Positions 1 through 64,000 of a stretch of DNA of 64,000 bases are shown here, piece after piece (the stretch's first letter is position 1; each line of letters starts with the position of its first letter). The position numbers were made by a program, and so were the translations under genes. This DNA comes from an uncultured Methanoregulaceae archaeon. Its GTDB lineage: Archaea > Halobacteriota > Methanomicrobia > Methanomicrobiales > Methanospirillaceae. The stretch lies in assembly GCA_963701095.1 (NCBI GenBank), contig OY969564.1, positions 2,528,001 to 2,592,000 of the forward strand. The letters run 5' to 3'. The notes under the pieces are model-generated. The model made no database searches and was not told where the DNA came from. It saw only the letters and a list, made by a program, of their open reading frames with translations.

Positions 1-1
1 T

Positions 2-1990
2 CAGGAAACGAATTTGCCAGATCCGGGGTTTATCGAGTTCCGGATACGGACAAAAGAGGACAACATCATATGGATCGGGCACATCTGCCACCCGATTTAC
101 AATGCTGACGGGAAATATCTGGGGCGAAGGGGGAGCAACCGGGACATCACGCAAAGGAAGATGGCGGAAGAGGCGTTGCATCAGGAAGAGGCAAAATACC
201 GCAGAATTTACGAGACTGCGTTCGAAGGGATATGGGGACTTGACGAGGGGTTCCATATACAATTTGTCAACCCGATGATGGCAAGATTGCTGGGTTATTC
301 AATCGAGGAAATCATCGGCCACCATGTATCGGAGTTTATTGTCCCTGAAGATAAGGGAGATGCCGAACAGCACTTTGAGCTCCGGAAAAAAGGGTTAAAG
401 GAACAGTTCGAACGCCGGTATAAACGCAAGGATGGTTCGATCATTACCCTTCTTGTTTCAGCTTCGCCTATCATTGGCGACGATCGGAAATTCAAAGGCT
501 CGTTCGCCATGTTTACGGATATTACCGATCGCAAACAAGCAGAGGAAGCTCTGCGCGAAAGTGAGACCCGGTTCCGTTTGCTTATCCAGAATGCATCTGA
601 CATGATCCGGATCCTCGGTCATGACAGGAAGATAGTGTATGAATCCCCGTCGTCGGAACCCATTCTTGGCTATCCAACCGGAACCTTAATCGGGAAAAAT
701 CCTTTGGAATATATTCATCCTGATGACCGGGAACGAGTAAAATCAGATTTCCAGAGGGTTATTGAACGGAAGAATTTAGGTATACCTACAGAATTCCGGA
801 TCAGGAAAGCAGATGGTACCTATATCTGGGTCGATTCCATCGGAGTGAACCTGTTTGGCGTTCCCGGAATAGATGGCATTGTAATCACAACAAGACCGAT
901 TGAAGAACGCAAGGAAATGGAGCGATCCCTGCAGGAGAGTGAGGAACGTTTCCGTGACATTTTCAACCTTTCACCAGTTGGGATCGCTCTCACAGATGAG
1001 GTCGGGAATATCCTCGAGATGAACGATGCCATGCTGGATACATTCGGGTATTCCCCGGGAGAGGTTCGGAGGATGAATACTCTCGAATTATATGCACTAC
1101 CTGATGAGAGGCGGAATGTAATTGAGATTGTACTCGCCAAAGGTCAGATTCTTGATTATGAGGTCCTTTTAAAGCGTGCTGACGGTAGTACCTTCCCGGG
1201 AATTCTTAATGCTACCCGAATATTACGTAAAGGGAAAATATTACTTCAGTCATCCATTATCGACATCTCTGATCGTAAAATGATGGAAGAGGAGATCCGT
1301 TCATTAAACAGGGCTCTCGAACAGAGAGTTCGACAGCGTACAAACGACCTCAATGCATCACTTGCAGAAAAGGAAATCCTGCTCCGCGAGATCCACCACC
1401 GGGTAAAGAACAATCTCCAGATCATTATTAGCATCCTCCGGCTTCAGAAACGTCAGATAACAGATCCCAGGACCTTGGAAATTCTTCTCGACTGTGAAAG
1501 CCGGGTGAGATCCATGGCATTAGTTCATGAGAAACTCTACCGTTCAGCTGATTTGGCACACATCGATATCGGGGACTACCTCAGGACCCTTACCAATTAC
1601 CTTTTCACCACATATTCGATCGATCAGAAACAGGTGACTTTTCATGTAGAAATTACGACCCTTGCACTTGATATTAACCGTGCAATACCGGTAGGTCTTA
1701 TCCTGAATGAGCTTGTTTCCAATTCGCTCAAACATGCATTTCCTGAGGGAAGAAATGGGAAGATTGAGATAACGGGAGGGCAGGAGGAAGAAAATATAGT
1801 GATATCCATCCAAGATAACGGCATCGGGATTCCGGTAGATTTTGACTGGAGACACACGCTCTCATTGGGGATGCATTTAATTATGACCCTTGTCGAACAG
1901 GTTAATGGAACAATTGAACTTACTGATAGAAATGAAGGAACACATTTTACCATCCGGATTCCCCGGGATTCCAGAATAGGGGGACGATGA
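2..1990 (+). CDS. Multi-PAS sensor histidine kinase (HisKA_2 type), 5'-truncated by the window edge
   Basis: Repeated PAS/PAC motifs (DITDRKQAEEALRESE), H-box LREIHHRVKNNLQII, N-box ILNELVSNSLKHAF, G-box DNGIG; frame is open from position 2. Confidence 0.93.
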   Translation, partial: QETNLPDPGFIEFRIRTKEDNIIWIGHICHPIYNADGKYLGRRGSNRDITQRKMAEEALHQEEAKYRRIYETAFEGIWGLDEGFHIQFVNPMMARLLGYSIEEIIGHHVSEFIVPEDKGDAEQHFELRKKGLKEQFERRYKRKDGSIITLLVSASPIIGDDRKFKGSFAMFTDITDRKQAEEALRESETRFRLLIQNASDMIRILGHDRKIVYESPSSEPILGYPTGTLIGKNPLEYIHPDDRERVKSDFQRVIERKNLGIPTEFRIRKADGTYIWVDSIGVNLFGVPGIDGIVITTRPIEERKEMERSLQESEERFRDIFNLSPVGIALTDEVGNILEMNDAMLDTFGYSPGEVRRMNTLELYALPDERRNVIEIVLAKGQILDYEVLLKRADGSTFPGILNATRILRKGKILLQSSIIDISDRKMMEEEIRSLNRALEQRVRQRTNDLNASLAEKEILLREIHHRVKNNLQIIISILRLQKRQITDPRTLEILLDCESRVRSMALVHEKLYRSADLAHIDIGDYLRTLTNYLFTTYSIDQKQVTFHVEITTLALDINRAIPVGLILNELVSNSLKHAFPEGRNGKIEITGGQEEENIVISIQDNGIGIPVDFDWRHTLSLGMHLIMTLVEQVNGTIELTDRNEGTHFTIRIPRDSRIGGR

Positions 1991-2937
1991 CGAAGGCACG
2001 GATACTTATCGTGGAAGATGAACTGATCGTTGCTGAAGATCTTCGCACTACTCTTGTTTCCCTTGGCTATGATGTCGTCGGAATTGCCGGATCTGGCGAG
2101 CGTGCCATTGAACTCGCCGAGGAAAAAGAACCTGAAATCATTCTCATGGATATTATGCTCAGCGGAAATCTGGATGGCATTGCAACAGCGGGCAGGATCC
2201 AGACAAAACATGCTATCCCGGTAATCTATGTTACTGCATATGCCGATGAAGCTTTGATTGCCCGGGCCAAAATGACAGAGCCCTTCGGTTATATCGTTAA
2301 ACCATTTAATGAACGGGAGATCCAGTCAAATATCGAGATTGCACTCTACCGGCACAAAATGGAACAGGAGATTAAAAAACGCGACGCGATCCTGCTTGCA
2401 ATCGGTTCAGGCATCGAATGGTTCCTCAGGGAGTTCGCCAGCTGCCATAGCATTCTCCCCAAAAAAAGTGATCGCACTTCCAATCTACCGGAGTATTATC
2501 CTATCCTCGAAAGCATCGGAAGTGCCATGAACCTTTACCGGATTGCCGTTTTCCACTATGAAACTCAAGATGAGAATGCCATAACGATGAAAGAGGAATG
2601 GACGTCCCAAGGCTATTCCTCACTGTTAGATACTCCCTTTATTGAAAAGATCAATCCAATCCGGTTTGGGCTTGGATCGCAGCTTCCAGAACTGAAACGC
2701 GGGAATGCAATTAAGCTCAATATTAATGATTTCGAATCAACTATCCGGGATACATTCGAGCGGTACTGTTTTGCAAGCATGGTGGTTTTTGAAGTTCAGG
2801 CAAACGAGATACCCTATGGCCTGATCTTCTTTGTGGATGCAGAGGATCGTACCTGGTCGTCAGAAGAACTTGAGGCCATGCGAATCGCAACAAACATCAT
2901 AGGAAGTGCCATTGGACTTTCTGCAAAACGTAACTAA
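1987..2937 (+). CDS. Response regulator (REC plus GAF-like C-terminal domain)
   Basis: ILIVEDE, LMDI, YVTAYAD and KPF receiver motifs; ATGA overlap with the kinase stop. Confidence 0.9.
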   Translation: MTKARILIVEDELIVAEDLRTTLVSLGYDVVGIAGSGERAIELAEEKEPEIILMDIMLSGNLDGIATAGRIQTKHAIPVIYVTAYADEALIARAKMTEPFGYIVKPFNEREIQSNIEIALYRHKMEQEIKKRDAILLAIGSGIEWFLREFASCHSILPKKSDRTSNLPEYYPILESIGSAMNLYRIAVFHYETQDENAITMKEEWTSQGYSSLLDTPFIEKINPIRFGLGSQLPELKRGNAIKLNINDFESTIRDTFERYCFASMVVFEVQANEIPYGLIFFVDAEDRTWSSEELEAMRIATNIIGSAIGLSAKRN

Positions 2938-2982
2938 AATACTATCTATAATATAATATACATAATAATTTAGAAGATAACC

Positions 2983-3387
2983 ATGGAAACGATTGTAATT
3001 GTTGATGATGACCCTGACATTGTTGAAGTCTTTTCGCAGATGCTATTAGTATTCGGATTTCATTCCTACTCCTTTACCAATCCAGTCGAGGCACTTGAAC
3101 ATATCCCTGGGGAAGAACCACTCCCTTCACTCATTTTGCTCGACCTGATGATGACCCCGATAACCGGGCTTCAGTTCTTGGAAGAACGAAGAAAAAATGA
3201 GATTCTGAAAGCGATCCCGGTCTTCATCATATCAGCATGGGATCTTCCTGATGATGATCGCAAACGATTTGGCTCAGAAATTGCCTCCGTGCTCAGAAAA
3301 CCCATCACTCCAAAAGATCTAGTTGAGAAAATTGGTACTGAATTGGATCGGAGAATCGGGAATAGATCCGAGTTAGACGCCCAATAA
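2983..3387 (+). CDS. Single-domain response regulator
   Basis: IVIVDDD, LLDLMM, ISA and KP receiver motifs. Confidence 0.9.
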   Translation: METIVIVDDDPDIVEVFSQMLLVFGFHSYSFTNPVEALEHIPGEEPLPSLILLDLMMTPITGLQFLEERRKNEILKAIPVFIISAWDLPDDDRKRFGSEIASVLRKPITPKDLVEKIGTELDRRIGNRSELDAQ

Positions 3388-3491
3388 CCGGTTCTGGGCT
3401 ATTACGTTTTTACATCGTTTCTTAGTGAGGAAGAAGTCCCGGTTCCTATCGAAAAAAGAGAGAAACAGACCTTTTCTTAAAGGTTCTGCAG

Positions 3492-4043
3492 TCATCCTGT
3501 GTCAACTACATTGTCGACAAACGTGGTAAGTTGTGACATCAGCATGGGATCGAGTCCCTTCTCAACAGCCAGAAATACTCCTGAAACATCCATAAGCCTG
3601 AGTTTGTTGGTTACAAAATGGATAAATTTCGAGATATTAGCTGATGAAAGATAGATCAACATTGTACTAACTGAGTCATACATAATGCAAACTTTCTTCC
3701 CGGACTGCTCCTTAAGCACTTCAGTAACCGCGATACCAAGATCTGTAAGGTTCGCCGGATTATTGATAAATCTCACAACCCCGTGTATATTCTCGGCGCT
3801 TCCGACAGAGTTGCGGGTTACAGCATCGATGAATGAAACGTGATCAAGGGGAATACCGTGCTGGGCATACATCTTGGTGAGCACGCTGTAAGGAAAATTT
3901 GTAGTAATGACAACCGTATGATACCCCAAGCCAGAAATTTCCTTGATAATATCAGTGTTGCGCTGACGGATCGTACCTGGTGTTGCCAGAATCAGGAAGA
4001 TCTTTTTCTGTTCGATTTCCTTAGGGTCAATATAGTCTGGCAT
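3492..4043 (-). CDS. Inactive RecA/KaiC-fold protein (DUF835/DUF7504-like)
   Basis: VVITTNFP, FIDAVT, PANLTDLGIAV and YDSVSTMLIY motifs; no Walker A; likely start MPDYID at 4043, just after the upstream stop. Confidence 0.65.
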   Translation of the reverse strand: MPDYIDPKEIEQKKIFLILATPGTIRQRNTDIIKEISGLGYHTVVITTNFPYSVLTKMYAQHGIPLDHVSFIDAVTRNSVGSAENIHGVVRFINNPANLTDLGIAVTEVLKEQSGKKVCIMYDSVSTMLIYLSSANISKFIHFVTNKLRLMDVSGVFLAVEKGLDPMLMSQLTTFVDNVVDTG

Positions 4044-4047
4044 CTCA

Positions 4048-5055
4048 TCATCCTTCGAGGAATTTCTTGTACGCTTCTGGGATAGATCGGTTCTTTCCGA
4101 CAATCGCCTTCTGGAACTCCTGAATATTTGCCTCAATCTGGGCGGCATTGCGGGCTTGACTTTCAAAAACTACGATAATTTCATCATGGTTAAGCAGTCC
4201 TTCTTTCATAAGCTGTGCTGATTCAAGGAGTGCATTACTGACGATACCAACCGGCTGCTTCAGCCGCATGGCCATCTCGGTCATATAAGCAATGAGCGCT
4301 TCCTCTGCCCTACGCTGCTCGGTGATGTCTCTTCCAATGGCGATTTCGTAATATATATCACCAGATCCAATCTGCCTGGTGTTCCATGATAGGATCCGCT
4401 GCTCCCCGTTTTTCGTATGAATAGTAGTCTCAAAATTCTCAAAATAATTGCATTTTGAAATGATCCGGGAAATCTTATGAGTTATATCTCGACGGTATTC
4501 AGCGTCCGGATACAGTTTTTTCCAGATGTCTCGACGGCCGACGACTTCGTGATGGGAATACCCGGTGATCATCTCTGCGGCTTTGTTCCAGATCTTGATT
4601 TTTCCTTTGGGATCGAGAACAGCAAGGAGGACATAGGCATTTTCTATGATACTCTCGCGGAATGCCATTGCCTCCCGCTCATTTGTTACATCTATACCGA
4701 CCGCAATACTCCTTGGAGGGCCACCGTCTAAGATCCTTTTGGTATTCCAGAGAATAATGCGAGACTCACCAGAACGCGTACGAATAGTTGTTTCGAGGTT
4801 TTCGAAAAAAATTTTTGTTTTAAGTATACCGTCAATTTTTTGAGTGACAATCTTGCGGTAACCATCATCCGGATAGAGTTTTTTCCATACCGAACTATGA
4901 CCGATTACTTCTTGCTGTATATACCCGGTGATGGTTTCTGCAGCATGATTCCACGATAAGACCTGGCCCTTCTCTCCAAGAACCGCTATTATGACAAGTG
5001 CGTTGTCAAGGATATCAGACTCGGAACAGAATTTTTGATCATTTGTCCTTTCCAT
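4048..5055 (-). CDS. Tandem PAS-domain protein with degenerate C-terminal DHp-like helix
   Basis: Two similar PAS/PAC repeats (WNHAAETITGY / WNKAAEMITGY); tail EMAMRLKQPV lacks His; no ATPase domain. Confidence 0.8.
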   Translation of the reverse strand: MERTNDQKFCSESDILDNALVIIAVLGEKGQVLSWNHAAETITGYIQQEVIGHSSVWKKLYPDDGYRKIVTQKIDGILKTKIFFENLETTIRTRSGESRIILWNTKRILDGGPPRSIAVGIDVTNEREAMAFRESIIENAYVLLAVLDPKGKIKIWNKAAEMITGYSHHEVVGRRDIWKKLYPDAEYRRDITHKISRIISKCNYFENFETTIHTKNGEQRILSWNTRQIGSGDIYYEIAIGRDITEQRRAEEALIAYMTEMAMRLKQPVGIVSNALLESAQLMKEGLLNHDEIIVVFESQARNAAQIEANIQEFQKAIVGKNRSIPEAYKKFLEG

Positions 5056-5279
5056 AAGAATATGCCCCCATCGGCGCCCAATTATTAATTTAAGTTAGAA
5101 TGCTTTCTTCACATATATGAAATAAACAGGTGTGAAGATCCGGTTTGAAAATGCATAAGAATCTCATCAAAAAATTGGCCGGCGCAGTTATGTAACAGGA
5201 GTCAATGAAAATAATTTCGTCGCAATCCATTAAAATCGACTGTTTAAGATCCCGACACCGTGACAGCACCATGTTACCT

Positions 5280-7724
5280 TCAGGTCTGAGGCGCAGAGGC
5301 CAACCGGAATGCCTCCTTCGGTACAACCATTTCGAACCGCGCTCCTCTGCCCTGCTCGCCTGTTTCCCTGATCATTATAGCAGTAATATCAAGAATTTCC
5401 CGGGCAAGGAAGAGGCCCATACCGGTATTTCTTCCAAATCCCTGATCAAAAATTTTTTCCTTTTCATCAACAGGGATACCTAGACCGTCATCTTCGCAGA
5501 AAATGACCCGATTTCCATCGCGGTCTCCAACGGAGAACCGGATGGTTGTGACCCTGCCGCCATGCCGCACTGCATTGTCTATCAGATTGTAAAAGACCTT
5601 GTAGATCAGCGGATCGGCAAACACTTCCTCTGCAGCAGGAAGATCGTTTTTCACGAGGGTATCGCCTAAGAGAATATGCTTTTTTGCAGAATCGACAAGG
5701 ATATGGCAATTTTGCCATGCTGGTTCTGTAATCCCTATCTTTTCGTATTCTTTGGAAAACTGGATCATTGTATTAATACGCTGAGCAGCAAGGGTAACCT
5801 TCTTGAAATATTCATAGGATGAGGGATCCGGCAGTTGATCTTTTAGGAGTGAACTATATGCATTCAAGGTTAAAAGCTGGTTATTGATATCATGCCTGGT
5901 TATACTTGAAAGAAGATTGAGTTTTTTGTTTGCTTTAGAGAGTGCATCGCCAGTCAGTTTCCGCTCGGTGATATCCTCAATTTGGGCAGCAAAATAAAGC
6001 AATGTTCCTTGTCGATCGAGAATGGTAGTGATACGGAGCAATCCCCAGAGGATGCTTCCATCTTTCCTGATGTACCGTTTTTCTGTGCTGTATACCGGAA
6101 TTTTTCCTTCCACAAGATTCTGGATATATTGTAGATCACCGGGAAGATGATTCGGATGCGTGATATCTTTAAAGGAAAGGTCCATAAGTTCTTTTTCCGA
6201 ATATCCGGTCATGGCTATCCAGGCAGGGTTAACTGAAAAATAGTGGTAATCGGGAGTGATGAGCACCATGCCAACAGGACTGTTATGGAATATCTTACGG
6301 TATCGTTCTTCGCTCAGCCGAAGTTCCTGCTGGCTCTTATTCAGTTCATTGTAATTCTGCCGGAGTTCTTCTTCAGTCGCTGTAAGTTGCTCATAAGAAG
6401 CGTTCATTTCTTCGTTCATCGATTTCAGTTTCGCTTCAATTTCCATGCGCTCCGTTGTATCTCTTCCGACAGACTGGTATTCGATAACATGGCCATCAGC
6501 ATCAAAGGTTGCCCGGTCACTCCATTGTTGCCATCGCACCTCCCCGGAGGGCATAATGATCCGGTGGTCTAGAATTCCCACAGGATTCTCCGGGGAGAGG
6601 GCAGAAAGATGATCCTTCATCAAACGCAGATCTTCCGGAGGGATAACTACCGTATGATGAGATCCAATACATAAATTCTTGTCCAGACCAAAATACCGGC
6701 AGTATGCATCATTGACAAAGGTGAGCCTTCCGTCGACGGTAAACCGGCAAATAAATTCTGTCTGGTCTTCAACGACATTCCGGTACCGTTCCTCGCTCAA
6801 CCGTAGTTCCAGCTGGCCTTTGCTCATTTCTTCGTAATTCTGCCGGAGTTCCTCTTCAACTGTGGTCAATTCTTCAAATGCAGCATTGAGTTCCTCATTC
6901 TTGCGAAGCAGTTCATCTTCTGCCCGTTTGCGGTCAGTGATTTCCCGGATCGACTCAATTGCACCGACAACCGTACCCTTGGTATCGTAGAGCTGGGACG
7001 CAATGAACCAGAACGAGGCCCCTTTCCCGTTATTGAAATGAGGGATAGTAACCTCCGAAATGAGATTGTTTTGGTCCCTGATTACATTCTGATATTTTCC
7101 TGTGGTCACCGGGTCATTCTGGAGGACTAGATCGATCAGAACAGGACGCCGCTCACGGTAAAAGGGAAGCGCATATTCAAAATTGCCTTTTCCAAGGATT
7201 TGAGCTGCCCTGATGCCGGTCATCTTCTCCATTGCACGGTTCCATGCTATCACAAACCCGTAAGTGTCAATAGCAAAGGTTGCATCCGGAAGAAAGTTGA
7301 TGATATCGGCCTCTCTGCGCTTAAGATCCCTGATACTGATAACGGCTCTTCTCTGCTGGATCGACTGGCGGACCTTGTGTGCAAGTTCGGCAAACTGCGC
7401 TCTTGGCTCGCCGCCTTTCTGGATATAAAAGTCAGCCCCTTCATTTAATGCCTGAATAACAATCTCTTCCCGCCCTTTTCCTGTAAAAAGAATAAACGGG
7501 ATGGTATTTCCCGAAGATCTTACCATCTTTAAAAATTCTATACCGTCCATCTTTGGCATCTGGTAATCGGAGATGATTGCATCATAGTCACTTGTACTGA
7601 GAAGAGTAAGTGCATCAGGGATCGTTGTGACAATGTCGACGTTGAATTGTCCATTACATTCAAGGTAAAGTTTAGCTATTTCGAGAAGAGCTGGTTCATC
7701 GTCCACATAAAGAATTGTAAACAA
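5280..7724 (-). CDS. Hybrid REC-PAS histidine kinase
   Basis: N-terminal receiver (ILYVDDE, SDYQMP), three PAS domains, H-box ITRHDINNQL, NLIDNAVRHG, DDGLG, GMGLF. Confidence 0.93.
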   Translation of the reverse strand: MFTILYVDDEPALLEIAKLYLECNGQFNVDIVTTIPDALTLLSTSDYDAIISDYQMPKMDGIEFLKMVRSSGNTIPFILFTGKGREEIVIQALNEGADFYIQKGGEPRAQFAELAHKVRQSIQQRRAVISIRDLKRREADIINFLPDATFAIDTYGFVIAWNRAMEKMTGIRAAQILGKGNFEYALPFYRERRPVLIDLVLQNDPVTTGKYQNVIRDQNNLISEVTIPHFNNGKGASFWFIASQLYDTKGTVVGAIESIREITDRKRAEDELLRKNEELNAAFEELTTVEEELRQNYEEMSKGQLELRLSEERYRNVVEDQTEFICRFTVDGRLTFVNDAYCRYFGLDKNLCIGSHHTVVIPPEDLRLMKDHLSALSPENPVGILDHRIIMPSGEVRWQQWSDRATFDADGHVIEYQSVGRDTTERMEIEAKLKSMNEEMNASYEQLTATEEELRQNYNELNKSQQELRLSEERYRKIFHNSPVGMVLITPDYHYFSVNPAWIAMTGYSEKELMDLSFKDITHPNHLPGDLQYIQNLVEGKIPVYSTEKRYIRKDGSILWGLLRITTILDRQGTLLYFAAQIEDITERKLTGDALSKANKKLNLLSSITRHDINNQLLTLNAYSSLLKDQLPDPSSYEYFKKVTLAAQRINTMIQFSKEYEKIGITEPAWQNCHILVDSAKKHILLGDTLVKNDLPAAEEVFADPLIYKVFYNLIDNAVRHGGRVTTIRFSVGDRDGNRVIFCEDDGLGIPVDEKEKIFDQGFGRNTGMGLFLAREILDITAIMIRETGEQGRGARFEMVVPKEAFRLASAPQT

Positions 7725-7903
7725 AATATGACATCCCAGATTGAACAGTAGAGGAATTTTCTTTCTGGAGTTATTATAGATTTTTTTAAATCGATGGCAT
7801 TATAAAATAGATTTATTCAGTTGTTTTTTTGCAAGTCGTTGGGGGAGAATAGTACCAAAATTGTTTGATGGTTTCGCATGCTCGCGAAATTTAAAATGGG
7901 AAA

Positions 7904-7961
7904 TGCGAGGGATGGGATTCGAACCCAAGAACTCCTGCGAGACTAGGCCCTGAACCTAGCG
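7904..7961 (-). pseudogene. 3' portion of the split host tRNA-Leu(CAG); contains the left att core
   Basis: Minus strand reads cgctaggttCAGggcctagtctcgcaggagttcttgggttcgaatcccatccctcgca (anticodon arm, variable arm, T arm, acceptor 3' strand); 5' half absent. Confidence 0.92.
7945..7961. repeat. Left att core (17 bp) aggccctgaacctagcg
   Basis: Exact direct repeat of 15671-15687; spans the anticodon loop. Confidence 0.9.
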
Positions 7962-8002
7962 GTAAACAAAGGCACTATATCTTATGATGCAGATTAAGGA
8001 TC

Positions 8003-9164
8003 ATGGAAGATGTTTTGACAAAATACAAGCGGCTCGATCCGGTCAATCATCGGTATTTCGTTGATTATCTACGGTACCTCCAGCTTCGTAACATCCGGGA
8101 AACGACGATCACAACGAAACTCTGGAAGATCTACGGATACCTGATCTGGTCAGACTTCCGGGATGCGAAGACAGCACAACCGCAGGATCTCGAAAACTTC
8201 TATCTTCAGCGGAGAAAGGAGCGATCACCCATCACGGCATTTGGCGATATCCAAGAGCTCGCCCTGTTCTTCCGTTGGTTACTCCCGGACCGTGAGCTTG
8301 TCAAGTTCAAACCGCAGAAGCCCCGGGTCGATGTGCCGCCGGAAAAGGTCTTACAATCTGATAATATACGGGGAATACTGGAATACTGCGAGTCCCAGCG
8401 GGATCGTGCCCTGGTTGCCGTGGCATGGGACAGCGCGGCCCGGATCTCCGAGCTTCTCGATATCAATATCGGGCACGTCAACTTTGACCGGTACGGTGCG
8501 GTGATCAGCGTGAGTGGTAAGACCGGGCGCCGGAATATCCGGCTCGTGAGCTCAGGTACCGGACCTTCAAGCCTGGATCAATATCCACCCTCTCAAAGGC
8601 AACCCGGACGCCCCGCTCTTTGTCACCTCCCGGAGGCGTGGGAACACGTCTCTATCCCGGCTCACCGTGCGCCGGGTGCAGAACATCTTTGCCCGGCTGG
8701 GAGATCTTGCAGGTTGTCAAAAGGACACCAATCCCCACGCATTCCGGCACGGGCGTCTTACAATCCGGGGCAAGCAGCTTACCGAGTCCGAGCTCCGGGA
8801 GTATGCCGGATGGTCCAAAGGATCGAGCATGGCCCAGGTCTATGTGCATCTGTCCAGCCGGGATATCGACAATAAGATTCTGGCGGTGGATGGGGTCAAG
8901 CCGGAAGAAGAACCGGAGGCGGACCCGATGGCAGCGCAGATATGCCCCCGGTGCAAGAAATCGAACGCCCCGGACGCAATGTACTGCGACAGATGCAGCA
9001 TGGCCCTTAATGATGAAGCACTGGATAAGATCACCGCTCTACAAAATATCAATGAGGATCCGGACGCTCATGCGGAGTACGCGGTATGGCTGAAGGCTCT
9101 GAAAGACAATCCCGCTGGCCATTACGAGCGCCGGCAAGGCATGCGGAGTACGCGGTATGGCTGA
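8003..9164 (+). CDS. Tyrosine integrase with C-terminal zinc ribbon; +1 frameshift at ~8555
   Basis: Catalytic motifs SAARISE, GKTG, HAFRH, GW and QVYVH; CPRC..CDRC; removing one G at 8555/8556 joins ORFs 8003 and 8667 (RLVSS-VPDLQAWINIHP). Confidence 0.92.
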
Positions 9165-9177
9165 AGGCTCTGAAAGA
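9069..9177. repeat. Perfect 38-bp direct repeat x2 separated by a unique 33-bp insert
   Basis: catgcggagtacgcggtatggctgaaggctctgaaaga at 9069-9106 and 9140-9177; insert caatcccgctggccattacgagcgccggcaagg at 9107-9139. Confidence 0.95.
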
Positions 9178-9200
9178 GAAGCGGGGTTGATGGGGGATAT

Positions 9201-9782
9201 TCATCGCTTTTTCCGGTAAAATCTCCCGGATTCGTCCAGCTCATATTCCTTTTTAAACTCACGCCGCTCTTCTTCAGTATTCGCTGTTTTATAGACCTCT
9301 TTTCCCTTCTCAAGAACTATAAGCCTCCACGGCCCCTCATATTCGAGATATTCTTCCTTGTTTCGTGGGTGGAGGTCCTCGTATTCTTTTAATAATTTAT
9401 GATTTTTCAACACCTTTCTAGCGTCAAAAATTCTCTTTTCCTGTTCCACCCATTCCCTTGAGAGCGCCTCGCAGGCCATCTTGTACCCTTCTTCATAACT
9501 ACGGAATTCAAAGCGGGTAGGAGCCCCTTCCGGGAGCCGATACGTGGCGAGATTAGTACCTTTCCGGGTTTTCTTTTCAACGAGCCTTTCCTCTACAAGC
9601 TCTTTGAGCAGCCGGAACAGGGTAGCCTCTGGAATATCCGGATGTTTCAGATCCTTGGCCTTGCATCCCGGGTGATCGCGGATGAACGAGAGGATCCGGG
9701 GTATGTAATTTCCAACCTCTCCCCGCCGTCCGTTTTGAAACTTTATATACCGGTTGACCCATTCCAAGTCGATAGTTTCCAT
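9201..9782 (-). CDS. Winged-helix DNA-binding protein (candidate element repressor)
   Basis: RILSFIRDHPGCKAKDL..IPEATLFRLLKELVEERLVEKK wHTH pattern; divergent from the replication operon. Confidence 0.75.
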   Translation of the reverse strand: METIDLEWVNRYIKFQNGRRGEVGNYIPRILSFIRDHPGCKAKDLKHPDIPEATLFRLLKELVEERLVEKKTRKGTNLATYRLPEGAPTRFEFRSYEEGYKMACEALSREWVEQEKRIFDARKVLKNHKLLKEYEDLHPRNKEEYLEYEGPWRLIVLEKGKEVYKTANTEEERREFKKEYELDESGRFYRKKR

Positions 9783-9872
9783 AATTCAACGTCCTTATTA
9801 CTATCACTATGATATTATTTATGAGAGTTAATAACATTATGCCTACATAGAGAAAACCGGAGGAAAGCCTCA

Positions 9873-10019
9873 ATGAGAATTTGTTTAAATCTTCAAAAAG
9901 GACTCGTCGAACGAATCGATAAACAGCGTGGCGACATCCCACGCTCTCGGATTGTCGAACGGGCTCTTATGGAAAAGTATAGTGAAACTCCGGAAAAGGC
10001 AGTCGGGAGTGGTGAGTGA
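9873..10019 (+). CDS. 48-aa ribbon-helix-helix (CopG-like) protein, missing from the ORF track
   Basis: MRICLNLQKGLVERIDKQRGDIPRSRIVERALMEKYSETPEKAVGSGE; GGAGG at 9859-9863; TGATG coupling to the next ORF. Confidence 0.8.
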   Translation: MRICLNLQKGLVERIDKQRGDIPRSRIVERALMEKYSETPEKAVGSGE

Positions 10020-10222
10020 TGGTAGCTTCGCAGGCAGTCCAGCACGCCACCCCCGGTTTATCTTTCGATGCAGGATCACAAAAACCCGCGTTTACTCCTA
10101 TCCGAGTACCTCATGCCACCGTTGAAGCATACCGACGATCCGAACCATTGTTCACGGAATTTCTGATTGAATCCGGGCGGGTCATTGTTGAAGGAATGCC
10201 GAACCGGCCGGAGGGGTCCTGA
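10019..10222 (+). CDS. Hypothetical protein (67 aa)
   Basis: Start and stop overlap with both neighbours (TGATG). Confidence 0.65.
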   Translation: MVASQAVQHATPGLSFDAGSQKPAFTPIRVPHATVEAYRRSEPLFTEFLIESGRVIVEGMPNRPEGS

Positions 10223-10434
10223 TGAAGAAATGTAGCCAGCCCCGGGCAGGGCAGGCCAGAAAAGAATTGGACATGATTAGTTCAACTCGTCCAATATTAA
10301 ACTATTGCCCGGCCTGCTCTAGCGACGGCACTCTCTGTGGATATTATGAGACAGACCGATGCCCGCACCGCGGAGGAGCGTTGGAAGAACTCCATCGGAT
10401 CTTCACTGAAAAGAGGCTGGAGGATGAACCGTGA
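10222..10434 (+). CDS. Small Cys-rich hypothetical protein (70 aa)
   Basis: CPAC..C..CPH; GGAGG upstream; coupled to neighbours. Confidence 0.6.
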   Translation: MKKCSQPRAGQARKELDMISSTRPILNYCPACSSDGTLCGYYETDRCPHRGGALEELHRIFTEKRLEDEP

Positions 10435-10958
10435 CAGCCTACGACAACATCCCGGAACCGCTAGTAGGAGCCCGCCGCTGGGTAACGTTCCGGGTAATCC
10501 CGCAGCCAGACGGATCGTTAAAAAAGATCCCGCTGACCATCCGGGGATCGATGGCAAGATCCGACACACCGGGAGACTGGTGTACCTTATCAGAGGTTCG
10601 CCGGGCGATCCAATTCGACATTGGCAATGCCGCTGCATTTGCTCTAGGCGAAGACTATCCGCTCCGGGTACTGGACCTCGACCACTGCATCGATGACCGG
10701 GGGAACCTATCGCCTCTAGCAGTACAGATCGTCAGCCGGGCCGGGGATACCTACATCGAAAAATCAGTGTCCGGTCACGGTCTACACGTTCTCGTATGGC
10801 GGTCTGAAAATAATTATCCGACCAACCCGGTCCCGGGTCTTGAAATCTATGGTGGGGCTCCGAGGTTCATAATCATGACCGGGAACTTGTGGGGGCCGAT
10901 CCCAACCAGCGATCCGGAATTCAACCGACAACTGGCATACGCGGAGGCACGAACTTGA
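10431..10958 (+). CDS. Stand-alone AEP primase-polymerase catalytic domain
   Basis: KKIP, LDLDHC (DxD), EKSVSGHGLHV (SxSGxGxH) and EIY..RFIIMTG motifs of phage/plasmid prim-pol domains; GTG overlaps the upstream TGA, GGAGG at 10420. Confidence 0.85.
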   Translation: MTAYDNIPEPLVGARRWVTFRVIPQPDGSLKKIPLTIRGSMARSDTPGDWCTLSEVRRAIQFDIGNAAAFALGEDYPLRVLDLDHCIDDRGNLSPLAVQIVSRAGDTYIEKSVSGHGLHVLVWRSENNYPTNPVPGLEIYGGAPRFIIMTGNLWGPIPTSDPEFNRQLAYAEART

Positions 10959-12886
10959 CAGCTGCCGCAGAAAACCCGACCGAACCGGAATACCGGCTGT
11001 GTTGTGACGATGTGCCGGAAGAGCCTGAAGAACTGGACGTGATGGAAGAACCGGACGAGGAGCCGGAAGAACAGGAAGAATGGGAAGAACAGACAACGGC
11101 CGCCAAAGTCACCAGAAAGCCGGAACCGGCTGTAATAATCAATCACACTACACAGCCGGCTAAAGTGCCGCAGAAGCAATCCGTGAGGCCAACACCGGCA
11201 CCTGTGGTAAATTCAGAGGCCGACCCACTGACCGGATTCTTATCGTCCCTGTCACCGTCATGTAAAGCCGAGGCTGTGAAGTATTCAGAAATTCCCGATA
11301 GGGACCTCAAGATCCCGACCGGGCAGAGCGCGACGGCAATCCTTGCGACATTCTGCAAGAAGTACGCAACCGTCCCGAAAGGCCAACGGAACCACACACT
11401 GTTTAAGTTGTCCTGCACTCTTCGCCGGTGCGGGTATGAGGAAAAAGACATCCTCGCGGGACTGTGGCAATTCTCCCGGGAGCATTGCAAGCCCCCGCAC
11501 AAGCAGAGCGACCGGAGTGATGTTGAGGAACTCACGCAACTCTCCAGGAGGGCCGCCCGCCATGTGCGGCCGGGTTTTCCTGTCGAGAAGGTGAAAGGGG
11601 AGCACACAACTGTGGCGAATGTATCGAACCCAGCCCCCGCCGCGATTGATTTGGATCCATGCGGGATTGATCCGGGAAACATCACCGGGGAAGAGATCAA
11701 AGATCTGATGTTAAAAGGGTTTCAGGCGAACTCCGCTGATATCGGATCGAATGATTCCTCCCTAATTTGCCTGTTGTCTTACATTGGAGGGCGAGAACTT
11801 ACCGGAGACGGACTCCACCTGAAAGTGTCCGGGGAATCACAAGGGGGGAAATCGATCACGATTGGTGCCGGACTGAACTGTTTACCCCCAGAGGACATAT
11901 ATGCCGGGGCCTGCACGCCGAAAGCGCCGATTTACGACAGCAGCCTTCAATCTGGAATCATCATAAAAATTGACGAATCCCAAAAATTAGAACCGGAGTT
12001 CTTGGCACTGATGAAGGAATCAGTATCGACGTTTCAAACCCCGGTCCTGTATCGAACGGTTATTGATAAAAAAACCGTAGTTAAACAGATCCCGCCGCGG
12101 ATTACCTGGGTGTTTGTCTCTGTCGATTCTATCGGGGACGAACAGGTGTTAAATCGCCTCTTCCCCCTCGGAGTTGATAGTAAGGAAAAATATCAGAACG
12201 TCACGGACTTCAGGCTGAAACGTAGGGAGGACGGGATTTCGAAAAATGCTGTGACTGACGATGTACTGCGAATACGTGCCGCCCTCCGACACTATCGTGA
12301 CAACCGGTTTAGGGTTCTGGTCCCATTTGCGTCACGGATCCGGTATAAGTCGCAGGTCAAAAGAGACCAGAGACTTCAGGAGTTTTTCGAAAATTGTCTG
12401 ATCTATCATGCAGCGCTTTGCTACCGGGAGCGGACCCACGATACCGGATCTGATGGAGTAATCACAGTTGAAGCAACCGAAGATGATTTTTATGCGGTCC
12501 TGAAACTACGGATCTTTAACCGACCCACAGAGGCAACCAACCGATTGAGTCCGTCCGAAATCCAACTGATCAAGGATATCGTGGCAAAAGGCCTCAATGG
12601 AACCACGTACCCCATCCCGCGGCAGGATCTGCTCAAGGTGGGGGCCGGTTATTCACAATCCCGACTATCCAACATCCTTAGGGGTCGCAACGGTGAAGAC
12701 AACGGGCTCTTGTGCAAGATCCCGGGATTCACTGAGGTGCAGGCGTCAACCGCAAACCGGGACGATTTGTGCCGATTCACTGAAAGGGCATATATCATCC
12801 CGGCAGAAATTTCAGATCTGGTACCGTCCAACGAGGGTATCGATGACCAATGTCAATCAATAGCCTGCCTGATCCCTCACGCCTGA
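10955..12886 (+). CDS. Replication protein: acidic linker, PriCT-like domain, P-loop (AAA+/MCM-like) helicase, C-terminal wHTH-like region
   Basis: PKGQRNHTLFKLSCTLRRCG..HCKPP (PriCT-1-like); Walker A GESQGGKS; Walker B IIKIDE; LNRLF Arg-finger-like; TTG at 10955 overlaps the primase TGA, GGAGG at 10943. Confidence 0.8.
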   Translation: MTAAAENPTEPEYRLCCDDVPEEPEELDVMEEPDEEPEEQEEWEEQTTAAKVTRKPEPAVIINHTTQPAKVPQKQSVRPTPAPVVNSEADPLTGFLSSLSPSCKAEAVKYSEIPDRDLKIPTGQSATAILATFCKKYATVPKGQRNHTLFKLSCTLRRCGYEEKDILAGLWQFSREHCKPPHKQSDRSDVEELTQLSRRAARHVRPGFPVEKVKGEHTTVANVSNPAPAAIDLDPCGIDPGNITGEEIKDLMLKGFQANSADIGSNDSSLICLLSYIGGRELTGDGLHLKVSGESQGGKSITIGAGLNCLPPEDIYAGACTPKAPIYDSSLQSGIIIKIDESQKLEPEFLALMKESVSTFQTPVLYRTVIDKKTVVKQIPPRITWVFVSVDSIGDEQVLNRLFPLGVDSKEKYQNVTDFRLKRREDGISKNAVTDDVLRIRAALRHYRDNRFRVLVPFASRIRYKSQVKRDQRLQEFFENCLIYHAALCYRERTHDTGSDGVITVEATEDDFYAVLKLRIFNRPTEATNRLSPSEIQLIKDIVAKGLNGTTYPIPRQDLLKVGAGYSQSRLSNILRGRNGEDNGLLCKIPGFTEVQASTANRDDLCRFTERAYIIPAEISDLVPSNEGIDDQCQSIACLIPHA

Positions 12887-12894
12887 CCACGACG

Positions 12895-13170
12895 TCCATT
12901 ACACCGCTACACACCTTTTGGGAGAAAAGGTAAGAAAGCAACCGAGAATCCAAAAACGTTAAACAAACCCATTTAACTTTTTTCTCCTACCTTACCTTTT
13001 TTTAGAAACAGTGTGTAACATCCCTCATTTTTACGTCTGTATAGTAGTAGTGTGTAGTGGCTGTGAAATGGTGTGTATTATGCTCGGAGGCGTACTGTGT
13101 ATGGGCTGTGTAATATGCTCATCCATTTCACACCCATTTCACACCCACTACACAGCACTTTACACAGCCC
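12895..13170. repeat. Putative replication origin: TGTGTA/TACACA iteron-like motifs and inverted repeats
   Basis: Inverted pairs 13051-13071/13134-13154 (20 of 21 bp), 13103-13113/13160-13170 (11 of 11), 12925-12934/12991-13000 (10 of 10); directly after the helicase gene. Confidence 0.7.
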
Positions 13171-13844
13171 AGACCCCCCCGGAATCCCCCCAAGCTCCTT
13201 ACCTCGAGAGTAACTCCGACAGTAAGTCCAAAACCCTGTTCCTTGTCACGAGGAGAGCACCGACTGTAAAAAAGAACCTGCAAGAATAATAACAACTTCT
13301 AAATATTATCCATGGTAATAATCCCAAAAATACCAACCATCCGCAGACGCGATGACCCGGACCCTCCTCTACCCATAACCATCAATGTTTTTTCAAGCAC
13401 ATTCCAAAAATGGTATGCGTCTCAATTTTGGAGGTCAACCGGGCCGTAACCGGGTGATAATCGCTATACGGGCTCCGTTTGCCAAAAGTCCCGAGAGATA
13501 TTGCCCCGATTGATTCCTGGACCTGTGTCCAGGGTGCCGGGCAAAGCCCTTGGTAGCTGTGGTCCTGGTCCCGGGCCCTGCCGAGCGGTGCCCTCTCACG
13601 TCGAACTGTCGCAGAATAGTTGTTCTGCGCAATGTGACCCCTCTATATAGTGCACGTCGTAGCGTATGCATTGCGTAGAATAATGATGAATAATAGTGGG
13701 TGTACAAGTGCACTTGTTCTAGGTTCACATCCGGAAGATAGAGCGCGATATATGCCAAGACCCTCGTACAAAAATCCGGGAATTTTCACCTTTTTTAGGC
13801 CTACCCGCTTCTACAAAAATCTTAAAAAAATGGGTTTTGGGAGA

Positions 13845-14081
13845 TCAACCGCCGGTAATATTCCGGACTGCACCGGAGAGCCCAGTGGTCCCCCTGGCGA
13901 TCTGGTTTGTCACGTTCGAGTAGTCCCGGGCGGTATCCTGTTGGATGTGGGGGTTTGCTGCCGATTCATAAGCTCCGATCCCGACACAGACCACAAGCAG
14001 AGCCCCAAGAACCAAGGCAGCGATGACAATCAGGATAGAGACTGTGATCGCGACTTTCCCACAGAATGAAACCAGGCTCAT
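13845..14081 (-). CDS. Small membrane protein (78 aa)
   Basis: One long hydrophobic segment VAITVSILIVIAALVLGALLVVCVGIGA; SD-like GGTGA upstream. Confidence 0.7.
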   Translation of the reverse strand: MSLVSFCGKVAITVSILIVIAALVLGALLVVCVGIGAYESAANPHIQQDTARDYSNVTNQIARGTTGLSGAVRNITGG

Positions 14082-14159
14082 TCTCTCACCTTTTGTATGG
14101 TGCTTCTTCCTCCGAGGGGATAAAGGTTGTTTTTTCGCGGGCGTCAGGTCGTAGAAAAT

Positions 14160-14186
14160 GTGTTCAACCGGTTCACCGTGTTCACA
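14160..14186. promoter_or_regulatory. Three tandem 9-bp repeats (core GTTCA) between divergent genes
   Basis: gtgttcaac-cggttcacc-gtgttcaca; TATA-like TTTATAT at 14214-14220. Confidence 0.5.
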
Positions 14187-14247
14187 ACTGCATTTGTTTT
14201 AACTAAAGTAAAGTTTATATTGGATGGTGCAGTATAGACTATTCATT

Positions 14248-14415
14248 ATGAGAACCATCGTCAGAGGAGAGAAAACGTACTCCTTAACCTCCGTGGCAAT
14301 CCCTGCGGATTTGAAGGCCCGGGCACAGGATCACGATGTCAACATGACCCAGGTCTGTGTGAATGCACTTGAACGGGAAGTCGAACGTCTGGAGAAGGCA
14401 GGGGTGCCGGCATGA
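14248..14415 (+). CDS. RHH protein (CcdA/VapB antitoxin-like)
   Basis: TSVAIPADLKARAQDHDVNMTQVCVNALEREV; ATG ~28 bp after a TATA-like box. Confidence 0.75.
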   Translation: MRTIVRGEKTYSLTSVAIPADLKARAQDHDVNMTQVCVNALEREVERLEKAGVPA

Positions 14416-14585
14416 GATCTGAAGAGCCCCAGACCGCTTCCGATGTGTGGTCCATCGACCGCAAACGGCAGGCAGAGACAGCCCTCCGGGAAAACGAAGC
14501 GTACCAGCGCGGTATGCTTGAAGGAATGCGGAAGTTTAACAGTACCCTGTTGAACCCCGAAAACAATCAGGAGATGGTGCAGTAA
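14412..14585 (+). CDS. 57-aa hypothetical protein, missing from the ORF track
   Basis: MRSEEPQTASDVWSIDRKRQAETALRENEAYQRGMLEGMRKFNSTLLNPENNQEMVQ; ATGA overlap upstream, next ATG 1 bp after the stop. Confidence 0.65.
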   Translation: MRSEEPQTASDVWSIDRKRQAETALRENEAYQRGMLEGMRKFNSTLLNPENNQEMVQ

Positions 14586-14586
14586 T

Positions 14587-15159
14587 ATGGCCGTTTCCGA
14601 AATGCAGATCGAAATTCTGCTCCGGCCCGTCCTTGCCGAGATGGAAAGAGGTTTTTTTAAAGTCGCCGATAAGCTCCAGCGGGACCAACTGGCGATCAAT
14701 GTTCAGGAGATTGAGGCAGGGTTTAGGAACGGCCAAAAAGCAACCCTGGCACAATACGCGGGCCTCAAATACTACAAAGACGACGACCCCGAACTGCGGG
14801 GCCTTCCAAAAGGGAACCGTAATATGGAACGGGCAAAGTTCAATAAGGGTGTCCGTGATGTCCTGCGAGCGATCCGGTGGTACCGCAAGCACCCAAACGC
14901 AACCGAACGAGATCTAATCCAGCTCCGGCAGATACTGCGGGATTTCCCGTCGACTCTGGATATCCGGGCGATTCCGACACTGGTGATGTGGGGTGATGTA
15001 CTTACGATGCTATCACGGGCCCAGACCGATGCAAAATTCGATCTCGATATGGAGGAGGACGCAGCTGATGAGAATATTCTCAAACCCCGGCATCCCGGTT
15101 CAAACCCGGAGGACGACGTGATGATCCGCAAGACTGATTTCCCGGAGTTAGACCGATAA
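14587..15159 (+). CDS. Hypothetical protein (190 aa)
   Basis: Operon context with tight spacing; no recognisable motif. Confidence 0.7.
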   Translation: MAVSEMQIEILLRPVLAEMERGFFKVADKLQRDQLAINVQEIEAGFRNGQKATLAQYAGLKYYKDDDPELRGLPKGNRNMERAKFNKGVRDVLRAIRWYRKHPNATERDLIQLRQILRDFPSTLDIRAIPTLVMWGDVLTMLSRAQTDAKFDLDMEEDAADENILKPRHPGSNPEDDVMIRKTDFPELDR

Positions 15160-15269
15160 TGCCCGCAAAACCGATTCGGTGCAGACAATGCGGACGGGTG
15201 TTCGCGGACCGGATGACCTTAATCCTGCACAAACCCTGTAAGGGCGTACCAGTCAAAACCAAACCATGA
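15159..15269 (+). CDS. 36-aa C2HC/C2H2-type zinc-finger microprotein, missing from the ORF track
   Basis: MPAKPIRCRQCGRVFADRMTLILHKPCKGVPVKTKP (CxxC-x3-F-x5-L-x2-H-x2-C); TAATG coupling. Confidence 0.7.
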   Translation: MPAKPIRCRQCGRVFADRMTLILHKPCKGVPVKTKP

Positions 15270-15528
15270 CCGGGGGGGCGAGCGGGTTTGTCACATTTTC
15301 CCGCGATGAACCCCGTGCCATCAAACCCCGTTACTACATTTTTTACACTCCCTGGGGGGGAAATTACAACCCCCGGGGGAATCGTGCCTTTTACCACAAT
15401 TGACTACCACCAGCATCGACAGCGGCGCCTCATAGACGCGTTTGCGCGGCGTTTCTCGTGCCGGATAGGTAAAAGTATGTAACAAGTGGAAAAAAGGCCG
15501 GTCTTAAGAGAAACAAACTTCAGAAAAG

Positions 15529-15613
15529 TGCGAGGGATGGGATTCGAACCCAAGAACTCCTACGAGATTAGGCCCTGAACCTAACGCCTTTGACCTGGCT
15601 TGGCTACCCTCGC
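15529..15613 (-). tRNA. Complete tRNA-Leu(CAG), 85 nt, inside the element
   Basis: gcgagggtagccaagccaggtcaaaggcgttaggttCAGggcctaatctcgtaggagttcttgggttcgaatcccatccctcgca folds as a cloverleaf with a long variable arm; TTTATA ~42 bp upstream. Confidence 0.96.
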
Positions 15614-15670
15614 CCAACTCTTTTTTGAGGGATCTTGTTTTTGTGCGATGCAGCGTATAAACCCTGTCCA

Positions 15671-15714
15671 AGGCCCTGAACCTAGCGCCGTTGACCTGGC
15701 TTGGCTACCCTCGC
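15671..15714 (-). pseudogene. 5' portion of the split host tRNA-Leu(CAG); contains the right att core 15671-15687
   Basis: Minus strand reads gcgagggtagccaagccaggtcaacggcgctaggttCAGggcct then diverges; TATA-like TTTATTAAA at 15738-15746. Confidence 0.92.
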
Positions 15715-15775
15715 GCCTGTATAGATTACGCTCTTGGTTTAATAAAGGTAAGGGAATGGGGATTGTGGCCGGAAA

Positions 15776-17607
15776 CTACTGTGAGTTCTGACCGTTTGCA
15801 GCCCGTTTGAGTTCCCGCTCCCGTAGTTCAATTCTCCGGATTTTACCTGAGATGGTTTTGGGCAGGGAATCGACAAACTCGATTGCCCGGGGATATTTAT
15901 ACGGCGCTGTCACCTTTTTTACATGACTCTGGAGATCCCGGACCAGAGCATCTGACGGACTAAACCCGGGTTTTAAGATCACAAACGCCTTGACGATCAA
16001 GCCCCGGATGTCATCGGGGGAACCAACAACTGCTGCCTCCTGGACAGAAGGATGCTCAATAAGAGCGCTTTCCACTTCGAACGGACCGATACGGTAACCC
16101 GAAGCTTTGATCACGTCATCGTCACGGCCGATGAACCAAAAATAACCGTCTTCATCCTTATACGCCTTGTCGCCAGTGTAGTACCAACCATTCACAAACG
16201 ATTTCTTGTTCTCTTCGGGATTGTTGATATACTCGGTAAACATGCCGACCGGCCACGGATCAAGCTTGATCGCAATTCTTCCCTCTTCATGGCCTCCTAC
16301 CGGGTTCCCGTGCTCATCATGAAGTTCGATTATCCACCCGGTGCTGGTTTTCCCATAGCCCCAAAACGCGCCTCCATACAGGGAAATGTCCCGATACACA
16401 GTACAGTTTCGGTCTGGCCGTAGCCTTCGTAGATGGTCAGGCCGGTTGCGTCCTTCCAGGCTTTGATAACCTCGGGGTTGAGAGGCTCGCCGGCACTTAC
16501 GCAGTGGCGGAGTTCGGAGAAGTCAAACTTGTCAAGATCGGCGAGGATCAGCATCCGGTAGATAGTAGGGGGGCAGCAGAATGTCGATATGCCGTACCGT
16601 TCGATCAGCGGCAGGAGTTCGGTCGCGTTAAACCGGCCCCGGATATCGTAAACGAAAATGGCAGTCCCCTCAAGCCACGGGCCGTAGAGTTTCCCCCATG
16701 CACTTTTTCCCCAACCGGTATCAGAAAAGGTGAAATGGAGGTCGTTCTGGCGGACATCGTGCCAGAACCGGGAGGTCACCATATGACCAAGTGCATAGCT
16801 CTGACTGTGCAGCACCATCTTTGCTTCCCCGGTAGTCCCTGAAGTAAAGAAGATGAGCATTGGATCGGTAGCTTTGGTTCTTTTCATACCGGGAAGGTTA
16901 ACCAGTTTTGCCGAGACCGGTGCCGGGTAGTCGAGTTCAACTGGGTAACTGATCCATCCGGATCTTTTGCCATCAATGAGGAAGCGGCAGGTCAGGGAAG
17001 GGCACTGGCTTGCAATAGCATCAATTTTATCTGCAAATTCTTCGGACGTGATCACCATCTTGATATCAGCCGCGTTAATCCGGTACTTCAGGTCGTGTTC
17101 GGTAAGCATGGTCGGGGCCGGGCAGTAGACCGCTCCGCGTTTAATGAGGGCAATAGTGGCAATCCACCACTCCGGTACCCGGGGCAGCATAATGAGAACA
17201 CGGTCGCCTTTGTTCACACCGTACTTGATAAGCATATTAACGACCTGGTTGGAGAGACGCATCAGGTCCCAGAATGTGTATTTCTTTTCGTCGCCTTTCT
17301 GGTTCGTCCAGATCATGGCAAGCTTGTTCCTGTCTTTCTTTGCCCATGCGTCAATAACATCAAAACCGAAGTTGAAGTACTCGGGAACCTCGATATGGAA
17401 ATCTCGGTAGGTAGCGTCGTAATCGCGCATGTTCGGCCCGGGTGCTCCGGTATCCGGAAGGGTACATGCGAGGCTGGATGTATTTGTAGTCAGGTGACCG
17501 GAACAAGCCTCTGCAATCCAGTCAGAACGCGAAATCTTCCGATGTTCACAGACCTTATCGATACTACTTGTCAGGGTATCGTCCATGGAAATTGAATACC
17601 GCACCAT
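15776..17607 (-). CDS. Acyl-CoA synthetase (AMP-forming) with N-terminal RHH domain; frameshift at ~16338
   Basis: FFTSGTTGEAK, EGYGQTE, GRDDDVIK and LPKTISGKIRR motifs; N-terminus MVRYSISMDDTLTSSIDKVCEHRKISRSDWIAEAC; one missing base joins GKPAPG-WIIELHD. Confidence 0.9.
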
Positions 17608-17736
17608 ACATTTCGTTTTGTTGGTGCACTTTATCAGTATTTTGCTTTTCTCATGAACCAAAATATCATATGGTGCTATTTTCTGGTGCTCTCAACTAAA
17701 AAATGCTAAAACTAAAAGAGATTGAAAAAGTGATTC

Positions 17737-19403
17737 TCACCGGAGTTCGCGGTGTTTCCGCAATTCCTGTTCCCTAAGCTCGGCACGCCGGATTTTACCG
17801 GAATGGGTCTTAGGAAGTTCGGTGACAAACTCAATTGCCCGGGGTACTTGTAAGGTGCCGTGGTGCGCTTGACATAGTTCTTGATCTCTCTGATGAGTGT
17901 CTCTGAGGGTTCATAACCCTCTTTGAGGACAACAAACGCTTTCACGATTAAACCCCGAAGCCGGTCCGGTGCACCCACGACTGCGGCTTCCTGGACTGCT
18001 GGATGCTCGATAAGTGCGCTTTCCACTTCAAACGGGCCGATCCGGTAGCCGGACGATTTTATTACATCGTCGTCCCGACCTACGAACCAGAAAAACCCGT
18101 CTTCATCTGCATAAGCCTTGTCCCCGGTATAGTACCAGCCATTCACAAACGATTTTTTGTTTTCTTCAGGATTGTCCACGTATTCTACAAAAAGACCGGG
18201 TGGTGGCGGGGTACAGGAAATGGCAATCCTGCCCTCCTCGCGGATTTTTACCGGTTTTCCATCATCATCATGGATCTCCACGTCCCAGCAGGGTGAGGGT
18301 TTTCCCATTGAACCCGGTCTTAACTCAAGACAGGGAAATTCGGCAACACAGCAGCAGGTCTCGCTCTGGCCGTATCCTTCCCGGATAGCAAGGCCCGTCC
18401 CTTCCCGCCAGACACGGATCACCTCAGGGTTGAGGGGTTCGCCGGCACTTGTACAGTGTCGCAGTGACGAGAGATCGAATTTATCGAGATCGGCAAGGAT
18501 CAGCATACGGTAGATAGTTGGTGGGGCACAGAATGTGGTGATCTGGTACCGTTCAAGCAGCGGAAGTATCTCGGTAGCATTGAACTTTCCAATAAAATTA
18601 TAGACAAAGAGACAGGCTCCTTCAATCCACTGGCCAAAGATTTTTCCCCACCCGCATTTTGCCCAACCAGTATCCGTGACCGTAAAATGCAGGTCGTTAT
18701 GCCGGATGTCCTGCCAGAACCGGGCGGTAACAATCTGTCCGAGCGGATGGTCGTGGTTATGAATTACCATCTTTGGCTCTCCTACCGTCCCGGAAGTAAA
18801 ATAGATCAGCATCGGATCAGAACTTTTCGTGCGATTTTCATCAGGAATGCTCACGGAATGATGAGAAACCGGGGCCGGGTACAACAACTCGTAGGGCCAG
18901 CTTGCCCAGCCTTTGATTTCCGCATCAACCACAAACCGGCAGGAAAGGGTGGGGCACTCGTTGCAGATCTCTTCGACCTTACCGGAATTCTCCAGGTCGG
19001 TGATGATCATCCGGAATTTTCCTTTGTTTACCCGGTACTTGATATCCCGTGAGGTTAGCATGGTGGGACAGGGACAAAAGACCGCGCCAAGCTTGATGAG
19101 TGCGACGACGAAGATCCACCATTCGGGTATCCGGGGGAGCATGATGAGCACACGGTCTCCCTTGTTAATCCCGTACTTCAAAAGAACGTTTGCTGCCTGA
19201 TTGGAAAGATTTGACATATCCAGAAAACTGAACTTTTTCTCTTCGCCCTTCTGGTTTGCCCAGATCATGGCAAGTTTGTTCCGGTCCTTTCGGGCCCAGG
19301 CATCGACTACATCGAAGCCAAAATTGTAATATTCGGGAACATCGATGGTAAAAGTCGCCTTTGTCTTTTCGTAATCTTCCATATTATGCCGGTCTTCACC
19401 CAT
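17737..19403 (-). CDS. Acyl-CoA synthetase paralog; frameshift at ~17842
   Basis: YFTSGTVGEPK and EGYGQSE motifs; adding one C restores [23 protein letters not shown] with stop at 17737. Confidence 0.9.
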
Positions 19404-19597
19404 GCAATCCACCTGGATAATTGCGAAAATATTAATGGTACTTCCTTTTCAATCTGTCTTTTGGATGTTTCCGGAGAATTCTTGGCAGCACAACCCCGGA
19501 TTTTTTGTCCATTTTCCAGTCTAACGTCAGAGAAGAATCAGGGGACATAAAGGTTCGCCATTAGTATTATGATTCGATACACTTCATAGTATACAGG

Positions 19598-20152
19598 ATG
19601 GCTGACAAACGGTACGAATCATTAAAAATTGAGAACGTGGTGGCTTCAGGAGTCATCGCCGAGTCCATAGATCTCAATGAGGTTTCCAGTAAGATCAAGA
19701 GCTGCGAGCTTAACACCAAAAGGTTCCCGGGTGCGGTATACCGTATCGAGAACCCGAAGATCGCTTCCCTAATCTTTTCCTCAGGTAAAGTTGTTCTTAC
19801 CGGAATCCGTGATGACAAAGCATTAAAAGACGGCCTTGCAATCATTATCAAATCCCTGAAGGAAGCGGGCGTAAAGACGCTGGACAAACCCCGGGTCGCA
19901 ATTACTAATATTGTCTGTTCTTACGACATTGGCAAGTACATCAATCTTAACAAGGTTGTTGTCACGCTCAACCTCGAAAACATTGAGTACGAACCCGAGC
20001 AGTTCCCTGGTCTCGTTTACCGGATTAAGGATCCCAAGATTGTGGCGCTTTTGTTCTCTTCAGGAAAGATCATCCTTACCGGCGGAAAAAATCTCGAGGA
20101 TATCAAGAAAGGTCTCGATTTTCTTGAACAGAAACTTGAAAGCATTATGTAA
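19598..20152 (+). CDS. tbp: TATA-box binding protein
   Basis: Two TBP repeats (IENVVAS..FPGAVYR..LIFSSGKVVLTG; YEPEQFPGLVYR..LLFSSGKIILTG). Confidence 0.98.
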   Translation: MADKRYESLKIENVVASGVIAESIDLNEVSSKIKSCELNTKRFPGAVYRIENPKIASLIFSSGKVVLTGIRDDKALKDGLAIIIKSLKEAGVKTLDKPRVAITNIVCSYDIGKYINLNKVVVTLNLENIEYEPEQFPGLVYRIKDPKIVALLFSSGKIILTGGKNLEDIKKGLDFLEQKLESIM

Positions 20153-20271
20153 TCCCGGTGCCGGTTCGTACCTGCATCACGACTTTTTTTTCGTAATTCT
20201 CTTTGAACTCTTTGAAGTATTTTGGATCCTTTTAAGGAAGCGCGAGCCTATCGGGAATGGTCCTGTAATCT

Positions 20272-22963
20272 TTATGCCCAGTACCGGTGTGTCTGGATGA
20301 AATTTCGTTCTGCTTTGAGGATCTCGCGGTAAAAAGCATCCCCGTCAGAAAGGGTAGCAAGGATCCGTGATGCGTTCTCAGGCCCCACTCCCCGGGCCGA
20401 GAGAGCGATGATAGCTTTTTCCCGCTCGAAAGAACGATATTTGCATTTCTGAACAGGCGCTGTTCGATTGCTCGTTCCTCCCCGGATTTCTTCTTTTTTG
20501 AGATGATATCATAGGAATCCGCCTCGTAGGGTTTAAGAGCGGCTATGAGTCTTGCGCCACACTTCGGACACTGGGGATTTTCCGGTACCCGGGAAACGAC
20601 GGTTCTGCTTCTCCAGTTCCGGCAGTTCATGCAGGCAAGGATAACCTCATCCTGATCAAGCCTTCGTTTCAGGGTTGCAAGAACTGCCTGGTCTGCGGTT
20701 GGCGGGGGAATCTGGTCACGGGAAGAGAGGATGCCGTCCGCTCCGATAATCGAGTGGGGGCCGATGGCGACTTCGATTTCGCCGGTTTTAACAAGGCTTA
20801 CGATCTGGGCTGCGGCATCTATGTCCATGTAACCGGACAACAGCTCGCGGTATGCTTCCTGCTGGACGACGGTATTGTCGAAATAGTCCAGTAACCGCTG
20901 GATGCTGATTTTTTCATAATCGGCATCCGGGTCGATCGCACCGAACTTTTTTGCGATTTGCACCAGTTTCCATTTGAAAAGCGCCGTTCGTTTGAGGGCA
21001 AGCCTGAGGATGCCCGGCATATGCTCAGGCTCAAGGGACAGGAGAAAATCGCGGATTTCAGCGGCCCGGACATCGAATGGCAGGCGCAACAGGATCCGGT
21101 ATGCATCCAGTTCGATTCCTACGGTGGTTCCGTACCGGGCCGAGATCAGGATAGAGAGTACCCGCCCTAACGCTTCATTTGCCTTATGGCCGGCACAGAC
21201 ATTGCAGACAACACCGTCATCGATATTCTCGAGGGTGATGAGCCGGTCTGTCGGGATTTTGCACCGGTTCTTCTCCATATCGGAAAGGACATGGGCGGCA
21301 AATGCTATGCTCTCTTTTTCTCTTGTGTACTGCCCGGTCGTGCGTTCACGACGTATTGCCCCGACCTCCCGCGCTACGGCAAACGGAACCGGTATCTGTT
21401 CACCTTCCCATGATGGGAGCTCACCAATTGCTTTCTTTGCAGGTTCAACGGTGAGGCGGCCTTCGTTTAATTCTAGGACCCGCCAGAGCTGACCTTTGGT
21501 TATGAACACGGCCCCGGTGTGCACCCATCCCACTACAAACGATTCGTCAAGTGTTCCTACGGTCCGGCGCGAGACCATGTCAAAGACGGGGATCTTGCGT
21601 TCATCATGGATCATCGAAAGGTTACCGGAGAGGTAACGCCGGGCGCGGGCTGTAGTTATAATCCGGCTGCTATCGATCCTTATGAGACGGTGTTCTTCGA
21701 GCTGGGAACAGACGTCATCAAGAAGCTTGTCGTCATCTGTAAAAAGGGATGTCCGGCTGATAATCGTCCCTATCCGGGAACGCTCTATTTCGCCATACTC
21801 TACGGCAATCGCTGCGATCTGGTTTGCAAGCACATCTGCAGCATGTGTGTCCGGTATCACCGGTTCGATCTCATTTGCCTGGGCGCGTCGTGTAATGACC
21901 AGTGATTCCAGAAGGTCGTCAAAACCGGTTGCAAGGATCGTGCCGCGGGATATGGTGTTGAGCTGGTGACCAGCACGTCCTACTCTCTGCACAAGCCGTG
22001 CAACCTCGCGGGGAGACCCAAACTGGATCACGTGGTCGACTCTTCCGATATCAATCCCGAGTTCCATGGACGACGTACAGATAAGGGTCCGGACCTCCCC
22101 TTTTTTGAACCGGTCTTCGGCATCGATGCGGATCTCTTTTGAAAGCGAACCATGATGCACTTCCACGTCGCCCCGGGAGAAGAGGGCATGACCCAGAGCC
22201 TCTGCAGTTACCCGGTGTTAACAAAGACGAGGGTCGAACCTTCCCGGTCGAGCGCCCGTTCAAGGGCCTGTACCTGGTGCTTGAAGTCGTCACCGACAAA
22301 AATAACGGAAATATCCAGTTGTTTTGCGACCGGTACCTCAACGATCTCACAAGGGCGCGAACCGCACAGGAACCGGGCAATTGTCTCAGGATTTCCTACG
22401 GTCGCAGAAAGGCCTATGCGCTGGAATTCCCCGGCGTATTCGGCGAGCCGTTCAAGCGCGACAGCAAGCTGTACGCCCCGCTTGCTTGCCGCCATCTCGT
22501 GGATTTCATCGATCACGACAAACCGGACATGTTCGAGATGTTTACGCAGCCTTTTTCCCATAAAGAGAGCCTGGAGCGTCTCCGGGGTGGTGATGAGGAG
22601 ATCGGGAGGCGACAGTGCCTGTTTCCGGCGTTCGTTGAGCGGAGTGTCTCCGTGACGGACACCAACGGTAAGACCGAGCTCGTGGCACCACCACTCCATC
22701 CGGGCCAGAATATCCCGGTTAAGTGAGCGGAGCGGTGTTACATATATAGCTTTGAAACCCCCGCCCGGTGGCATTTTGAGAAGTTCGTCAAAGACCGGGA
22801 ACATCGCACTCTCGGTTTTTCCTGTACCAGTCGGTGCAATCAGGACGATGTTTTTCTTTTTAAGGATAAGAGGAATTGCCTGTTCCTGTGCCGGGGAAAG
22901 CCGTAAAAAGCCTCGTTTCCTGATGCGCTCGCGGACCTGGTGACCGAGCAGTTCAAGCGTCAT
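20272..22963 (-). CDS. lhr: Lhr-family DEAD/DEAH helicase; frameshifts at ~22214 and ~20418
   Basis: APTGTGKT, DEIH, LSAT, HHGSLS, QRVGRAGH, C-terminal CxxC..CxxC; single-base additions restore FVNTRVTAE and GKKAIIALSARGVG. Confidence 0.9.
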
Positions 22964-23738
22964 GATGACCTTTCCCCGGCTTTTTATCCATATCATCGTC
23001 TTCGAGAAACAGCGAAAGCGGGCCGATGTATGACCCATCGGCAAGGATAATCTCTGCATCTTCCTGTCGTATGCATCGGGAGATCGGTGAGAACGGATCG
23101 CGGGCAATCCTGACAATATCATAGCCTGAGATCTCGTTAAACGCGGGTACAAACAGTGCCCGTGCGACGCCACTTCCCTCTGGTATGTCAAGGCCAAGTG
23201 CAGATGTGTCGATAGTTGCCCGCAGGTATGCCGGGGCCTGAAGGGAACAGCCCACATGATCGCGCAGGTTTACCTGGGGGTGATGGTGACCTGTTATGAG
23301 GAGATGACCCCCCAGGTGTGCAGCTGGGTACGTATGCCCGTGGAAGTATGCAACATCGTCAATAACCGCCCCCTCTTTAGGCTGAAGCTCACCGTTTTGG
23401 AGGAACCGTTCGATACCAATATCATGGTTTCCCGGGAACACAAGAATCGGGATGCGGCGACGGATTGTATCGAGGATCCCGGGGATTTCTGCCCATTCCT
23501 GCCGGGTAAGCGTGGGAATACTGTGTTTTATGTCCCCGAGAAGGACAAGACGGTCCGGCGCCGAAGTATCTACCGTCTTCAAAAGCCGGTCGAGACGTTC
23601 GCGACTGTGGCTCCTGAAATGCAGGCCATGTGCGGCAAGATCGGCTTCGATCCCGAAATGAAGATCGGCAACAATGAGCGTGCGCTCGGTGTTTTCTATA
23701 AGAAGAGCCGGACCATCACGGATAAACTCCAGTCTCAT
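22953..23738 (-). CDS. Metallophosphoesterase (Lhr-associated)
   Basis: ADLHFG, LGDIKH, GNHD, HGH and GHHHP motifs. Confidence 0.9.
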   Translation of the reverse strand: MRLEFIRDGPALLIENTERTLIVADLHFGIEADLAAHGLHFRSHSRERLDRLLKTVDTSAPDRLVLLGDIKHSIPTLTRQEWAEIPGILDTIRRRIPILVFPGNHDIGIERFLQNGELQPKEGAVIDDVAYFHGHTYPAAHLGGHLLITGHHHPQVNLRDHVGCSLQAPAYLRATIDTSALGLDIPEGSGVARALFVPAFNEISGYDIVRIARDPFSPISRCIRQEDAEIILADGSYIGPLSLFLEDDDMDKKPGKGHHDA

Positions 23739-24508
23739 AATGGTTTTACGTATCCTTTCTGGGGCTGGTAGCAATCGTCGTTGGTTATCAGGGTCTCGAT
23801 CGCGGAAAGTACCGCCTCCTGACTGTACCCTAACGATATACCTTCGTCAATTATGTCCTGAACGGCAACGCCCCGGGGACCGCTTTTTGCACAGATGATC
23901 TCCATCACCTTTTCGCTAATGTCGGTTTCTGCGGCAACCGGATTTCCGGTTGTTGAAGGGATACCGGTAAGCGCACGTTCAACCATCGCCGCCATAATAG
24001 TGATCTGCTCCTTTGTCAGGTTGTAATGCCGGACTACCCGTTCAGCCTTTGCATCTTCTGATTGTCCTTCAAGCGCGGCAAGCAGGAGCTCAAGCCGTTC
24101 AGCCATCATATCTGCCGTGGCAACGATCCACCGGTTCCGGGTTGATTTATCGATTTCCTGGATATAATCAGGTTTGACAGAAACTTCCCAGGTCCCGTTT
24201 TTCCGGTAAAGCCGGGCTGTCCCGGTCACCGCAACAAATGATGGTACCGGGATCGTCCGGATCTGTTCCATGACGATTCCCCGCCGGAGCCCGGTGACAA
24301 GGTCAAACGCACCGGTAGGATCGGCAAGACGGCAGAGAAGTACATCTGCGTTCTCGGTGACCTCAGTAAGCGCACCGCACAGGTAGACAGACCGGCACCA
24401 CGCCCCTCCCGGAGTCACAACCCATGCTGTGCTATTAGAATCCTTGCCGGGAACTGCAAGAGTGGATCCGGAGAAATCTCCGGCAAAAACGCGGGCCGCA
24501 CCTTCCAT
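23735..24508 (-). CDS. RPA-associated OB-fold protein
   Basis: ARVFA, VVTPGGA..GALTEV, RLADPTGAF and FVAVTG motifs; C-terminal wHTH ending CYQP. Confidence 0.8.
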   Translation of the reverse strand: MEGAARVFAGDFSGSTLAVPGKDSNSTAWVVTPGGAWCRSVYLCGALTEVTENADVLLCRLADPTGAFDLVTGLRRGIVMEQIRTIPVPSFVAVTGTARLYRKNGTWEVSVKPDYIQEIDKSTRNRWIVATADMMAERLELLLAALEGQSEDAKAERVVRHYNLTKEQITIMAAMVERALTGIPSTTGNPVAAETDISEKVMEIICAKSGPRGVAVQDIIDEGISLGYSQEAVLSAIETLITNDDCYQPQKGYVKPL

Positions 24509-24695
24509 GATTGTGATAAGTACTTGCAAAAGAGAGATATTCAAAGTATAGGCGTTGATAAAAGAACGGGGATTGAAAAATAGGTTCTTGGTGCATCAAT
24601 TTATCCCAGAATTATAACCGATTGACCTCCACTGTCGTTACAATCCCACATACCGGCATAAACTGCAGAAATAGGGAAGAAAGGATTGGTAGTAT

Positions 24696-25259
24696 TTATC
24701 GATTATATCGCCGGAGACTTGGTTTTCGTTTATTTATAAATGATCGGGAATAATCTTGTGTGATGGATCGAGAGGCTGATGCATTTGCATAAGCCGAGGC
24801 TGCATCAGAAGTCATGTTCAGGTCTTGAAATGCGCGTGCCTTCCAGTACCAGGCTATACTCTTGAGTGTTGTCAGATTCCCGGTTGCGTTGATAGCGACG
24901 TCCGCGGCAGATATCGCATCATTGTTCCGGCCTAGCTCTACCAGAATTCCCGCACGGTTCGACTGGATGATTGGGATTAAAGAACTTACATTTTGAGCAA
25001 GGGCAAAATCGGCGTCCTGCAGTGCCTCACTATAATTCCCGGCATAAGCGAGATCAACGCTCATGCAATAATACTCACCAGCTACTTCTACAGGGCTCTT
25101 GGCTTGTTCCGGAGAAAGAGGACCCTGTCTGACTACAACAAAAACTGCAGTCGCAACAATGCAGACAACAACCACGACACAGATTGCAATAATAATTTTT
25201 CGAGAAATCCTCTTTTTTTCCGGTAGAATTTTTCGGCTTTTGGTTTTGTTCTTACTCAT
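24696..25259 (-). CDS. Membrane-anchored TPR protein (possible C-terminal frameshift)
   Basis: N-terminal TM helix; TPR-like helices (AWYWKARAFQDL..AASAY). Confidence 0.7.
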   Translation of the reverse strand: MSKNKTKSRKILPEKKRISRKIIIAICVVVVVCIVATAVFVVVRQGPLSPEQAKSPVEVAGEYYCMSVDLAYAGNYSEALQDADFALAQNVSSLIPIIQSNRAGILVELGRNNDAISAADVAINATGNLTTLKSIAWYWKARAFQDLNMTSDAASAYANASASRSITQDYSRSFINKRKPSLRRYNR

Positions 25260-25285
25260 CTATTAAAAGAAGGAAATTTCGATGA

Positions 25286-26284
25286 TTAATACTTCCGCCT
25301 CATTGCAAAAGCAAACCCTGCTACACCTAGGCCAAAGATTGCACTATATTCAGGCAACGGAGAATAGGTAGTCTTTTTCGGTATTACTGTTGCTGTTGGC
25401 AAAACGGTTGATGGCACCGTCGTAATAACTGTCGCAGTTGCGGCTGGCGTAGCCATAGTCGGCTGAACCGTTGTTGGTATTGCGTAAGCGGGAACAGTAA
25501 ACGTGATTGTTTTATCGCCACTAGTTACGTTTCCTATTGCTGTCAAACCCGGGTAACTAGGACTCATGCCGTTGAGATTCTGGGAGACCTCAAAGGTATA
25601 CGTCCCCGCCGGATATACCCTGCTTCCATCTGTGGATATCGCATTGCGGTTCCAGGACGGGCCATATGGCCATATATACGGCGAGGATGATATGACCGGA
25701 TTGCTATTGAACGGGAGGATCTGAGTTGTTGGGTTTCCCACGTTTCCTGTGAAGATATGGGGAATATTACCTCCCGATGGAGAAGTAAGGGTGACTGTGT
25801 AAAAAATGTCAGAAGGATTGGCATTGGGACGTGTTGAATAATTAGCCATCCACAGGTTTGTATCGATATGATAGGTCACGTTCGTGGACATCGGTACCGT
25901 CTGGCCGGTGATATCTGTGTTGGTATCTACATTCCATATTGAGAGATTGATCTGGGGTTGGTAAACGACAAAGACCGGGACATTAGGTTTTGTATCATAG
26001 GAATACCATGTGCCGGTATATCCGGTAAAAATAGCCGGATCTACATAAAACGATGTTTGTCTCCCAGTTACCGTTACCGTTTGAGAAGGACTTGTGCTCA
26101 TGTCAGACCCTGGCGGCCACCAGGCAATAACCGAATGGCCGTTCAACGCTGCCGTGATATCAAGGTTGTGTTCACCAATAAAAACCGGTGCATCGGAAAC
26201 GATCTTCCCAAGGCTTGCATTTGCAGGAGCCAGGATAAGAACCATAAGCATGAGAAAAACAAGGCAAATTCGATTGGATAACAT
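25286..26284 (-). CDS. DUF3821-like cell-surface protein
   Basis: Signal peptide, VFIGEHNLDIT motif, Thr-rich linker, TYSPLP plus TM plus RRK sorting-type tail. Confidence 0.8.
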   Translation of the reverse strand: MLSNRICLVFLMLMVLILAPANASLGKIVSDAPVFIGEHNLDITAALNGHSVIAWWPPGSDMSTSPSQTVTVTGRQTSFYVDPAIFTGYTGTWYSYDTKPNVPVFVVYQPQINLSIWNVDTNTDITGQTVPMSTNVTYHIDTNLWMANYSTRPNANPSDIFYTVTLTSPSGGNIPHIFTGNVGNPTTQILPFNSNPVISSSPYIWPYGPSWNRNAISTDGSRVYPAGTYTFEVSQNLNGMSPSYPGLTAIGNVTSGDKTITFTVPAYAIPTTVQPTMATPAATATVITTVPSTVLPTATVIPKKTTYSPLPEYSAIFGLGVAGFAFAMRRKY

Positions 26285-26442
26285 GAAAAGTAATTTCAAA
26301 ACTCTTATGATAAAGATTATGACATTTTAGTGATTATCTACAGGATCCTTTTCTGTACAGGGACCGGCATCTTCCGGATTTCTGGCAGGAAAAATCAATC
26401 ATAGTCCAGAGACAATCTAGTCTGTACCAATAGGTGATGCGC

Positions 26443-27411
26443 ATGGATGAGACCCATACGATATGGATAGAAAAGTATCGGCCGGCACGGCTCGCTGATA
26501 TTGTCGGGCAGGACGATATTGTTGAACGGCTCTCATCGTATGTGAAATCCGGTAACCTCCCCCATCTTCTCTTTACCGGAAGCGCCGGCGTAGGAAAAAC
26601 AACTGCAGCAGTTACACTTGCCCGGGAATTTTTCGGATCATCATGGCAGATGAACTTCCGGGAACTCAATGCGTCCGATGAACGGGGGATTGATGTCGTA
26701 CGTAACCAGATCAAAGAGTTCGCCAGAACAAAACCCTTCGGGGATACAACCTTCAAGATCCTGTTCCTCGATGAGGCGGATGCGCTCACGACTGACGCCC
26801 AGGCGGCACTGCGCAGGACTATGGAGAGCTATGCAAATATCTGCCGGTTCATCCTTTCCTGCAATTATTCATCGAAGATCATCGACCCTATCCAGAGTCG
26901 GTGCGCGATCTACCGGTTCAGGCCGCTTAGTCCGGAGGCGGTAAAAGAGGAGATCGCACGAATTGCGGCAAAAGAACATTTGACGGTTACACCCCTGGCA
27001 ATGGATGCCATGGTTTATATCGCGCAAGGAGATATGAGAAAGGCAATCAATGCTCTGCAGGGTGCTGCAATCATCAGCACGAAGATCGAGGCCCCGATGG
27101 TTTATGCAATCACTTCCAACGCGCGGCCTGACGAAATTGAGAATCTCCTCAAAGTAGCTCTTAGTGGTGATTTTGACGGGGCTGAATCCCTGCTTATGCG
27201 GCTGCTGCGTGAGCGGGGGATCTCGCCAAACGAATTGATCAACCAGTGTTACCGGGCTTTGGTAAAACGTGAAATGAACAGGACACTCAAGGTGGAATTG
27301 GTTGACGCTCTTGGAGAGACCGATTTCCGGCTCTCTGAGGGGGCAAACAGCGATATCCAGATGGAGGCGCTGATCGCCCGCTTCGTTCTTGCCAGTACAA
27401 AACAGCGGTGA
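26443..27411 (+). CDS. rfcS: Replication factor C small subunit
   Basis: [28 protein letters not shown] and SRC motifs. Confidence 0.97.
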
Positions 27412-27421
27412 GGGAAAGATA

Positions 27422-29533
27422 ATGGAGAAAAACCCCGAACTGCACCAGGGTGACCGCGCCGATGACTGGGGCCGGTTCCTTAAAAGCCGGTACAAGAAAG
27501 AACTTGGCGAAATAACCCGGCTCTATCCCCACAAACGTTCACTCGTCGTAGATTACCGCCAGATCGAGCGGTTCGGTAAAGCAGGAATAACTCTTGCAGA
27601 TGAACTTCTTGAAAACCCCGGTAAAGTACTCGAGGATGTCTGGGACGGGATTAAACATAACCAGCTGATTCGGACCAAAGATGGAAAAGAGCCAAAGGGC
27701 ATCAATATACGGTTTACAAACCTTCCTAAAAAGACTGCTATCCGTGAGATCCGGTCTGACGATATTAACCGGTTTGTTTCTGTTGAAGGTATCCTCAGGA
27801 AGACTACAGAAGTACGTCCCCGGATCGTGGAAGCGGTTTTCAAGTGTCCGGCCGGGCATTTTACCAAGAAATCCCAGAAATATGGTAAATTCATTGAACC
27901 AGAAGGATGCTCAACAGACGGATGCACCTTCAAGAAACTGGAACTGATCCCAAAGAGGTCTACATTTGTCGATTCCCAGAAACTCAGGGTTCAGGAGTCT
28001 CCTGAAGGTCTCCGAGGTGGAGAACAACCGCAGACGCTCGATATCGATGTGACTGACGATCTTACCGGTATGGTTGCAGCGGGTGACCGGGTTATCATCA
28101 ACGGAGTTCTCCGATCCATGCAGCGCATGGTGAAAGGGGAGAAGAGCACGGTCTTTGATATTTTCCTTGAATGCAACTCGATCGAGATCGCCGAAAAGGA
28201 GTTCGAAGAAGTCGAGATCGACGAAAAGGCAGAAGATGAAATCAAGAAACTCTCCAAGGATCCTATGATCTACCGGATGGCAACCCATTCTATAGCCCCG
28301 ACAATCTATGGAAACGACGATGTCAAAGATGCGATCACTCTCCAGCTTTTCGGGGGTATTGCAAAAGAGATGCCGGATGGGAGCCACCTGAGAGGAGACA
28401 TCCATGTCCTTTTGATCGGGGATCCCGGAATAGCAAAAAGCCAGCTCCTCCGTTATATCGTGAAATGTTCGCCACGTGCTATCTATACAAGCGGCCAGTC
28501 CTCAACATCGGCCGGTCTTACCGCTACCGCAGTCAAGGATGAGTTTGGCGAGGGTCGCTGGACACTGGAAGCCGGGGCGCTTGTCCTTGCAGACATGGGT
28601 ATTGCTGCTGTCGATGAGATGGACAAAATGCAAAAAGAGGACCGGTCCGCCCTCCACGAGGCGATGGAGCAACAGACCATCAGCGTTGCAAAAGCGGGTA
28701 TTACCGCGACACTTAAATCCCGGTGTGCGCTCCTTGGGGCTGCTAACCCGAAATACGGTCGTTTCGACATGTTCGGGGATATTGCCGATCAGATTAACAT
28801 GCCCCCATCGCTTCTCTCACGCTTTGATTTGATCTTTATTATGACGGATCAGCCGGAACAGAAACGGGATCTTGCCATTGCTGAACATATCCTCAAAGCA
28901 CATGGCATCGGCGAACTTATCGCCCAGCACAAGAAGACACCGATCCCTGGTATCACACAGGAATACATCGACCAGCAGCTCAAACCGGTCATGCCGGACA
29001 TTGAACCGGCACTTTTCAGGAAGTATGTCGCGTATGCCAAACGCACCTGTTTTCCAATCCTTTCGGCAGAAGCAAAAGAGGCTTTGGTAAGTTATTATCT
29101 CAAACTCAGGGGGATTGCGGAACCCAACAAACCGGTGCCGGTCACCGCCCGGCAGCTTGAAGCGCTTGTCCGGCTTGGAGAAGCAAGCGCCCGGATCCGG
29201 CTCTCGGACAAGATTGAAGCCGGGGACGCAGAACGCGTGATACGCATCGTTGATGCATGCCTGCGCCAGATCGCCTACGATGCAAAGACCGGAAACTTTG
29301 ATATCGACAAGGTCGCGACCGGAATATCCAAGGAAAAACGCGATATAGTCCGGGTGATCAAGGATGCGATCCGTGAGATTGGGGGAGAAGGCCGCCGTGC
29401 TGCTGTCGATCAGGTGGTAGAGAACGTTACGTCCAAGGGATTTGCGCATGATAAAGTGCGGGAAGGAATCGATATGCTCCTGCGACACGGTGAAGCCATG
29501 GAGCCAAAACAGGGCATCATCCAGTTGATTTAG
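27422..29533 (+). CDS. mcm: Replicative helicase MCM
   Basis: GDPGIAKS, TSAGLTA, VDEMDKM, SRFD and TARQLE motifs. Confidence 0.98.
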   Translation: MEKNPELHQGDRADDWGRFLKSRYKKELGEITRLYPHKRSLVVDYRQIERFGKAGITLADELLENPGKVLEDVWDGIKHNQLIRTKDGKEPKGINIRFTNLPKKTAIREIRSDDINRFVSVEGILRKTTEVRPRIVEAVFKCPAGHFTKKSQKYGKFIEPEGCSTDGCTFKKLELIPKRSTFVDSQKLRVQESPEGLRGGEQPQTLDIDVTDDLTGMVAAGDRVIINGVLRSMQRMVKGEKSTVFDIFLECNSIEIAEKEFEEVEIDEKAEDEIKKLSKDPMIYRMATHSIAPTIYGNDDVKDAITLQLFGGIAKEMPDGSHLRGDIHVLLIGDPGIAKSQLLRYIVKCSPRAIYTSGQSSTSAGLTATAVKDEFGEGRWTLEAGALVLADMGIAAVDEMDKMQKEDRSALHEAMEQQTISVAKAGITATLKSRCALLGAANPKYGRFDMFGDIADQINMPPSLLSRFDLIFIMTDQPEQKRDLAIAEHILKAHGIGELIAQHKKTPIPGITQEYIDQQLKPVMPDIEPALFRKYVAYAKRTCFPILSAEAKEALVSYYLKLRGIAEPNKPVPVTARQLEALVRLGEASARIRLSDKIEAGDAERVIRIVDACLRQIAYDAKTGNFDIDKVATGISKEKRDIVRVIKDAIREIGGEGRRAAVDQVVENVTSKGFAHDKVREGIDMLLRHGEAMEPKQGIIQLI

Positions 29534-29547
29534 TGAGGTGGAAAAGT

Positions 29548-29925
29548 ATGAAACTGTCACAAGCCGGAGACAAATCCACCGATCGGGAACGGGCAATCTT
29601 TGAAGCCGGAATCAAACTCGGGGCGCTTTATCATCAATGGGTTGGAACACCGATTGCACAGGAATCAGCACAAAGTGTCGCATCTGCAATCGAAAAAGCT
29701 GTAATTCTCCAGCCTTTTGTCGAGGAAATCACGGTGAATCTCGATCCCCTGCTAATGAAAAAGAATGTATTTGGGTATAGCGAACTCTCCGGATTAATGT
29801 TTGATGTGGAGATCGTAACCCGGGTGGGATTTTCGTACTGCCGGGCCACGCTTACTCCTGATAACGGCTACCCTCTCATGAGAATTCTGGAGTGCCATGA
29901 GATCACGACTCTTTCCGATAACTGA
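29548..29925 (+). CDS. mptD: Archaeal dihydroneopterin aldolase
   Basis: DRERAIFEAGIKLGALYHQWVGTP, LQPFV, YSEL and YPLM motifs. Confidence 0.85.
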   Translation: MKLSQAGDKSTDRERAIFEAGIKLGALYHQWVGTPIAQESAQSVASAIEKAVILQPFVEEITVNLDPLLMKKNVFGYSELSGLMFDVEIVTRVGFSYCRATLTPDNGYPLMRILECHEITTLSDN

Positions 29926-30722
29926 CGATCATATCCATTTCGATCCCATAAACGGACGGGGAGTCGAAGCGGCAAAGGATTTCCTGCATGCAGGAGGGAC
30001 ACATATCTTTCTTGTATCGAAACCTTCGTGGTCGCTTGGAGTCTCACCGGTCTCTGGAACGGATTACGTGCCCGTTTTTGACGAAACGCTCCGGGTCGCC
30101 GGGTTAATACGGGAGACCGGCCTTGTCGTGTTTCCTGTCCTGGGTATTCATCCCGCCGAAATAAGCAGACTTACGGAACGTATGTCGTTATCTCAGGCAG
30201 TTACAGTCATGAAAGAAGGACTTGAACATGCCGCAGGTTATATCAGGGACGGTAGTGCGGTTGCCCTTAAGAGTGGGCGGCCGCATTATGAAGTAAGCCC
30301 TGAAGTATGGGCGGCTTCAAATGAAGTACTGTCCCATGCTCTCGAACTAGCCGCAGGATACCGTTGCGCTCTCCAGATCCATGCAGAAAGCGGGCCGTGT
30401 ACTGATATTGTCGGGATGGCCGAAGCTGCTGGCATTCCGGTTGATCGTGTTGTCAAGCATTACGGATCACCCGACACACCGTTGCATCCTTCACTTGTAG
30501 CCCGACATGAAGCAATTCCGGTCCTCGCCCGGAACACCGGCCGTTCACCATGGAAAGCGATTTTATGGATGAGAACTCCCGCCGGGTGCTGTGACCGGCC
30601 CTAAATCCGTTCCACGGATCACAAAAAAACTACTTGAATCGGGTGCAATTACTGAAGACGACTGCTGGCGTATTCACGGAGAGACCGTAGAGAAGGTTTA
30701 CGGTGTCCGCATTACATTGTAA
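29897..30722 (+). CDS. TatD-family hydrolase; two single-base deletions (~30531, ~30582)
   Basis: DDHIH, GIHPAE, GRPHY and QIHAE motifs; corrected tail MESDFMDENSRPGAVTGPKSVPR ends at 30722. Confidence 0.85.
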
Positions 30723-30776
30723 ACCCCAGGTATCCTTCCCATCTTTTATCTGGTGGCCACGCCAAAGATCTGATCA

Positions 30777-31070
30777 ATGTTTCTTAAAATACACCACTCA
30801 CCGGAAATTGGCGATGTGGTTGCAGTCTGTGACTATGAACTGCTCAATACAACCATTACCGGTGGCGACCTTAAAGTCACGCCATCGGGATATTTTTATG
30901 GAACCACGCGGGTGGACGAGGCTGCAGTAACCGAGGCCCTTCGTACAGGTGGAAATATCAATCTCATTGGAGAACGCGCTGTTGGCGTAGCCGTAAGGAT
31001 GGGTTTGATCACCCGCGCCGACTGTATCATGATCGGCAGTGTCCCGCATGCCCAAATCTACCAGCTATGA
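30777..31070 (+). CDS. DUF424 family protein
   Basis: VVAVCDYELL..FYG..INLIGERAV..VPHAQI. Confidence 0.85.
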   Translation: MFLKIHHSPEIGDVVAVCDYELLNTTITGGDLKVTPSGYFYGTTRVDEAAVTEALRTGGNINLIGERAVGVAVRMGLITRADCIMIGSVPHAQIYQL

Positions 31071-32110
31071 CGACGATCAGGGATAGGTTCTGCCCAAAAT
31101 GTGGCGGACCTTCAGATGAAGAAGGGCTGTGCGCAAAATGCCAGGCTGCAGATACGCAGTGGGCTGAATGCGACACCCGGGTGACAAGCACCCATTGTCC
31201 CAGTTGCGGTGCGACTAAACAGGTGAATACATGGACGGATACGAACCGCGAGCGGGCGGAGCTTGCACCTGATCTAGCCCGAACTGCGGTTCATTTTCAC
31301 CCTGACGTGAAAAAACGCGCGATTAGTGTTGAAATCCAGGACATCAGCCCCAACCGGTCCCGTGCATATCTTACTATCACCGGCACGTTATACGGGCATT
31401 CGGTTGATAAGACCTGCATGGTTGAACTGGCATGGAACAAAGAGCAATGTGACCGGTGCAACCGTATCACCGGCAGTTACTACGAAGGCATAGTACAGGT
31501 CCGTGCAGAGGAGCGTACAATTAGCATCTTTGAGATGCAGAAAGCCGCTGCCATTGCGACCCAGATAGAGGAAACCCTTCAGGAAGGTGGGGAACGACTT
31601 TCATTTATATCGGATATGACAGAGACCCGGGATGGTCTTGATATCACGGTTGGATCCCAGCATATCGGTTTACTTATTGTGCAGGGAATCACAGCGCAAC
31701 TGGGTGGAAGATATACGACCCACCCAAAACTCGTCGGAGAGAAATGCGGAAGGCAGATCTTCAGAATCACGTACCTCGTCCGGCTGCCCCGGTACCAGCG
31801 TCATGATGTGGTGAAACTAGGACGGACCTACGCGGAGATCGAACAGGTAGATTCCCGTCATGTCCGGGTTTTTGATCTCTCCGAAGGCAGGAGCCGGTCA
31901 ATAAAAGAGGAGGATATCGTACGCATGATCGGGAATGTCCGTAATGCTGAACCAGCCCTTATCGCGTATGTCTCCGCAGGTATGATGGGACTTCTTGACC
32001 CGGCAACAGGTGCCACAAGAGAAGTGCCAAAAAAACCATGGCAAATCGTGAATGAAGGAGAGAACGTCCAGGTGCTCCGTGACGGTGACACCTTTATCGT
32101 GATGCGGTAA
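31067..32110 (+). CDS. nmd3: NMD3 family ribosome biogenesis protein
   Basis: Four CxxC pairs, YYEGIVQVR, DGLD and RITYLVRLP motifs. Confidence 0.88.
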   Translation: MTTIRDRFCPKCGGPSDEEGLCAKCQAADTQWAECDTRVTSTHCPSCGATKQVNTWTDTNRERAELAPDLARTAVHFHPDVKKRAISVEIQDISPNRSRAYLTITGTLYGHSVDKTCMVELAWNKEQCDRCNRITGSYYEGIVQVRAEERTISIFEMQKAAAIATQIEETLQEGGERLSFISDMTETRDGLDITVGSQHIGLLIVQGITAQLGGRYTTHPKLVGEKCGRQIFRITYLVRLPRYQRHDVVKLGRTYAEIEQVDSRHVRVFDLSEGRSRSIKEEDIVRMIGNVRNAEPALIAYVSAGMMGLLDPATGATREVPKKPWQIVNEGENVQVLRDGDTFIVMR

Positions 32111-32123
32111 TTCCCGGTCCTGT

Positions 32124-33001
32124 ATGCGAGTAAGGGCAACTCAGAAGGGTCAGTTAGCTGCTATCTGCGGAGAATCATGGATCGATACGACCAGACATCC
32201 TTATATTGAGGGGGATATTGCATGGGTACCGGTTCGGGAGGGCCTTTCGTTTGATTGCGAGCTGACCAGAACGAAACGCGTATTCCGGCCGGGTTTTTTT
32301 ATGCTGGGTGACATAGCGGTTATCCATGGGACCAGACCCACATTACCAGAAGTAGAAGAGATTGTCCGGTTCCGTTCCCCTCGCGGCGTTCTTTGGATCG
32401 CAAATCTCTCCGATGTGACTCGCACGCCTGGATCAGAGGTCCTGTGGGGTAGTGTTGGTGAAATCTGCCACCGGGAAAACGGGTATGAATACTATTTCGA
32501 TCCGTGCAAAGTGATGTTCGCACAGGGAAACCTCAACGAAAAAGTGCGTATGGCCCGTCTCATCTCCGAAGGGCCCGGTGATGAATATGTTGCTGATATG
32601 TTTGCAGGTATAGGGTACTTCACAATACCCATGGCAGGGAACGGTGCACAGGTCCACGCTATGGAGATCAACCCGGTTGCTTTTGACTACTTGAAAATGA
32701 ATATCACAAGAAATGGTCTTGAGACCCGGTGAATGCTTCCTTTGGGGATTGCCGGACGTCACTCACCGGTTTTTATGACCGGGTTGTGATGGGTCATTTT
32801 AATGCAATCGATATGTTACCTTGTGTTTTTCCCCATGTTAAGGCAGGAAGTACTATCCATGTCCATAGTATCGGCGAGGTTACTGACAAAATCATGGACA
32901 AGGTTGAAGGAGCAGGTTTTTCTGCATCTATCCAAGTATATAAGGTTAAGAAATACCGCCCGCACACATGGCATGTTGTGCAGGATGTGAATCTCTCGTG
33001 A
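32124..33001 (+). CDS. Trm5/Taw2 (Met-10+) family SAM-dependent tRNA-modifying transferase; frameshift at ~32729
   Basis: HRENG..FDP.KVMF..GN..EK, DMFAGIGYF, EINP, DRVVMG and VKKY motifs. Confidence 0.85.
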
Positions 33002-34167
33002 CCGTTCAGACGCTTGCCGGAAAAGAGATTGTGATTGGTGTGACCGGAAGCATCGCGGCTGTCGAAACGGTCAAATTAATTCATGCGTTTCGCAGAAAAG
33101 GCGCACAAGTCCAGCCTGTTATGAGCCGGGCGGCTCAGGACATCATCCAACCTGATGCACTAACGTATGCAAGCGGCAGGCAGACAATTACGCGCCTCAC
33201 GGGGCTGGTAGAACATGTAACCTGCTGCGGAGACGGTGGAAGCGCATCTCTTCTGCTCATCGCTCCCTGTACAGCAAATACTCTTGGGAAAATTGCATGC
33301 GGAATTGATGATACCCCGGTTACAACTTTTGCGACGACAGCTTTGGGGAGTGGGATGCCGGTCATTGTGGTGCCTGCGATGCACTACAGTATGTTCCGGC
33401 ACCCGGCAGTATCCGGGAATATCAGGACTCTTGAATCATGGGGGGTCGGGTTTGCAGGTCCAAGAGTTGAGGAAGGAAAAGCAAAGATAGCTGATATCGA
33501 CGAAATTATTCTTCGTTCCGAACGAGCCATCCTTGGCAGACCCCTGGCCGGGAAAACCGTCCTTGTCACAAGCGGCGCCTGCCGGGAACCAATAGATGAC
33601 GTGCGGATACTGACAACCCGGTCGAGTGGCCGGATGGGACAGGAGATTGCCCTTGAAGCGTACCGGCTTGGCGCCGCAGTAACTATTATCCATAACGGAA
33701 CCCTTCCGTGCGTGGACAATGTTTTTGTGGAAACGGCAGGGGAGATGAAGCAAGCAGTTGATGTGTATATCAAAAAAGACAATCCTGATTTGTATATCAG
33801 TGCAGCAGCCATATCAGATTTTGCGCCGAAGAGAAGGGAAGGGAAAATCAAAAGCGGGAAACTGGCTACGATTGATCTTTTCCCGCTTCCAAAACTTATT
33901 GATCCTCTCATGGAAACAAAAGGAACGCGGGTGGTAGCCTTTAAAATCGGGAGAAATCCCCTTCCAGAGGCAAAGGCGTTGCTTGAACGTGGCGCATGGA
34001 TGGTGATTACCAATACCCCGGAGAGTATGGGGACGGCTACCGGCGCCTACCGCGTGGTGACCGGTTCGGACAAAAAAGGCAAGCCCGTTTCCGGAACAAA
34101 AGAAGAGATTGCAGACCGGATCTGGCAGGCTATTTTGTCGGGCATAAAAAGAAACGATGGCGTATGA
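32998..34167 (+). CDS. coaBC: Phosphopantothenoylcysteine decarboxylase/ligase
   Basis: GVTGSIAA, APCTANT, PAMH, EPIDDVR..SSGRMG and AAISDF motifs. Confidence 0.95.
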   Translation: MTVQTLAGKEIVIGVTGSIAAVETVKLIHAFRRKGAQVQPVMSRAAQDIIQPDALTYASGRQTITRLTGLVEHVTCCGDGGSASLLLIAPCTANTLGKIACGIDDTPVTTFATTALGSGMPVIVVPAMHYSMFRHPAVSGNIRTLESWGVGFAGPRVEEGKAKIADIDEIILRSERAILGRPLAGKTVLVTSGACREPIDDVRILTTRSSGRMGQEIALEAYRLGAAVTIIHNGTLPCVDNVFVETAGEMKQAVDVYIKKDNPDLYISAAAISDFAPKRREGKIKSGKLATIDLFPLPKLIDPLMETKGTRVVAFKIGRNPLPEAKALLERGAWMVITNTPESMGTATGAYRVVTGSDKKGKPVSGTKEEIADRIWQAILSGIKRNDGV

Positions 34168-34245
34168 CCTCTGCTGGGATACTCCGCAAGCGCAACTCCT
34201 AAAAGAGTCTGACATCCAACCAGATATGACAGGTACAAGACAGCT

Positions 34246-35111
34246 ATGACACCTCCACGTGTAACGGCGTTCTGTCCCGGCCACATTTCCGGGTATTTCC
34301 GGAGAGTCGACGGAAACGATCCGGCAACAACGGGAAGCATTGGCGCCGGTATTGTGATAAGTGAGGGTGTTACTGCTACGGTACGATCTGCGCACAAATC
34401 ATCAGTGATTATACGGGTCGAGTCTAGGGGGGGAGGATCCCGGGAAGTCTCGCATGTATCGCCACCTCTTTCTTCGGCACTTGATAGTCTTGGGGTAACT
34501 GCTGCAATTGAAACAGTCTGTCGGTTGCCTATAGGCGCAGGTTTTGGACTTTCGGCAGCAGCGCTACTCGCTGCGCTTACTGCTACGAACCGGCTTTTCA
34601 GGCTCAATCTTTCTCCAGATGATATCGCCGAACTCGCCCACGAAACTGAAGTTACTTTTCGTACCGGTCTGGGGATGTAGCCGCATGCCAGGGAGGCGGA
34701 CGCGTCGTGAGAACAGGTCCGGGCATCCACGGAACAATCTTCCGCAGTTTTGATCTCGATGCACCGGTATGTGCGATTAGTTTTGGTCCGATCCATACAC
34801 CAGAGGTACTGGGGTCTCCCTCCCGGATGGCACGCGTGGCGGAGGCATTCCCGAAACGACAGCCTGCTGATGCTATGGATTTTTTCTCCTGCTGCCGTGA
34901 ATTTTCCTCAGAAAGCGGACTTGAAACTCCGACAATACAAAGAGTCCTGGCTGTATGTGACAGTCAAGACATCCCTGCGGCCATGACCATGCTTGGTGAA
35001 GGAGTTTTTGCCTACGGTGACCGTGCCTGCGATGTGCTCTCTTCATTTGGGGAAGTGTATAAAATGCATGTGGCAAAATCCGGGATACAAATCGTGGGAG
35101 ATGTCCTATGA
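34246..35111 (+). CDS. Pantoate kinase (GHMP); frameshift at ~34672
   Basis: AFCPGHISGYF, GSIGAG and PIGAGFGLSAA motifs; one added G restores TGLGDVAA; AMTMLGEGVF. Confidence 0.9.
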
Positions 35112-35839
35112 TCCCCCGGGATCACCCCAGATACGGTTCACTTGTAACCCGGGAACATCTCGCGGATTGTGCACGTTCGGGCATTGTTTCCTGGGAAGGA
35201 CTTATTGCGCATGGTCGAGGTGAGGCATTCGATTACCTTCTTGGGGAAAAGACAAGCGAGAGTGCCTATCATGCCGCGAAGACCGCAGCAGCCTTGCTTC
35301 GCACTGCCCGCCTCCCGGTAATCTCGGTGAACGGTAATACTGCAGCACTTGCGGCACCTCAGATTGCTCATCTCCAGAAAACAAGTGGGGCGCTTGTAGA
35401 GGTTAACCTCTTCCACCGTACTCCCGATCGTGTCCGGCAGATAGAAGATCTGCTCCAGTCCGCGGGCGCAGAGGTCTTTTCCGGAGAAGCGGAACGTCTT
35501 CTTCCGCTTGCTCATGACCGTGGGTTTTGCAGGCGGGATGGTATGTATGCGGCCGATGTGGTTCTTGTGCCGCTTGAGGATGGTGACCGGTGCGGCGTGT
35601 TGGTTGAAATGGGGAAAAAAGTGATTGCAATCGATCTCAATCCGCTATCCCGGACTGCAAACATGGCTACCCTTACTGTTGTGGATGAAGTGACCCGGGC
35701 CCTGCCTGTTATAGCCGATGCCTGTTCATTGCTGACAGACCAAGAGTGCCAGCATCTTATTGCAGCACTTGATAACAAGGTATTCTTGAGAGAAGCCCTA
35801 AACAAAATGAAAGCGAGGTTGTGTGATGCTCTGGACTGA
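35108..35839 (+). CDS. 4-phosphopantoate--beta-alanine ligase (phosphopantothenate synthetase)
   Basis: HPRY.SL, AHGRGEAFDYLLGE, VISVNGN, VPLEDGDR and IDLNPLSRT motifs. Confidence 0.95.
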   Translation: MIPRDHPRYGSLVTREHLADCARSGIVSWEGLIAHGRGEAFDYLLGEKTSESAYHAAKTAAALLRTARLPVISVNGNTAALAAPQIAHLQKTSGALVEVNLFHRTPDRVRQIEDLLQSAGAEVFSGEAERLLPLAHDRGFCRRDGMYAADVVLVPLEDGDRCGVLVEMGKKVIAIDLNPLSRTANMATLTVVDEVTRALPVIADACSLLTDQECQHLIAALDNKVFLREALNKMKARLCDALD

Positions 35840-36824
35840 ACGGTATCGTCCCACGAGGCTCGGGGATATCGTAGGGCAGGACCGGGTCATCGAACTCCTG
35901 TCTTCCTTCTCGGCGTCCGGGAATCTCCCTCACCTGATCCTTACCGGCCCTCATGGTACGGGCAAAAGCAGCGCAATCCGGGGCTTCGCCGAACAGATGT
36001 ATGGGGAAGACTGGGAGGCAAACACCTCGATATTCCAGACCGCGGACCTCTTTTCCCAAGGAAAAAAAATGCTTGAAGAGGATGAGCGATATGCCCATCT
36101 GTACCAGAAAGGACAAAGCCTGCTTGTAAACTTTAAATATATCCTCAAATGGTATGCATCGATGCGTCCGCTCGATGCCGACTTTAAGCTGATGGTCTTT
36201 GAAGATGCGCATGCTCTTCCCCGCGAAGCTCAGCAGGGATTGCGCAGGATCATGGAGCAGTACAGCAAAACCTGCCGTTTTATTTTTTCAACAACTAACC
36301 AGAGCGCGATTATCCCTGCAATCAGCTCGCGCTGTCTTCCGCTCTACTTTGCTCCCCTGCCTTCCGTTGTGCTTGTCTCTCAGCTCAGGGCGATAAGGGA
36401 GAATGAAGTGCAGAATGTTAAGTTCAGTTGTACTGATGACGATCTCGAACTGATTGCCGAGGCCGCGCAGGGGGATATGCGCCGGGGTATTCTTATGCTC
36501 CAGGCTGTTTTTCAGGCCGGTTCCTGCAACAATCTTGCTACACTGTCTCAAACCGAGACAGGAACTGTTGCCTCCTCGGCAGTAAGCCTGATTAAAACAG
36601 GTGACATACGCGGCGGTGTCCGTCAGCTTGAATCCCTTATGACCGATTACGGCCTATCGGGAAGAGAAGTCCTGTCAGAAATCAGGATAGCCGCGCAGCG
36701 TGAATACAACCACCCCCAGCTCGCGATCGCTCTTGCTGATGCAGATGCACGTATGAGTCATGCAAATAACGAATATATCCAGATCAACTCATTTGCGACC
36801 AGTATTAAGGAGATATTCCCATGA
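35826..36824 (+). CDS. Replication factor C small subunit paralog
   Basis: WTERYRP, GPHGTGKS, AQQGLRRIME and SRC motifs. Confidence 0.9.
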   Translation: MLWTERYRPTRLGDIVGQDRVIELLSSFSASGNLPHLILTGPHGTGKSSAIRGFAEQMYGEDWEANTSIFQTADLFSQGKKMLEEDERYAHLYQKGQSLLVNFKYILKWYASMRPLDADFKLMVFEDAHALPREAQQGLRRIMEQYSKTCRFIFSTTNQSAIIPAISSRCLPLYFAPLPSVVLVSQLRAIRENEVQNVKFSCTDDDLELIAEAAQGDMRRGILMLQAVFQAGSCNNLATLSQTETGTVASSAVSLIKTGDIRGGVRQLESLMTDYGLSGREVLSEIRIAAQREYNHPQLAIALADADARMSHANNEYIQINSFATSIKEIFP

Positions 36825-37552
36825 ATATGGTAAAGCAGGAGAAAATTCAGCAACACTATGATGAGATAGCCGAAGTCTATGATCACCATTACGATCATCC
36901 CCGTGGCCGTATCTATCATACGCGGATCAGCCGCCATGCGATGGAATCACTCCCCCGGGGAGGCAAACTCCTTGATATAGGTTGTGGCACTGGACTTTTT
37001 ATCGAAAAATATCTTGGCAATGGGGGAACTGCGGTCGGTATCGATCTGAGCAGGAACATGATTGCCCGGGCTCAAGGCCGGTGTGGATTAACGGATTTCT
37101 CTCTTGGGACGGGAGAATCGCTTCCCTTTTGCGATAACTCGTTTGATGCAATCTCAAGTCTTCTTGTCTTCAGCTACCTTCGGGATCCTTCCGCTATGCT
37201 TCAGGAGGCATACAGGGTGCTGCGTCCGGGCGGTGCAATCTCCATCTGTACTCTTGGGAAAAAACTATTGACCCGCGGAATCCCGGCTATTTACCAGATA
37301 AGTGAAAAAATCCGGATCCGGCATGTTGTTATGAAAAATTTCGGTGAGCACTACTTTGACGAAAGGGAGATGTACGAACTCTTTTGTGAAGCCGGGTTCT
37401 CTGATGTCAAGGTCAGTTGGTGCTCGTTTGCTCATATCGATATGGTAGAACCACTTTTTCACCTCGCGCGGCGAGTGGAACCGTTTATTGAGCGACGGAT
37501 TCCCCAGCTGGCTTATAATATCTGTGTTGATGCGACGAAACCTCTCGAATAA
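36821..37552 (+). CDS. Class I SAM-dependent methyltransferase
   Basis: LLDIGCGTG, GIDLS, LPF.DNSFD and RVLRPGG motifs. Confidence 0.9.
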   Translation: MNMVKQEKIQQHYDEIAEVYDHHYDHPRGRIYHTRISRHAMESLPRGGKLLDIGCGTGLFIEKYLGNGGTAVGIDLSRNMIARAQGRCGLTDFSLGTGESLPFCDNSFDAISSLLVFSYLRDPSAMLQEAYRVLRPGGAISICTLGKKLLTRGIPAIYQISEKIRIRHVVMKNFGEHYFDEREMYELFCEAGFSDVKVSWCSFAHIDMVEPLFHLARRVEPFIERRIPQLAYNICVDATKPLE

Positions 37553-37625
37553 TTGCATAGAATTGCATTTTCTCTCCCCAACCTTTATCTGCCGCACGGC
37601 AGAATTGAATAAGGAGTTTTAGAAT

Positions 37626-37961
37626 ATGGGCAAGACAGGTACAACCCTGTGGTCACAGGTTAAAGGAGTCAAGGGACAGATCCGGCTCGTTCCCAAAAAA
37701 GAAGGAGAACGCAAAAGTCCGGGACCCAACCAGAGATTCAGATCGAGTGTCAATCTTAAGAAGGTTGATCAGGCAGCAGCAGAAGAGCAGCGTGGCAGGG
37801 GCGGCGGCCAAAGGCGTGGCGGCAGTCGCGGCGGAAGGCGTGGCGGCGACCGATCAGGTGGTTCAGGTATGAACGAGTCCACAGCAAGTCCGCTCATTCG
37901 CCGGCGCATGCGCCGTTCAAAGGCATCGATCCTTGGTGCCAAGGCAAAAGCTGCGCGGTAG
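37626..37961 (+). CDS. Small basic protein (DUF5350-like) with RGG tract
   Basis: MGKTG..W..VKGVKGQIRLVP; RGRGGGQRRGGSRGGRRGG; SD GGAG. Confidence 0.7.
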   Translation: MGKTGTTLWSQVKGVKGQIRLVPKKEGERKSPGPNQRFRSSVNLKKVDQAAAEEQRGRGGGQRRGGSRGGRRGGDRSGGSGMNESTASPLIRRRMRRSKASILGAKAKAAR

Positions 37962-37996
37962 CGCGATAGTTTCCCTGGTGTGATCGTCAGGTAATA

Positions 37997-38029
37997 TCCG
38001 GGACACTCTCCCCGGACAAGTTATTTTTT
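37997..38029 (+). terminator. Hairpin plus T-tract
   Basis: tccggg-N8-cccgga followed by ttatttttt. Confidence 0.45.
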
Positions 38030-38103
38030 CCGGTTTTATGGAGTTTTCTCTGACAGATTCTTCCTGACAGCTGAATCATAATTATCTTTTATACCCAGTT
38101 ACT

Positions 38104-38468
38104 ATGGTGAGTATGGATCTTCCAACCGCAGTGAAAAGCTATCAGTTTGGGGAACGGGCAAAATCCGAACTGATTGTTGTCTCGCAGCTCTGCTCGGCGC
38201 TTACCGGTTTTCCTGACACACAGAAAAGCGGCGGTAAGAAAATGCTTCTTCTTCTTATGGAACAGGTCAGGAGTGAGGTAGCTTTTGCGGCACAGAGCAC
38301 GGGCGAAAAAGACTTCGAACACGCGATAAACTCCTTAAACGAGGCGATATCGCTTGTGGAGAGTGACCAGCCCGACCAGGCATCGGAAAAGCTGCTGCCG
38401 CCATCAGTGCATCTACCACACCGGCGCAGAAAGCATGGCAGGTACTCTCAGATCATGAACTCATCTGA
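38104..38468 (+). CDS. Conserved hypothetical protein; frameshift at ~38393
   Basis: Alternative frame AAAISASTTPAQKAWQVLSDHELI* gives a natural end overlapping the next start. Confidence 0.65.
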
Positions 38469-38982
38469 TTTTTCCCATTTTCTCTCAGACCGGTCATCGG
38501 TCAGGGAATTTGGGGAAACGCCGCTGAATCAGGACGAGGTTGACTTCATCGTATCCTGTGCGGGGACTGCACCAAGCGCGGGCGACCTCGAGGCATGGGA
38601 TGTGGTCGTGATTACCGATGCCGAATTGCGGCTCGATCTTGCAGAAGCTGCTTTGGGGCAGCGCCATGTCAGTGAAGCTCCGGCACTCTTTGTGGTCTGT
38701 GCCAACTACGTGAGGTCGATGTCCCAGTACGGTGAACGAGGTATCCTGTATGCGGTTCAGGATGCGACTATTGCCTGCACGTATATGATGCTTGCCGCCC
38801 ATGCCAGCAACATAAGTACATGCTGGACCGGGGCATTTGATGAAAATGAAGTGCGACAAATCCTCGGGTTACCTCCCCATGTTAGGCCGCTTGCAATTCT
38901 TGCGGCAGGGCACGGTAAGGCTACGGCTGTGCGGGCAGGCCGTATGGATATCGGGGAACACGTCCATAATGAAGGTTGGTAA
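38455..38982 (+). CDS. Nitroreductase family protein
   Basis: RSSVREF, APSAG..AW, YAVQDA and TCWTGAF motifs. Confidence 0.88.
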   Translation: MNSSDFSHFLSDRSSVREFGETPLNQDEVDFIVSCAGTAPSAGDLEAWDVVVITDAELRLDLAEAALGQRHVSEAPALFVVCANYVRSMSQYGERGILYAVQDATIACTYMMLAAHASNISTCWTGAFDENEVRQILGLPPHVRPLAILAAGHGKATAVRAGRMDIGEHVHNEGW

Positions 38983-39015
38983 ATAACGGGAATGAATTCT
39001 TTTGGGTGAAAAACG

Positions 39016-39354
39016 ATGCCGGACTATCTAGTGACTCTCGAATCAGCATGGTATATCAAGGAAGCAAAGACGCTTGACGACGCAATCGGAATAGCGATCA
39101 GCGAAGCAGGAAAACGGCTTAATCCTTCGGCAAAGTTTGTTGAGGTCGAGGCAGGCATTCTTGAATGCCCGTTTTGCGAACAACAGCTTTCAAGTGCCAT
39201 AGTTGTCGCAGATACTGCGCTTGTCGGGCTTGTGCTCGAGATGAAAGTATTCCGGGCTGAATCCAAGGAGCATGCGAGCCGCATAGCAAAATCAGTGATC
39301 GGAAAAGCACTCCGGGAGATCCCCTTAAAACTATTGGACGTGCAGGAAATATGA
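39016..39354 (+). CDS. DUF555/UPF0212 family protein
   Basis: [26 protein letters not shown] and [11 protein letters not shown] motifs. Confidence 0.85.
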
Positions 39355-40247
39355 TTCATGTTGTAGGACACACGGCCGTCGATCATATCTCCCGCGTGCA
39401 TCATCTCCCCGAAAAAAATCAGTCTACCCATATTACGGATCGGCAGATATTTTTCGGTGGCGGGGCCGCTAATATCGCAGCAGGGATCGCTATCCTTGGC
39501 GAATCTGTCACACTTCACTCCTGTGTTGGCGATGATTTTTCCGGGAGCGATTATGAGAAGTGGATGGACAAATGGGGCATTCACCGGGAGTTTTTTGAAG
39601 TACCGGGAACCCACACACCCACCGCTTTTATGTTTACCGATGAAACCGAAAGCCAGATGACATTCTTTGAATGGGGTGCTTCAAAAGCGTTTGCGACGGC
39701 AGACGCTCCGGGGCTGCCGCTGGTTCACATGGCGACCGCGGATCCCGATTTCAACTGCCGGGTGGCACAAAAGAGCGAATTTGTCTCGTTTGATCCGGGG
39801 CAGGATGTTTTCTGGTACACAAAAGAGCAGCTCGAATCCATAATTTCCAATACCGATATCCTGTTTGCAAACCAGCATGAAGTTCAGCAGATGTGCACTA
39901 CCCTTGGGAAGACAAAAGATGACCTCATTAAAGAGGTGACAATGGCGATATTTACCATGAGCGGTGACGGTAGTATGCTTTATTTCGGGGGTAGAAATTA
40001 TTTTATTCCCGCAGTACCGGTCACTCTTGTGGACCCGACCGGTGCCGGCGATGCGTACCGGGCCGGATTCCTTTCTGCGTACGTCCGTGGATTTGCACCG
40101 CTTACCTGCTGCCAGATCGGTACGGTGACCGCATCCTATGCTGTAGAGCATGCCGGCTGCCAGACAAACCTTCCTACTTGGGACCGGATGCTTAAACGGT
40201 ACCAGGCTAATTTCGGTAAGATCGAAAAAGGAAAGTGCCAGGAGTAA
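39351..40247 (+). CDS. PfkB-family carbohydrate/nucleoside kinase
   Basis: [12 protein letters not shown] and [13 protein letters not shown] motifs. Confidence 0.92.
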
Positions 40248-40412
40248 AACGATGATCGGGGCATCACGTATCACCGGGAATAGGGATTTGATGCATGCCG
40301 GCCAGAAGGCTATTGAAAGGGGAGAGAATGTCCGGTTCGTGGTTATTCCTCTATTTGAAAACCCAGAGTCCACATTTTCGCCCTCAGCCTCTCTCAATGG
40401 GGGTTTTACCTG

Positions 40413-42149
40413 ATGGAAACTCCCAGCGATGTAAAACTCGGTCAGTTAACCAAGTACCTTTTCTCTGCCCCTTCATGGCCGGTATCCCTGATCATTCTCA
40501 TAGTCCTTGGCATTGTTATTGATGGTGCAAGTGCCCGTGCCTGGGTGTACGTGCCGTTCTCCGGAACTCTTGCATTTACTCTCCCGGCAATTGCAGCATT
40601 CCTTTTTACAAAACCGATTATCGAATATTCCGGCAAAACAATGACCTGGAACCGATCGGCACTTCTTGCGCTTGCCTGCACGATATTTGGCGTGATCATT
40701 ACATTCGCCTCGCTTGCCGGAGGTATCAGGTATCTTCCACTTTTCTATGGGATTTCCCTAGGTTTTGTTTTTGGGCTGCGGCTCTTTGTGCTGGTTGCGA
40801 TCTCCGATTACCGCCTGCATCGCATGATACTTCCTGCATTAAGTCAGAGCGGTATAGGTGTCATTGTCGGTGTCTTCCTTTTCTCTCCCGGGTGGGCGGT
40901 TTTTGCCATAGTCCTTCATATTGTCTTTGGCCTTGGCTTTGCGACACTCGTATGGCTGATCGAGCGTCCACTTTACCGTGCGTTCCACATACGGGGTCTT
41001 GCATTTGTCAATGCTTTTATTGCCAATATGACCGACGGTTCAAAAGAAATGGAGAATTTCTTTCGACAGATTGGCGAGGAGATTTTTGTCCCGCAGGTCT
41101 GTCTCTTCTTTAACCGGCAGCAAAAGAAACCACTGCTTTTTACCATCCCCAATCTCCATCCCGGTCCTATGGGTGAAATTGGTGGGGGCAATCTTCCCCG
41201 GGTCATCTATGACCATATGGAAGAAGAATCCATGGTTCCCCATGGGTGCGCTTCCCACGATTTTAATCTGGTTTCCGAAAGTGAGATCGATAAAGTGATT
41301 GAGGCAATCGAACGATCTAAAAAAGATCGTGTCTATACACCAGGTGCCACCCGTTCCTCCCGGCTTTCATTTGGTTCTGTTCAAATCCTGTACCAGCGGT
41401 TCGGCGATGCCGTATTAATGATCACCACCCGGTCACCCAAAATGACTGAGGATCTTGATTACTCAATCGGTATGGCTATCATGGCAGAAGGACACCGCTG
41501 GTTCCCGCATGTAGCTTTTGTGGATGCCCACAATTGCATGTGTGATCTATCCACTGCAGTACTGCCAGCTACCTTGACAGCAACAGAGTACCAGAATGGT
41601 GCGATACTTGCAATGGAAGCCAGTAGTACCAATGCGCTCGATCGGTTTTCTGTCGGCTATGCACATGAGCACCTGCCCTACTCGCGTGAACAGGGTTTTG
41701 GCGACCTTGGAATACAGGTTATGGTTGTAGAAACTTCAGGGCAGAAAACCGCTTACGTGCTCTTTGATGGCAATAACATGGCCGTCAGCGTCCGTGAAGT
41801 CCTGCTCAAGAAGATTCTCACGGTAGTCGATGAAGCAGAAGTGATGACCACCGATTCGCATGTAGTCAATACGATCACCGGGAAGAACCCGGTCGGAATG
41901 GAAGTGCCGGTAGAAGTGTTCCTTCCAGCAGTCATGCGCATCGTTCATGAGGCTATCGATGATCTTGAACCAGCCGAATGTGCAGCAACGACAGCACAAT
42001 GTGAACATATTGTTGTATTCGGTTCGAACCGGATTTCTCAGCTTGCGAGCACTGTAAACGCTATGCTTATCTTTGTCGCGCCACTTTCGCTTGCTATGCT
42101 GCTTCTGGCATTTTTTCTCTCTCTTGCAGCGTATGTGCTGATGGTATAA
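40413..42149 (+). CDS. DUF2070 family membrane protein
   Basis: Multiple N-terminal TMs; HPGP, PHG..SHDFN, DAHN, DGNNM and TTDSH motifs. Confidence 0.88.
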   Translation: METPSDVKLGQLTKYLFSAPSWPVSLIILIVLGIVIDGASARAWVYVPFSGTLAFTLPAIAAFLFTKPIIEYSGKTMTWNRSALLALACTIFGVIITFASLAGGIRYLPLFYGISLGFVFGLRLFVLVAISDYRLHRMILPALSQSGIGVIVGVFLFSPGWAVFAIVLHIVFGLGFATLVWLIERPLYRAFHIRGLAFVNAFIANMTDGSKEMENFFRQIGEEIFVPQVCLFFNRQQKKPLLFTIPNLHPGPMGEIGGGNLPRVIYDHMEEESMVPHGCASHDFNLVSESEIDKVIEAIERSKKDRVYTPGATRSSRLSFGSVQILYQRFGDAVLMITTRSPKMTEDLDYSIGMAIMAEGHRWFPHVAFVDAHNCMCDLSTAVLPATLTATEYQNGAILAMEASSTNALDRFSVGYAHEHLPYSREQGFGDLGIQVMVVETSGQKTAYVLFDGNNMAVSVREVLLKKILTVVDEAEVMTTDSHVVNTITGKNPVGMEVPVEVFLPAVMRIVHEAIDDLEPAECAATTAQCEHIVVFGSNRISQLASTVNAMLIFVAPLSLAMLLLAFFLSLAAYVLMV

Positions 42150-42473
42150 GATCGGCCGTTATAGGGTTTTGTCGGCAGAACCCTAGATTTAAATGGTATA
42201 TATTAAAAGTCAAAATTCTGCAGGTTAAATATAGAGAATATGTTTACACTATTCTTCTCTATTTTTTTGTTTGCAAATCTCCCAAAATATTCGTCCTATT
42301 CATAATCTCTCACGATTTATCATCTTTTTTTCGAATCCGGGGCCGTTTGACCGCAAGATTTAAAGGAATGGCGTGCGTATCGTCGTTTATAGCATAGGAG
42401 GAAAAGGAGATCGGATCTTTGCAATAATCCTGTAAAGGCAGTTTGTACCGCAGGCGAACTTGGTTAGGTTAAG

Positions 42474-43229
42474 GTGATCAAAGTTCATCCATCCGAACAC
42501 GTACCTGCCCGCTGGATTGGTGTTGATCTCAACACTACCGGTCATGCGGCCGTTGCCGCCGAACCTGAAAGCGGGAAAGTCCTGAAACTGGGAAAAAATG
42601 TACACTATGTCCGCAGCAGCTCCATCAAAAACTGTACGAAACTCTACAAGGAAGGAAAACTCTGGAAATTAAAAAAAGATAAAAGCCGTGAACGTAAAGC
42701 GTTTAAAGCGGCACTGAACAAAATCTCCCGGCAAATCGTATCCTTCGCGGAATCGCTTGGCTCGGGTATCAAATTTGAAAAGCTCTTCTCCAGCCGTTAC
42801 TCGCATGCCCACGATGCTGCGGGTTTCATCGAGTTCTCGTTTGGGAACGGATCGTTTTTCTCGCTCCAGCGGCTGGTTGAGAAAATGGCTCTGCGGCGGG
42901 GAATCCCGGTTATATATGTAAACCCGGCATATACCTCAAAACGGTGCAGTCGGTGCGGGAATATCGGGCGGCGTAGCAGGAAACATTTCGAATGCCCGCA
43001 TTGCGGTTTTGTTGCGCATGCCGATATAAACGCCGCTTTCAACATTGCCCTTACAACCCACCGGTTTGCCTCTCTGAATCTTCGTGAGGAAGAACAGGCA
43101 GAACGGTGTCGGTTCTCAAAAAAGCAGATGCGCCGGCTTGCACGCGAAGAGATAGTCACCCCTTATTACAGTCATCCGGGAATCGCGGAACCTACCCCGT
43201 GCGGAAATCTGCTTGCAGTTCTTGAGTAA
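42474..43229 (+). CDS. tnpB: Compact TnpB-like protein (RuvC plus zinc ribbon only)
   Basis: IGVDLN (RuvC-I), IKFEKL (RuvC-II), VNPAYTSKRCSRCG..FECPHCG, ADINAAFNI (RuvC-III). Confidence 0.85.
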   Translation: MIKVHPSEHVPARWIGVDLNTTGHAAVAAEPESGKVLKLGKNVHYVRSSSIKNCTKLYKEGKLWKLKKDKSRERKAFKAALNKISRQIVSFAESLGSGIKFEKLFSSRYSHAHDAAGFIEFSFGNGSFFSLQRLVEKMALRRGIPVIYVNPAYTSKRCSRCGNIGRRSRKHFECPHCGFVAHADINAAFNIALTTHRFASLNLREEEQAERCRFSKKQMRRLAREEIVTPYYSHPGIAEPTPCGNLLAVLE

Positions 43230-43432
43230 TGGAAAGCACTAATTTTTCTGATAATATCTGGTTGTATAAAGATCTGCCAAGTGCACCATAAGCTTCGTAA
43301 CCCTAAAAGATCGAATCCGAATGCTTATCACATTCCTTCGGGCAAATATATCTCTGCGATCAGGTGTACACTGATTATTACCAAGGGGCTTTACTTCCAC
43401 CTGGTATGGCAAAGGTGATGGAGGCTATTGAT

Positions 43433-44305
43433 ATGTTGCCTGAAAAATCAATTGAAAGGATACTTTTCCTCCAGAGAAACGAAATCACAGAACACCATAT
43501 CTACCTCAAAATTGCACAGGTCACACCGGATTCTCACAATCACGAGATCCTGACGCGGATCGCCTCAGAAGAATTGCAGCATTATAACATCTGGAAAAAA
43601 TACACGGGCCGTGATATAACTCCGGCATTTATCCGGATCTGGTTCTATTATCTTATTGCCCGCTTTTTCGGGATGACTTTTGCGATTCAATTGATGGAGG
43701 GTGTTGAACAGAGGGCACAGGTCAACGATGGTGAACTTCTCTCTTCCGTACCTGAAATACCGACTATGCTTGTGAATGAAGCAAAGCATGAGCAGGAGCT
43801 TATTGCTCTTATTGATGAGGAACGGCTCAGGTATGTGGGATCCGTTGTGCTAGGTCTCAACGATGCTCTTGTAGAATTTACCGGTACTTTAGCCGGGTTG
43901 ACATTTGCGATCCAGAATTCCCGGATCATTGCAATGGCCGGTTTAATTACAGGTATTGCTGCTTCACTTTCTATGGCGGCTTCAGAATATCTTTCACAGC
44001 GATCTGATCAAACAAGTGGCATGAGCCCGAAAAAAGCCTCAATCTATACCGGGGCAACGTATATTGTAACTGTTGCGCTTTTGATTCTACCTTTCCTGAT
44101 ATTTTCCAACCCCTACTTTGCACTTATTTTTACTCTTGTCGGTGCAGTCCTCATAATTTTCGTTTTTACCTTCTACATATCCGTTGCAAAAGATCTGTCC
44201 TTCTGGACACGTTTTTTCGAAATGGCTGCAATCAGTCTAGGTATTGCGGCAATATCCTTTGTCATAGGACTTTTAATCCGACTGGTGTTGAACGTCAAAA
44301 TGTGA
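43433..44305 (+). CDS. Rubrerythrin-like plus VIT1/CCC1 metal transporter
   Basis: EITEHHIY..EELQH ferritin-like motifs; VLGLNDALVE and SMAASEYLS; start uncertain. Confidence 0.88.
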   Translation: MLPEKSIERILFLQRNEITEHHIYLKIAQVTPDSHNHEILTRIASEELQHYNIWKKYTGRDITPAFIRIWFYYLIARFFGMTFAIQLMEGVEQRAQVNDGELLSSVPEIPTMLVNEAKHEQELIALIDEERLRYVGSVVLGLNDALVEFTGTLAGLTFAIQNSRIIAMAGLITGIAASLSMAASEYLSQRSDQTSGMSPKKASIYTGATYIVTVALLILPFLIFSNPYFALIFTLVGAVLIIFVFTFYISVAKDLSFWTRFFEMAAISLGIAAISFVIGLLIRLVLNVKM

Positions 44306-44459
44306 AAGGATCTGTAATTCTTCTTTTTTAACGCCAGTGTTGCCTCGCGTTAAACCTGAAACATTTTTCCTTGTTCTGGCGCCAGGTTGAGAAAGAGATG
44401 TGCTTTTTACCGATTACGACATTTATGAACATATCTGCCATCATTCCCCCGGTATTATC

Positions 44460-46603
44460 ATGAAGTTTGCCCCCCCAAGAATTAAATTCACCATAAGGGT
44501 GAAGATTCTTATTCTCTTTCTTGTTTTGTCACTTGCAGCTCTCGCTGTAACCGGATATTTTGCATTTTCTTCGATCAACAATGTGGGAGACTATGCAAAG
44601 AATAGTAGCGAGGTTTTGGGTGAAGGGGTGGCCAACAACAGTTCTGTTACACTGCTTTTTCTCGGTGAATCATATCTCGTCCGCACCACTGCTGATCAGG
44701 CAAATTTAACAGACGCATTATTTCAGGATACCGACAGTGAAATAGAGATCCTGGCAGCGCAGACTGCCGAACTCCAGCGTAATCCTCCGGTGCAATCTTC
44801 TCTGCCAACGTATCCAGAAAGTAATCCTCCGGCTAATTCAAGTTCCGGAGCGGTACTTTTTTTTGCCCCGGGAGCGACAGCCACTCCGGGCTCTGAAGAG
44901 GCACGTACCCTTACCGGGCTCGCCGATAATCTCAAGGCTGTATATAATGCCGACACGGAAATGACTGGTGTCTACATAGCGACCGATTCCGGGATGCTCC
45001 TATTCTATCCGGGAGTAGGTAATTTCCCTACAGGGTTCGATCCTCGCACCCGGGAATGGTTTTTTAAGGCCAAAGGCAGGTCAGGTCCGGTCTGGTCCGA
45101 AAAGCCATATTTCGACGCGGCGTTCAGTAGCAATCTGATTATGACCTGTTCAGAGGCAGTTTCAAGCCCCGATTACGGAACCTGGGTCATTGGCTCCGAT
45201 GTATCAACAAAAACGATCGATGAAGATTATATCGGCCAGACACTTGGCAACGACGGTTATGCTGTCCTCCTCAACGAAAAGGGGGATGTGATCAGTAGTC
45301 CTGAACAGTCGCCCGGCGAAAAAAAATGGGACGATCAGTTTATCCCGGTAAATGCATTCTCGATCAATAACTCGGTATCAGTGACGTCGCTGAAAACATG
45401 ACCTCTGGGTTGTCAGGTACAGCCAAGGTCTCGTATAACGGAACTGAAATATATGTCGCGTATGCACCGGTCAGGTCAATGAACTGGAGTCTTGCGCTCT
45501 CCCTCCCGGCAAGCCAGATACTGGGGCCCGTCGAGATATTTACCGATACGATTAATACCTCAACTCAGGGAACAGAGAATGACATCGATACCCAGACGAA
45601 ATTGTTCGGAACCGTTTTCTCCATTCTTTTTGTCGTGATTCTGCTTGTTGTGTTTTTGGTTTCTGTTGTTCTCAGCCGGGTGATAACCCGGCCCGTTTCC
45701 ACGCTCAAAAAAGGAACCGCAGCTCTGAGTAAAGGCGATCTGGATTTCCGGGTTTCCATTCACTCGGGCGACGAATTCGAGGATCTTGCCCATTCATTTA
45801 ACCAGATGGCATCAGCGCTTAAAGATAACATCGAAAATCTCAGGAAAACAACTGCGGAAAAGGAGCGGTATGCAAAAGAACTGGAAATTGCCCGAAGCAT
45901 CCAGACCAGCTTCCTTCCTGAAAATATGCCGGAAATTGCTGGTTATGATATTTCTGCAGTGATGATCCCGGCGATGGAAGTCGGCGGGGATTTCTATGAT
46001 TTTATTCCGGCAGGAGAAGGGAAATGGGCGTTTATCGTGGCTGATGTATCAGGGAAAGGTGTAAGTGCTGCACTTTTCATGGCAATGTCCCGTACGCTAT
46101 TACGAGCGAGTCTTGAAGGTACTACGAATCTGTCAGGTGCTCTCAGCGCTGCAAATCGCATGATCGCACAGAATGCGCCATCCGGCATGTTCGTTACGGT
46201 GTTTTCAGCACTTCTTGATCCGGTGAATAGGACTCTGACCAGCATAAATGCCGGCCATAACCCCCCTATTGTAGTTCGTAGTGGTGGCGGGGAGCCGGTA
46301 TTTCTCAAAGAAGATGGCATCGCGATGGGTGTTCTTACTGAAATGAGGAGTACCCCGGATCAGATAGATCTTGGACCTGGAGACCTCGTAATCTTGTATA
46401 CGGACGGCGTAACAGAGGCATTTGATGCCCGGTATACCGCATTCGGCGAAGAAAGGCTGGCAGGAATTGTAAAAAAGTATCAGACCCTCCCTGCAAGCAC
46501 AGTGATGGAAAGAATTATTTCGGGGATCAGGGAGTTTACTGGTTCAGCCCCCCAATCAGATGATATTACCCTTGTAGTTATCAGGGTGCTACCCAAATCC
46601 TGA
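44460..46603 (+). CDS. Cache-HAMP-SpoIIE (PP2C) sensor phosphatase; frameshift at ~45371
   Basis: TM, FDPRTREWF Cache motif, HAMP (DEFEDLAHSFNQM), VGGDFYD, ADVSGKG, NAGH, YTDGVTE and DDIT motifs. Confidence 0.9.
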
Positions 46604-46673
46604 TTCAAGACACTACCGTCTCTGCATTGTGCTGGTAAAAAGACCCCATTACCAAAAAACAAACAGGGAGCCC

Positions 46674-46958
46674 TTATTCTTCTGTAGGTTGTGGCTCCAT
46701 TTTCTCTTCGATGGGTGGTGTCGTCCAGACTTTCCAGCAGAACCCGGCTACACATCCGATTACAAAGATGACGAGGAGGATTGCACTAACAATATTTTCT
46801 GTAAAATCCATACCGACAGGAATTGCCATGCCCATCAGATTGTTAAATGCACCGATGAACATTGCCGCTACAAGAAATAAAATAAATCCGACGATAATTC
46901 CCAGAAATACTGCTGCAATTAACCGCAAAAGGCTTGGAGTTGTGGTTTTCTCATTCAT
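46674..46958 (-). CDS. Small two-TM membrane protein
   Basis: Two hydrophobic helices; TTTATA upstream on the minus strand. Confidence 0.7.
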   Translation of the reverse strand: MNEKTTTPSLLRLIAAVFLGIIVGFILFLVAAMFIGAFNNLMGMAIPVGMDFTENIVSAILLVIFVIGCVAGFCWKVWTTPPIEEKMEPQPTEE

Positions 46959-47094
46959 AATCTAAGGGTAAATCTGCCCCTATAAAACCTTATTGCCCCT
47001 TTAAATCGTTGAAAATGCATCCGGAATCTAAAAAGCACCAATAAAGGCTTATGTTTATATCGCGGTATGGTAAAATGTCTATTATAGGAACGCT

Positions 47095-47556
47095 ATGAAA
47101 AAAAACATCTTTTACCTGATTACCGGTGTTGTTGCATTAATACTTGTTGCGATCTTCTGGTATTCTATTGAAAATTTTATTCCTGTTCTTTTTACAATCG
47201 CTTTTGTAATAGGGGTTATTCTTCTCTATCTGGTTTACCGCAAAGTAGAAGATTTTGTCGAGGATGAACGAAGTGCCAGGATCACCGAGAAGGCTGCGAT
47301 GAGAACCCTTCAGGTTTTCTGGGTATGTTTCTGCGCTTTTTCAATCCTGGCTGTGATGAACCTGCTTTATTTGCCTCGTTTTTCCCGCGAATTCTTTTTA
47401 GATCGAAGCGCAATGATAGTTCCTCCCATGCTGATGTCACCGAAAATAATAGGATATACTCAGTTATTGCTTCTCTGCCTGATGATTTTCCTCTATGTCG
47501 GGTTCCGAATCTACTATGCAAGAAAATTCGGGGAATGGGAGACTGATGAAGAATAA
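47095..47556 (+). CDS. DUF2178 family membrane protein
   Basis: EDERS.RI.EKAAMRTLQVF motif; TMs; precedes an XRE gene. Confidence 0.8.
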   Translation: MKKNIFYLITGVVALILVAIFWYSIENFIPVLFTIAFVIGVILLYLVYRKVEDFVEDERSARITEKAAMRTLQVFWVCFCAFSILAVMNLLYLPRFSREFFLDRSAMIVPPMLMSPKIIGYTQLLLLCLMIFLYVGFRIYYARKFGEWETDEE

Positions 47557-47766
47557 AATAAAGGTTTACCGTGCAATGCAGGATCTCACACAGGAGGATC
47601 TCAGCTGAAAGCTATTGGCGTGACAAGGCAGACAATCCTTGCGATCGAAAAAGGAAAGTACATCCCTTCCCTGGATCTTGCATTCAGGATTTCACGTTAT
47701 TTTAAAGTGAATATTGAAGAAGTCTTCTCTTACGATGAGCGAGTCAGAACTATAGATATTGACTAA
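47546..47766 (+). CDS. XRE-family HTH regulator; two extra bases near 47602-47611, missing from the ORF track
   Basis: MKNKIKVYRAMQDLTQEDL/AE/AIGVTRQTILAIEKGKYIPSLDLAFRISRYFKVNIEEVF. Confidence 0.85.
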
Positions 47767-48306
47767 AATCCGGTTAAAAGCACGGAATTTCTGATTTCGA
47801 CAAATTTCCTTATCTTTGGTTAGCCATCTTTTGAATATATTTTTCTCTCTCGAAGAGGACCCCTGTTTTGATTAGGTGTTGGATCTTTTCGGGCAGTTAT
47901 CAAATGAGAAGGTATAAGTTACAAAATGTCTAATATAGGTTACATTATGTTAAGGGATTATCCATCTCCCTGATCAGATCTGGCAGGTCATCTCAATGAA
48001 AGCCCCGGTACTTTATTATGCTGTATTAGCTGCATTCTGTCTTGTAGCATTATCCGTCGGTACATTCGATCATCTGGGTGTTATTATCTGATTTTTCTTT
48101 CATTTGTAAAATACAATTTTCTCTTTAAGCCAGATATTGTTTCAACTGCCCTAAGAGAAATGTATTTATAACGTTGAGTATAAATTAATTAACAATAAGT
48201 AAAACATACATTACATTAAGATTCGTTTATGACCTCTCGTAAATGCGCGAATGGTATATTAATGAACTCGTTCACTTAACTTTTGATTGTTAAAAATGGA
48301 GTAATT

Positions 48307-49674
48307 ATGAAGATTTATACAGCTTTTATTGGCTTACTAATGATTTGCCTGATGGTTGGTGCTGTAAGTGCTGCTGGCGGGGCCAGCACAAGCACTAGTA
48401 CCAGTTCTGTCAGTGCATCAACTACAACATTGTCTGCTGAACAGGCATTGTCACAGGTTTTCGTGAGTTCTGTCTCCGTAGACCCGCAGGAATTGTATCC
48501 CGGTGAACAGGGAATCATCACGGTTCAGTTGACAAATACCGGAACCCAGGATGTTCCCTTTGAACATGCAGATATTCTCAATTCCCAAAACGTCTTCATC
48601 CCGGATGAAACTCTCAACCCTTATCAGGTTATGACCTATCTTGGGCCCAGCAATACGATGACTTACACGTTTCAGGTTGTGGCAAAACCTCCTGATGGAA
48701 TATACTACCCGGAGTTTAGTGTATCATCACCTGGGACCAACAGTATCATCTACCCCATTGAGGTTCAGGTATCTTCAACACCGATTGAAGAAGCGATTTC
48801 TCTGAGACCTGATAATTTTGCCCTTAACAGCACAGATATGGTCAATCTTACCATCACGAATCCTCGTGTTGGTGCCATCAGCAATATCATTGTAACACCT
48901 ACCGGTTCAGGTTTCGGGATCAGTCCTCGCCAGTCCTTTGTCGCCTCTATACCCGGTGGCAGTTCAGTTGATGTCCCGTTTGCCATTACCCCTTATACAG
49001 CAGGATCGACAGTGAATTTCGGTATAGCATACAGCAATGGGCAGATTATCAAGAATCCTCATGAGGATACAGTTTCCTTACCCCTCAATATAGGTTCAAG
49101 CAAAACCGCTGCATCCACGGTTGTAAATGATCTGGCACTCACCGTTGTAAATGGGGCATACCAGTTGACCGGTGACGTGACCAACACAGGAATAACCGAT
49201 GCAAACGGCCTCGTAGTTTCTGTTGGAGCGCCGGCAACACCGGTTGAGCCCTATTCCAGTTATGCGGTCGGCTCCCTGACGTCGAATGATTTCTCCAGCT
49301 TTACGCTCACCTTTACCAGTTCTGATCTATCAGCAATTCCGATCGAAACCCAATGGAAGGACGATAACGGTAATACACTGAGTTCTGTGCAGACGTTTGA
49401 TCTCCGCTCCCTTGCCTCCGGATTAGCGACTGGCACGAGAAGCGGTAGTTCTATTGGATCCGGTTCAGGTACGACAGGAACTACTGGTGCAAGTGCAGCT
49501 GCAGGAGGATATGGGGGAGCACGTGGTGGTGGCGGCCTGCTGGGCTTCGGTGGCGGCCGGGGCGGCGGCCTGAGCGCGTTCTATCCGGTGATAATTGGTG
49601 GAATTGTCTTTATCGTCGCGGTCATACTCTACGTGAAGAGGAAATGGATCCTCGGAAAAATCAGGAAGCAGTAA
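48307..49674 (+). CDS. COG1361-like S-layer-domain protein associated with an ABC exporter
   Basis: Signal peptide, Ig-like beta-rich repeats, Gly-rich linker, C-terminal TM plus basic tail. Confidence 0.8.
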   Translation: MKIYTAFIGLLMICLMVGAVSAAGGASTSTSTSSVSASTTTLSAEQALSQVFVSSVSVDPQELYPGEQGIITVQLTNTGTQDVPFEHADILNSQNVFIPDETLNPYQVMTYLGPSNTMTYTFQVVAKPPDGIYYPEFSVSSPGTNSIIYPIEVQVSSTPIEEAISLRPDNFALNSTDMVNLTITNPRVGAISNIIVTPTGSGFGISPRQSFVASIPGGSSVDVPFAITPYTAGSTVNFGIAYSNGQIIKNPHEDTVSLPLNIGSSKTAASTVVNDLALTVVNGAYQLTGDVTNTGITDANGLVVSVGAPATPVEPYSSYAVGSLTSNDFSSFTLTFTSSDLSAIPIETQWKDDNGNTLSSVQTFDLRSLASGLATGTRSGSSIGSGSGTTGTTGASAAAGGYGGARGGGGLLGFGGGRGGGLSAFYPVIIGGIVFIVAVILYVKRKWILGKIRKQ

Positions 49675-49688
49675 TCTGGTGATCGTAC

Positions 49689-50366
49689 ATGAGCGATATG
49701 CCACTTATCCGGCTTACTGATGTCTCAAAAATTTATCATCTGGAGAGTGGTGACTACACGGCGCTCGACCATGTATCTCTCGATATTGCAGAGAACGAAT
49801 TTGTTGCAATTATGGGACCATCAGGTTCTGGTAAATCGACGATGATGAACCAGCTTGGTATTCTTGATGTGCCGTCAACCGGAGAACTCTATATCTCCGG
49901 TCAGAATGTGGCAAAAATGTCAAGCCTCGAACGGACCCATATGCGCCGTGATATAATCGGGTATGTGTTCCAGAAATTTTATCTGATCCCGCTCCTTTCC
50001 GCATACGAAAATGTGGAGTACCCTCTTATCCTTAAATACAAAAAGCGGGACACCTCAGGACGGGCAGCTGAATATCTCAAGGCGGTTGGCATTGATCCTG
50101 AAATGGGAGCCCACCGGCCTAATCAGCTTTCAGGAGGTCAGCAGCAGCGTGTAGCTATTGCACGGGCTCTCGTCAACGATCCAAAAATCCTCCTCTGTGA
50201 TGAACCCACCGGCAATCTCGACAGCAAGACCGGTCTCCAGATTATGGAGATTCTCTGTGATCTGCACCGAAAGGGTAAGACGGTTATCATTGTGACGCAC
50301 GATCCAAATATTGCAGAATACGCACAACGGACAATCCGTCTTGCCGACGGAAAGGTCGTGGCCTGA
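49689..50366 (+). CDS. ABC transporter ATP-binding protein (LolD/MacB type)
   Basis: GPSGSGKS, LSGGQQQRVAIARAL and DEPTGNLD motifs. Confidence 0.95.
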   Translation: MSDMPLIRLTDVSKIYHLESGDYTALDHVSLDIAENEFVAIMGPSGSGKSTMMNQLGILDVPSTGELYISGQNVAKMSSLERTHMRRDIIGYVFQKFYLIPLLSAYENVEYPLILKYKKRDTSGRAAEYLKAVGIDPEMGAHRPNQLSGGQQQRVAIARALVNDPKILLCDEPTGNLDSKTGLQIMEILCDLHRKGKTVIIVTHDPNIAEYAQRTIRLADGKVVA

Positions 50367-51556
50367 TGAGAGATATCTTCTTCGATCTCTCAGTCCGGAG
50401 TGTCAGGCTGAATTTCCTGCGCTCGCTTCTTGCTTCTATCGGGATCGTTATCGGCGTCGTTGCTATCTCCTCTATGGGCATGCTCGGGACAAACATGCAA
50501 CTATCGGTTAAGGACCAGCTTTCGGCAGATGTCAATACGATTATGCTCTCATCTGACGTTGTGAAAATAAGCACCGGTCTTGGCGCTGCGCCTACTTCGA
50601 GTACCATTGATCAAAGTACACTTAATGATATCAAAGGTTCAGTGGGACAGAATGATGTGATACCGATCCATCATACGAGTGTCCAGTTCAGTGTTGGTGA
50701 CCAGAATGGTCGGGGATCGATCTATGGTCTTGACCCTAGTGATGTCCCGAAATTTCTCACTATAGCTCAAGGTTCGAACATCCGGGGTAGTGATGTTCTG
50801 GTCGGCGCAACCATTGCCCAGAACTTCAACCTTGTCGTCGGTAGTACAATACAGATCGGACAGAAATGTGCGACCGTCGTACGCCCGGTGGTACGAGTAG
50901 CCGGTATCCTTCAGGCTCGGGGCATTGCAGCCGATGGCGTTAACGTTGATAATGGAATGATAGTTGACGATACATGGTATACAGATCATTTCGGCGGCCT
51001 TGACCAGTATGACCAGGTTAACGTCGTCATGGCAGATGTCTCCCAAATTAATGAGACGGAAGCAGCAATCAACGCCAAAGTAAACAGGAACAGCGACGTT
51101 GTGAGGGTATCTGATGCAAGTTCCCGGCTGTCTACTATCTCCAATACGCTTGGCACAATTACCACCTTCATCATGGCGATCGGTGGTATTTCCCTCGTGG
51201 TCGCTGCTGTGAGTATATTTAATGTCATGATGATGTCAGTCAAGGAACGAGTCCAGGAAATCGGTATCCTGCTCTCAATCGGCACTGAGAAAGGCGAAGT
51301 GCGCCGGATGTTCCTCTACGAAGCCCTCATCTTGGGCCTTATTGGTGCGGTGGTGGGCGGAATCATGAGCTTCATTATCGGTTACTCGGTCGTAAGCGCT
51401 ATGATCGGTACAACTCAGTACTTCTTCACTATGGACAGCCTGATCTATATCCCATATGGAATGATCATCGGTGTTGTTGTCTGTGTGGCATCCGGGATGT
51501 ATCCGGCGTGGGCTGCGTCAAACATGGACCCGATCGATGCCCTCAGAGCCGACTAA
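50366..51556 (+). CDS. ABC transporter permease (MacB/FtsX type)
   Basis: RSLLASIGIVIGV, SVKERVQEIGI and YPAWAASNMDPIDALR motifs. Confidence 0.93.
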   Translation: MRDIFFDLSVRSVRLNFLRSLLASIGIVIGVVAISSMGMLGTNMQLSVKDQLSADVNTIMLSSDVVKISTGLGAAPTSSTIDQSTLNDIKGSVGQNDVIPIHHTSVQFSVGDQNGRGSIYGLDPSDVPKFLTIAQGSNIRGSDVLVGATIAQNFNLVVGSTIQIGQKCATVVRPVVRVAGILQARGIAADGVNVDNGMIVDDTWYTDHFGGLDQYDQVNVVMADVSQINETEAAINAKVNRNSDVVRVSDASSRLSTISNTLGTITTFIMAIGGISLVVAAVSIFNVMMMSVKERVQEIGILLSIGTEKGEVRRMFLYEALILGLIGAVVGGIMSFIIGYSVVSAMIGTTQYFFTMDSLIYIPYGMIIGVVVCVASGMYPAWAASNMDPIDALRAD

Positions 51557-51704
51557 CATATCTATCTTTTTCTTCATTTCGCTCTCAATATCGGTTAATA
51601 TACCGGTATATCCGATCAGGAATCGCATAGGTACCAGGTTACTCTTCAATATCCGGTGATACTTTAATGAATCTGATCGTTCAAGGATTTCATGTGAATG
51701 ATGC

Positions 51705-52571
51705 ATGAAACCTACAAAGAACGTCGGTTTTATCGGCCTTGGACATCTCGGCCATTCAATAGCAGCGCATCTGGTTGAACAGGGTGTTTCACTCACCGTA
51801 TGGAATCGGACAGCAGCAAAGGCAGACGATCTTGGCATGCAGGGAGCCAAGTCTCCCGGAGATCTGATAAGTCGTGTCGATGTCGTTATTCTCAATCTTT
51901 TTGACAGCGATGCTGTGGCATCAGTCCTTGCCGGGAAAGACGGGCTTTTCTCTGGATCCTGCAAAGGAAAGATTATCATCGATACTACGACAAATCATTT
52001 CGCGCGGGTTGTTGAATTTCATTCCCTGGTACGCGAACACGGTGCTACCTATCTTGAATGCCCGGTGCTTGGGAGCGTTGTTCCTGCATCCCAGGGAAAA
52101 CTTACAGTTCTCGTGAGCGGGGATGAGCAAGCTTACGCATCGGTTAAACCCCTTCTTGCTCTTATTGGCTCCGCCGTGTTTTACCTCAGGGAACCTGCTC
52201 TTGCAACAAAGATGAAACTGGTCAACAACCTTGTTCTTGGTTCTTTTATGGCAACCTGTGCTGAAGCAGTGGCATTGGGGGAAGCTGCAGGTATCCGGCG
52301 GGATGAGGTGATCGATATCCTGCTTTCCGGGGCCGGCAATTCTATGATTCTTTCAGCAAAAAAAGATAAACTGAAAAACGCTGAGTTTTCGCCTCATTTT
52401 TCCTCAGCACTTATCTACAAGGATCTGCATTATCTCCAGGACCTTTGCCGAACCCTGAATAAACCGCTGTTTATTGGTAGCACGGTAAAGGAGCTGTATG
52501 CCATTACGCGGTCGAAAGGCGTCGACAACCGTGATTTCTCCGCAATATACGAAATTTTTAAAGAATTCTGA
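51705..52571 (+). CDS. NAD(P)-dependent oxidoreductase, 3-hydroxyisobutyrate dehydrogenase family
   Basis: GFIGLG, WNRT, CPVLGS, KLVNN and KDL motifs. Confidence 0.9.
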   Translation: MKPTKNVGFIGLGHLGHSIAAHLVEQGVSLTVWNRTAAKADDLGMQGAKSPGDLISRVDVVILNLFDSDAVASVLAGKDGLFSGSCKGKIIIDTTTNHFARVVEFHSLVREHGATYLECPVLGSVVPASQGKLTVLVSGDEQAYASVKPLLALIGSAVFYLREPALATKMKLVNNLVLGSFMATCAEAVALGEAAGIRRDEVIDILLSGAGNSMILSAKKDKLKNAEFSPHFSSALIYKDLHYLQDLCRTLNKPLFIGSTVKELYAITRSKGVDNRDFSAIYEIFKEF

Positions 52572-52605
52572 TCAAAAAAACAATATTTTCGTTCCTAACG
52601 GATGT

Positions 52606-53403
52606 TTAAGAGACTTCCAGATCGAATACCCACCGGCTCACAGCAGGTGCAACATTACCACACCTCCTTCGAATGAGCACCCGATAACCTCTTTTTACAA
52701 ATTCATCCTCCATTATTTCGCTCTGTGCCCGGTTTTTAAACGTGTAGAAATGAATTATACCGCTGCGTCTTACGCGAGGTGCTACCAGGTCAAGTATTTG
52801 GTCCCTGCCATACGGTGTCGGAATAATCGCCCGGTCAAACGGATCTACGGGGAGAATCTCCGGATTGAATGCATCTCCCCGGATACCGGCAATTTTACCG
52901 ATAACCTTGTTTTCCCGAATATTTTCCTCAAGCCAGTAAAATGCATCCGGGTTCTGCTCAATTGCAACTACATATGCACCACGGGCAGCGGCAGGTATTA
53001 CAAACGGTCCGACACCAGAGAACGGAACAAGAACTTGTTCCCCCGCCTTGATCTGGCTGGTCACTCTCCTTCGTTCCTGCGCCAAACGGGGATTAAAAAA
53101 ACTCGAATTCAGGTCAAGGGAATACGAAAACCCAAATTCGTGGTGAGTGGTCACCGTACCGTTTCCGACTATAACTGCGTAATGGGCAGTGCGAAAATTC
53201 CCTGTCATATCTGAATTTTTGTTAACTACAGTTCGGATTCCGTGCCGGTGTTCCAGGATGGCATTTGCAATAATGTGATCATATTTTTTGAGAGAGGGTG
53301 GAAGTGCCACTATTGCAATATCACCAATTACATCGAAACGGCCAGAGAAGTCCCTGAGCTCATGGTGTGGGATTAGAGTGGCCAGTTTATCCAGGATTTT
53401 CAT
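52606..53403 (-). CDS. Trm5/Met-10+ family SAM-dependent methyltransferase
   Basis: FDVIGDIAI, FFNPRLAQER, PFSGVGPF and EQNPDA motifs. Confidence 0.85.
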   Translation of the reverse strand: MKILDKLATLIPHHELRDFSGRFDVIGDIAIVALPPSLKKYDHIIANAILEHRHGIRTVVNKNSDMTGNFRTAHYAVIVGNGTVTTHHEFGFSYSLDLNSSFFNPRLAQERRRVTSQIKAGEQVLVPFSGVGPFVIPAAARGAYVVAIEQNPDAFYWLEENIRENKVIGKIAGIRGDAFNPEILPVDPFDRAIIPTPYGRDQILDLVAPRVRRSGIIHFYTFKNRAQSEIMEDEFVKRGYRVLIRRRCGNVAPAVSRWVFDLEVS

Positions 53404-53564
53404 GGATACAGATTCCGGTACGTCTATTTGAGGTTAAAATCTCTTTGCAGCGGATATGTCAGAATCCAAATATATCCGTGAGTATAATATCCGGACACAG
53501 CCTTTGTATGGAAAACATCAATGAGGATTTCATAGGTTCAATTATATGGTGATTTTGTGTGATT

Positions 53565-54188
53565 ATGTCTGGATCTGGTTTTTTCAAAGGTTATCCCTCA
53601 CCCCAAAACATCGTCACCCACGATCAGGTCCACTTCCGCGTGCATCCCGTGCCATACCGGCAAATCCATGAAGTACCCGAATATCATTTTGATGATATTC
53701 TCAGAGAAGATCGCGTCATCGATATCGGGGCAAATGTCGGAGCATTCTGTATAAGGGCAGCCCGTGTAGCCGATCATGTTGTCGCGGTGGAGCCGATAAC
53801 TTGCGATATTCTCGAAGAAAATATTGCCCTTAACCTCGAGAAGGTTTTGGTCATCAAAGGAGCACTTGGTACAGGACATCCAGCAGAAATCGTATGGGAT
53901 GAATATAAGGTTATAACGGCCACATTAACTCTAAAAGACCTGATCAAAATCGCCGGAGGGTGCGATTTCCTGAAGTGTGATGCAGAAGGGGCAGAATGGT
54001 TGATCCGCCCGCAGGATCTCGCCGGGATAAGAAGAATAGAAATGGAATTACATTTCCCTCCGATCGGCCCGCCTCCAAATCCGGCATTGCTGGAATTTAT
54101 CGCAGATAATTATCTCTTCTCCCTCGACCGCTTACCGGTACATGACACGTTAGGCGTGATGGGTATTTTGCATGCGGTATTGAAATAG
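53565..54188 (+). CDS. FkbM-family methyltransferase
   Basis: VIDIGANVG, AVEP, FLKCDAEGAE and EMELH motifs. Confidence 0.85.
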   Translation: MSGSGFFKGYPSPQNIVTHDQVHFRVHPVPYRQIHEVPEYHFDDILREDRVIDIGANVGAFCIRAARVADHVVAVEPITCDILEENIALNLEKVLVIKGALGTGHPAEIVWDEYKVITATLTLKDLIKIAGGCDFLKCDAEGAEWLIRPQDLAGIRRIEMELHFPPIGPPPNPALLEFIADNYLFSLDRLPVHDTLGVMGILHAVLK

Positions 54189-54218
54189 ATGGTAACGGGC
54201 CCATAAGTAAGATAGTCC

Positions 54219-54641
54219 TTATTCTTCGATTTGGATAGTAGTGAGTTTTACCGATTCGACCCCTTTCTGGGACATAAGCCTCTCGGCCAGAGCCTTAAGT
54301 TGTGCACCGTCTCCGTGAACAAGGATCACTTCAAGGCACCGGTTATGCGTTACATGCGAATGAAGGGATGCCTTGATGATCTCATGGAATTCGTGCTGAA
54401 CGTCCGTGATAGTTGTAAGAAGGCCTCGCTGGTCGTGATCGTAGACCATCGTGATCACCCCTTCCCGTTCTCCTTTGACATCCGCCATCCACCGGTAATA
54501 GGTAATATATGTGCGGATGGCATCCCGAATACCTTCAGACCGGGAGGAATATCCCCGGGCATTGATAATTTCATCGAACCGGTCGAGTAGATTTTTGGGG
54601 AGAGATATCCCGATACGGGAAAGATCATTATCAAGGGTCAT
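54219..54641 (-). CDS. nikR: Nickel-responsive regulator
   Basis: RIGISLP..GYSSRSEGIRDAIR RHH; YDH, QH and HSH..H..CLE metal site. Confidence 0.96.
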   Translation of the reverse strand: MTLDNDLSRIGISLPKNLLDRFDEIINARGYSSRSEGIRDAIRTYITYYRWMADVKGEREGVITMVYDHDQRGLLTTITDVQHEFHEIIKASLHSHVTHNRCLEVILVHGDGAQLKALAERLMSQKGVESVKLTTIQIEE

Positions 54642-55261
54642 AAGATCAGGTATGTGAATATCATAGCTGCTTGTTTTTTAAGGTTTTGAAAAACGGGGAA
54701 ATCCGGTAGTACTTCGTAAGATAAATTATAGAGAACTCCCGCATGTTTTTCGTTTTATGACATCATAATGAAAAAACAGGGCTAGATTCGCGGATTAATT
54801 TTTAAAATTGCCTATCTCTAACAGTAGATTTTGACACCGGGCCTTAAGAGACGGTTGTATGTTTCTGCTCGAAATATAGATGGGCCGGTGTCACGAATTA
54901 TTTTATCTGCTGTTTCCGAACAAAGCTCGTGTATTTTCTTGTTCCTATGTCTGTGTGCATGTGTGCCCTTTGGGTGCGTGCTTTTTCCAAAGAGACAGTT
55001 TCTCTATTGGTCAGTCTCTATTATAATATTTTCCTTTTAACTTTAAAAATGAGTTAAGTACAAACAGCTGTCTAAATTCAGCAATGAATCATTATAGTGG
55101 GCGATTTTCTCTTTTTCTCATAAATCTATAAAAAAATGGGAGAGAGATTAAGTAGATTATTGTATACAAAATGAAAAATTTATGTACTATTTTCGCTACC
55201 ATTTTTTGTAACAATCAAACGGAATCGCAAATACCAAAGCTATTTAACTACTAGGTATCAC

Positions 55262-55274
55262 ATTATGTCATAAT
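55262..55274. promoter_or_regulatory. Palindrome attatg-t-cataat downstream of a TATA-like box, upstream of the Q gene
   Basis: Perfect 6-bp inverted repeat; TTTAA at 55243-55247; related ttatga-ca-tcataa at 54755-54768 upstream of nikR. Confidence 0.45.
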
Positions 55275-55348
55275 CGTAGCAACATATTTCCCGGATTCAT
55301 CCCGATCTTAGGAAGAACAGAATCTGGGATTACAGGAATGAAAATTCT

Positions 55349-56290
55349 ATGATACCGGAGTGGATGCAGAAGATCGAAACCGGACCATGCGCCTGTTGTA
55401 CTGTCGGAATGTGCAAAAAGAAAGGTTTTGTCCAGAAATCTATCTCCGATATCTTTACTTTTTTTGAGGAATGCCTGGTAAATGACAGCATTGCGCAGAG
55501 AAAAGGGCTGTTGCAGAGTCTGGATCCTCGCATAAAACTGGTATCGATTATCGTCCTTATCTTTGCTGTAGCAATGACCCGCAACATCTTCCTTCTTGCA
55601 ATTGTGTATCTGCTTACGCTCATCTTTGCCTGGGCAAGCAGGATAGAACTCGGGTTTTTCATAAAACGCGTCTGGGTGTTTATCCCGATTTTTGCGGGCA
55701 TCATTATGATCCCGATTCTCTTTAACGTGTTTATGCCAGGTGATGCATTGTTTACTCTTGGGACCCTCGGCCCGAATGCACACCTTGGTCCATTCGCGCT
55801 TCCTCCTGTCCTGACAATCACCCGGCAGGGCGTAATGGTGGCTGCACTCTTTGTGTTGAGAGTGGCCACCTGCGTGTCAGCTGCAGTGCTGCTTTTCCTG
55901 ACAACACCCCGGGCCCTGCTTTTTAAATCCTTACGCTCTCTCAAAGTACCTAAGGTTTACGTCCTTACCTTGGATATGTGCTACCGGTATATTTTCCTCT
56001 TTACCAGTATGGTCAGAGATTTTTATACGGCGAAGAAAAGCAGAACGCTCAAAACCCTGCCCATGATTGAAGAACAAAAATGGGTTGGCGGCCGTGTTGG
56101 CTATACGCTCATTAAAGCATTGAACATGAGCGAAAAGGTGCACGGCGCAATGGTTTCGCGGGGGTTCAACGGCGATATCAAGATCATGCACCGTTATGTA
56201 TTGCACCGGCGTGATTACGTGGCTTGCGTGAGTGTATTTGCACTCAGTTTTTTCCTGGTGCTGGTCTCCCAGAATATAATATGGATTTAA
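55349..56290 (+). CDS. Ni/Co ECF transporter T component (NikQ/CbiQ)
   Basis: LDPRIKL, YRYIF and AMVSRGFNG motifs. Confidence 0.9.
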   Translation: MIPEWMQKIETGPCACCTVGMCKKKGFVQKSISDIFTFFEECLVNDSIAQRKGLLQSLDPRIKLVSIIVLIFAVAMTRNIFLLAIVYLLTLIFAWASRIELGFFIKRVWVFIPIFAGIIMIPILFNVFMPGDALFTLGTLGPNAHLGPFALPPVLTITRQGVMVAALFVLRVATCVSAAVLLFLTTPRALLFKSLRSLKVPKVYVLTLDMCYRYIFLFTSMVRDFYTAKKSRTLKTLPMIEEQKWVGGRVGYTLIKALNMSEKVHGAMVSRGFNGDIKIMHRYVLHRRDYVACVSVFALSFFLVLVSQNIIWI

Positions 56291-56308
56291 CGAGGAGACA
56301 CGAAAATC

Positions 56309-57148
56309 ATGGAACCAATCTTCGATCTGCGCAACGTTTCCTACACATACCTGAGACGGTTTGAGGCACTTCGGGATGTGACGGCATCATTTTACGCTGG
56401 CGAACAAGTTGCCATACTCGGTGCAAACGGAAGTGGCAAATCGACACTTCTTGCGATTTTAAATGCCTTAAATTACCCGACATCGGGAGAATTTTATGCA
56501 TTTGGAACCCCGATAAAAGAAGAAGTATTCGATACACTCGAGGATAACAAATTCAATCGTTTTTTCCGGACAAAAGTCGGTTTTTTATTCCAGAACCCTG
56601 ACATCCAGCTCTTCTCATCAACAGTCTTTGATGAGATTGCCTTTGGTCCGCTCCAGCTTGATTTACCTCCTGATGAAGTCCAGAAAAGGACAGAAGATGT
56701 TATCGCTATGCTTGGGATCGAAAACCTACAGGACCGGGCCCCCCATATGCTAAGCGGCGGTGAAAAGAAAAAAGTCTGCATCGCATCTATTCTGTCGACA
56801 AATCCTGATGTCCTGCTTCTTGATGAGCCGACCGGAGGGCTTGACCCCCGCAGCCAGGTGTGGCTGATTGAACTTATCCAGAATCTTTCAAAGTGCGGTA
56901 AAACCATTATTACAGCAACACACGACCTCGACATCGTCGAACAGATCAGCACCCGTGCCCTCGTGGTCGGGGAAGACCATACGATAAAAGTGGATGCTGA
57001 TTGTGCGAGTGTCATGAACAATATGGATCTGCTGATATCCGCTAATCTAGTCCACCGGCACAAGCACCGCCATGGCAAACTTCAGCATGAGCACCTTCAT
57101 GCCCACTCACGGGAACATGATCATGTGCATGGTCCGGGTGTGGCGTAG
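56309..57148 (+). CDS. Ni/Co ECF transporter ATPase (NikO/CbiO) with His-rich tail
   Basis: GANGSGKS, FQNPDIQLF, LSGGEKKK and DEPT motifs; HRHKHRH..HEHLHAH tail. Confidence 0.93.
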   Translation: MEPIFDLRNVSYTYLRRFEALRDVTASFYAGEQVAILGANGSGKSTLLAILNALNYPTSGEFYAFGTPIKEEVFDTLEDNKFNRFFRTKVGFLFQNPDIQLFSSTVFDEIAFGPLQLDLPPDEVQKRTEDVIAMLGIENLQDRAPHMLSGGEKKKVCIASILSTNPDVLLLDEPTGGLDPRSQVWLIELIQNLSKCGKTIITATHDLDIVEQISTRALVVGEDHTIKVDADCASVMNNMDLLISANLVHRHKHRHGKLQHEHLHAHSREHDHVHGPGVA

Positions 57149-57272
57149 GTTATTTCCGGCCTAATAATAAGTTTTTCACCGACGTTCTGGGTTCGGTTAA
57201 CTTAGTAAGGGATCGTATATTTTACCAGGTGTTGTAAAGTCTATAATCTCCTAACTCGTTAACAGATCCTCA

Positions 57273-58052
57273 CTAATCGTCGGGGATAATCAAATCGTGG
57301 ATCTTGTGTTCAAGTGGGGTGTTCTCCAGTCTCTTGACAAAATTCGGGGACTCTTCGTCAACGATAACAATCGCTGAGGTAATGCCGTGATATGCGGCAT
57401 CGATTACACCTTCGGCGGATCCAAAAAAAATGTCGGGGGTCCTGCCAATGGATTTCAGTGCGACTGATGCTTCGATCCCGACAGCCGCGGTTAATCCGGC
57501 CATAGCAACAATCTTTTTGAGTTTATCCTTCCTGACGCTGTTTGAACCCCCACGCTGGATCCGGGGGACTATGCAGACATGGATAACCCCCTCTTGATGC
57601 TCGATTATCCCATTCACATCGAAAATTCCAACATCAGCATTCTTCTTTGCATCCGCATAGACCGTTGCTGTTGCCGAAGTTGGGTTCTTCCCTGCATAGA
57701 GATACCCATCCTTCATATAAAGGCCGGCGATATCGCCCTTTTTCATGTCATCGGCAGCAATTGCGGTCCAAACCGAGACATGCTTGATGATGTCGCGCCT
57801 GATATGCCGGACATATAATTCCAGGGTAGCTGCATTCTCCATGACCCATGCCATCCCGGTTTTGGTCACTGCATAATTGCTTCGACCGCTCACGGCTACC
57901 ATACCCTCTTCAACCAGATCGCGGATGTATTCGGAAACTGCCTGGGGTGTCATGCCAATCTTGTCGGCAATCTCCATCTGGCGTACAGCCGGCTGGCGTT
58001 CGGCAATTTCTACAAGGATCTGGAAGCGCGAGACATCGCCTTTGCTCCGCAT
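57273..58052 (-). CDS. Archaeal wHTH transcriptional regulator (COG1497-like) with C-terminal alpha/beta domain
   Basis: RFQILVEIAERQP..EIADKIGMTPQAVSEYIRDLVEEG; start may lie ~40 bp further upstream. Confidence 0.85.
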   Translation of the reverse strand: MRSKGDVSRFQILVEIAERQPAVRQMEIADKIGMTPQAVSEYIRDLVEEGMVAVSGRSNYAVTKTGMAWVMENAATLELYVRHIRRDIIKHVSVWTAIAADDMKKGDIAGLYMKDGYLYAGKNPTSATATVYADAKKNADVGIFDVNGIIEHQEGVIHVCIVPRIQRGGSNSVRKDKLKKIVAMAGLTAAVGIEASVALKSIGRTPDIFFGSAEGVIDAAYHGITSAIVIVDEESPNFVKRLENTPLEHKIHDLIIPDD

Positions 58053-58251
58053 AAGGAAGGGTATGGGTCCTTTTGTATCCTGGGTCAGTTTGCATCAGCT
58101 CCAACGTCTTATATGCTAGGAAAAAGAGTGACGACCGTGAGTTGATTATTCTTTCGGGTATGCTGAAGATTGTCGATTTATTTGAGATTTTTCCGAATTG
58201 AAATATTGGCCATCAATCGTAAATGCATCAGAACCAAATTTAGCAAGATTT

Positions 58252-58272
58252 ATTTACTTTTATCAAGTAAAT
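58252..58272. promoter_or_regulatory. Palindrome atttactt-N5-aagtaaat over the cbiM promoter
   Basis: Perfect 8-bp inverted repeat ending 17 bp before the cbiM ATG, overlapping an AT-rich TATA-like stretch. Confidence 0.55.
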
Positions 58273-58288
58273 TTGATCTCGTGTTATT

Positions 58289-58987
58289 ATGCATATAATG
58301 GAAGGATATCTGCCCTGGCAGTGGTGCGTCTTCTGGTACCTCGTATCAGCACCGTTCATCATTTACGGGATTTACCTCTTGAATAAACAGGTTAAGGAAC
58401 ATCGTGAAACCCTCTCGCTGCTTGCAGTCTCAGGCGCCTTCATCTTCCTTCTCTCATCGTTGAAAATGCCGTCTCCCGTTGTGGGAAGTTGTTCCCATCC
58501 CACGGGAACAGGGTTGTCGACCGTGCTGTTCGGGCCGTTTATTACCTGTGTCCTCAGCGTCATCGTGCTTATATTCCAGGCACTTTTCATGGCCCACGGG
58601 GGAATTACCACACTTGGTGCGAATGATTTCTCGATGGGGATTGCAGGACCGCTCCTAGGGTATGCGGTTTACCGGGTGGCAAAAGCAGTGAATCTGAACA
58701 TATTCGTAAATATCTTTCTCGTCGCATTTGTCGCGGATCTCTTTACTTATGTCATCACGGCAATCGAGCTCGCAGCGGCATTCCCGGCAACCCACGGGGG
58801 GTTCCTTATCTCATTTGAAACTTTCTTTGCAATCTATGCGATTACCCAGGTACCCCTTGCGATCGTTGAAGGACTCCTTATCGCGCTCGTGTTCAAATAT
58901 ATTGTCCAGAGCCGTGGCGATATCCTTGTCAAACTCAAAGTGCTTACGCCTGAACAGGTTACAAAAATCATGGAGGGATTCAAATGA
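58289..58987 (+). CDS. cbiM: Cobalt ECF transporter S component
   Basis: MHIMEGYLP N-terminus, SCSHPTG, AHGGITTLGAN and TQVPLAIVEG motifs. Confidence 0.96.
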   Translation: MHIMEGYLPWQWCVFWYLVSAPFIIYGIYLLNKQVKEHRETLSLLAVSGAFIFLLSSLKMPSPVVGSCSHPTGTGLSTVLFGPFITCVLSVIVLIFQALFMAHGGITTLGANDFSMGIAGPLLGYAVYRVAKAVNLNIFVNIFLVAFVADLFTYVITAIELAAAFPATHGGFLISFETFFAIYAITQVPLAIVEGLLIALVFKYIVQSRGDILVKLKVLTPEQVTKIMEGFK

Positions 58988-59292
58988 TTCCCAGATTTTT
59001 CATAAAGTACAAACTCGAAATCATCTTTATTGTGTTTATCATTGCATTCGCAGCGTTGTTTCTTTACGAGCAAAATGCCCAGACCCAGGCAAAATGGGAG
59101 GGATCGGACGATCAGGGCAGTGCAGCCATTGAGGCAACAGGATACACACCGTGGATTCAGCCGCTCTGGACCCCGCCCAGTTCCGAGGTTGAGTCGCTGC
59201 TCTTCAGCATCCAGTCCGGCCTTGGGGCATTTGTGATCGGGTACTTCTTCGGGTTTTACCGGGGAAAACGGGATAGTGGGAACCCCACGTAA
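58984..59292 (+). CDS. cbiN: Cobalt transport protein CbiN
   Basis: WEGSDDQG..GYTPW..PLWTPPSSEVESLLFSIQ..G. Confidence 0.93.
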   Translation: MIPRFFIKYKLEIIFIVFIIAFAALFLYEQNAQTQAKWEGSDDQGSAAIEATGYTPWIQPLWTPPSSEVESLLFSIQSGLGAFVIGYFFGFYRGKRDSGNPT

Positions 59293-59339
59293 CTACCCAT
59301 TTTATTGACGTCCAGGACGTCCGAAGATAGGTACTCACT

Positions 59340-60134
59340 ATGACATTTATGGAAGAGAACTTGGATTACTATGCCCAGTCAAACGCCTTACGGGATGTAA
59401 ACTGCTATCTCAAACTCGCTCTTGGTATGGGGGCAATATTCATCTGTGTTGCCTCCCCGGCGCCGCTGGCACCTCTGTTTATCCTCATTACTCTTTCGGC
59501 AATCACACTGGTATTCGCAAAAATACCGGTACGGGTCTATTTGGAACTCCTTCATATTCCCGTAATATTTGCGTTTTCCTCAGTGATCGTGATCCTGTTC
59601 TTAAGTGGGAGCGGAGACACTCTCCTTACGTTTACTTTCGCAAACGTCCCGCTGACTATCACGACAGGCTCCGCGAACCTTGCCTCCCTTGTCCTTGTCC
59701 GTACATTCGGCGGGATGTGTGGGCTTTTCTTCATTGCCTTAACCACACCCATGATCGAAATTTTTTCTGTCATGCACAAACTACGTTTCCCCCCTGTGAT
59801 TATTGATCTCTCCATGCTGATTTACCATTTTATCTTCGTTTTTATCGCCCAGACAATTGCAATCCATAACGCACAGACCATCCGGCATGGATATACCTCC
59901 TTCAAACGTTCTCTCAATTCAATGGCGATGCTTGGCGCTATGCTCTTCATCCGGGGATGGAAGGAAGCCGAAGACCTTATCATTGCGATGGACTCGCGGT
60001 GCTATGACGGCAAACTGGAACTGCCAAGTCAGCAGAATCCTCCTAAACCGGCGGCAATTATTTCGACAGTAGCCTATCTTGGTCTCTGCATTACTGTTGC
60101 GATTATAACAAGCACGATAGTGCCTTTCAGGTGA
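59340..60134 (+). CDS. cbiQ: Cobalt ECF T component
   Basis: ALTTPM, AQTIRHGY and AMDSRCYDG motifs. Confidence 0.93.
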   Translation: MTFMEENLDYYAQSNALRDVNCYLKLALGMGAIFICVASPAPLAPLFILITLSAITLVFAKIPVRVYLELLHIPVIFAFSSVIVILFLSGSGDTLLTFTFANVPLTITTGSANLASLVLVRTFGGMCGLFFIALTTPMIEIFSVMHKLRFPPVIIDLSMLIYHFIFVFIAQTIAIHNAQTIRHGYTSFKRSLNSMAMLGAMLFIRGWKEAEDLIIAMDSRCYDGKLELPSQQNPPKPAAIISTVAYLGLCITVAIITSTIVPFR

Positions 60135-60137
60135 AAA

Positions 60138-61304
60138 ATGACAAACCTGCTCGAATTTGATGATATCCATTATGCCTACCCCAGTTGCAAGGAATCACTT
60201 TCCGGCGTAACGTTCTCGATAAAAAAGGGAGCGAAGGTTGCGCTTGTCGGCCCCAACGGCGCCGGGAAAACCACACTGCTCCTGATGTGTAACGGGGTGC
60301 TTGAACCCTCGAAGGGCCGGGTGCTTCTCGATGGGGAACCCCTCAAATACAACAGCCGTTCTCTTCGCGAAGTACGCAAGAAAGTCGGGTTGGTTTTCCA
60401 GAATTCGGATACCCAGCTCTTCGCTCCGACGGTATACCAGGATGTAGCGTTCGGCCCCCTCAATCTCGGCATGACGCAGGAAGAAATCAAGTCGGCGGTT
60501 GCGCGATCACTTGCTGCTGTGGGTCTCACCGGGTATGAGAAGCGACCCCCTCATCAGTTAAGTGGTGGAGAGAAGAAACGGGCTGCAATCGCCGGAACAC
60601 TTGCGATGGAACCGGAGGTACTCGTTTTTGACGAACCAACTAGTTCGCTCGATCCTGCCGGGGCAGCGGATCTTATGGAACTTCTCGATGAATTCAATGC
60701 GAAGGGAACGACGATCATTATCTCCACGCATGATGTAGAACTCGCATATCTTTGGGCTGATCAGATCATTCTCATGAACAAGGGGACGGTGCTTCATGCG
60801 GGCACTCCCGAAGAAGTCTTTACTGATCCTGCGCTTGTCACATCCTCGAATCTTCGGATGCCTGCGGTTTTGGAAGTATACACAGAGCTTATCTCACGGC
60901 AGATGGTGGAAAAGACGAAGTCGCCTAAATCTGTCCTGCAGTTGGTAAGTTCGCTTGAACAGAGCTTCAATAACCCACGGAAGAACAGGTTTCTCGGAAC
61001 TATCACGGTCTGTGATGTTGATGCTACAAAATGCGATGATATCAAGACGTGGATAGCTGAACATCCGGGATTCCGATGTGGGGCTATGGGAGCCCGGGCG
61101 AAGAATATCGCCGAACATGAATCGATAAAACTCGATTTCACGTATGGTGTAATTGACAAAGGCATCCTTCGGGCACTCGTCGGGGAATGCTCGGTGCTCC
61201 TTACACCGGCGACTATGGTACCGCATGTGTTCCGGCGGGTTGAAACCTACTGCCGGGAGAGCGGTAATATAATTGCGGTCATCCTTATGAACGCCAAAAA
61301 TTAA
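60138..61304 (+). CDS. cbiO: Cobalt ECF ATPase with ~100-aa C-terminal extra domain
   Basis: GPNGAGKT, LSGGEKKR, DEPT and STHD motifs; extension from ~60996. Confidence 0.93.
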   Translation: MTNLLEFDDIHYAYPSCKESLSGVTFSIKKGAKVALVGPNGAGKTTLLLMCNGVLEPSKGRVLLDGEPLKYNSRSLREVRKKVGLVFQNSDTQLFAPTVYQDVAFGPLNLGMTQEEIKSAVARSLAAVGLTGYEKRPPHQLSGGEKKRAAIAGTLAMEPEVLVFDEPTSSLDPAGAADLMELLDEFNAKGTTIIISTHDVELAYLWADQIILMNKGTVLHAGTPEEVFTDPALVTSSNLRMPAVLEVYTELISRQMVEKTKSPKSVLQLVSSLEQSFNNPRKNRFLGTITVCDVDATKCDDIKTWIAEHPGFRCGAMGARAKNIAEHESIKLDFTYGVIDKGILRALVGECSVLLTPATMVPHVFRRVETYCRESGNIIAVILMNAKN

Positions 61305-61574
61305 TTCCTTTAATTAATGTTGTGAAGAATGGAGGGCGATGCGATTCAGTCTCTTTTTTAAGAATAGTAAACCTCCTACAAATAATAGCTATTAAAATAA
61401 AGGCGGTAAAATCAATCCTTGAACTGCATGATTGAACGGCCCTTATTCTGTGAAGTGGAAAATAATTTCATGTTCAATCTTTCATAATAAAAATTGGTAA
61501 TTGAAAGTATTCGGTTTTCAACGAAGGCCGGGGTCAGACCATTAATGAGGTTCCCCGGACTTGTTGAAGGAGGA

Positions 61575-61691
61575 TTATTTGGATTCCTTCTTGTGCGTTA
61601 GTGAAGTTCCTGCTTTTGTCGTACTTTTTTTTGGTTCGGTGTTTTTAGTATTGGACTTTGTGGTCATCGTTTTTTTTGTGTTTTCAACCAT
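61575..61691 (-). CDS. 38-aa Lys/Thr-rich microprotein, missing from the ORF track
   Basis: MVENTKKTMTTKSNTKNTEPKKSTTKAGTSLTHKKESK; preceded by SD-like AGGAGTTGAT. Confidence 0.55.
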   Translation of the reverse strand: MVENTKKTMTTKSNTKNTEPKKSTTKAGTSLTHKKESK

Positions 61692-62204
61692 CTGGTTATC
61701 AACTCCTTATGTTTAAGATTCCTGTTCCATAATTGGGATGATAATTGATGTGGCGGGACACTCCTCGGATTTTTATCGGGTGGATAATGGGGGATGTCAC
61801 GCTGGCATCATCATTCCTTTGTTCAATTGGTAGAGATCTGTAATAAATATTTTCAATTTTGTATGAATTCGTATTATTTTAACTTTTTTCCATTAAACAT
61901 TTGATGAAAAGTAAAATCTAAAGTATCGAAGTCTTCTCGTTACGAGTTATCACTCCAGAAATGTGCTTATTGCAGGCAATATAATTTTTATAATTTCGCT
62001 AATAAGTATATTGAAATTTTGTTATAATTGTATTTGTTAATATTTTTTTTAAGAATCGTAACAAAGAATATATTAACAATTTTCACAAACATTCCTTCAT
62101 ATTTCGTTTCAACGGAATATGAAAATTTGTTGAATCACTATTCGGCAAATGTCGAAACGGTTCTCCGGCTTGAAATGAATGATGTAATTTTTGGAGGAAA
62201 ACGA

Positions 62205-64000
62205 ATGACTAAGCGATTAACGATTGCACTTATTGCTCTCGTCGCGTTGGTTCTTGTCGCAGTATTGCCAGTATCGGCAACGTACTACGATATCAACAAC
62301 ACGATCATAGCGCCGGGCGCAACAGTGTATATTGGAGAACAGCAACTGAACTTTAGCACACCAACGATGCTTGCAGCCCTTGCGGGCGATAACGCGATCG
62401 GCTGGTGGGGATCAGCAGCACCTCTCCTCACTACCTCACCATCACAGACGTATACTTTTGCCCAGCTTAACCTGCCGTCAGTGTATGTCTCCCCCGCTGC
62501 CTTTGGCAATTACCCGGGCAACTGGTATGGTATAAATGCAACAACGGGTAAGTGGGATAACGGCCCTGCAATATTCACTGCCGCGGTTCCAAACATTGCA
62601 GTTGATGTCTTTGACACCACCACCAACACCGTAGCAACTGGTGGCAGTGTTATCCAGGGTGACAACCTTACCTTCCGGATTAACACGAACCTTCAGTCTG
62701 CAATCAACAGCCCGACCACACGTGTTCAGGACACACTCAATACACCGGCTGTAGGTAACGTTGATATCAAGGTACACAGTTCTACCGGCAACACCTACAC
62801 GGCATTGTACTATGGCAACGGCCTTGTTGCATTCCCCATCACCAAGCAGAATGTAACCTCACCACTGTGGTTCTGGGGTACAATTGGCGGAGCAGTTCCG
62901 GCTAACGGCCCAACCGGCAACGTCCTCGAACAGTGGAACACCGCTGCACAGGACTCAACCGGTCAGCTTGCCTATCCCGCTGGTGTTTACACGGTCGTCG
63001 CACAGTCCCGGCTTAACGGCATGTACGACAACTACCTCAACGGTGGAGCAACCTATACCGGTGCAACAGTCAGCCAGCCCGCAACGGTCACGCTCGCGTC
63101 CAACACGGTTTCTATCTCAGCCAACGTGAACTCTGTTGTCCGCAGCAAGCCGTTCTCGGTCACGATCACGGGCAAGCCGTACATGACCTACCACCTGTGG
63201 GTCAAGGGTACTAACACCATGCCAGGCAACTACGACAACCAGCCGCCATTCATCACTTCGAACCAGAATGGTGTCACGTTTGACCCGGTAACAACAACAA
63301 GCATGCCTGCGCCAAATGTGCCCTACAACCCGATTGCAGACAACGGTGGCTACCTAAGCCAGCCCAACATCTATGTCTGGAACAGTGTTGCACACGGTGA
63401 TGACATAGCAACTTCCGGCCCCGACTCAACGGCTATCGGCAACGGTACTTTTGAATATGCGAACGTCACGCTCGATCAGACAGGTGCGAGAACTGTTCAG
63501 TGGACGACCACAAACTGGACCGACGCCCAGCAGTACACCATCCGTGTAGAGCAGGACTTCGGATCTCAGGCAAGCCATAACTACAAGTACGATGAGGTTC
63601 AGGTTCAGGTCCAGCAGGGCGCAGTCACTATCGTGGCCGCCGGCTCCCAGAGCTACTACCTCGGCGAAGAGGTGCAGTTCTCCGGTACCGACACCGAAAC
63701 CCAGACTGTCTACCTGTTCATCACCGGCCCCAACCTGGCCGCTAACGGTGCAGATTTCACCATCGCTCCGGCACAGTCAAGCTCAGCCGTCAAAGATGGC
63801 GTAGCATCCACGTTCCAGGCAGTCGATGTCCTTGGTGACAACACCTGGTCATGGGAGTGGGGAACCAGTGGCGTCGCTCTTGACGCAGGTACCTACACGG
63901 TCTATGCAGTCAGCGACCCCGATGGCGTAAATAACTTACCTGATGCATACGCAACATGCTCGATCATCCTCAAGGCACCGTTCGTGAGTGCAACTGCCTC
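62205..64000 (+). CDS. Major S-layer glycoprotein (DUF3821 / Methanomicrobiales type), runs off the window
   Basis: GGAGG SD; signal peptide MTKRLTIALIALVALVLVAVLPVSA; GATVYIGEQ, SVVRSKPFSVTITGKP and GAVTIVAAG..YYLGEEV motifs in one frame; C-ending codon bias; absent from the ORF track because there is no stop in the window. Confidence 0.92.
   Translation, partial: MTKRLTIALIALVALVLVAVLPVSATYYDINNTIIAPGATVYIGEQQLNFSTPTMLAALAGDNAIGWWGSAAPLLTTSPSQTYTFAQLNLPSVYVSPAAFGNYPGNWYGINATTGKWDNGPAIFTAAVPNIAVDVFDTTTNTVATGGSVIQGDNLTFRINTNLQSAINSPTTRVQDTLNTPAVGNVDIKVHSSTGNTYTALYYGNGLVAFPITKQNVTSPLWFWGTIGGAVPANGPTGNVLEQWNTAAQDSTGQLAYPAGVYTVVAQSRLNGMYDNYLNGGATYTGATVSQPATVTLASNTVSISANVNSVVRSKPFSVTITGKPYMTYHLWVKGTNTMPGNYDNQPPFITSNQNGVTFDPVTTTSMPAPNVPYNPIADNGGYLSQPNIYVWNSVAHGDDIATSGPDSTAIGNGTFEYANVTLDQTGARTVQWTTTNWTDAQQYTIRVEQDFGSQASHNYKYDEVQVQVQQGAVTIVAAGSQSYYLGEEVQFSGTDTETQTVYLFITGPNLAANGADFTIAPAQSSSAVKDGVASTFQAVDVLGDNTWSWEWGTSGVALDAGTYTVYAVSDPDGVNNLPDAYATCSIILKAPFVSATA

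Follow-up and report, generated by a model that had tools for sequence, protein, structure and literature searches.

The window analysed here, a 64,000-nucleotide stretch of archaeal DNA, contains E1, an integrative, plasmid-like element that lies in a tRNA-Leu(CAG) gene of a Methanoregula chromosome and measures 7,726 bp (7962-15670 plus one copy of the core). Our analysis confirmed that this 7.7-kb mobile element of a methanogen cuts its target in the anticodon loop, leaves it unrestored and brings along a complete copy of its own (Table 1).

Table 1. Features of E1 and its integration site, in window positions.
Feature	Position	Strand	Basis
Host tRNA-Leu(CAG) 3' fragment, anticodon stem-loop to discriminator	7904..7961	-	Integrase-proximal junction; tRNA homology stops at 7961
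Left core copy, 17 bp	7945..7961	.	Sequence; joint in X7 contig
Element arm, core to integrase start, 41 bp	7962..8002	.	Conserved between E1 and E2
Tyrosine integrase with C-terminal zinc ribbon	8003..9164	+	PF00589 in both pieces
Small protein, possible regulator	9201..9782	-	Weak helix-turn-helix matches (HTH_IclR, MarR_2; E ~0.007), below cut-offs
Replication protein, primase-polymerase N-terminus and PriCT-1	10431..12886	+	ORFs 10431-10958 and 10889-12886
Small ORF, borderline CcdA antitoxin-like	14224..14415	+	PF07362, 2e-04; 22.1 bits (cut-off, 22.4)
Complete cargo tRNA-Leu(CAG)	15529..15613	-	ARAGORN, Rfam; inside X7 junction contig
Spacer/element arm, 57 bp, complete tRNA to right core	15614..15670	-	Sequence
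Host tRNA-Leu(CAG) 5' fragment, including right core copy (15671-15687)	15671..15714	-	Sequence; right flank of relatives

A sequence-only reading of this DNA had recognised three tRNA-Leu pieces, a 17-bp core common to the outer two and a 57-bp spacer, and each lies where it had been placed. The core, AGGCCCTGAACCTAGCG, is an exact 17-mer at 7945-7961 and 15671-15687; it spans two bases ahead of the anticodon stem, that stem's 5' strand, the 7-nt loop and, from the 3' strand, 3 nt. The bases adjoining it differ on both sides, and the element sequence flanking it on either side is not tRNA. The sole tRNA called in the window is the minus-strand tRNA-Leu(CAG) at 15528/15529-15613 (ARAGORN; Rfam tRNA, 48.7 bits, E 1.1e-07); no complete tRNA was found at either junction, 7904-7961 or 15671-15714, by ARAGORN, Rfam or inspection of the sequence, which bears out the earlier view that neither rebuilds the host gene. 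When joined by script, the outer fragments yield an 85-nt tRNA-Leu(CAG) that differs from the complete one at exactly four positions (15589, 15584, 15568 and 15562), reproducing the differences first seen by eye, with 15584 and 15568 as the two sides of one compensatory anticodon-stem change, C-G in the host and U-A in the cargo. The marks of the cargo allele are U27-A43, A at 15589 and U at 15562. The 5' fragment remains behind the host tRNA promoter region. The spacer holds TTTATA on the tRNA strand (15661-15656), a candidate promoter and the TATA-like box earlier ascribed to the complete tRNA, as well as a CCCTCAAAAAA motif just upstream of the cargo; both motifs are kept in E2, a second copy in the same genome, and in five other elements of the same type.

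The arm between core and integrase, whose counterparts in other family members are AT-rich, probably holds the integrase promoter. The best PDB relative of the integrase is XerA-like (4a8e, 2e-15), and SAM-like N-terminal matches occur only in a relative, P0002. We rejected its identification as archaeal XerA, the enzyme of chromosome dimer resolution: scores of 76.8 and 113.2 bits against NF040815, with an equivalog cut-off of 220, mark it as related to XerA and not XerA itself. One extra G near 8555 breaks the E1 integrase of the assembly into two reading frames (8003-8875 and 8667-9164), which might make this copy immobile; against the E2 integrase (P0001; PF00589, 1.6e-14), an intact, continuous 371-aa ORF, E1 shows a 1-bp indel at 8555. 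Because the extra base is absent from the contigs of all four runs compared, and because two other 1-bp differences recur in four of four runs (the assembly departs from short-read contigs by indels at 8555, 13326 and 15157), the comparison points to an assembly error rather than a real frameshift. The first ORF of the replication protein matches PHROG DNA primase families (4e-23) and the second PriCT_1 (1.8e-07). Pfam and PHROGs detected no virion proteins in E1, recognisable ORFs being a minority of its ORFs; L068, a 33-kb relative, has PCNA and methylases and no recognised capsid gene.

E2 (C1:315938-324000) has the identical layout in a tRNA-Leu(GAG) gene: both fragments read GAG, as does the cargo, and the cargos of E1 and E2 differ only at anticodon base 34 (G in E2, C in E1). 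At the E2 site, 8 of 13 relatives' loci match the joined E2 allele at every base, and another 2 depart from it by 2 and 5 bases; the cargo allele occurs in two (G049 and G003), and no tRNA was seen in one. Within the genus, a pattern scan of 108 genomes for a 5' fragment, a spacer and a complete tRNA-Leu found 14 sites, spread over 13 genomes, with none for the reversed-pattern control. A chance origin is rejected, given this recurrence of the architecture and the homology of the fragments as halves of a tRNA. At all 14 sites the anticodon of the fragment is that of the downstream tRNA (GAG, 7; CAG, 5; UAG, 2).

The layout outlasts the similarity of the elements that carry it. The element in G008 (CAG) shares no DNA similarity with E1 outside the tRNA, and its integrase is 42% identical to P0001; that in G041 has the same layout with UAG as target, and the cargos of these two have one common body, differing almost only in the inner anticodon arm. 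Two Methanolobus genomes (G044, G042) and a Methanococcoides genome (G043) have the same integrase family and layout, also targeting UAG, with matching anticodons in all three. Unintegrated loci L067 (CAG), L068 (GAG) and L081 (UAA) each present the integrase, an isolated loop core, the spacer and then a cargo tRNA of the same anticodon; the spacer of L068 is identical to that of the integrated copy L053/G090, as is its cargo over the first 40 nt, which is as far as the truncated L053/G090 contig reaches. The attP core is 17 bp in E1 and 10-18 bp in relatives, and the cargo tRNA lies 53-100 bp from attP. Upstream sequence is available for 37 integrase loci: in 33 the integrase adjoins a junction in the anticodon loop of a host tRNA-Leu, three are the unintegrated loci just named, and one shows no such junction. 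All five leucine anticodons occur among these loci; the far ends of CAA-targeting and integrated UAA-targeting elements fall outside the data, and cargo for these anticodons is known only from unintegrated L081 (UAA). The integrase tree requires 8 changes of target. Splitting and replacing a tRNA is therefore no one-off, and is the standard design of this integrase and element family in methanogenic archaea.

The sequence-only reading had suggested possible host reliance on the cargo gene for as long as E1 is integrated. One part of this stands: a search of the genome for other Leu(CAG) genes found the cargo alone, making it the only tRNA-Leu(CAG) here. For the CAG isoacceptor, however, the need for compensation is not strict: G072, a 99% complete genome, has a split CAG gene and a decayed cargo (its T arm is lost), and no other intact CAG copy was found there; tRNA-Leu(UAG), which is present in the E1 genome, can read CUG by general wobble rules. 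From the sequence we infer that the cargo is expressed and that the host may depend on it.

The seeming dispensability of tRNA-Leu(CAG) in G072 would also suit a reading in which the split is as described and the cargo serves another end: the element's own codon usage, resistance to a tRNA-cleaving defence, or nothing at all, if it is a host gene captured passively. Several decayed cargo-like tRNA-Leu relics in this genome fit such a reading, and phage tRNAs have been proposed to act against tRNA-degrading defences (PMC10865867). We nevertheless consider it unlikely, as the cargo has the anticodon of the target in 14 of 14 cases in the genus, 3 of 3 in Methanosarcinales and 3 of 3 unintegrated loci, over four anticodons and several unrelated tRNA bodies, and keeps its position beside attP even where the rest of the element is without similarity.

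Relatives were used to reconstruct the site before integration, as anchored by the right flank and the tRNA only, the left flank not being syntenic. The right flank of relatives runs straight on from the 5' fragment (15671-15714), and at 10 of 11 loci it adjoins one intact tRNA-Leu(CAG), with a host-type body in all 10; the eleventh is taken by a different element of the same design. Letter for letter, the joined fragments are the tRNA at the same site (L007) in a Methanoregula relative, G018, with which the 3' fragment (7904-7961) shares 100% identity over 60 nt. The predicted empty site carrying the outer-fragment allele exists, in L007; the 57-bp spacer is absent at the empty sites, and none of the 11 loci carries the cargo allele (15529-15613), which would have spoken against the proposal. 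Mobility is seen in run X7, from another study, where depth is 0-0.8 on the flanks and 7-18 on the element. A 332-nt X7 metagenome contig joins 15523-15670 to 7945-8067, going back 7726, with 17 letters that fit either side; this is the junction across one core that the sequence-only reading had proposed to look for, and it includes the complete tRNA, where a circle excluding it would have spoken against the proposal. In these Logan contigs a free circle and a head-to-tail tandem look alike; either way, the cargo tRNA runs on through spacer and core into the integrase side in DNA other than this chromosome, so the tRNA travels together with its element.

These data bear directly on classical integration, in which a host 5' half and an element-borne 3' half would together have re-formed the host gene as the complete tRNA now seen. 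This is the mode of nearly all described tRNA-targeting elements (PMC8371274), and the 3' fragment is 96% identical over 55 nt to the 3' part of the complete tRNA. The reading implies a 58-bp imperfect direct repeat (7904-7961 against 15529-15586) and leaves 15671-15714 as an unrelated older relic. However, the host flank of relatives adjoins the position of the 5' fragment and not the complete tRNA, the spacer is missing from empty sites, and the 5' half of the complete tRNA has a non-host allele. In addition, the X7 contig and the three unintegrated loci group the complete tRNA, spacer and isolated core beside the integrase, and the cargos of G008 and G041 are plainly foreign along their whole length. 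We regard classical restoration as very improbable.

A functional split tRNA gene, with halves transcribed apart and joined through complementary leader and trailer as in Nanoarchaeum, has precedent in archaea, where mobile-element integration has been proposed as an origin (PMC3293823), but is scarcely credible here, as an entire gene with that anticodon exists beside the halves and the 41 nt after the 5' fragment have no complementarity to the 41 nt before the 3' fragment (cofold -13.6 kcal/mol, against -13.9 +/- 2.9 for 200 shuffles). An assembly artefact or local duplication could be suspected from the indel differences, several split genes and 86% completeness of a single contig from an indel-prone long-read assembly, but the architecture recurs in 12 further genomes from the genus, in Methanolobus and Methanococcoides genomes from isolates and in metagenome contigs, which leaves it next to no credence.

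We conclude that tRNA-compensated integration is very probably the best explanation of E1; it is carried by the architecture, the empty site, a tRNA that moves along with its element, recurrence and matched anticodons, all directly observed. The tyrosine integrase would recombine a minimal attP, an isolated anticodon loop with a few stem bases, with the host gene, and the presumed cleavage positions would most likely leave the 7-nt anticodon loop as the overlap region. Because this attP carries neither tRNA half, the host gene is left as two dead fragments. The complete tRNA-Leu of the same anticodon, 57 bp from attP, would then replace the lost decoding function. The integrated cargo lies directly downstream of the orphaned 5' fragment and in the same orientation, so that its own TATA-like box could drive it, and perhaps the host tRNA promoter as well; it would presumably be expressed and charged, and may bring a fitness benefit. 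Precise excision would restore the host gene. The integrase family would retarget among leucine isoacceptors as the attP loop changes, and the anticodon of the cargo with it.

The sequence-only reading was right that replacement by a cargo tRNA is known from phages: tRNA-dependent lysogeny has been described for the actinobacteriophages Fionnbharth/K4, cluster L, Gaia and the Gordonia CQ2/DL phages (Guerrero-Bustamante & Hatfull 2024, PMC10865867), with the requirement of integrants for the phage tRNA proven by genetics. Judged by its sequences, the E1 family is an archaeal counterpart of this strategy, for which proof so far exists only in some bacterial viruses. In both, a tyrosine integrase uses an attB that falls in the anticodon loop of a tRNA gene, no tRNA is rebuilt because the common core is too short (8-17 bp in the phages, 10-18 bp in the archaeal elements), and target and cargo switch together between close relatives, BrutonGaster and OneUp there (PMC10865867), E1 and E2 here. 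The hosts differ, Bacteria there and Archaea here, as do the integrases, which are lambda-like with an arm-binding domain in the phages and XerA-like with a C-terminal zinc ribbon in our family. Whereas the phage tRNA lies elsewhere in the genome (PMC10865867), the archaeal cargo is physically coupled to attP and always lands just downstream of the orphaned 5' half. The carriers here include a 7.7-kb plasmid-like element with no virion genes detected, and one family spans all five leucine isoacceptors. The Lactobacillus johnsonii prophage Lj965, a bacterial case, likewise encodes a cognate tRNA where the junction does not rebuild the target (according to PMC10865867).

Classical archaeal integrases (pNOB8-type, pT26-2, SNJ2 and pTN3-like enzymes targeting the 5' half) are also tyrosine recombinases with tRNA targets, and the anticodon loop is their likely overlap region, as shown for the SSV1 integrase according to a review (PMC8371274). 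In those systems the missing tRNA part in attP restores the gene, "for all integration events" in the words of that source (PMC8371274), whereas neither junction is restored here. SSV-type 'suicidal' integrases belong to archaeal elements that insert at tRNA genes as well, but their attP lies inside the integrase ORF, which integration splits; here attP lies 41 bp upstream and the E2 ORF is whole. Our literature searches found no description of tRNA-compensated integration in archaea, and the sequence-only reading had known of none either.

More tentatively, integrase, mini-attP (a bare mimic of the anticodon loop) and adjacent tRNA-Leu might form one portable, self-compensating and retargetable cassette, common to plasmid-like and virus-like backbones that are themselves unrelated and come from at least two methanogen orders. 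Retargeting would then need only matched changes in two copies of the loop, in attP and cargo; as these are direct repeats about 90-100 bp apart, they might stay matched through short-patch gene conversion or through exchange mediated by the integrase. The cargo would land behind the host tRNA promoter and, as integrated copies decay, the foreign tRNA would stay in place of the native one. Two side observations hint at such replacement: the relic cargo-like tRNA-Leu pseudogenes of this genome, and a 5' fragment with a cargo-type allele in G082. A trick proven for some bacterial viruses is now seen as a family-wide design in methanogenic archaea; if the cassette reading is true, these elements would steadily drive both the replacement of tRNA-Leu genes and their horizontal transfer in archaeal genomes.

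The split tRNA-Leu(CAG) gene and its complete copy are confirmed: ARAGORN, Rfam, the raw sequence and a scripted join bore out every detail given in the sequence-only reading, namely three tRNA-Leu pieces, a 17-bp core, an 85-nt join, a 57-bp spacer and four differences. The only tRNA that ARAGORN called in the window is the complete tRNA-Leu(CAG) at 15528-15613 on the minus strand, whose boundaries the Rfam tRNA model places at 15529-15613 (48.7 bits). Both outer pieces contain the 17-mer AGGCCCTGAACCTAGCG (7945-7961 and 15671-15687), with unlike neighbouring bases on either side of it, and the spacer (15614-15670) separates the complete gene from the right core. Once fused, the outer pieces mismatch the complete gene at 15589, 15584, 15568 and 15562, and 15584 and 15568 are partners in one anticodon-stem pair. 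The interpretation of this arrangement as tRNA-compensated integration, in which the element (E1) breaks the host gene and supplies a complete replacement (the cargo), is supported.

An empty site in relatives should carry the allele of the outer fragments. We queried 40 relatives with the 5' fragment plus the right flank and ran ARAGORN on the 11 relatives' loci that were fetched. One intact tRNA-Leu(CAG) abuts the right flank directly at 10 of these 11 loci, always with a host-type body (CAACGG..., ...TCTCGCAGG), and at one of them (L007, in genome G018) it equals the joined outer fragments in every letter. The cargo allele, the outcome named as refuting, occupies the relatives' CAG site at 0 of 11 loci; the eleventh (in genome G008) holds a different element of like design. 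Because the left flank is non-syntenic in these species, the empty site is anchored on the right flank and the tRNA only.

Public sequencing runs showed that the tRNA travels with the element. Parts of the region are covered by 18 runs from six studies, none of those listed being an RNA run, and four of these were examined, as contigs. Run X7 belongs to another study than the best-covering run does; its element depth is 7-18 and its flank depth 0-0.8. A 332-nt X7 contig reads 15523-15670 and then 7945-8067, a backward jump of 7726 with 17 letters that fit either side. This joint is the predicted attP junction, running from the cargo tRNA through the spacer and a single core to the integrase side, as the sequence-only reading had anticipated. 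It represents a free circle or a head-to-tail tandem, the contigs being compatible with both. Excision circles that exclude the complete tRNA had been proposed as a refutation; this is answered because the X7 junction includes the complete tRNA, circle or tandem alike. A joint in run X5 from 7943 to 15523 (side 31, between: not known) was regarded as an artefact of the repeated tRNA 3' part. A joint in run X2 from 15613 to 15736 with 21 other letters (depth 2.3, side 21) could be the empty site of a related strain and is too weak to use.

E1 has a G+C content of 0.50-0.56 across its interval, versus 0.43-0.47 in the left flank. Beyond the tabulated genes it has several unmatched ORFs; Pfam and PHROGs recognised no virion protein in it, and a scan of IMG/VR viral contigs with the integrase alignment returned no relative. 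Host genes flank it: those on the left encode PAS sensor kinases, and those directly right of the tRNA site (15776-19412) encode AMP-forming acyl-CoA synthetases in tandem, which are conserved beside tRNA-Leu(CAG) across the genus. An extra G near 8555 breaks the E1 integrase frame relative to that of E2, a second element in the same genome. This G is absent from the contigs of all four runs examined, and 1-bp differences from short-read contigs at 13326 and 15157 likewise recur in four of four; an assembly error is the probable cause of the frameshift. Overlapping split ORFs occur in the integrase, the primase (10889-10958) and the acyl-CoA synthetase (16330-16399), and the genome, a single contig of 86% completeness, probably carries indel errors. 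R147, K173, H245, R248, W270 and Y280 are among the residues invariant between the two integrases compared, and we take them to fit the tyrosine recombinase catalytic set.

Features of the split tRNA gene, of elements E1 and E2 and of the G072 loci (plain ranges are window positions; G000 is the source genome and G072 a relative)
Feature	Location	Details
tRNA-Leu 3' part	7904-7961	raw sequence
tRNA-Leu 5' part	15671-15714	raw sequence
Tyrosine integrase (E1)	8003-9164	start 41 bp from left core; PF00589, C-terminal zinc ribbon
Protein with weak HTH match (E1)		
Primase-polymerase/PriCT-1 replication protein (E1)	10431-10958 + 10889-12886	split; Pfam, PHROGs
ORF with borderline CcdA-like match (E1)		
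Element E2	G000:C1:315938-324000	locus L013
Decayed cargo site in G072	G072:C27:2881-3020	locus L052
Further G072 locus cited with CAG loss	G072:C4:~2036-2094	locus L100

E2, brought out by a whole-genome BLAST with the tRNA and by region alignment, has the order 3' fragment, integrase, diverged middle, complete tRNA-Leu, 57-bp spacer and 5' fragment. Its integrase (P0001) is intact at 371 aa, with DNA 94.5% identical to that of E1. GAG replaces CAG in all three E2 tRNA pieces, and anticodon base 34 is the sole difference between the two cargos. Because the body of the E1 cargo is of the genus GAG gene type (CAAAGG, TCTCGTAGG), unlike the genus CAG gene, this cargo looks, from its sequence, like a GAG-type tRNA whose anticodon switched when the attP loop switched. 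Among 13 relatives' loci at the E2 site, the joined E2 allele is exact in eight; L035 and L046 hold an intact host-type tRNA-Leu(GAG) 2 and 5 bases from it; G049 and G003 are occupied and carry the cargo allele; and one locus yielded no tRNA. Elsewhere in the source genome, a second tRNA-Leu(GAG) at C1:187357-187441 adjoins tRNA-Ser and has a cargo-type anticodon stem (TTAGG/CCTAA) with a weakened T stem; it may be a leftover cargo gene without its surrounding element. Decayed pseudogenes resembling the cargo tRNA-Leu, together with orphan 5' fragments, lie at C1:371585-371662, 1070261-1070333, 1099828-1099877 and 171873-171900; two of the four are preceded by spacer motifs of the E1/E2 family, and they are probably relics of older integrations.

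The design recurs in unrelated DNA. The G008 locus (L014) comprises a 5' fragment, a 53-bp spacer, a foreign complete tRNA-Leu(CAG), 7.6 kb, an integrase and a 3' fragment; the 7.6-kb interior has zero similarity to E1, the integrase is 42% identical to P0001 and the core is AGGTTCAGGG. G041 repeats this arrangement in tRNA-Leu(UAG); its UAG cargo has the foreign body of the G008 cargo, and the differences between these two cargos are almost confined to the inner anticodon arm. We scanned 108 genomes of the genus for a host 5' part followed, after 55-85 nt, by the beginning of another tRNA-Leu. The pattern matched 14 sites in 13 genomes, one with its cargo cut by a contig end and one with it decayed; the reversed control gave 0. 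Fragment and downstream tRNA share their anticodon at 14 of 14 sites (GAG at seven, CAG at five, UAG at two). The 5' strand of the anticodon stem differs between cargo and host fragment at 12 of the 14, and we rejected the idea that changed outer stem pairs universally protect the cargo from self-targeting. That the cargo always copies the inner anticodon stem of its target was also rejected, as the cargos of L050, L052 and L025 combine a GGA/TCC stem with a CAG anticodon. At L048 (G082:C1:1979062-1979181) the orphaned 5' fragment itself has TTAGG, a stem of cargo type; this may reflect insertion of an element into cargo left by an earlier one, a serial replacement, or the host's native allele may simply be of cargo type.

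Searching a genome collection with the integrase alignment gave 13 loci, distributed over Methanoregula, Methanoregulaceae, Methanolobus, Methanococcoides and Methanoperedens. Both ends were located in two Methanolobus genomes (G044, G042) and one of Methanococcoides (G043), each with a tRNA-Leu(UAG) 5' fragment, a spacer of ~100 bp holding a local promoter motif copy, a complete UAG cargo and, 14.6, 42 and 22.8 kb away, respectively, an integrase and 3' fragment; their core is 13-15 bp, AGGGCTTAGGACC. Isolates of Methanolobus vulcani, M. bombayensis and Methanococcoides alaskense are among the carriers of the UAG-type element. In Methanococcoides alaskense, a gene resembling tRNA-Leu(UAG) that has lost an internal segment spanning the anticodon region (L021 ~6221-6330; G043:C10:~25821-25893) lies 3.6 kb from the element junction and may be the scar of an imprecise event. 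Methanococcoides and Methanolobus genomes also contain tandem tRNA-Leu arrays, each of two to four near-identical genes at spacings of 158-166 bp (G045:C5:112827-113409, G044:C1:1143235-1143477 and G042:C5:96487-96737).

A search of metagenome contigs gave 37 loci, three of them unintegrated forms. Taking all integrase loci with upstream sequence, also 37 in number, a host tRNA-Leu anticodon-loop junction lies 50-110 bp from the integrase start in 33; three of the remaining four are the unintegrated forms and one (L028) showed none. The unintegrated forms consist of an integrase, an AT-rich arm, a lone anticodon loop with 2-3 flanking bases, a spacer and a complete tRNA-Leu, and in each the loop matches the cargo anticodon (L067 CAG, L068 GAG, L081 UAA). 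The spacer and first 40 nt of cargo, as far as the cut contig of L053 reaches, are identical between L068 and the integrated L053 (G090). The 33-kb L068 contig encodes PCNA, three DNA methylase ORFs and a long same-strand run of unknown ORFs, and may be a virus. A minimal family member, L025 (9084-13377), has only ~4.3 kb between junctions including integrase and cargo tRNA. All five leucine anticodons are targeted across the 37 loci, with CAA or UAA as the target at L069-L077, L080, L090 and L092, and the integration target of the integrase module appears to follow the anticodon loop. A maximum-likelihood tree of 37 integrases required 8 target changes, against a minimum of 4 and a shuffled mean of 21.5, and shows only repeated retargeting, because kin share target labels. 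To ask whether some fragment-spacer-tRNA sites are relics lacking an element, we compared the sequence following the complete tRNA at 13 sites with the downstream flanks of 12 empty sites. This gave no matches and had no power, because downstream flanks are not conserved between species.

Among explanations other than tRNA-compensated integration, retention of the cargo tRNA for reasons besides compensation is improbable, as it leaves the perfect anticodon matching without explanation. That the fragments form a functional split tRNA gene is not supported, because their cofold energy equals that of shuffles. Classical restoration of the tRNA through a 58-bp imperfect repeat is contradicted by flank adjacency in relatives, by the 57-bp spacer, by a cargo whose 5' half is foreign, by the X7 junction and by the unintegrated forms. 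Recurrence of the architecture in other genomes excludes an assembly artefact.

In tRNA-compensated integration, then, attP is a short lone copy of the anticodon loop region without either tRNA half, and the target is left split. A complete tRNA-Leu with the matching anticodon lies 53-100 bp from attP, and integration sets this cargo immediately behind the orphaned 5' half, both pointing the same way. Given how tyrosine recombinases generally work, and by analogy with the part of a review describing the anticodon loop as the SSV1 integrase overlap (PMC8371274), we infer that the 7-nt anticodon loop is the overlap region, which would explain why the attP loop must equal the target anticodon loop. 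Selection against losing a leucine isoacceptor would keep the cargo anticodon matched. The cargo may be transcribed from its own TATA-like box (TTTATA, 15661-15656). Transcription from the host tRNA promoter is a further possible route, since the tRNA strand has no oligo-T run on the way from that promoter to the cargo. If excision is precise it would restore the host gene, so that dependence on the cargo would last only during integration.

The suggestion that the host relies on the cargo held in part. ARAGORN called 48 tRNAs in the whole genome, and with BLAST it left the E1 cargo as the only credible tRNA-Leu(CAG), a further call at 2214249 not being tRNA-like; CUG makes up ~20% of leucine codons in a crude count over 901 long ORFs. 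Against strict reliance, the source genome retains tRNA-Leu(UAG), and G072 (99% complete, 30 contigs) has a split CAG gene and a decayed cargo that lacks its T arm, with no intact near match except the GAG gene. From G072 the CAG isoacceptor seems dispensable, and compensation likely matters more for GAG and UAG targets.

The mechanism of E1 matches tRNA-dependent lysogeny as set out in the available text of a 2024 paper, which describes such integration in actinobacteriophages only and there mentions archaea nowhere (PMC10865867). Titles among the listed matches for that phrase include no archaeal case, and we found no archaeal description of tRNA-compensated integration in the literature within reach, largely main texts from outside the subscription journals. 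In the accessible part of a review of archaeal tyrosine recombinases, an uninterrupted tRNA gene is restored "for all integration events" (PMC8371274), a restoration that the E1/E2 family, in contrast, does not perform. The Caldiarchaeum tRNA-Thr case was rejected as the same mechanism, since the relevant passages describe classical 5'-part integration with the gene rebuilt (PMC3293823), and the Methanolobus and tRNA passages of Roux et al. 2019 on a Methanolobus inovirus hold nothing on tRNA replacement (PMC6813254).

The E1/E2 family is the first family-level archaeal case of tRNA-compensated integration that we could find; what is new relative to the known system is a distinct integrase lineage, a cassette in which attP and tRNA are closely linked, and retargeting that spans all five leucine isoacceptors. 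The family breaks the stated rule that tRNA genes are always restored, and extends the concept into Archaea, to integrases of an unrelated lineage and to elements of plasmid-like type. Island finders that seek a rebuilt tRNA and a displaced 3' fragment will misplace the ends of these elements and take the cargo for a host gene. The compact module of integrase, 10-18-bp core and tRNA could be the basis of integration vectors for methanogens, among them Methanolobus, Methanococcoides and possibly Methanosarcina; for mycobacteria, Hatfull's phage plasmids reportedly serve as such vectors. The tRNA gene sets of methanogens may be partly element-borne.

Follow-up and report, generated by a model that had tools for sequence, protein, structure and literature searches.

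A probable integrative, plasmid-like element of a Methanoregula genome carrying a tRNA-Leu(CAG) gene, the presumed replacement of the host gene that it splits

Background

In classical tRNA integration, the attP of the element contains the 3′ part of a tRNA and the host gene is rebuilt, and a long repeat of this 3′ part is the usual signature of the event. Williams is said to have set out a sublocation scheme of tRNA-integrating elements in 2002. The principle of splitting a host tRNA gene and carrying a replacement is known, under the name of tRNA-dependent lysogeny, from mycobacteriophages; it was described for the actinobacteriophages Fionnbharth/K4, Cluster L and others in the accessible part of a 2024 report (Guerrero-Bustamante and Hatfull, mBio 2024, PMC10865867), and a description from archaea was not found in print, as far as the accessible literature goes. 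In SaPIs, the origin is located immediately downstream of rep (PMC9371898, accessible part). Among archaeal satellites, pSSVx and the SRCEs possess at least one gene shared with their helpers, namely an ATPase and/or a capsid protein, and are linked to spindle-shaped viruses (bioRxiv 10.1101/2025.02.15.638363, accessible part).

Here, we describe the element E1, located in a Methanoregula genome within a stretch of 64,000 nucleotides, which is called the window. E1 is probably an integrative plasmid-like mobile element, including the scheme of integration, carried tRNA, excision and replicon given below.

General features of the element

E1 is a discrete integrated element of ~7.7 kb, flanked by a perfect 17-bp direct repeat (Table 1). 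An earlier note on this DNA had placed an element at 7945-15687, and all the parts of the gene order that it listed were found where it had put them, including the divergent small DNA-binding genes adjoining the integrase. Its replication module is likewise present, consisting of a PrimPol, a PriCT-NTPase and an iteron-like cluster directly downstream. The operon described in the note as having four genes exists with five overlapping genes, and the tRNA noted beside the right att is present; however, this tRNA lies inside the element, and the att core derives from a second, split tRNA-Leu gene. The note had overlooked this gene, its splitting without rebuilding, and the tRNA of the element as its presumed replacement.

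Table 1. Features of E1 and its junctions (positions in the window)
Feature	Position	Strand	Remarks
attL, orphaned 3′ half of host tRNA-Leu(CAG)	7901..7961	-	anticodon stem to 3′ end
att core, left copy	7945-7961	.	17 bp, AGGCCCTGAACCTAGCG; 17/17 match to 15671-15687
Tyrosine integrase, XerA-like fold, C-terminal zinc ribbon	8003..9164	+	Pfam Phage_integrase, DZR; PHROG integrase
Putative winged-helix regulator, 193 aa	9201..9782	-	divergent from RHH gene
Ribbon-helix-helix (RHH)-like protein, 48 aa	9873..10019	+	RHH_1 E=0.05, below its cut-off
Two small ORFs, 68 aa and 70 aa	10016..10222 and 10222-10434	+	ORF list
AEP/PrimPol primase domain protein, 175 aa	10431..10958	+	PHROG DNA polymerase/primase E=4e-23
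PriCT-1 and P-loop NTPase, presumed replicative helicase/initiator	11042..12886	+	PriCT_1 E=1.8e-7
Iteron-like inverted cluster, candidate replication origin	13000..13180	.	begins 114 nt past NTPase stop
Conserved non-coding block	13745..13845	.	directly 3′ of membrane-protein gene
Membrane ORF, 78 aa, one hydrophobic span	13845..14081	-	ORF list
Five-gene operon, overlapping stops/starts	14224..15403	+	RHH (63 aa), orf57, orf190, 36-aa zinc-finger ORF, orf45
Zinc-finger ORF, 36 aa	15159-15269	+	conserved in two sister elements
Complete tRNA-Leu(CAG), presumed replacement gene	15528..15613	-	ARAGORN; Rfam 48.7 bits vs gathering score 29
Spacer, carried tRNA to att core	15614..15670	.	57 nt; part of E1
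att core, right copy	15671-15687		within attR 5′ half; 17 bp, AGGCCCTGAACCTAGCG
attR, orphaned 5′ half of host tRNA-Leu(CAG)	15671..15714	-	includes right core

Integration site and split host tRNA

The 17-bp att core corresponds to the anticodon stem-loop of the host tRNA-Leu(CAG) gene, which is rebuilt at neither junction. The attL piece shares 93% identity over 61 nt with 15526-15586, and the attR piece 95% identity over 44 nt with 15570-15613. Within 7800-15800, Rfam detected a tRNA only at 15529-15613, and none at attL at E ≤ 1. The boundaries of E1 are not due to chance, as eight of the 16 orthologous loci from other genomes of the genus harbour an uninterrupted tRNA at the site. In each of these empty sites a single intact tRNA-Leu(CAG) abuts the same acyl-CoA synthetase flank, with neither spacer nor second tRNA. 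The attL and attR pieces together represent this intact tRNA, the attR 5′ half abuts the flank exactly as the intact gene does, and one empty site (L071) has the sequence expected from joining the two halves.

Under classical integration, the complete tRNA at 15528-15613 would be a reconstituted host gene, its 5′ part coming from the host and its 3′ part from the element, and the 44-nt piece (15671-15714) would be left over from an unrelated, older event. The 61-nt repeat (93% identity) of attL and the 3′ part of the complete tRNA agrees with this; however, it is contradicted by the empty sites, which place the tRNA exactly at the 44-nt piece, at the flank, without spacer or second tRNA. Moreover, one anticodon-stem pair is C-G in both split pieces and U-A in the internal complete tRNA, so that the 3′ piece fits the 44-nt piece and not the complete tRNA, and two different tRNA genes are involved. 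Spacer and complete tRNA also recur with the element at the site of its sister E2 and in other genomes, where G081 and G344 carry a tRNA of foreign sequence type, and a contig joining the element ends contains the complete tRNA. Classical integration is thus extremely improbable.

Carried tRNA and related elements

Sister elements of 7.7-8.0 kb are E2, at another chromosomal site of the same genome, and G300. Twenty-six related integrase loci were examined, and both ends were visible in nine of them. All nine display the order 3′ half, integrase, complete tRNA-Leu, spacer of 43-65 nt and 5′ half, and in every case the carried and the split tRNA agree in their anticodon (CAG in six, GAG in two, UAG in one). 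In G081 and G344, the carried tRNA differs from the split host gene in its acceptor and T-arm sequence type, which indicates that the tRNA travels with the element.

In E1 the carried tRNA-Leu(CAG) is located 57 nt inside the right end, between the halves of the split gene. The spacer is kept in E2 (83% identity over 15179-15687) and is also present in the end-to-end junction contig. The carried tRNAs of E1 and E2 are identical except for base 34, the first of the anticodon, and their cores differ at the same base, as in a retargeting.

The carried tRNA presumably replaces the split host gene, and it would be expressed and needed; the stretch was found in none of the RNA runs. ARAGORN gave one other CAG call in the genome, without Rfam tRNA match. 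The genome also possesses a tRNA-Leu(UAG), which might read CUG by wobble, so that the carried gene may not be essential.

In the proposed scheme, attP would consist of the 17-bp core without the tRNA 3′ part, and the integrase would recombine this core with the identical host anticodon stem-loop, so that the host gene would be left as two non-functional halves after integration. The carried complete tRNA-Leu(CAG) would substitute for the lost gene and make integration tolerable, and carrying a whole tRNA would free E1 from matching the tRNA body of its host. By recombination between the two cores, E1 would be excised as a 7.7-kb circle, and the host tRNA gene would be whole again.

Integrase and free forms

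Pfam Phage_integrase matches both pieces of the E1 integrase gene (PHROG integrase E=1.6e-11), and XerA_Arch of NCBIfam, run on the intact E2 copy, gave E=2e-21, a match far below its cut-off. The gene is 94% DNA-identical to the intact 371-aa gene of E2. In the assembly it is read in two frames, as one extra base at 8555 breaks the frame, and removal of this base gives the reading of the E2 gene. None of the four public runs, the likely source run among them, has base 8555 in its short-read contigs, so the break is an assembly or strain indel. A 71-bp tandem duplication at 9069-9180, at the 3′ end of the gene, is absent in three of the four runs.

Given the frame break and the duplication, E1 might be read as what is left of a larger provirus or plasmid, now decaying and immobile and with its integrase broken. 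The same genome also contains several decayed relics of the E1 family, and a 4.3-kb relative, G263, looks like a provirus remnant because it keeps a tail-fibre-assembly gene. Nevertheless, besides the absence of the break from the short-read contigs, the assembly, a single contig at 86% completeness, has further indels of one base, and a neighbouring gene of the host is split in it. Both cores of E1 are perfect and its replication module is complete. The search for relatives recovered sister elements of the same size, which argues that E1 is not a remnant, and near-identical copies in contigs of four runs from three studies cover the whole element at 90-100% identity. One contig even joins the ends. 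We therefore consider a remnant very unlikely.

In this 332-nt contig of run X7, 15523-15670 is followed without a gap by 7945-8067, and 17 letters can be assigned to either side. The contig comes from another sample and differs in four letters out of 271; two tandem copies would give it too. The order tRNA-Leu(CAG), spacer, lone core and integrase was also found in a circular tailed virus (BK063669.1) and in the IMG/VR locus L089. The earlier note had proposed comparing coverage with the flanks: in the likely source run, the mean depth of contigs, a poor measure, was ~9.5-11 in the element and 9.0-9.1 in the flanks. Depth thus equals that of the flanks, and a sign of replication is absent in this run.

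Replication module

The best solved relative of the primase is 7ola_A (E=5e-8), PriRep5 of SaPI5, and fused forms of the primase occur elsewhere (P0010, P0014). The NTPase ORF is open from 10889 and ends at 12886; its start is uncertain, giving ~614-665 aa. Walker A (GESQGGKS) and Walker B (IIIKIDES) motifs were read by eye. Twenty homologues were found, the close ones being stand-alone proteins of 608-624 aa, and the NTPase had no match in PDB, phages or plasmids, nor to any named helicase family.

In the candidate origin, seven of the 22 TGTGTA motifs of the window (five on + and two on -) lie within 181 nt, against 0.04 expected (Poisson P ~5e-14). Inverted repeats extend over 12908-13174, of which I1, I4 and I7 belong to the cluster, together with an 11-nt tandem repeat. 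The TGTGTA cluster is absent from sister elements with a different replicase. The excised circle could replicate by the PrimPol and the PriCT-NTPase acting on the iteron cluster just downstream, and we infer that the replicon of E1 fires.

Regulators and small genes

Residues 29-83 of the winged-helix ORF gave weak, sub-threshold matches to HTH_IclR, MarR_2 and PadR (E 0.006-0.07), and the elements of G307 and G081 possess non-homologous ORFs at the same position and strand. The divergent winged-helix/RHH pair would be a likely switch. The 68-aa ORF is kept in E2 (74% identity over 43 aa) and G300. Paralogues of the 78-aa membrane ORF, with 44-59% identity, were found in E2, in G000 at 1,087,355 and in two copies near the contig end. 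The adjacent non-coding block shares 97% identity over 70 nt with E2 and ~90% with two copies near the contig end, and had no Rfam match.

The 63-aa RHH protein of the operon is CcdA-like (E=2e-4, just below cut-off). All five operon genes are kept in E2 and four in G300 (orf45 was not scored), both of which carry a different replicase. Among 1.84 billion proteins, only 17 represent the orf190 family; the predicted fold of orf190 is helical (pLDDT 63.6), without structural match. A role of the operon in recombination directionality or maintenance is a guess, weakly suggested by the RHH first gene and by its conservation next to att in elements with different replicases.

Plasmid-like element or satellite

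The earlier note had labelled E1 a PICI/satellite-like element, with an integrated cryptic plasmid as the alternative. The alternative of the note fits best, and E1 is better read as an integrative, self-replicating plasmid-like element. A true virus satellite, the archaeal counterpart of a PICI, would excise and replicate upon helper infection and be packaged in helper capsids, with the orphan genes redirecting the helper or interfering with it. The layout of E1 is PICI-like, with an integrase, divergent regulators, primase and NTPase, an origin directly after rep and small orphans. The likeness does not go beyond this layout; neither virus-derived genes nor genes for packaging or interference were found, and there was no evidence of a helper. 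In line with the note, no capsid, terminase, relaxase or VirB4 gene was recognisable by Pfam, PHROGs or NCBIfam, and the same databases revealed no terS, portal, capsid-remodelling or known interference gene.

AEP primases are widespread in plasmids and viruses alike, and the match of the primase to the SaPI5 primase-helicase as nearest solved relative is therefore not specific. The integrase clade and the tRNA-core module are common to tailed viruses of Methanomicrobiales; nonetheless, integrase and NTPase of E1 were not found in IMG/VR, and tblastn of orf190 and the NTPase against 50,697 phage records gave no match. Among the E1 proteins, the integrase and the primase alone had a PHROG match, and no orphan had a virus homologue. 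The same genome does possess a single large terminase gene, but the region around it has neither DNA nor protein in common with E1, and no paralogues of E1 proteins were found there. According to the accessible part of the report (10.1101/2025.02.15.638363), every archaeal satellite so far described possesses one or more morphogenesis genes derived from a virus, and none is recognisable in E1. A satellite is consequently unlikely.

Comparison with known systems

Similar to E1, PICIs and SaPIs possess a terminal integrase, divergent small regulators, a primase and replication NTPase, a repeat-rich origin directly downstream and small genes without assigned function, and lack virion genes. E1 is smaller (7.7 kb), and has no terS, capsid-size or interference gene, no known helper and no evidence of induction or packaging; its tRNA site also serves integrases related to that of a tailed virus. 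As far as the accessible part of the report goes (10.1101/2025.02.15.638363), pSSVx, pSSVi and the proposed haloarchaeal SRCE satellites resemble E1 in that they are small, archaeal and equipped with replication proteins of plasmid type, primase-helicases among them, and could be spread by helper viruses. However, a virus-derived gene could not be recognised in E1, and it is tailed viruses that come closest to its integrase clade.

One of these, Caudoviricetes sp. vir524 (BK063669.1), circular, 38.5 kb and assigned to Methanomicrobiales, has the module in the order and orientation of the joined ends of E1. Its integrase shares 41% identity with that of E2 and 74-75% with those of the G263 and G344 elements. 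Unlike E1, vir524 is a complete tailed virus that possesses genes for both terminase subunits, small and large, and for head and neck, and no gene beyond the tRNA-core-integrase module is common to both.

Classical tRNA-integrating elements also possess a tyrosine integrase with crossover in the anticodon stem-loop, and an integrase gene next to att that stays intact on integration. E1 differs from these in that its attP lacks the 3′ part of the tRNA; the host gene thus stays split, and the element brings a complete tRNA gene along.

In the actinobacteriophages, as described in the accessible part of the mBio report, the attB likewise lies within a tRNA gene of the host and is the target of a tyrosine integrase. 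In contrast, the host of E1 is archaeal and its integrase is XerA-like with a C-terminal zinc ribbon. Phage cores have ~10 bp; that of E1 has 17 bp, and those of the other subfamily have 9-10 bp. In elements of the E1 type, the att region includes the carried tRNA at a distance of 43-65 nt from the core, with an anticodon that agrees with the target in three isoacceptors. The requirement for the tRNA was established by genetics in the phages, whereas we infer it for E1. As E1 possesses no virion genes, its integration would be plasmid-like rather than lysogeny.

Splitting of a host tRNA-Leu gene and carriage of a presumed replacement

The most informative feature of the integrated element E1 is its strategy of splitting a host tRNA gene and bringing a replacement. 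Three pieces of tRNA-Leu, all on the minus strand, were found at the ends of E1, and the 17-bp repeat (the core) is the overlap between the two half genes (Table). Both halves possess a C-G pair in the anticodon stem, whereas the complete gene has U-A; the two halves are thus parts of one gene, and the complete copy is another gene. Besides this pair, three more positions distinguish the complete tRNA from the split gene. Within 7800-15800, Rfam recognised a tRNA at the complete gene only (48.7 bits), and neither ARAGORN nor Rfam called a tRNA at either half. The host gene is therefore cut in its anticodon stem-loop and neither junction restores it, the shared core being too short for a functional tRNA to be rebuilt.

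The complete tRNA-Leu(CAG) is located inside E1, 57 nt from the right core, and has the same anticodon as the split gene. It is the one Rfam-supported tRNA-Leu(CAG) of the assembly and may be needed for integrants to survive, but a tRNA-Leu(UAG) is also present in the genome (G000). A second tRNA-Leu(CAG), called by ARAGORN at position 2,214,249 of G000, was discarded, having no Rfam tRNA match up to E=10. RNA folding over 187 nt, starting at the 5′ half and extending to the carried tRNA, showed no interpretable feature (z=-3.0).

Gene content of E1

The genome of the window, assigned to the genus Methanoregula, is a single contig of 2.63 Mb with a completeness score of 86%. An earlier note, made from the sequence alone, had listed the parts of a compact satellite-like element, and all of them were found between 7945 and 15687. 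E1 forms a chromosomal island that is bounded by att repeats and has its integrase gene at one end. Searches with Pfam, PHROGs and NCBIfam detected no capsid, terminase, portal, relaxase or VirB4 gene in E1, and no virion or lysis gene was recognised with Pfam and PHROGs. The divergent wHTH-like and RHH-like ORFs are spaced 90 nt apart, both with weak family matches under the cut-offs. For the E1 orphans, NCBIfam and PADLOC returned nothing except two PADLOC matches below threshold, both to the 193-aa wHTH-like ORF (E 0.002 and 0.006). Comparison of the whole E1 DNA with plasmid and phage records returned a match at the tRNA alone, and Rfam detected only the tRNA across E1. The alternative offered in the earlier note, an integrated cryptic plasmid, fits E1.

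A non-coding block of about 100 nt adjoins the 3′ end of the membrane-protein gene and is more conserved than the neighbouring genes, with 97% identity to the sister element E2 and about 90% to two more copies. A TATA-like box and several runs of T are present in the block, which had no match in Rfam and may act as a small RNA, a terminator or a binding site. A third region of G000, in reverse orientation and spanning the contig ends, holds two copies of this block. It also encodes PrimPol and NTPase proteins related to those of E1, membrane-protein paralogues, a serine recombinase and PKD-repeat surface proteins.

Features of E1, its flanks and related loci (plain positions are those of the window; C1 is the contig of G000; L numbers are fetched loci)
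Feature	Position	Strand	Remarks
tRNA-Leu 3′ half	7901-7961	minus	anticodon stem to 3′ end
Direct repeat, 17 bp	both ends of E1		perfect
Tyrosine integrase	left end of E1		Pfam, PHROG and NCBIfam family matches
193-aa ORF		reverse	weak winged-helix matches
48-aa RHH-like ORF			divergent from 193-aa ORF
Two small ORFs	between RHH-like ORF and primase		
AEP/PrimPol primase			PHROG E=4e-23
Protein of ~614 aa (NTPase)			PriCT-1, Walker A/B motifs
Non-coding repeat-rich stretch	3′ of NTPase gene		
78-aa hydrophobic ORF		reverse	
Conserved non-coding block	13745-13845		
Operon	14224-15403		five genes
Complete tRNA-Leu(CAG)	15528-15613	minus	
tRNA-Leu 5′ half	15671-15714	minus	stops after anticodon loop
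Host acyl-CoA synthetase	15776-17661		in two frames
E2	C1:315,979-323,973 (L009 2979-10974)		outside the window
Decayed tRNA-Leu copies or halves	C1:171,870-171,913; 371,585-371,671; 1,070,261-1,070,340; 1,099,815-1,099,877		
Integrase fragments	C1:169,966-170,841; 1,097,786-1,098,307		near two decayed copies
Large-terminase gene	C1:807,993-808,658 (L085)		Terminase_6N, 57 bits, 454-aa frame
Third region	C1:~2,613,900-2,625,686 and 1-1,200 (L010, L011)	reverse	
Relative in G081	L045 (G081:C1:1,315,500-1,335,100)		13.8 kb
626-aa ORF, element of G307	L046 7848-9728		
Relative in G263	L074 (G263:C69:7,500-14,400)		4.3 kb
Other integrase in G226	L070 9667-10497 (G226:C63)		

Empty and occupied sites in related genomes

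Among the 108 genomes of the genus, 105 share the right flank of E1, made up of the acyl-CoA synthetase gene and the initial 27 nt of the 5′ half. A paralogous sensor-kinase gene flanks E1 on the left and was useless for synteny. Sixteen right-flank loci were fetched, comprising the best matches and those near an integrase match. Eight of the sixteen (L066, L067, L068, L069, L070, L071, L072 and L079) have one intact tRNA-Leu(CAG) abutting the flank, with no spacer or second tRNA, and the intact tRNA of L071 reads as the E1 5′ half continued into the E1 3′ half. Because of these empty sites, the explanation that the layout arose by classical tRNA integration plus an older relic is contradicted, and splitting of the host gene with a carried replacement is the reading followed here.

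Two further loci (L074, L075) show the same three-piece layout as E1, and L076 has an integrase and a 3′ fragment only in the fetched piece. A single tRNA is present in L073, L077, L078 and L080, where the flank is unaligned in the fetched piece or aligned only from position 147. The closest relative, G086 (L065), was left unscored and dropped as an occupied site, as an N-filled gap separates its two tRNA pieces and both sides carry a copy of the flank. In L070, another integrase with 29% identity is located about 460 nt from the 3′ end of the intact tRNA. This tRNA-Leu(CAG) is a hot spot for integrases of more than one family.

The integrase clade and sister elements

Similar to E1, the sister element E2 splits a tRNA-Leu gene, that of tRNA-Leu(GAG), and carries a complete tRNA-Leu(GAG). 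Its integrase is intact (371 aa), and 94% identical to that of E1 at the DNA level. A single base, the first of the anticodon, distinguishes the carried tRNAs of E1 and E2, and it differs between their cores too. E2 also encodes a D5-type primase, a serine recombinase and a lipoprotein. The search with the E2 integrase revealed matches at E<=1e-20 in 202 of the 401 genomes of the order, and none in IMG/VR.

We examined 26 loci, namely the two own elements, two early matches, 20 chosen among the best matches on long contigs, and two loci from the flank search. A 3′ part of tRNA-Leu is located just upstream of the integrase in all 24 loci checked, 22 by BLAST and two (L045, L064) by eye. Both ends are visible in nine loci (E1, E2, L012, L045, L046, L048, L064, L074 and L075); the other 17 were unscored, their far end lying beyond the contig or beyond about 18 kb. 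All nine possess a complete tRNA-Leu, followed by a spacer of 43-65 nt and the orphaned 5′ half, and in each the carried anticodon equals the split one (six CAG, two GAG, one UAG). The integrases form two subfamilies with a mutual identity of about 41%, one with cores of 17-18 bp and the other with cores of 9-10 bp.

In G081 and G344, the sequence type of the carried tRNA differs from that of the split host gene in the acceptor and T-arm. The carried tRNA is thus foreign there and moves with the element, and by prediction no folded tRNA could form from the host 5′ half and the element 3′ half. The G081 element lies at the same tRNA-Leu(CAG) locus, with a GNAT acetyltransferase and a D5-type primase in its cargo. 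As its two cores differ at several positions, this copy is probably fixed, in which case the host would depend on a foreign tRNA gene.

Both ends are also intact in the small relative of G263 (L074), which encodes an integrase, an RHH protein, a tail-fibre-assembly chaperone (Pfam E=3e-15) and a sugar epimerase, and is probably a tailed provirus cut down to its two ends. The 11-kb element of G307 contains a 626-aa ORF rich in Thr, Gly and Ser, without match in Pfam or PHROGs, that could be a surface or virion protein.

The four decayed tRNA-Leu copies or halves of G000, at least two of them with an element-type anticodon stem, look like relics of earlier elements of the E1/E2 family. Relics of the tRNA/integrase module would be scattered through the chromosome.

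Replication module

The best solved relatives of the E1 primase are 7ola_A (E=5e-8), which is PriRep5 of SaPI5, and NrS-1-type primases. Word search detected 20 homologues of the NTPase. Close homologues are separate proteins of 608-624 aa; at greater distance, the NTPase is joined to a PrimPol domain. The arrangement in two genes is therefore natural, and a frameshift or programmed shift between primase and NTPase, though fused forms exist, was rejected. The NTPase had no match in the PDB, phage or plasmid sets, and was absent from IMG/VR (protein and alignment queries) and from JGI metagenome contigs. Among the 401 genomes of the order, 199 have an NTPase match at E<=1e-15. Outside G000, these matches are mostly domains of about 30% identity in ORFs of about 1000 aa. 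Many Methanomicrobiales genomes have such an ORF a few kb downstream of a related integrase, which hints at a large and so far undescribed group of putative integrase and primase-helicase elements of more than 18 kb.

Seven of the 22 TGTGTA motifs of the window are clustered in 13000-13180, where 0.04 would be expected, five on one strand and two on the other. The cluster begins 114 nt after the stop of the NTPase gene, and is absent from sister elements, which have a D5-type primase. This fits NTPase and cluster as a putative cognate pair of initiator and origin. From homology and motif statistics we infer that E1 has its own primase/replication initiator and an adjacent origin.

Five-gene operon

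The genes of the operon near the right end are joined by stop-start overlaps, and encode a 63-aa RHH protein (CcdA-like, E=2e-4, just under the cut-off), orf57, orf190, a 36-aa zinc-finger ORF and orf45. All five are conserved in E2 and four in the element of G300, in which orf45 was not scored. As the operon is kept in elements with a different replicase, it goes with the att/tRNA/integrase end and not with replication, and a role in recombination directionality or maintenance is our guess. For orf190 we found eight word-based homologues, 17 profile matches among 1.84 billion protein representatives, no phage homologue and no usable match in the ESM Atlas. Structure prediction of the orphans had been proposed as a check; the AlphaFold2 model of orf190 is all-helical (pLDDT 63.6), and Foldseek against the PDB returned nothing at E<=0.001.

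Joined ends of E1 and probable assembly errors

Logan contigs of four public sequencing runs from three studies were compared over 7600-16000. A 332-nt contig of run X7 passes directly from 15523-15670 into 7945-8067, with 17 letters that fit both sides, and includes the carried tRNA. This contig represents the attP junction, as formed by a circle or by two copies in tandem. Over-replication, for which a comparison of coverage with the flanks had been suggested, left no sign in the mean contig depth of run X1, a weak measure (9.0-9.1 in the flanks versus about 9.5-11 inside E1).

Base 8555 is missing in the contigs of all four runs (in X1, 67 of 87.7 depth), and without it the E1 integrase reads as that of E2. 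A 71-bp duplication at 9069-9180 is missing in X2, X5 and X7. In 8.4 kb, three single-base indels (8555, 13326 and 15157) consistently differ from the short-read contigs of the four runs. Together with the acyl-CoA synthetase gene split in two frames and the completeness score, these differences indicate indel errors of the assembly rather than decay of E1. The assembly appears rich in such errors, so its frameshifts should not be read as pseudogenes.

Relation to tailed viruses and the satellite question

The same module of tRNA, core and integrase is present in a tailed virus, Caudoviricetes sp. vir524 (BK063669.1), a circular genome of 38.5 kb with terminase, head and neck genes and Methanomicrobiales as listed host. 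The order in vir524 is tRNA-Leu(CAG), spacer, a lone anticodon-loop core, and integrase. Its integrase shares 74-75% identity with the integrases found in the G263 and G344 elements. An IMG/VR locus (L089) has the same gene order and an integrase 79% identical to that of vir524. On a reading that we consider improbable, E1 would be a satellite of archaeal tailed viruses, sharing their att/tRNA/integrase module and relying on them for transfer.

The earlier note had described E1 as similar to a phage-inducible chromosomal island (PICI), that is, a satellite dependent on a helper virus. Its layout does resemble PICIs, and its primase that of SaPI5. However, E1 lacks the defining PICI features that are open to a check. 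Pfam, PHROGs, NCBIfam and PADLOC detected no terS, capsid-size, redirecting, packaging or interference genes in E1, and neither orf190 nor the NTPase had a match in phage records. PICIs are not known to occupy att sites used by prophages. The E1 site differs in this, as the anticodon loop of the same tRNA-Leu(CAG) locus is taken in G263 and G344 by elements with a tailed-virus-type integrase. The one large-terminase gene of G000 indicates a tailed provirus or a remnant of one, with no match for an HK97-type capsid, and E1 shares nothing with this region. The PICI-like label is thus unproven, and we consider such dependence very improbable.

Elements described as archaeal satellites also differ from E1. 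According to 10.1101/2025.02.15.638363, only pSSVx and pSSVi had been described as such before that study, and pSSVx and the proposed SRCE elements carry virus-derived morphogenesis genes. The study credits pSSVx and SRCE with at least one gene shared with the morphogenesis module of the helper, whereas none was recognised in E1. Should packaging of E1 by a tailed virus be shown, E1 would be the first satellite of this kind in Archaea.

Comparison with tRNA-dependent lysogeny

The literature covered, which leaves out most subscription journals, contained no archaeal description of tRNA-splitting integration with a carried replacement. What is new here is that the strategy is used by the whole tRNA-Leu-specific integrase clade of Methanomicrobiales, whose carriers include tailed viruses, a provirus remnant (G263) and small plasmid-like replicons. 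The building of the tRNA into the att region, the anticodon match across three isoacceptors, and the foreign-type tRNAs resident in host chromosomes are also new. As no working hybrid with the host 5′ half is needed, an element could cross between species with different tRNA-Leu bodies, and the carried tRNAs of G081 and G344 may be an instance. A parallel one-base change in core and carried anticodon would allow a jump between isoacceptor genes, as E1 (CAG) and E2 (GAG) may illustrate. The wider proposal, that carriage of a whole tRNA is an adaptive device of the entire clade beyond compensation of damage, with E1 perhaps also a satellite of tailed viruses, seems to us improbable.

A strategy known from mycobacteriophages is now seen in methanogenic archaea. 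For annotation, this means that the only tRNA-Leu(CAG) of a genome may be a mobile foreign gene, and the "host" gene two unannotated pieces. The 17-bp target with integrase and tRNA cassette could serve as a site-specific integration tool for methanogens, a use that the mycobacterial work proposes for its own systems (PMC10865867).

By the account of PMC10865867, tRNA-dependent lysogeny of actinobacteriophages is characterised by a short core, by failure to rebuild the host tRNA, and by a phage-borne tRNA of the same isotype; its authors expected wider occurrence. The split-tRNA-plus-replacement strategy was proven only in 2024, in mycobacteriophages. Similar to the systems described in PMC10865867, E1 possesses a tyrosine integrase, an attB overlapping a host tRNA gene, a short core and a tRNA of the same anticodon. 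However, the carrier in PMC10865867 is a temperate phage, whereas E1 is without recognised virion or lysis genes; E1 thus works like tRNA-dependent lysogeny without being lysogeny.

Follow-up and report, generated by a model that had tools for sequence, protein, structure and literature searches.

A probable off-target CRISPR integration scar with a viral insert in the integrase gene of an integrative element from a Methanoregulaceae archaeon

The 64,000-nt stretch of the genome of an uncultured Methanoregulaceae archaeon analyzed here (the window, to which positions refer unless a contig is named) carries an integrative element of ~7.7 kb. Its left end, attL (7904..7958), is a 55-bp partial copy of a tRNA-Leu gene, repeated in direct orientation at 15529-15583 (96% identical across the 55 bp); the right end is the integration target itself, the tRNA-Leu(CAG) gene located on the minus strand (15528..15613). 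A replication-type gene on the plus strand (10889..12886), encoding a PriCT_1 primase C-terminal domain (PF08708, 1.8e-07), marks the element as a small, plasmid-like one, while six small ORFs of the element had no match in Pfam and an exact 28-nt pattern of its 3' junction had no other copies in the viral contigs or genome contigs searched. The tyrosine recombinase (integrase) gene of the element occupies 8003..9190 on the plus strand and encodes a zinc-ribbon-like C-terminal tail; an intact paralogue in the same genome matches PF00589 (1.6e-14). In the present assembly the integrase ORF is broken by an extra G at 8555/8556, which may be an assembly error given that the genome has other split genes (pyrD, cas3, and paaK).

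The 3' end of the integrase gene contains two perfect copies of a 38-bp direct repeat, extendable to 41 nt with one mismatch, at 9069-9106 and 9140-9177 (start-to-start spacing of 71) around a unique 33-bp insert, as the preliminary description of this DNA had reported, and its coordinates were verified. The first copy (9069..9106, plus strand) consists of integrase coding sequence and is referred to as the neo-repeat; the insert follows at 9107..9139 (plus strand), and the second copy (9140..9177, plus strand) leads on to the original 3' end of that gene, GAGAAGCGGGGTTGA, whose stop codon is located at 9188-9190. The border between neo-repeat and insert is uncertain by 3 nt because the trinucleotide AGA, with which the first copy ends, also precedes the insert sequence in the donor virus described below. 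Allowing for this, the insert may start at 9104 and measures 33-36 bp, and the duplication measures 35-38 bp. Tandem Repeats Finder gave no entry at 9069-9177, nor were any inverted repeats reported for the insert. Throughout the 2.63-Mb genome, leaving aside tandem repeats in protein-coding sequence and the CRISPR array, one further repeat-insert-repeat structure was detected (C1:139132-139231), in which 33 bp are duplicated and the period is 67. Its insert yielded no donor in the searches performed, and its single metagenome match corresponds to the same locus in the same organism. The structure in the integrase gene did not arise through assembly: run X1 includes a Logan contig of 93 nt that spans 9077-9169 with 0 differences. 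The inserted allele was found in run X1 only, which may be the source sample of the genome.

The 71 bp replace the last four codons of the integrase, so that the present stop lies at 9162-9164. Their deletion in silico produces a C-terminus ending in ...HAEYAVWLKALKEKRG with the stop at 9188-9190, and this restored end agrees with that of the paralogue in the same genome (...WLKARKEKMV, followed by the stop) and with that of a homologue in a congeneric genome (G028), both of which lack the 71 bp; the clean C-terminus proposed from the window by itself is thus backed by two homologues. The uninserted allele was detected in natural populations as well, since exactly 9069-9139 is absent from contigs of two further studies (runs X2 and X6), in alignments of up to 730 bases with 1-3 differences. 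The 71 bp were inserted recently and are polymorphic, and the uninserted allele, anticipated among integrase homologues, turned up in these and in near-identical natural strains, where it is the common form. Regarding a 71-nt element that would be spliced or bypassed at the RNA level, this candidate was rejected, as the predicted folds were no better than those of shuffled sequences (z = -1.86 for the neo-repeat and -0.82 for 9050-9195). In the predicted fold, the 10 leading nucleotides of the insert are paired, all but one, with 9181-9190 (9 of 10); an estimated 0.1-0.2 pairings of this kind would arise at random, and this one was taken as a chance pairing.

The insert is foreign, as had been proposed, and its source could be traced. 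Contigs from runs X2, X6, and X13 align with the window over 9104-9139 only, with 1-2 differences from the insert, then continue into unrelated sequence, and occur at 2-7x the depth of the host. Through the flanks of these Logan contigs the IMG/VR contig G132 was reached, which at positions 1838-1873 is identical to the insert at 33 of 36 bases; the mismatches (3 within the 33-bp insert) occupy central positions. G132 measures 41,537 bp, has 127-bp terminal repeats and encodes a large terminase subunit (phrog_2, 1.9e-49); it is a tailed archaeal virus. Of 13 viral ORFs, 9 had no match in PHROGs. The matching stretch lies inside a 247-aa ORF, in the interior of a viral gene, and not at the end of another element that might have recombined at this site. 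Two stretches of the integrative element (13563..13799) are 85-86% identical to G132 33549-33848; the element and the donor virus have some DNA in common. The exact 33-nt insert was not found in viral contigs, nor an exact 24-mer of it in genome contigs, nor an exact 22-mer in metagenome contigs, and it was not detected at up to 3 mismatches in the 107 other genomes of the genus.

Several ordinary origins of the structure were discarded on these grounds. The host genome contains no further copy of the insert at up to 7 mismatches and shares no substring longer than 13 nt with it; hence the insert is not a copy of its flanks, as simple tandem duplication or slippage would require, and it was not templated from nearby DNA or copied from elsewhere in the genome. 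Insertion of a transposon or IS, or the footprint of its excision, was rejected as well, because the insert comes from inside a viral ORF and runs collinearly with the viral sequence. Concerning the junctions, the right one shows no microhomology, and at the left one the 3-nt AGA common to virus and host could hint at it. The protospacer is flanked in the virus by GTTATCGAGA and GGAGACGCGA (..TCGAGA and ..GCGA at the borders), and an inspection of these flanks, envisaged at the outset, revealed no PAM, of I-C or I-B type, in either orientation.

The genome encodes a type I-C system whose cas1, cas2, and cas4 genes adjoin an array of 61 repeats and whose adaptation module looks active. This is the sole complete adaptation module of the genome (Cas1c, 487.7 bits) and contains its only cas2. 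The repeats of the array measure 32 bp and end in TTGAAAT, all 60 spacers are 33-36 bp long, and the period is 65-68 in 60/60 units. Five of the 60 spacers match the donor virus, among them the leader-proximal, that is the newest, one, which is 36 nt long; four of these five mapped spacers display a TTC PAM and the fifth is slipped by 1 nt. The insert falls in the length range of the I-C spacers (33-36 bp), whereas the 35-38-bp duplication and the period of 71 disagree with the 32-bp repeat and the periods of 65-68. Likeness between the duplicated target and the I-C repeat is not significant, 10% of random windows scoring as high.

Other members of the genus carry type I-B systems with a different ruler. 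Repeats of 37 bp are present at 12 of the 29 cas2 loci of the genus (periods 69-75), 11 of them with ..GGATTGAAAC, typed as I-B in one genome (G117), and one with another 37-bp repeat. The I-B repeats end in ..TTGAAAC and are accompanied by spacers of 34-37 bp; among 572 I-B spacers, 480 fall within 33-36 bp and 126 have a length of exactly 34 bp. These arrays also contain spacers that match the donor virus with 3-5 mismatches, three in G121 and one each in G106 and G115, and at five of the six mapped spacers the triplets at the PAM position were TTG (three times), TTA, and TGA (once each). The 71 bp of the scar equal 37 + 34, a common I-B period, the 35-38-bp range of the duplication includes 37, and the duplicated segment ends in ..TGAAAG, in register with the end of the I-B repeat, even if the in-register identity between the duplicated target and the 37-bp repeat reaches only 14/37. 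Measured against the refuting condition named in the preliminary description, incompatible repeat or spacer sizes in the host lineage, the resident I-C system with its 32-bp repeats is size-incompatible, but the lineage is not, with 37-bp repeats at 12 of 29 loci. In the single-contig genome studied here no I-B gene, adaptation genes included, was found by tblastn, no second cas2 exists and no remnants of the 37-bp repeats were detected; a 30-bp repeat gave only chance-level matches, at 10 mismatches.

Altogether, the 71 bp are very probably an off-target CRISPR integration scar of some kind; the viral insert, the uninserted allele, the presence of an adaptation module in the host and an array directed against the same virus all agree with the natural Cas1-Cas2 misfire proposed from the window. 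According to the model favored here, a Cas1-Cas2-type adaptation complex would have held a fragment of ~34 bp from a tailed virus infecting this methanogen genus and attacked both strands at the 3' end of the integrase gene, ~37 bp apart, and gap repair would then have duplicated the stretch between the attack sites on each side of the fragment. From the sizes we infer a catalyst of type I-B, as the geometry of the scar seems to suit the I-B systems of the genus better than the resident I-C; taken jointly, the claim of an off-target scar made with an I-B-type ruler is put forward tentatively, at a little short of an even chance. It requires transfer of the element or a recent loss of I-B, because the genome has neither I-B genes nor 37-bp repeats: located on an integrative element, the scar may have arisen in another host of that element or, otherwise, in a recent ancestor from which I-B had not yet been lost.

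That the resident I-C enzymes themselves produced the scar is the most probable of the alternatives, though a rather doubtful one. Cas4-Cas1-Cas2 of this strain would have inserted a PAM-less viral prespacer, with the second attack occurring 3-6 bp past the 32-bp ruler, the target having none of the anchor motifs found in a repeat. This proposal draws on the fact that the I-C module is the only complete one present (Cas1c of 487.7 bits, single cas2), that its array holds five spacers against the same virus, the newest of 36 nt, that the insert has exactly the I-C spacer range, that the I-C repeat likewise ends in TTGAAAT and that the inserted allele is known only where this strain occurs. Furthermore, two studies describe duplication sizes that follow motif-anchored rulers, with 29-33 bp duplicated for a 30-bp repeat after a change in motif spacing (PMC4872114, PMC5039180). 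Against it, the duplication is at least 35 bp instead of 32 and the period 71 instead of the 65-68 seen in all 60 units, and the second scar of the genome (33-bp duplication, period 67) does have I-C geometry, suggesting, from a single case, that the I-C ruler is kept off-target. The TTC PAM is missing, though it accompanies four of the five mapped spacers, and the Cas4 of a I-C system was described as highly PAM-specific (PMC6519985). A stand-alone Cas1 (C1:1216670-1217611), with neither Cas2 nor Cas4 nor an array beside it, would, as the catalyst, explain why the PAM is missing and why the ruler is not that of I-C. This second, divergent Cas1 reaches only the generic TIGR00287 model (137.9 bits), is intact, has neighboring genes that are not cas and is conserved in 86 of the 108 genomes of the genus (47 of the 50 high-quality ones). 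It might conceivably act as an integrase that needs no PAM and inserts ~34-bp pieces of invading DNA at ordinary genomic sites with a ~37-bp stagger, the scar being its first visible product, but this extension is a long shot. Its catalysis of the integration is itself very improbable, since the only cas2 of the genome sits in the I-C operon, nothing links it to the scar, and a vertically inherited single copy in most genomes contrasts with just two scars in this one, one of them with I-C geometry.

A route without any Cas1 is improbable too, if less so: a viral DNA fragment, e.g., a degradation product of infection, would have been picked up when a staggered break was repaired or when replication switched templates, the CRISPR-like sizes being coincidental. 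The AGA identical in virus and host at the left junction, the lack of a PAM, the target unlike a repeat and a duplication that differs from the resident repeat length are all in line with such a capture. To our knowledge, no repair route gives a flanking duplication of 35-38 bp together with a clean non-templated insert, and the right junction is devoid of microhomology; besides, the insert length lies squarely in the 33-36-bp spacer window, duplication plus insert equal a common I-B period, the donor virus has been sampled repeatedly by the CRISPR arrays of the genus and just two such structures, both spacer-sized, occur in 2.6 Mb. Finally, the preliminary description had also considered a one-spacer mini-array on a mobile element; taken as a working array aimed at the virus, this reading did not withstand scrutiny and is extremely improbable. 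The spacer does match a virus of the host, the unit is inside a probably transcribed gene and the RNA of the neo-repeat may form a small hairpin (-10.8 kcal/mol); nevertheless, 14 of 200 shuffles fold as well, no Rfam family matched in the scanned 8000-10000 interval, the repeat is integrase coding sequence with no significant likeness to any CRISPR repeat of the genome or the genus, the protospacer has no PAM and the uninserted allele is the commoner one. The effect of the scar is presumably limited to the last codons of the integrase, with no CRISPR function.

New CRISPR arrays are believed to arise in part through off-target spacer integration, which is also a cost of having an adaptation module, and natural cases with a known history are few. 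In the present one all pieces of the history are available: sister strains show the empty site, the donor virus is identified, the host and its relatives have canonical spacers against it, and the same genome contains a second scar of other geometry. The mismatch of the ruler with the resident system and its match to the I-B of congeners suggest that such scars can record the CRISPR systems met by a mobile element and, if this idea about the ruler is true, scars could serve as a tracer of the past hosts of an element. The lack of a PAM, in turn, is a hint that the prespacers which go astray may be the badly processed ones. A misfire known from the laboratory would thus be seen in nature with a donor virus that can be named; judged from sequence comparison, a CRISPR adaptation enzyme was very probably at work.

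Among known systems, transposons and casposons duplicate their targets by staggered strand transfer and gap repair, the duplications of IS and casposons being much shorter than 35-38 bp; unlike these elements, the insert described here is only 33-36 bp long, has no terminal inverted repeats or gene and derives from the interior of a viral ORF. Archaeal viruses and plasmids carry mini-CRISPR arrays with one or two spacers against a competing virus and a genuine host repeat that can be processed by the Cas proteins of the host. The scar resembles them in that its spacer matches a virus and is located on a mobile element, whereas its repeat is a duplicated coding sequence unrelated to any repeat. 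The closest likeness is with the neo-CRISPR loci that Nivala, Shipman and Church reportedly obtained in 2018 by off-target Cas1-Cas2 integration in E. coli with over-produced type I-E Cas1-Cas2. A preprint citing that work refers to the natural evidence for such loci, in two other species, as only circumstantial. In common with them, a spacer-length foreign insert and a repeat-length duplication of ordinary DNA occur outside arrays, in a lineage with active adaptation modules; unlike in the E. coli work, the case is natural, the donor virus has been identified, sister strains retain the uninserted allele and the ruler mismatches the resident system while matching that of congeners. In Haloarcula hispanica I-B (PMC4872114) and E. 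coli I-E (PMC5039180), altered repeat motifs led to aberrant duplications that deviate by 1-3 bp in engineered arrays. As in those cases, the anchoring point would set the duplication size, so that non-repeat targets can yield off-size duplications; the present scar, by comparison, would depart further from the 32-bp repeat of the resident system, by 3-6 bp, and at a site that is not a repeat.

Two identical 38-mers (window 9069-9106 and 9140-9177, start-to-start spacing 71) lie in the 3' end of a tyrosine recombinase (integrase) gene and enclose 33 bp of unique sequence (9107-9139), bearing out the 38-33-38 bp repeat-spacer-repeat of the preliminary description, an arrangement far beyond chance. 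The gene (window 8003-9190) was assigned via an intact paralogue, 94% identical and located at C1:316037-317152 of the genome contig, that matches PF00589 at 1.6e-14. With the insert the integrase frame ends ...ALKDNPAGHYERRQGMRSTRYG (stop 9162-9164), and removal of 71 bp restores, as had been claimed, a clean C-terminus, ...HAEYAVWLKALKEKRG (stop 9188-9190). The 71 bp are absent from the paralogue and from an 86% identical homologue in the congener G028, both of which end as the window does past the second repeat copy. The single-contig 2.63-Mb genome, of which the window is C1:2528001-2592000, was scanned for exact repeats of at least 22 bp (period 45-110) and with 2 mismatches in 28 tolerated (period 55-94); with the CRISPR array and tandem repeats of protein genes set aside, both scans returned only the integrase structure and one other. 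Tandem Repeats Finder lists nothing at the integrase site. The insert's initial 10 nt (9107-9116) are complementary at 9/10 positions to host DNA just past the second copy (9181-9190) and form with it the outer stem in the predicted fold of 9050-9195, a pairing that is probably coincidental, as our estimate of the chance expectation is about 0.1-0.2 pairs of this kind.

Part of window 8700-9500 is contained in 20 public sequencing runs, and contigs of four of them (X1, X2, X6 and X13, from four studies) were compared with the window; all are Logan contigs, for which presence is informative and absence is not. The inserted form was recovered from X1 as a 93-nt contig over 9077-9169 with 0 differences, which only rules out an assembler artefact because X1 is possibly the source sample. 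Position 9068 is joined directly to 9140, with exactly 71 bp missing, in a 1464-nt contig of X2 (1 difference from the window) and, with the same skip, in a 2349-nt contig of X6 (3 differences), while the site is unbridged by any contig of X13. Therefore the empty site occurs naturally in near-identical DNA, adding to the uninserted alleles found among the integrase homologues, and the insertion is recent, as both repeat copies are still identical.

In X2, X6 and X13, the similarity of other contigs (of 1177, 1703 and 1181 nt, respectively) to the window is confined to 9104-9139 (1-2 differences), with unrelated DNA on both sides. These contigs reach depths of 42, 259 and 7, the host 10, 38 and about 3. 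Their left-flank 22-mer has one match in IMG/VR, the 41,537-bp viral contig G132, to which the 30-nt flanks on both sides of the X6 and X13 contigs are identical. G132, with 127-bp terminal repeats, a large terminase subunit (phrog_2, 1.9e-49) and helicase, RecT-like and transposase-family (phrog_506) proteins, is a tailed archaeal virus. The donor stretch, G132 1838-1873 (33/36 bases identical, E = 6.9e-07 versus the window), lies within a 247-aa ORF collinear with its surroundings, and therefore the transfer went from virus to host and involved a gene-interior fragment, not the end of an element. The insert has no relatives elsewhere in its own genome at up to 7 mismatches (no common substring above 13 nt); its foreign origin, proposed from the outset, is upheld. 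Because AGA precedes the 33 bp in both virus and host, the left boundary is ambiguous, giving an insert of 33-36 bp and a duplication of 38-35 bp; at the right junction virus and host have zero bases in common. The same virus encodes an ADP-ribosyltransferase-exoenzyme-type domain (PF03496, E = 7e-07, 29.2 bits versus a cut-off of 23.4), unusual for a methanogen virus, in an ORF overrunning the start of the viral sequence examined (L011:2-745).

The integrase gene lies at the left end of an element of about 7.7 kb. A 55-bp segment of tRNA-Leu(CAG), repeated directly, marks the two ends of the element (window 7904-7958 and 15529-15583), which carries a PriCT_1 primase-like gene. Element and virus exchange or share DNA: stretches 13563-13662 and 13714-13799 are 85-86% identical to G132 33549-33848, and the ORFs at 13563-13799 have no Pfam match. 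A second, related element (C1:316037-317152 and about 323.8 kb), its intact integrase (the paralogue) adjoining another tRNA-like sequence, shares with the window's element further segments 84-97% identical (window 14179-15714). An extra G at window 8555/8556 shifts the integrase frame. Frameshifts also split pyrD (C1:967514-968399), which is probably essential, cas3 (L004:3586-5803) and a paaK-like gene (L003:11767-14297), which suggests indel errors in the single-contig assembly; for this reason the extra G is not trusted as a true lesion, and apparent pseudogenes of this genome should be viewed with caution. Should the G be erroneous, the effect of the scar is limited to exchanging the final four codons, and the integrase may have stayed functional.

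The sole CRISPR array of the genome (C1:147511-151503, 61 repeats of 32 bp) adjoins a type I-C operon (Cas1c 487.7 bits versus a cut-off of 385). Five of its 60 spacers match G132: three are exact (spacers 1, 10 and 19), spacer 9 has a single mismatch, and spacer 16 fits when its register is shifted by 1 nt. Spacer 1 is the leader-proximal and newest one. TTC stands 5' of four of these protospacers, and GTT|C is present at the fifth. Thus the host demonstrably samples this virus in insert-sized fragments, which is the strongest argument for a CRISPR adaptation complex as maker of the scar. In the suggested comparison with the host array, spacer length agrees, at 33-36 bp in both (12 spacers of 33, 38 of 34, 7 of 35 and 3 of 36), whereas the duplication of at least 35 bp departs from a repeat of 32 bp, and the period, 71, is outside the I-C range of 65-68 (0/60 array units at 71). 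The PAM sought at the donor flanks failed to appear, there being no TTC next to the insert's protospacer in either orientation. The target is not repeat-like, since 10% of random genome windows align equally well with the I-C repeat.

The other structure returned by the scans (C1:139132-139231; the same structure at L028:1454-1553, minus strand) precedes the cas3 gene of the I-C operon by about 450 bp. In it, two perfect 33-bp copies enclose 34 bp of unique sequence (period 67). Its geometry is that of the I-C array, and it is probably an off-target integration by the resident I-C module. An identical structure occurs in one metagenome contig; its repeat is absent, at up to 3 mismatches, from the other 107 genomes of the genus, and a search for the donor of its insert found none. 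If this was an I-C misfire, the I-C ruler (the measure of duplication length) held off-target, so that the 35-38-bp scar looks, from this single case, like the work of another enzyme.

Among 108 genus genomes, 24 carry cas2, at 29 loci. Adjacent arrays have repeats of 32 bp and I-C type at nine loci, the own locus included (period 64-69), 30 bp at three, 37 bp ending ..GGATTGAAAC at eleven (period 69-75) and 37 bp of other sequence at one (period 71-73); two are partly resolved, and three cas2 genes have no array within their short locus. The 37-bp system of G117 is of type I-B, with Cas7/Csh2 (214.4 bits, cut-off 171.55), Cas5b fused to Cas3 (113.5 bits, cut-off 97) and Cas8b-like, Cas1 and Cas4 genes. 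The scar parses as 37 + 34 = 71, and among 572 spacers from 11 full I-B arrays 126 are of 34 nt, 191 of 35, 162 of 36, 63 of 37 and only one of 33. In this register the duplicated segment ends ..CTCTGAAAG versus ..GATTGAAAC in the I-B repeat, with an identity of only 14/37. I-B spacers also match G132 (three from G121, one each from G106 and G115, with 3-5 mismatches; G019 weakly), the 5' flanks of their protospacers being TTG three times, TTA, TGA and GCA, none of which flanks the insert's protospacer. In all, G132 is matched, with 3-6 mismatches, by spacers in one I-C and four I-B arrays from five further species (L065 of G113, L084 of G121, L090 of G115, L091 of G106 and L093 of G019), which means that the host range or history of the virus group spans the genus. 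The genome itself has two Cas1 genes (I-C and stand-alone) and one cas2; tblastn detected no I-B genes in it, and a search tolerating 10 substitutions no 37-bp repeat. The I-B locus of G117 lies between fmdB and pyrD, genes that are here rearranged, 25 kb apart and with no I-B remnant. By stand-alone Cas1 identity the nearest genomes are G125 (90%), G117 (87%), G114 (81%) and G121 (77%); of these, G117 and G121 carry arrays of type I-B, and in G125 a cas2 that scores in the I-B class sits at the end of a contig. The lack of I-B here and its occurrence in near relatives point to one of two histories: the scar would have arisen while the mobile element was in a different host, or in a strain recently ancestral to this one and still equipped with I-B.

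The insertion is natural, recent, real and well documented, and is very likely an off-target spacer integration. As to its maker, an I-B-type ruler of 37 bp, acting in another host or before the loss of I-B, has a chance just short of even. The resident I-C module, its ruler having slipped and its prespacer lacking a PAM, is a possible but rather doubtful source; duplication size follows motif-anchored rulers that can move by 1-3 bp, according to two reports (PMC4872114, PMC5039180), from which a +3 shift (35 + 36) giving the scar geometry is conceivable for I-C.

Capture of the viral fragment by repair or template switching, with no Cas protein involved, is favoured by the AGA microhomology at the left junction and the missing PAM; against it stand the right junction, where microhomology is nil, and the need for both spacer size and repeat size to agree by coincidence, and it is improbable. 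The stand-alone Cas1 (C1:1216670-1217611, minus strand; L003:10668-11612) has 314 aa, reaches only the generic TIGR00287 model, has no cas neighbours and is present as a single copy in 86/108 genus genomes (47/50 high-quality ones) at 46-90% identity, with or without cas2. It is conserved in the genus, yet nothing ties the protein to the scar, and its authorship seems very unlikely. The one-spacer mini-array entertained in the preliminary description did not hold up: a duplicated target unlike both the I-C repeat (10% of random windows) and the 37-bp repeat (14/37) excludes a working mini-array for practical purposes.

For specialists, the interest of an off-target integration here lies in its ruler, indicative of a CRISPR type that this genome lacks, and in a protospacer without a PAM. 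Nivala and co-workers reportedly obtained non-canonical integration in E. coli with over-produced Cas1-Cas2, and their natural evidence is said to be circumstantial and to come from two other species. The scar belongs to an already known phenomenon, its closest counterpart being non-canonical spacer integration (Nivala et al., 2018).
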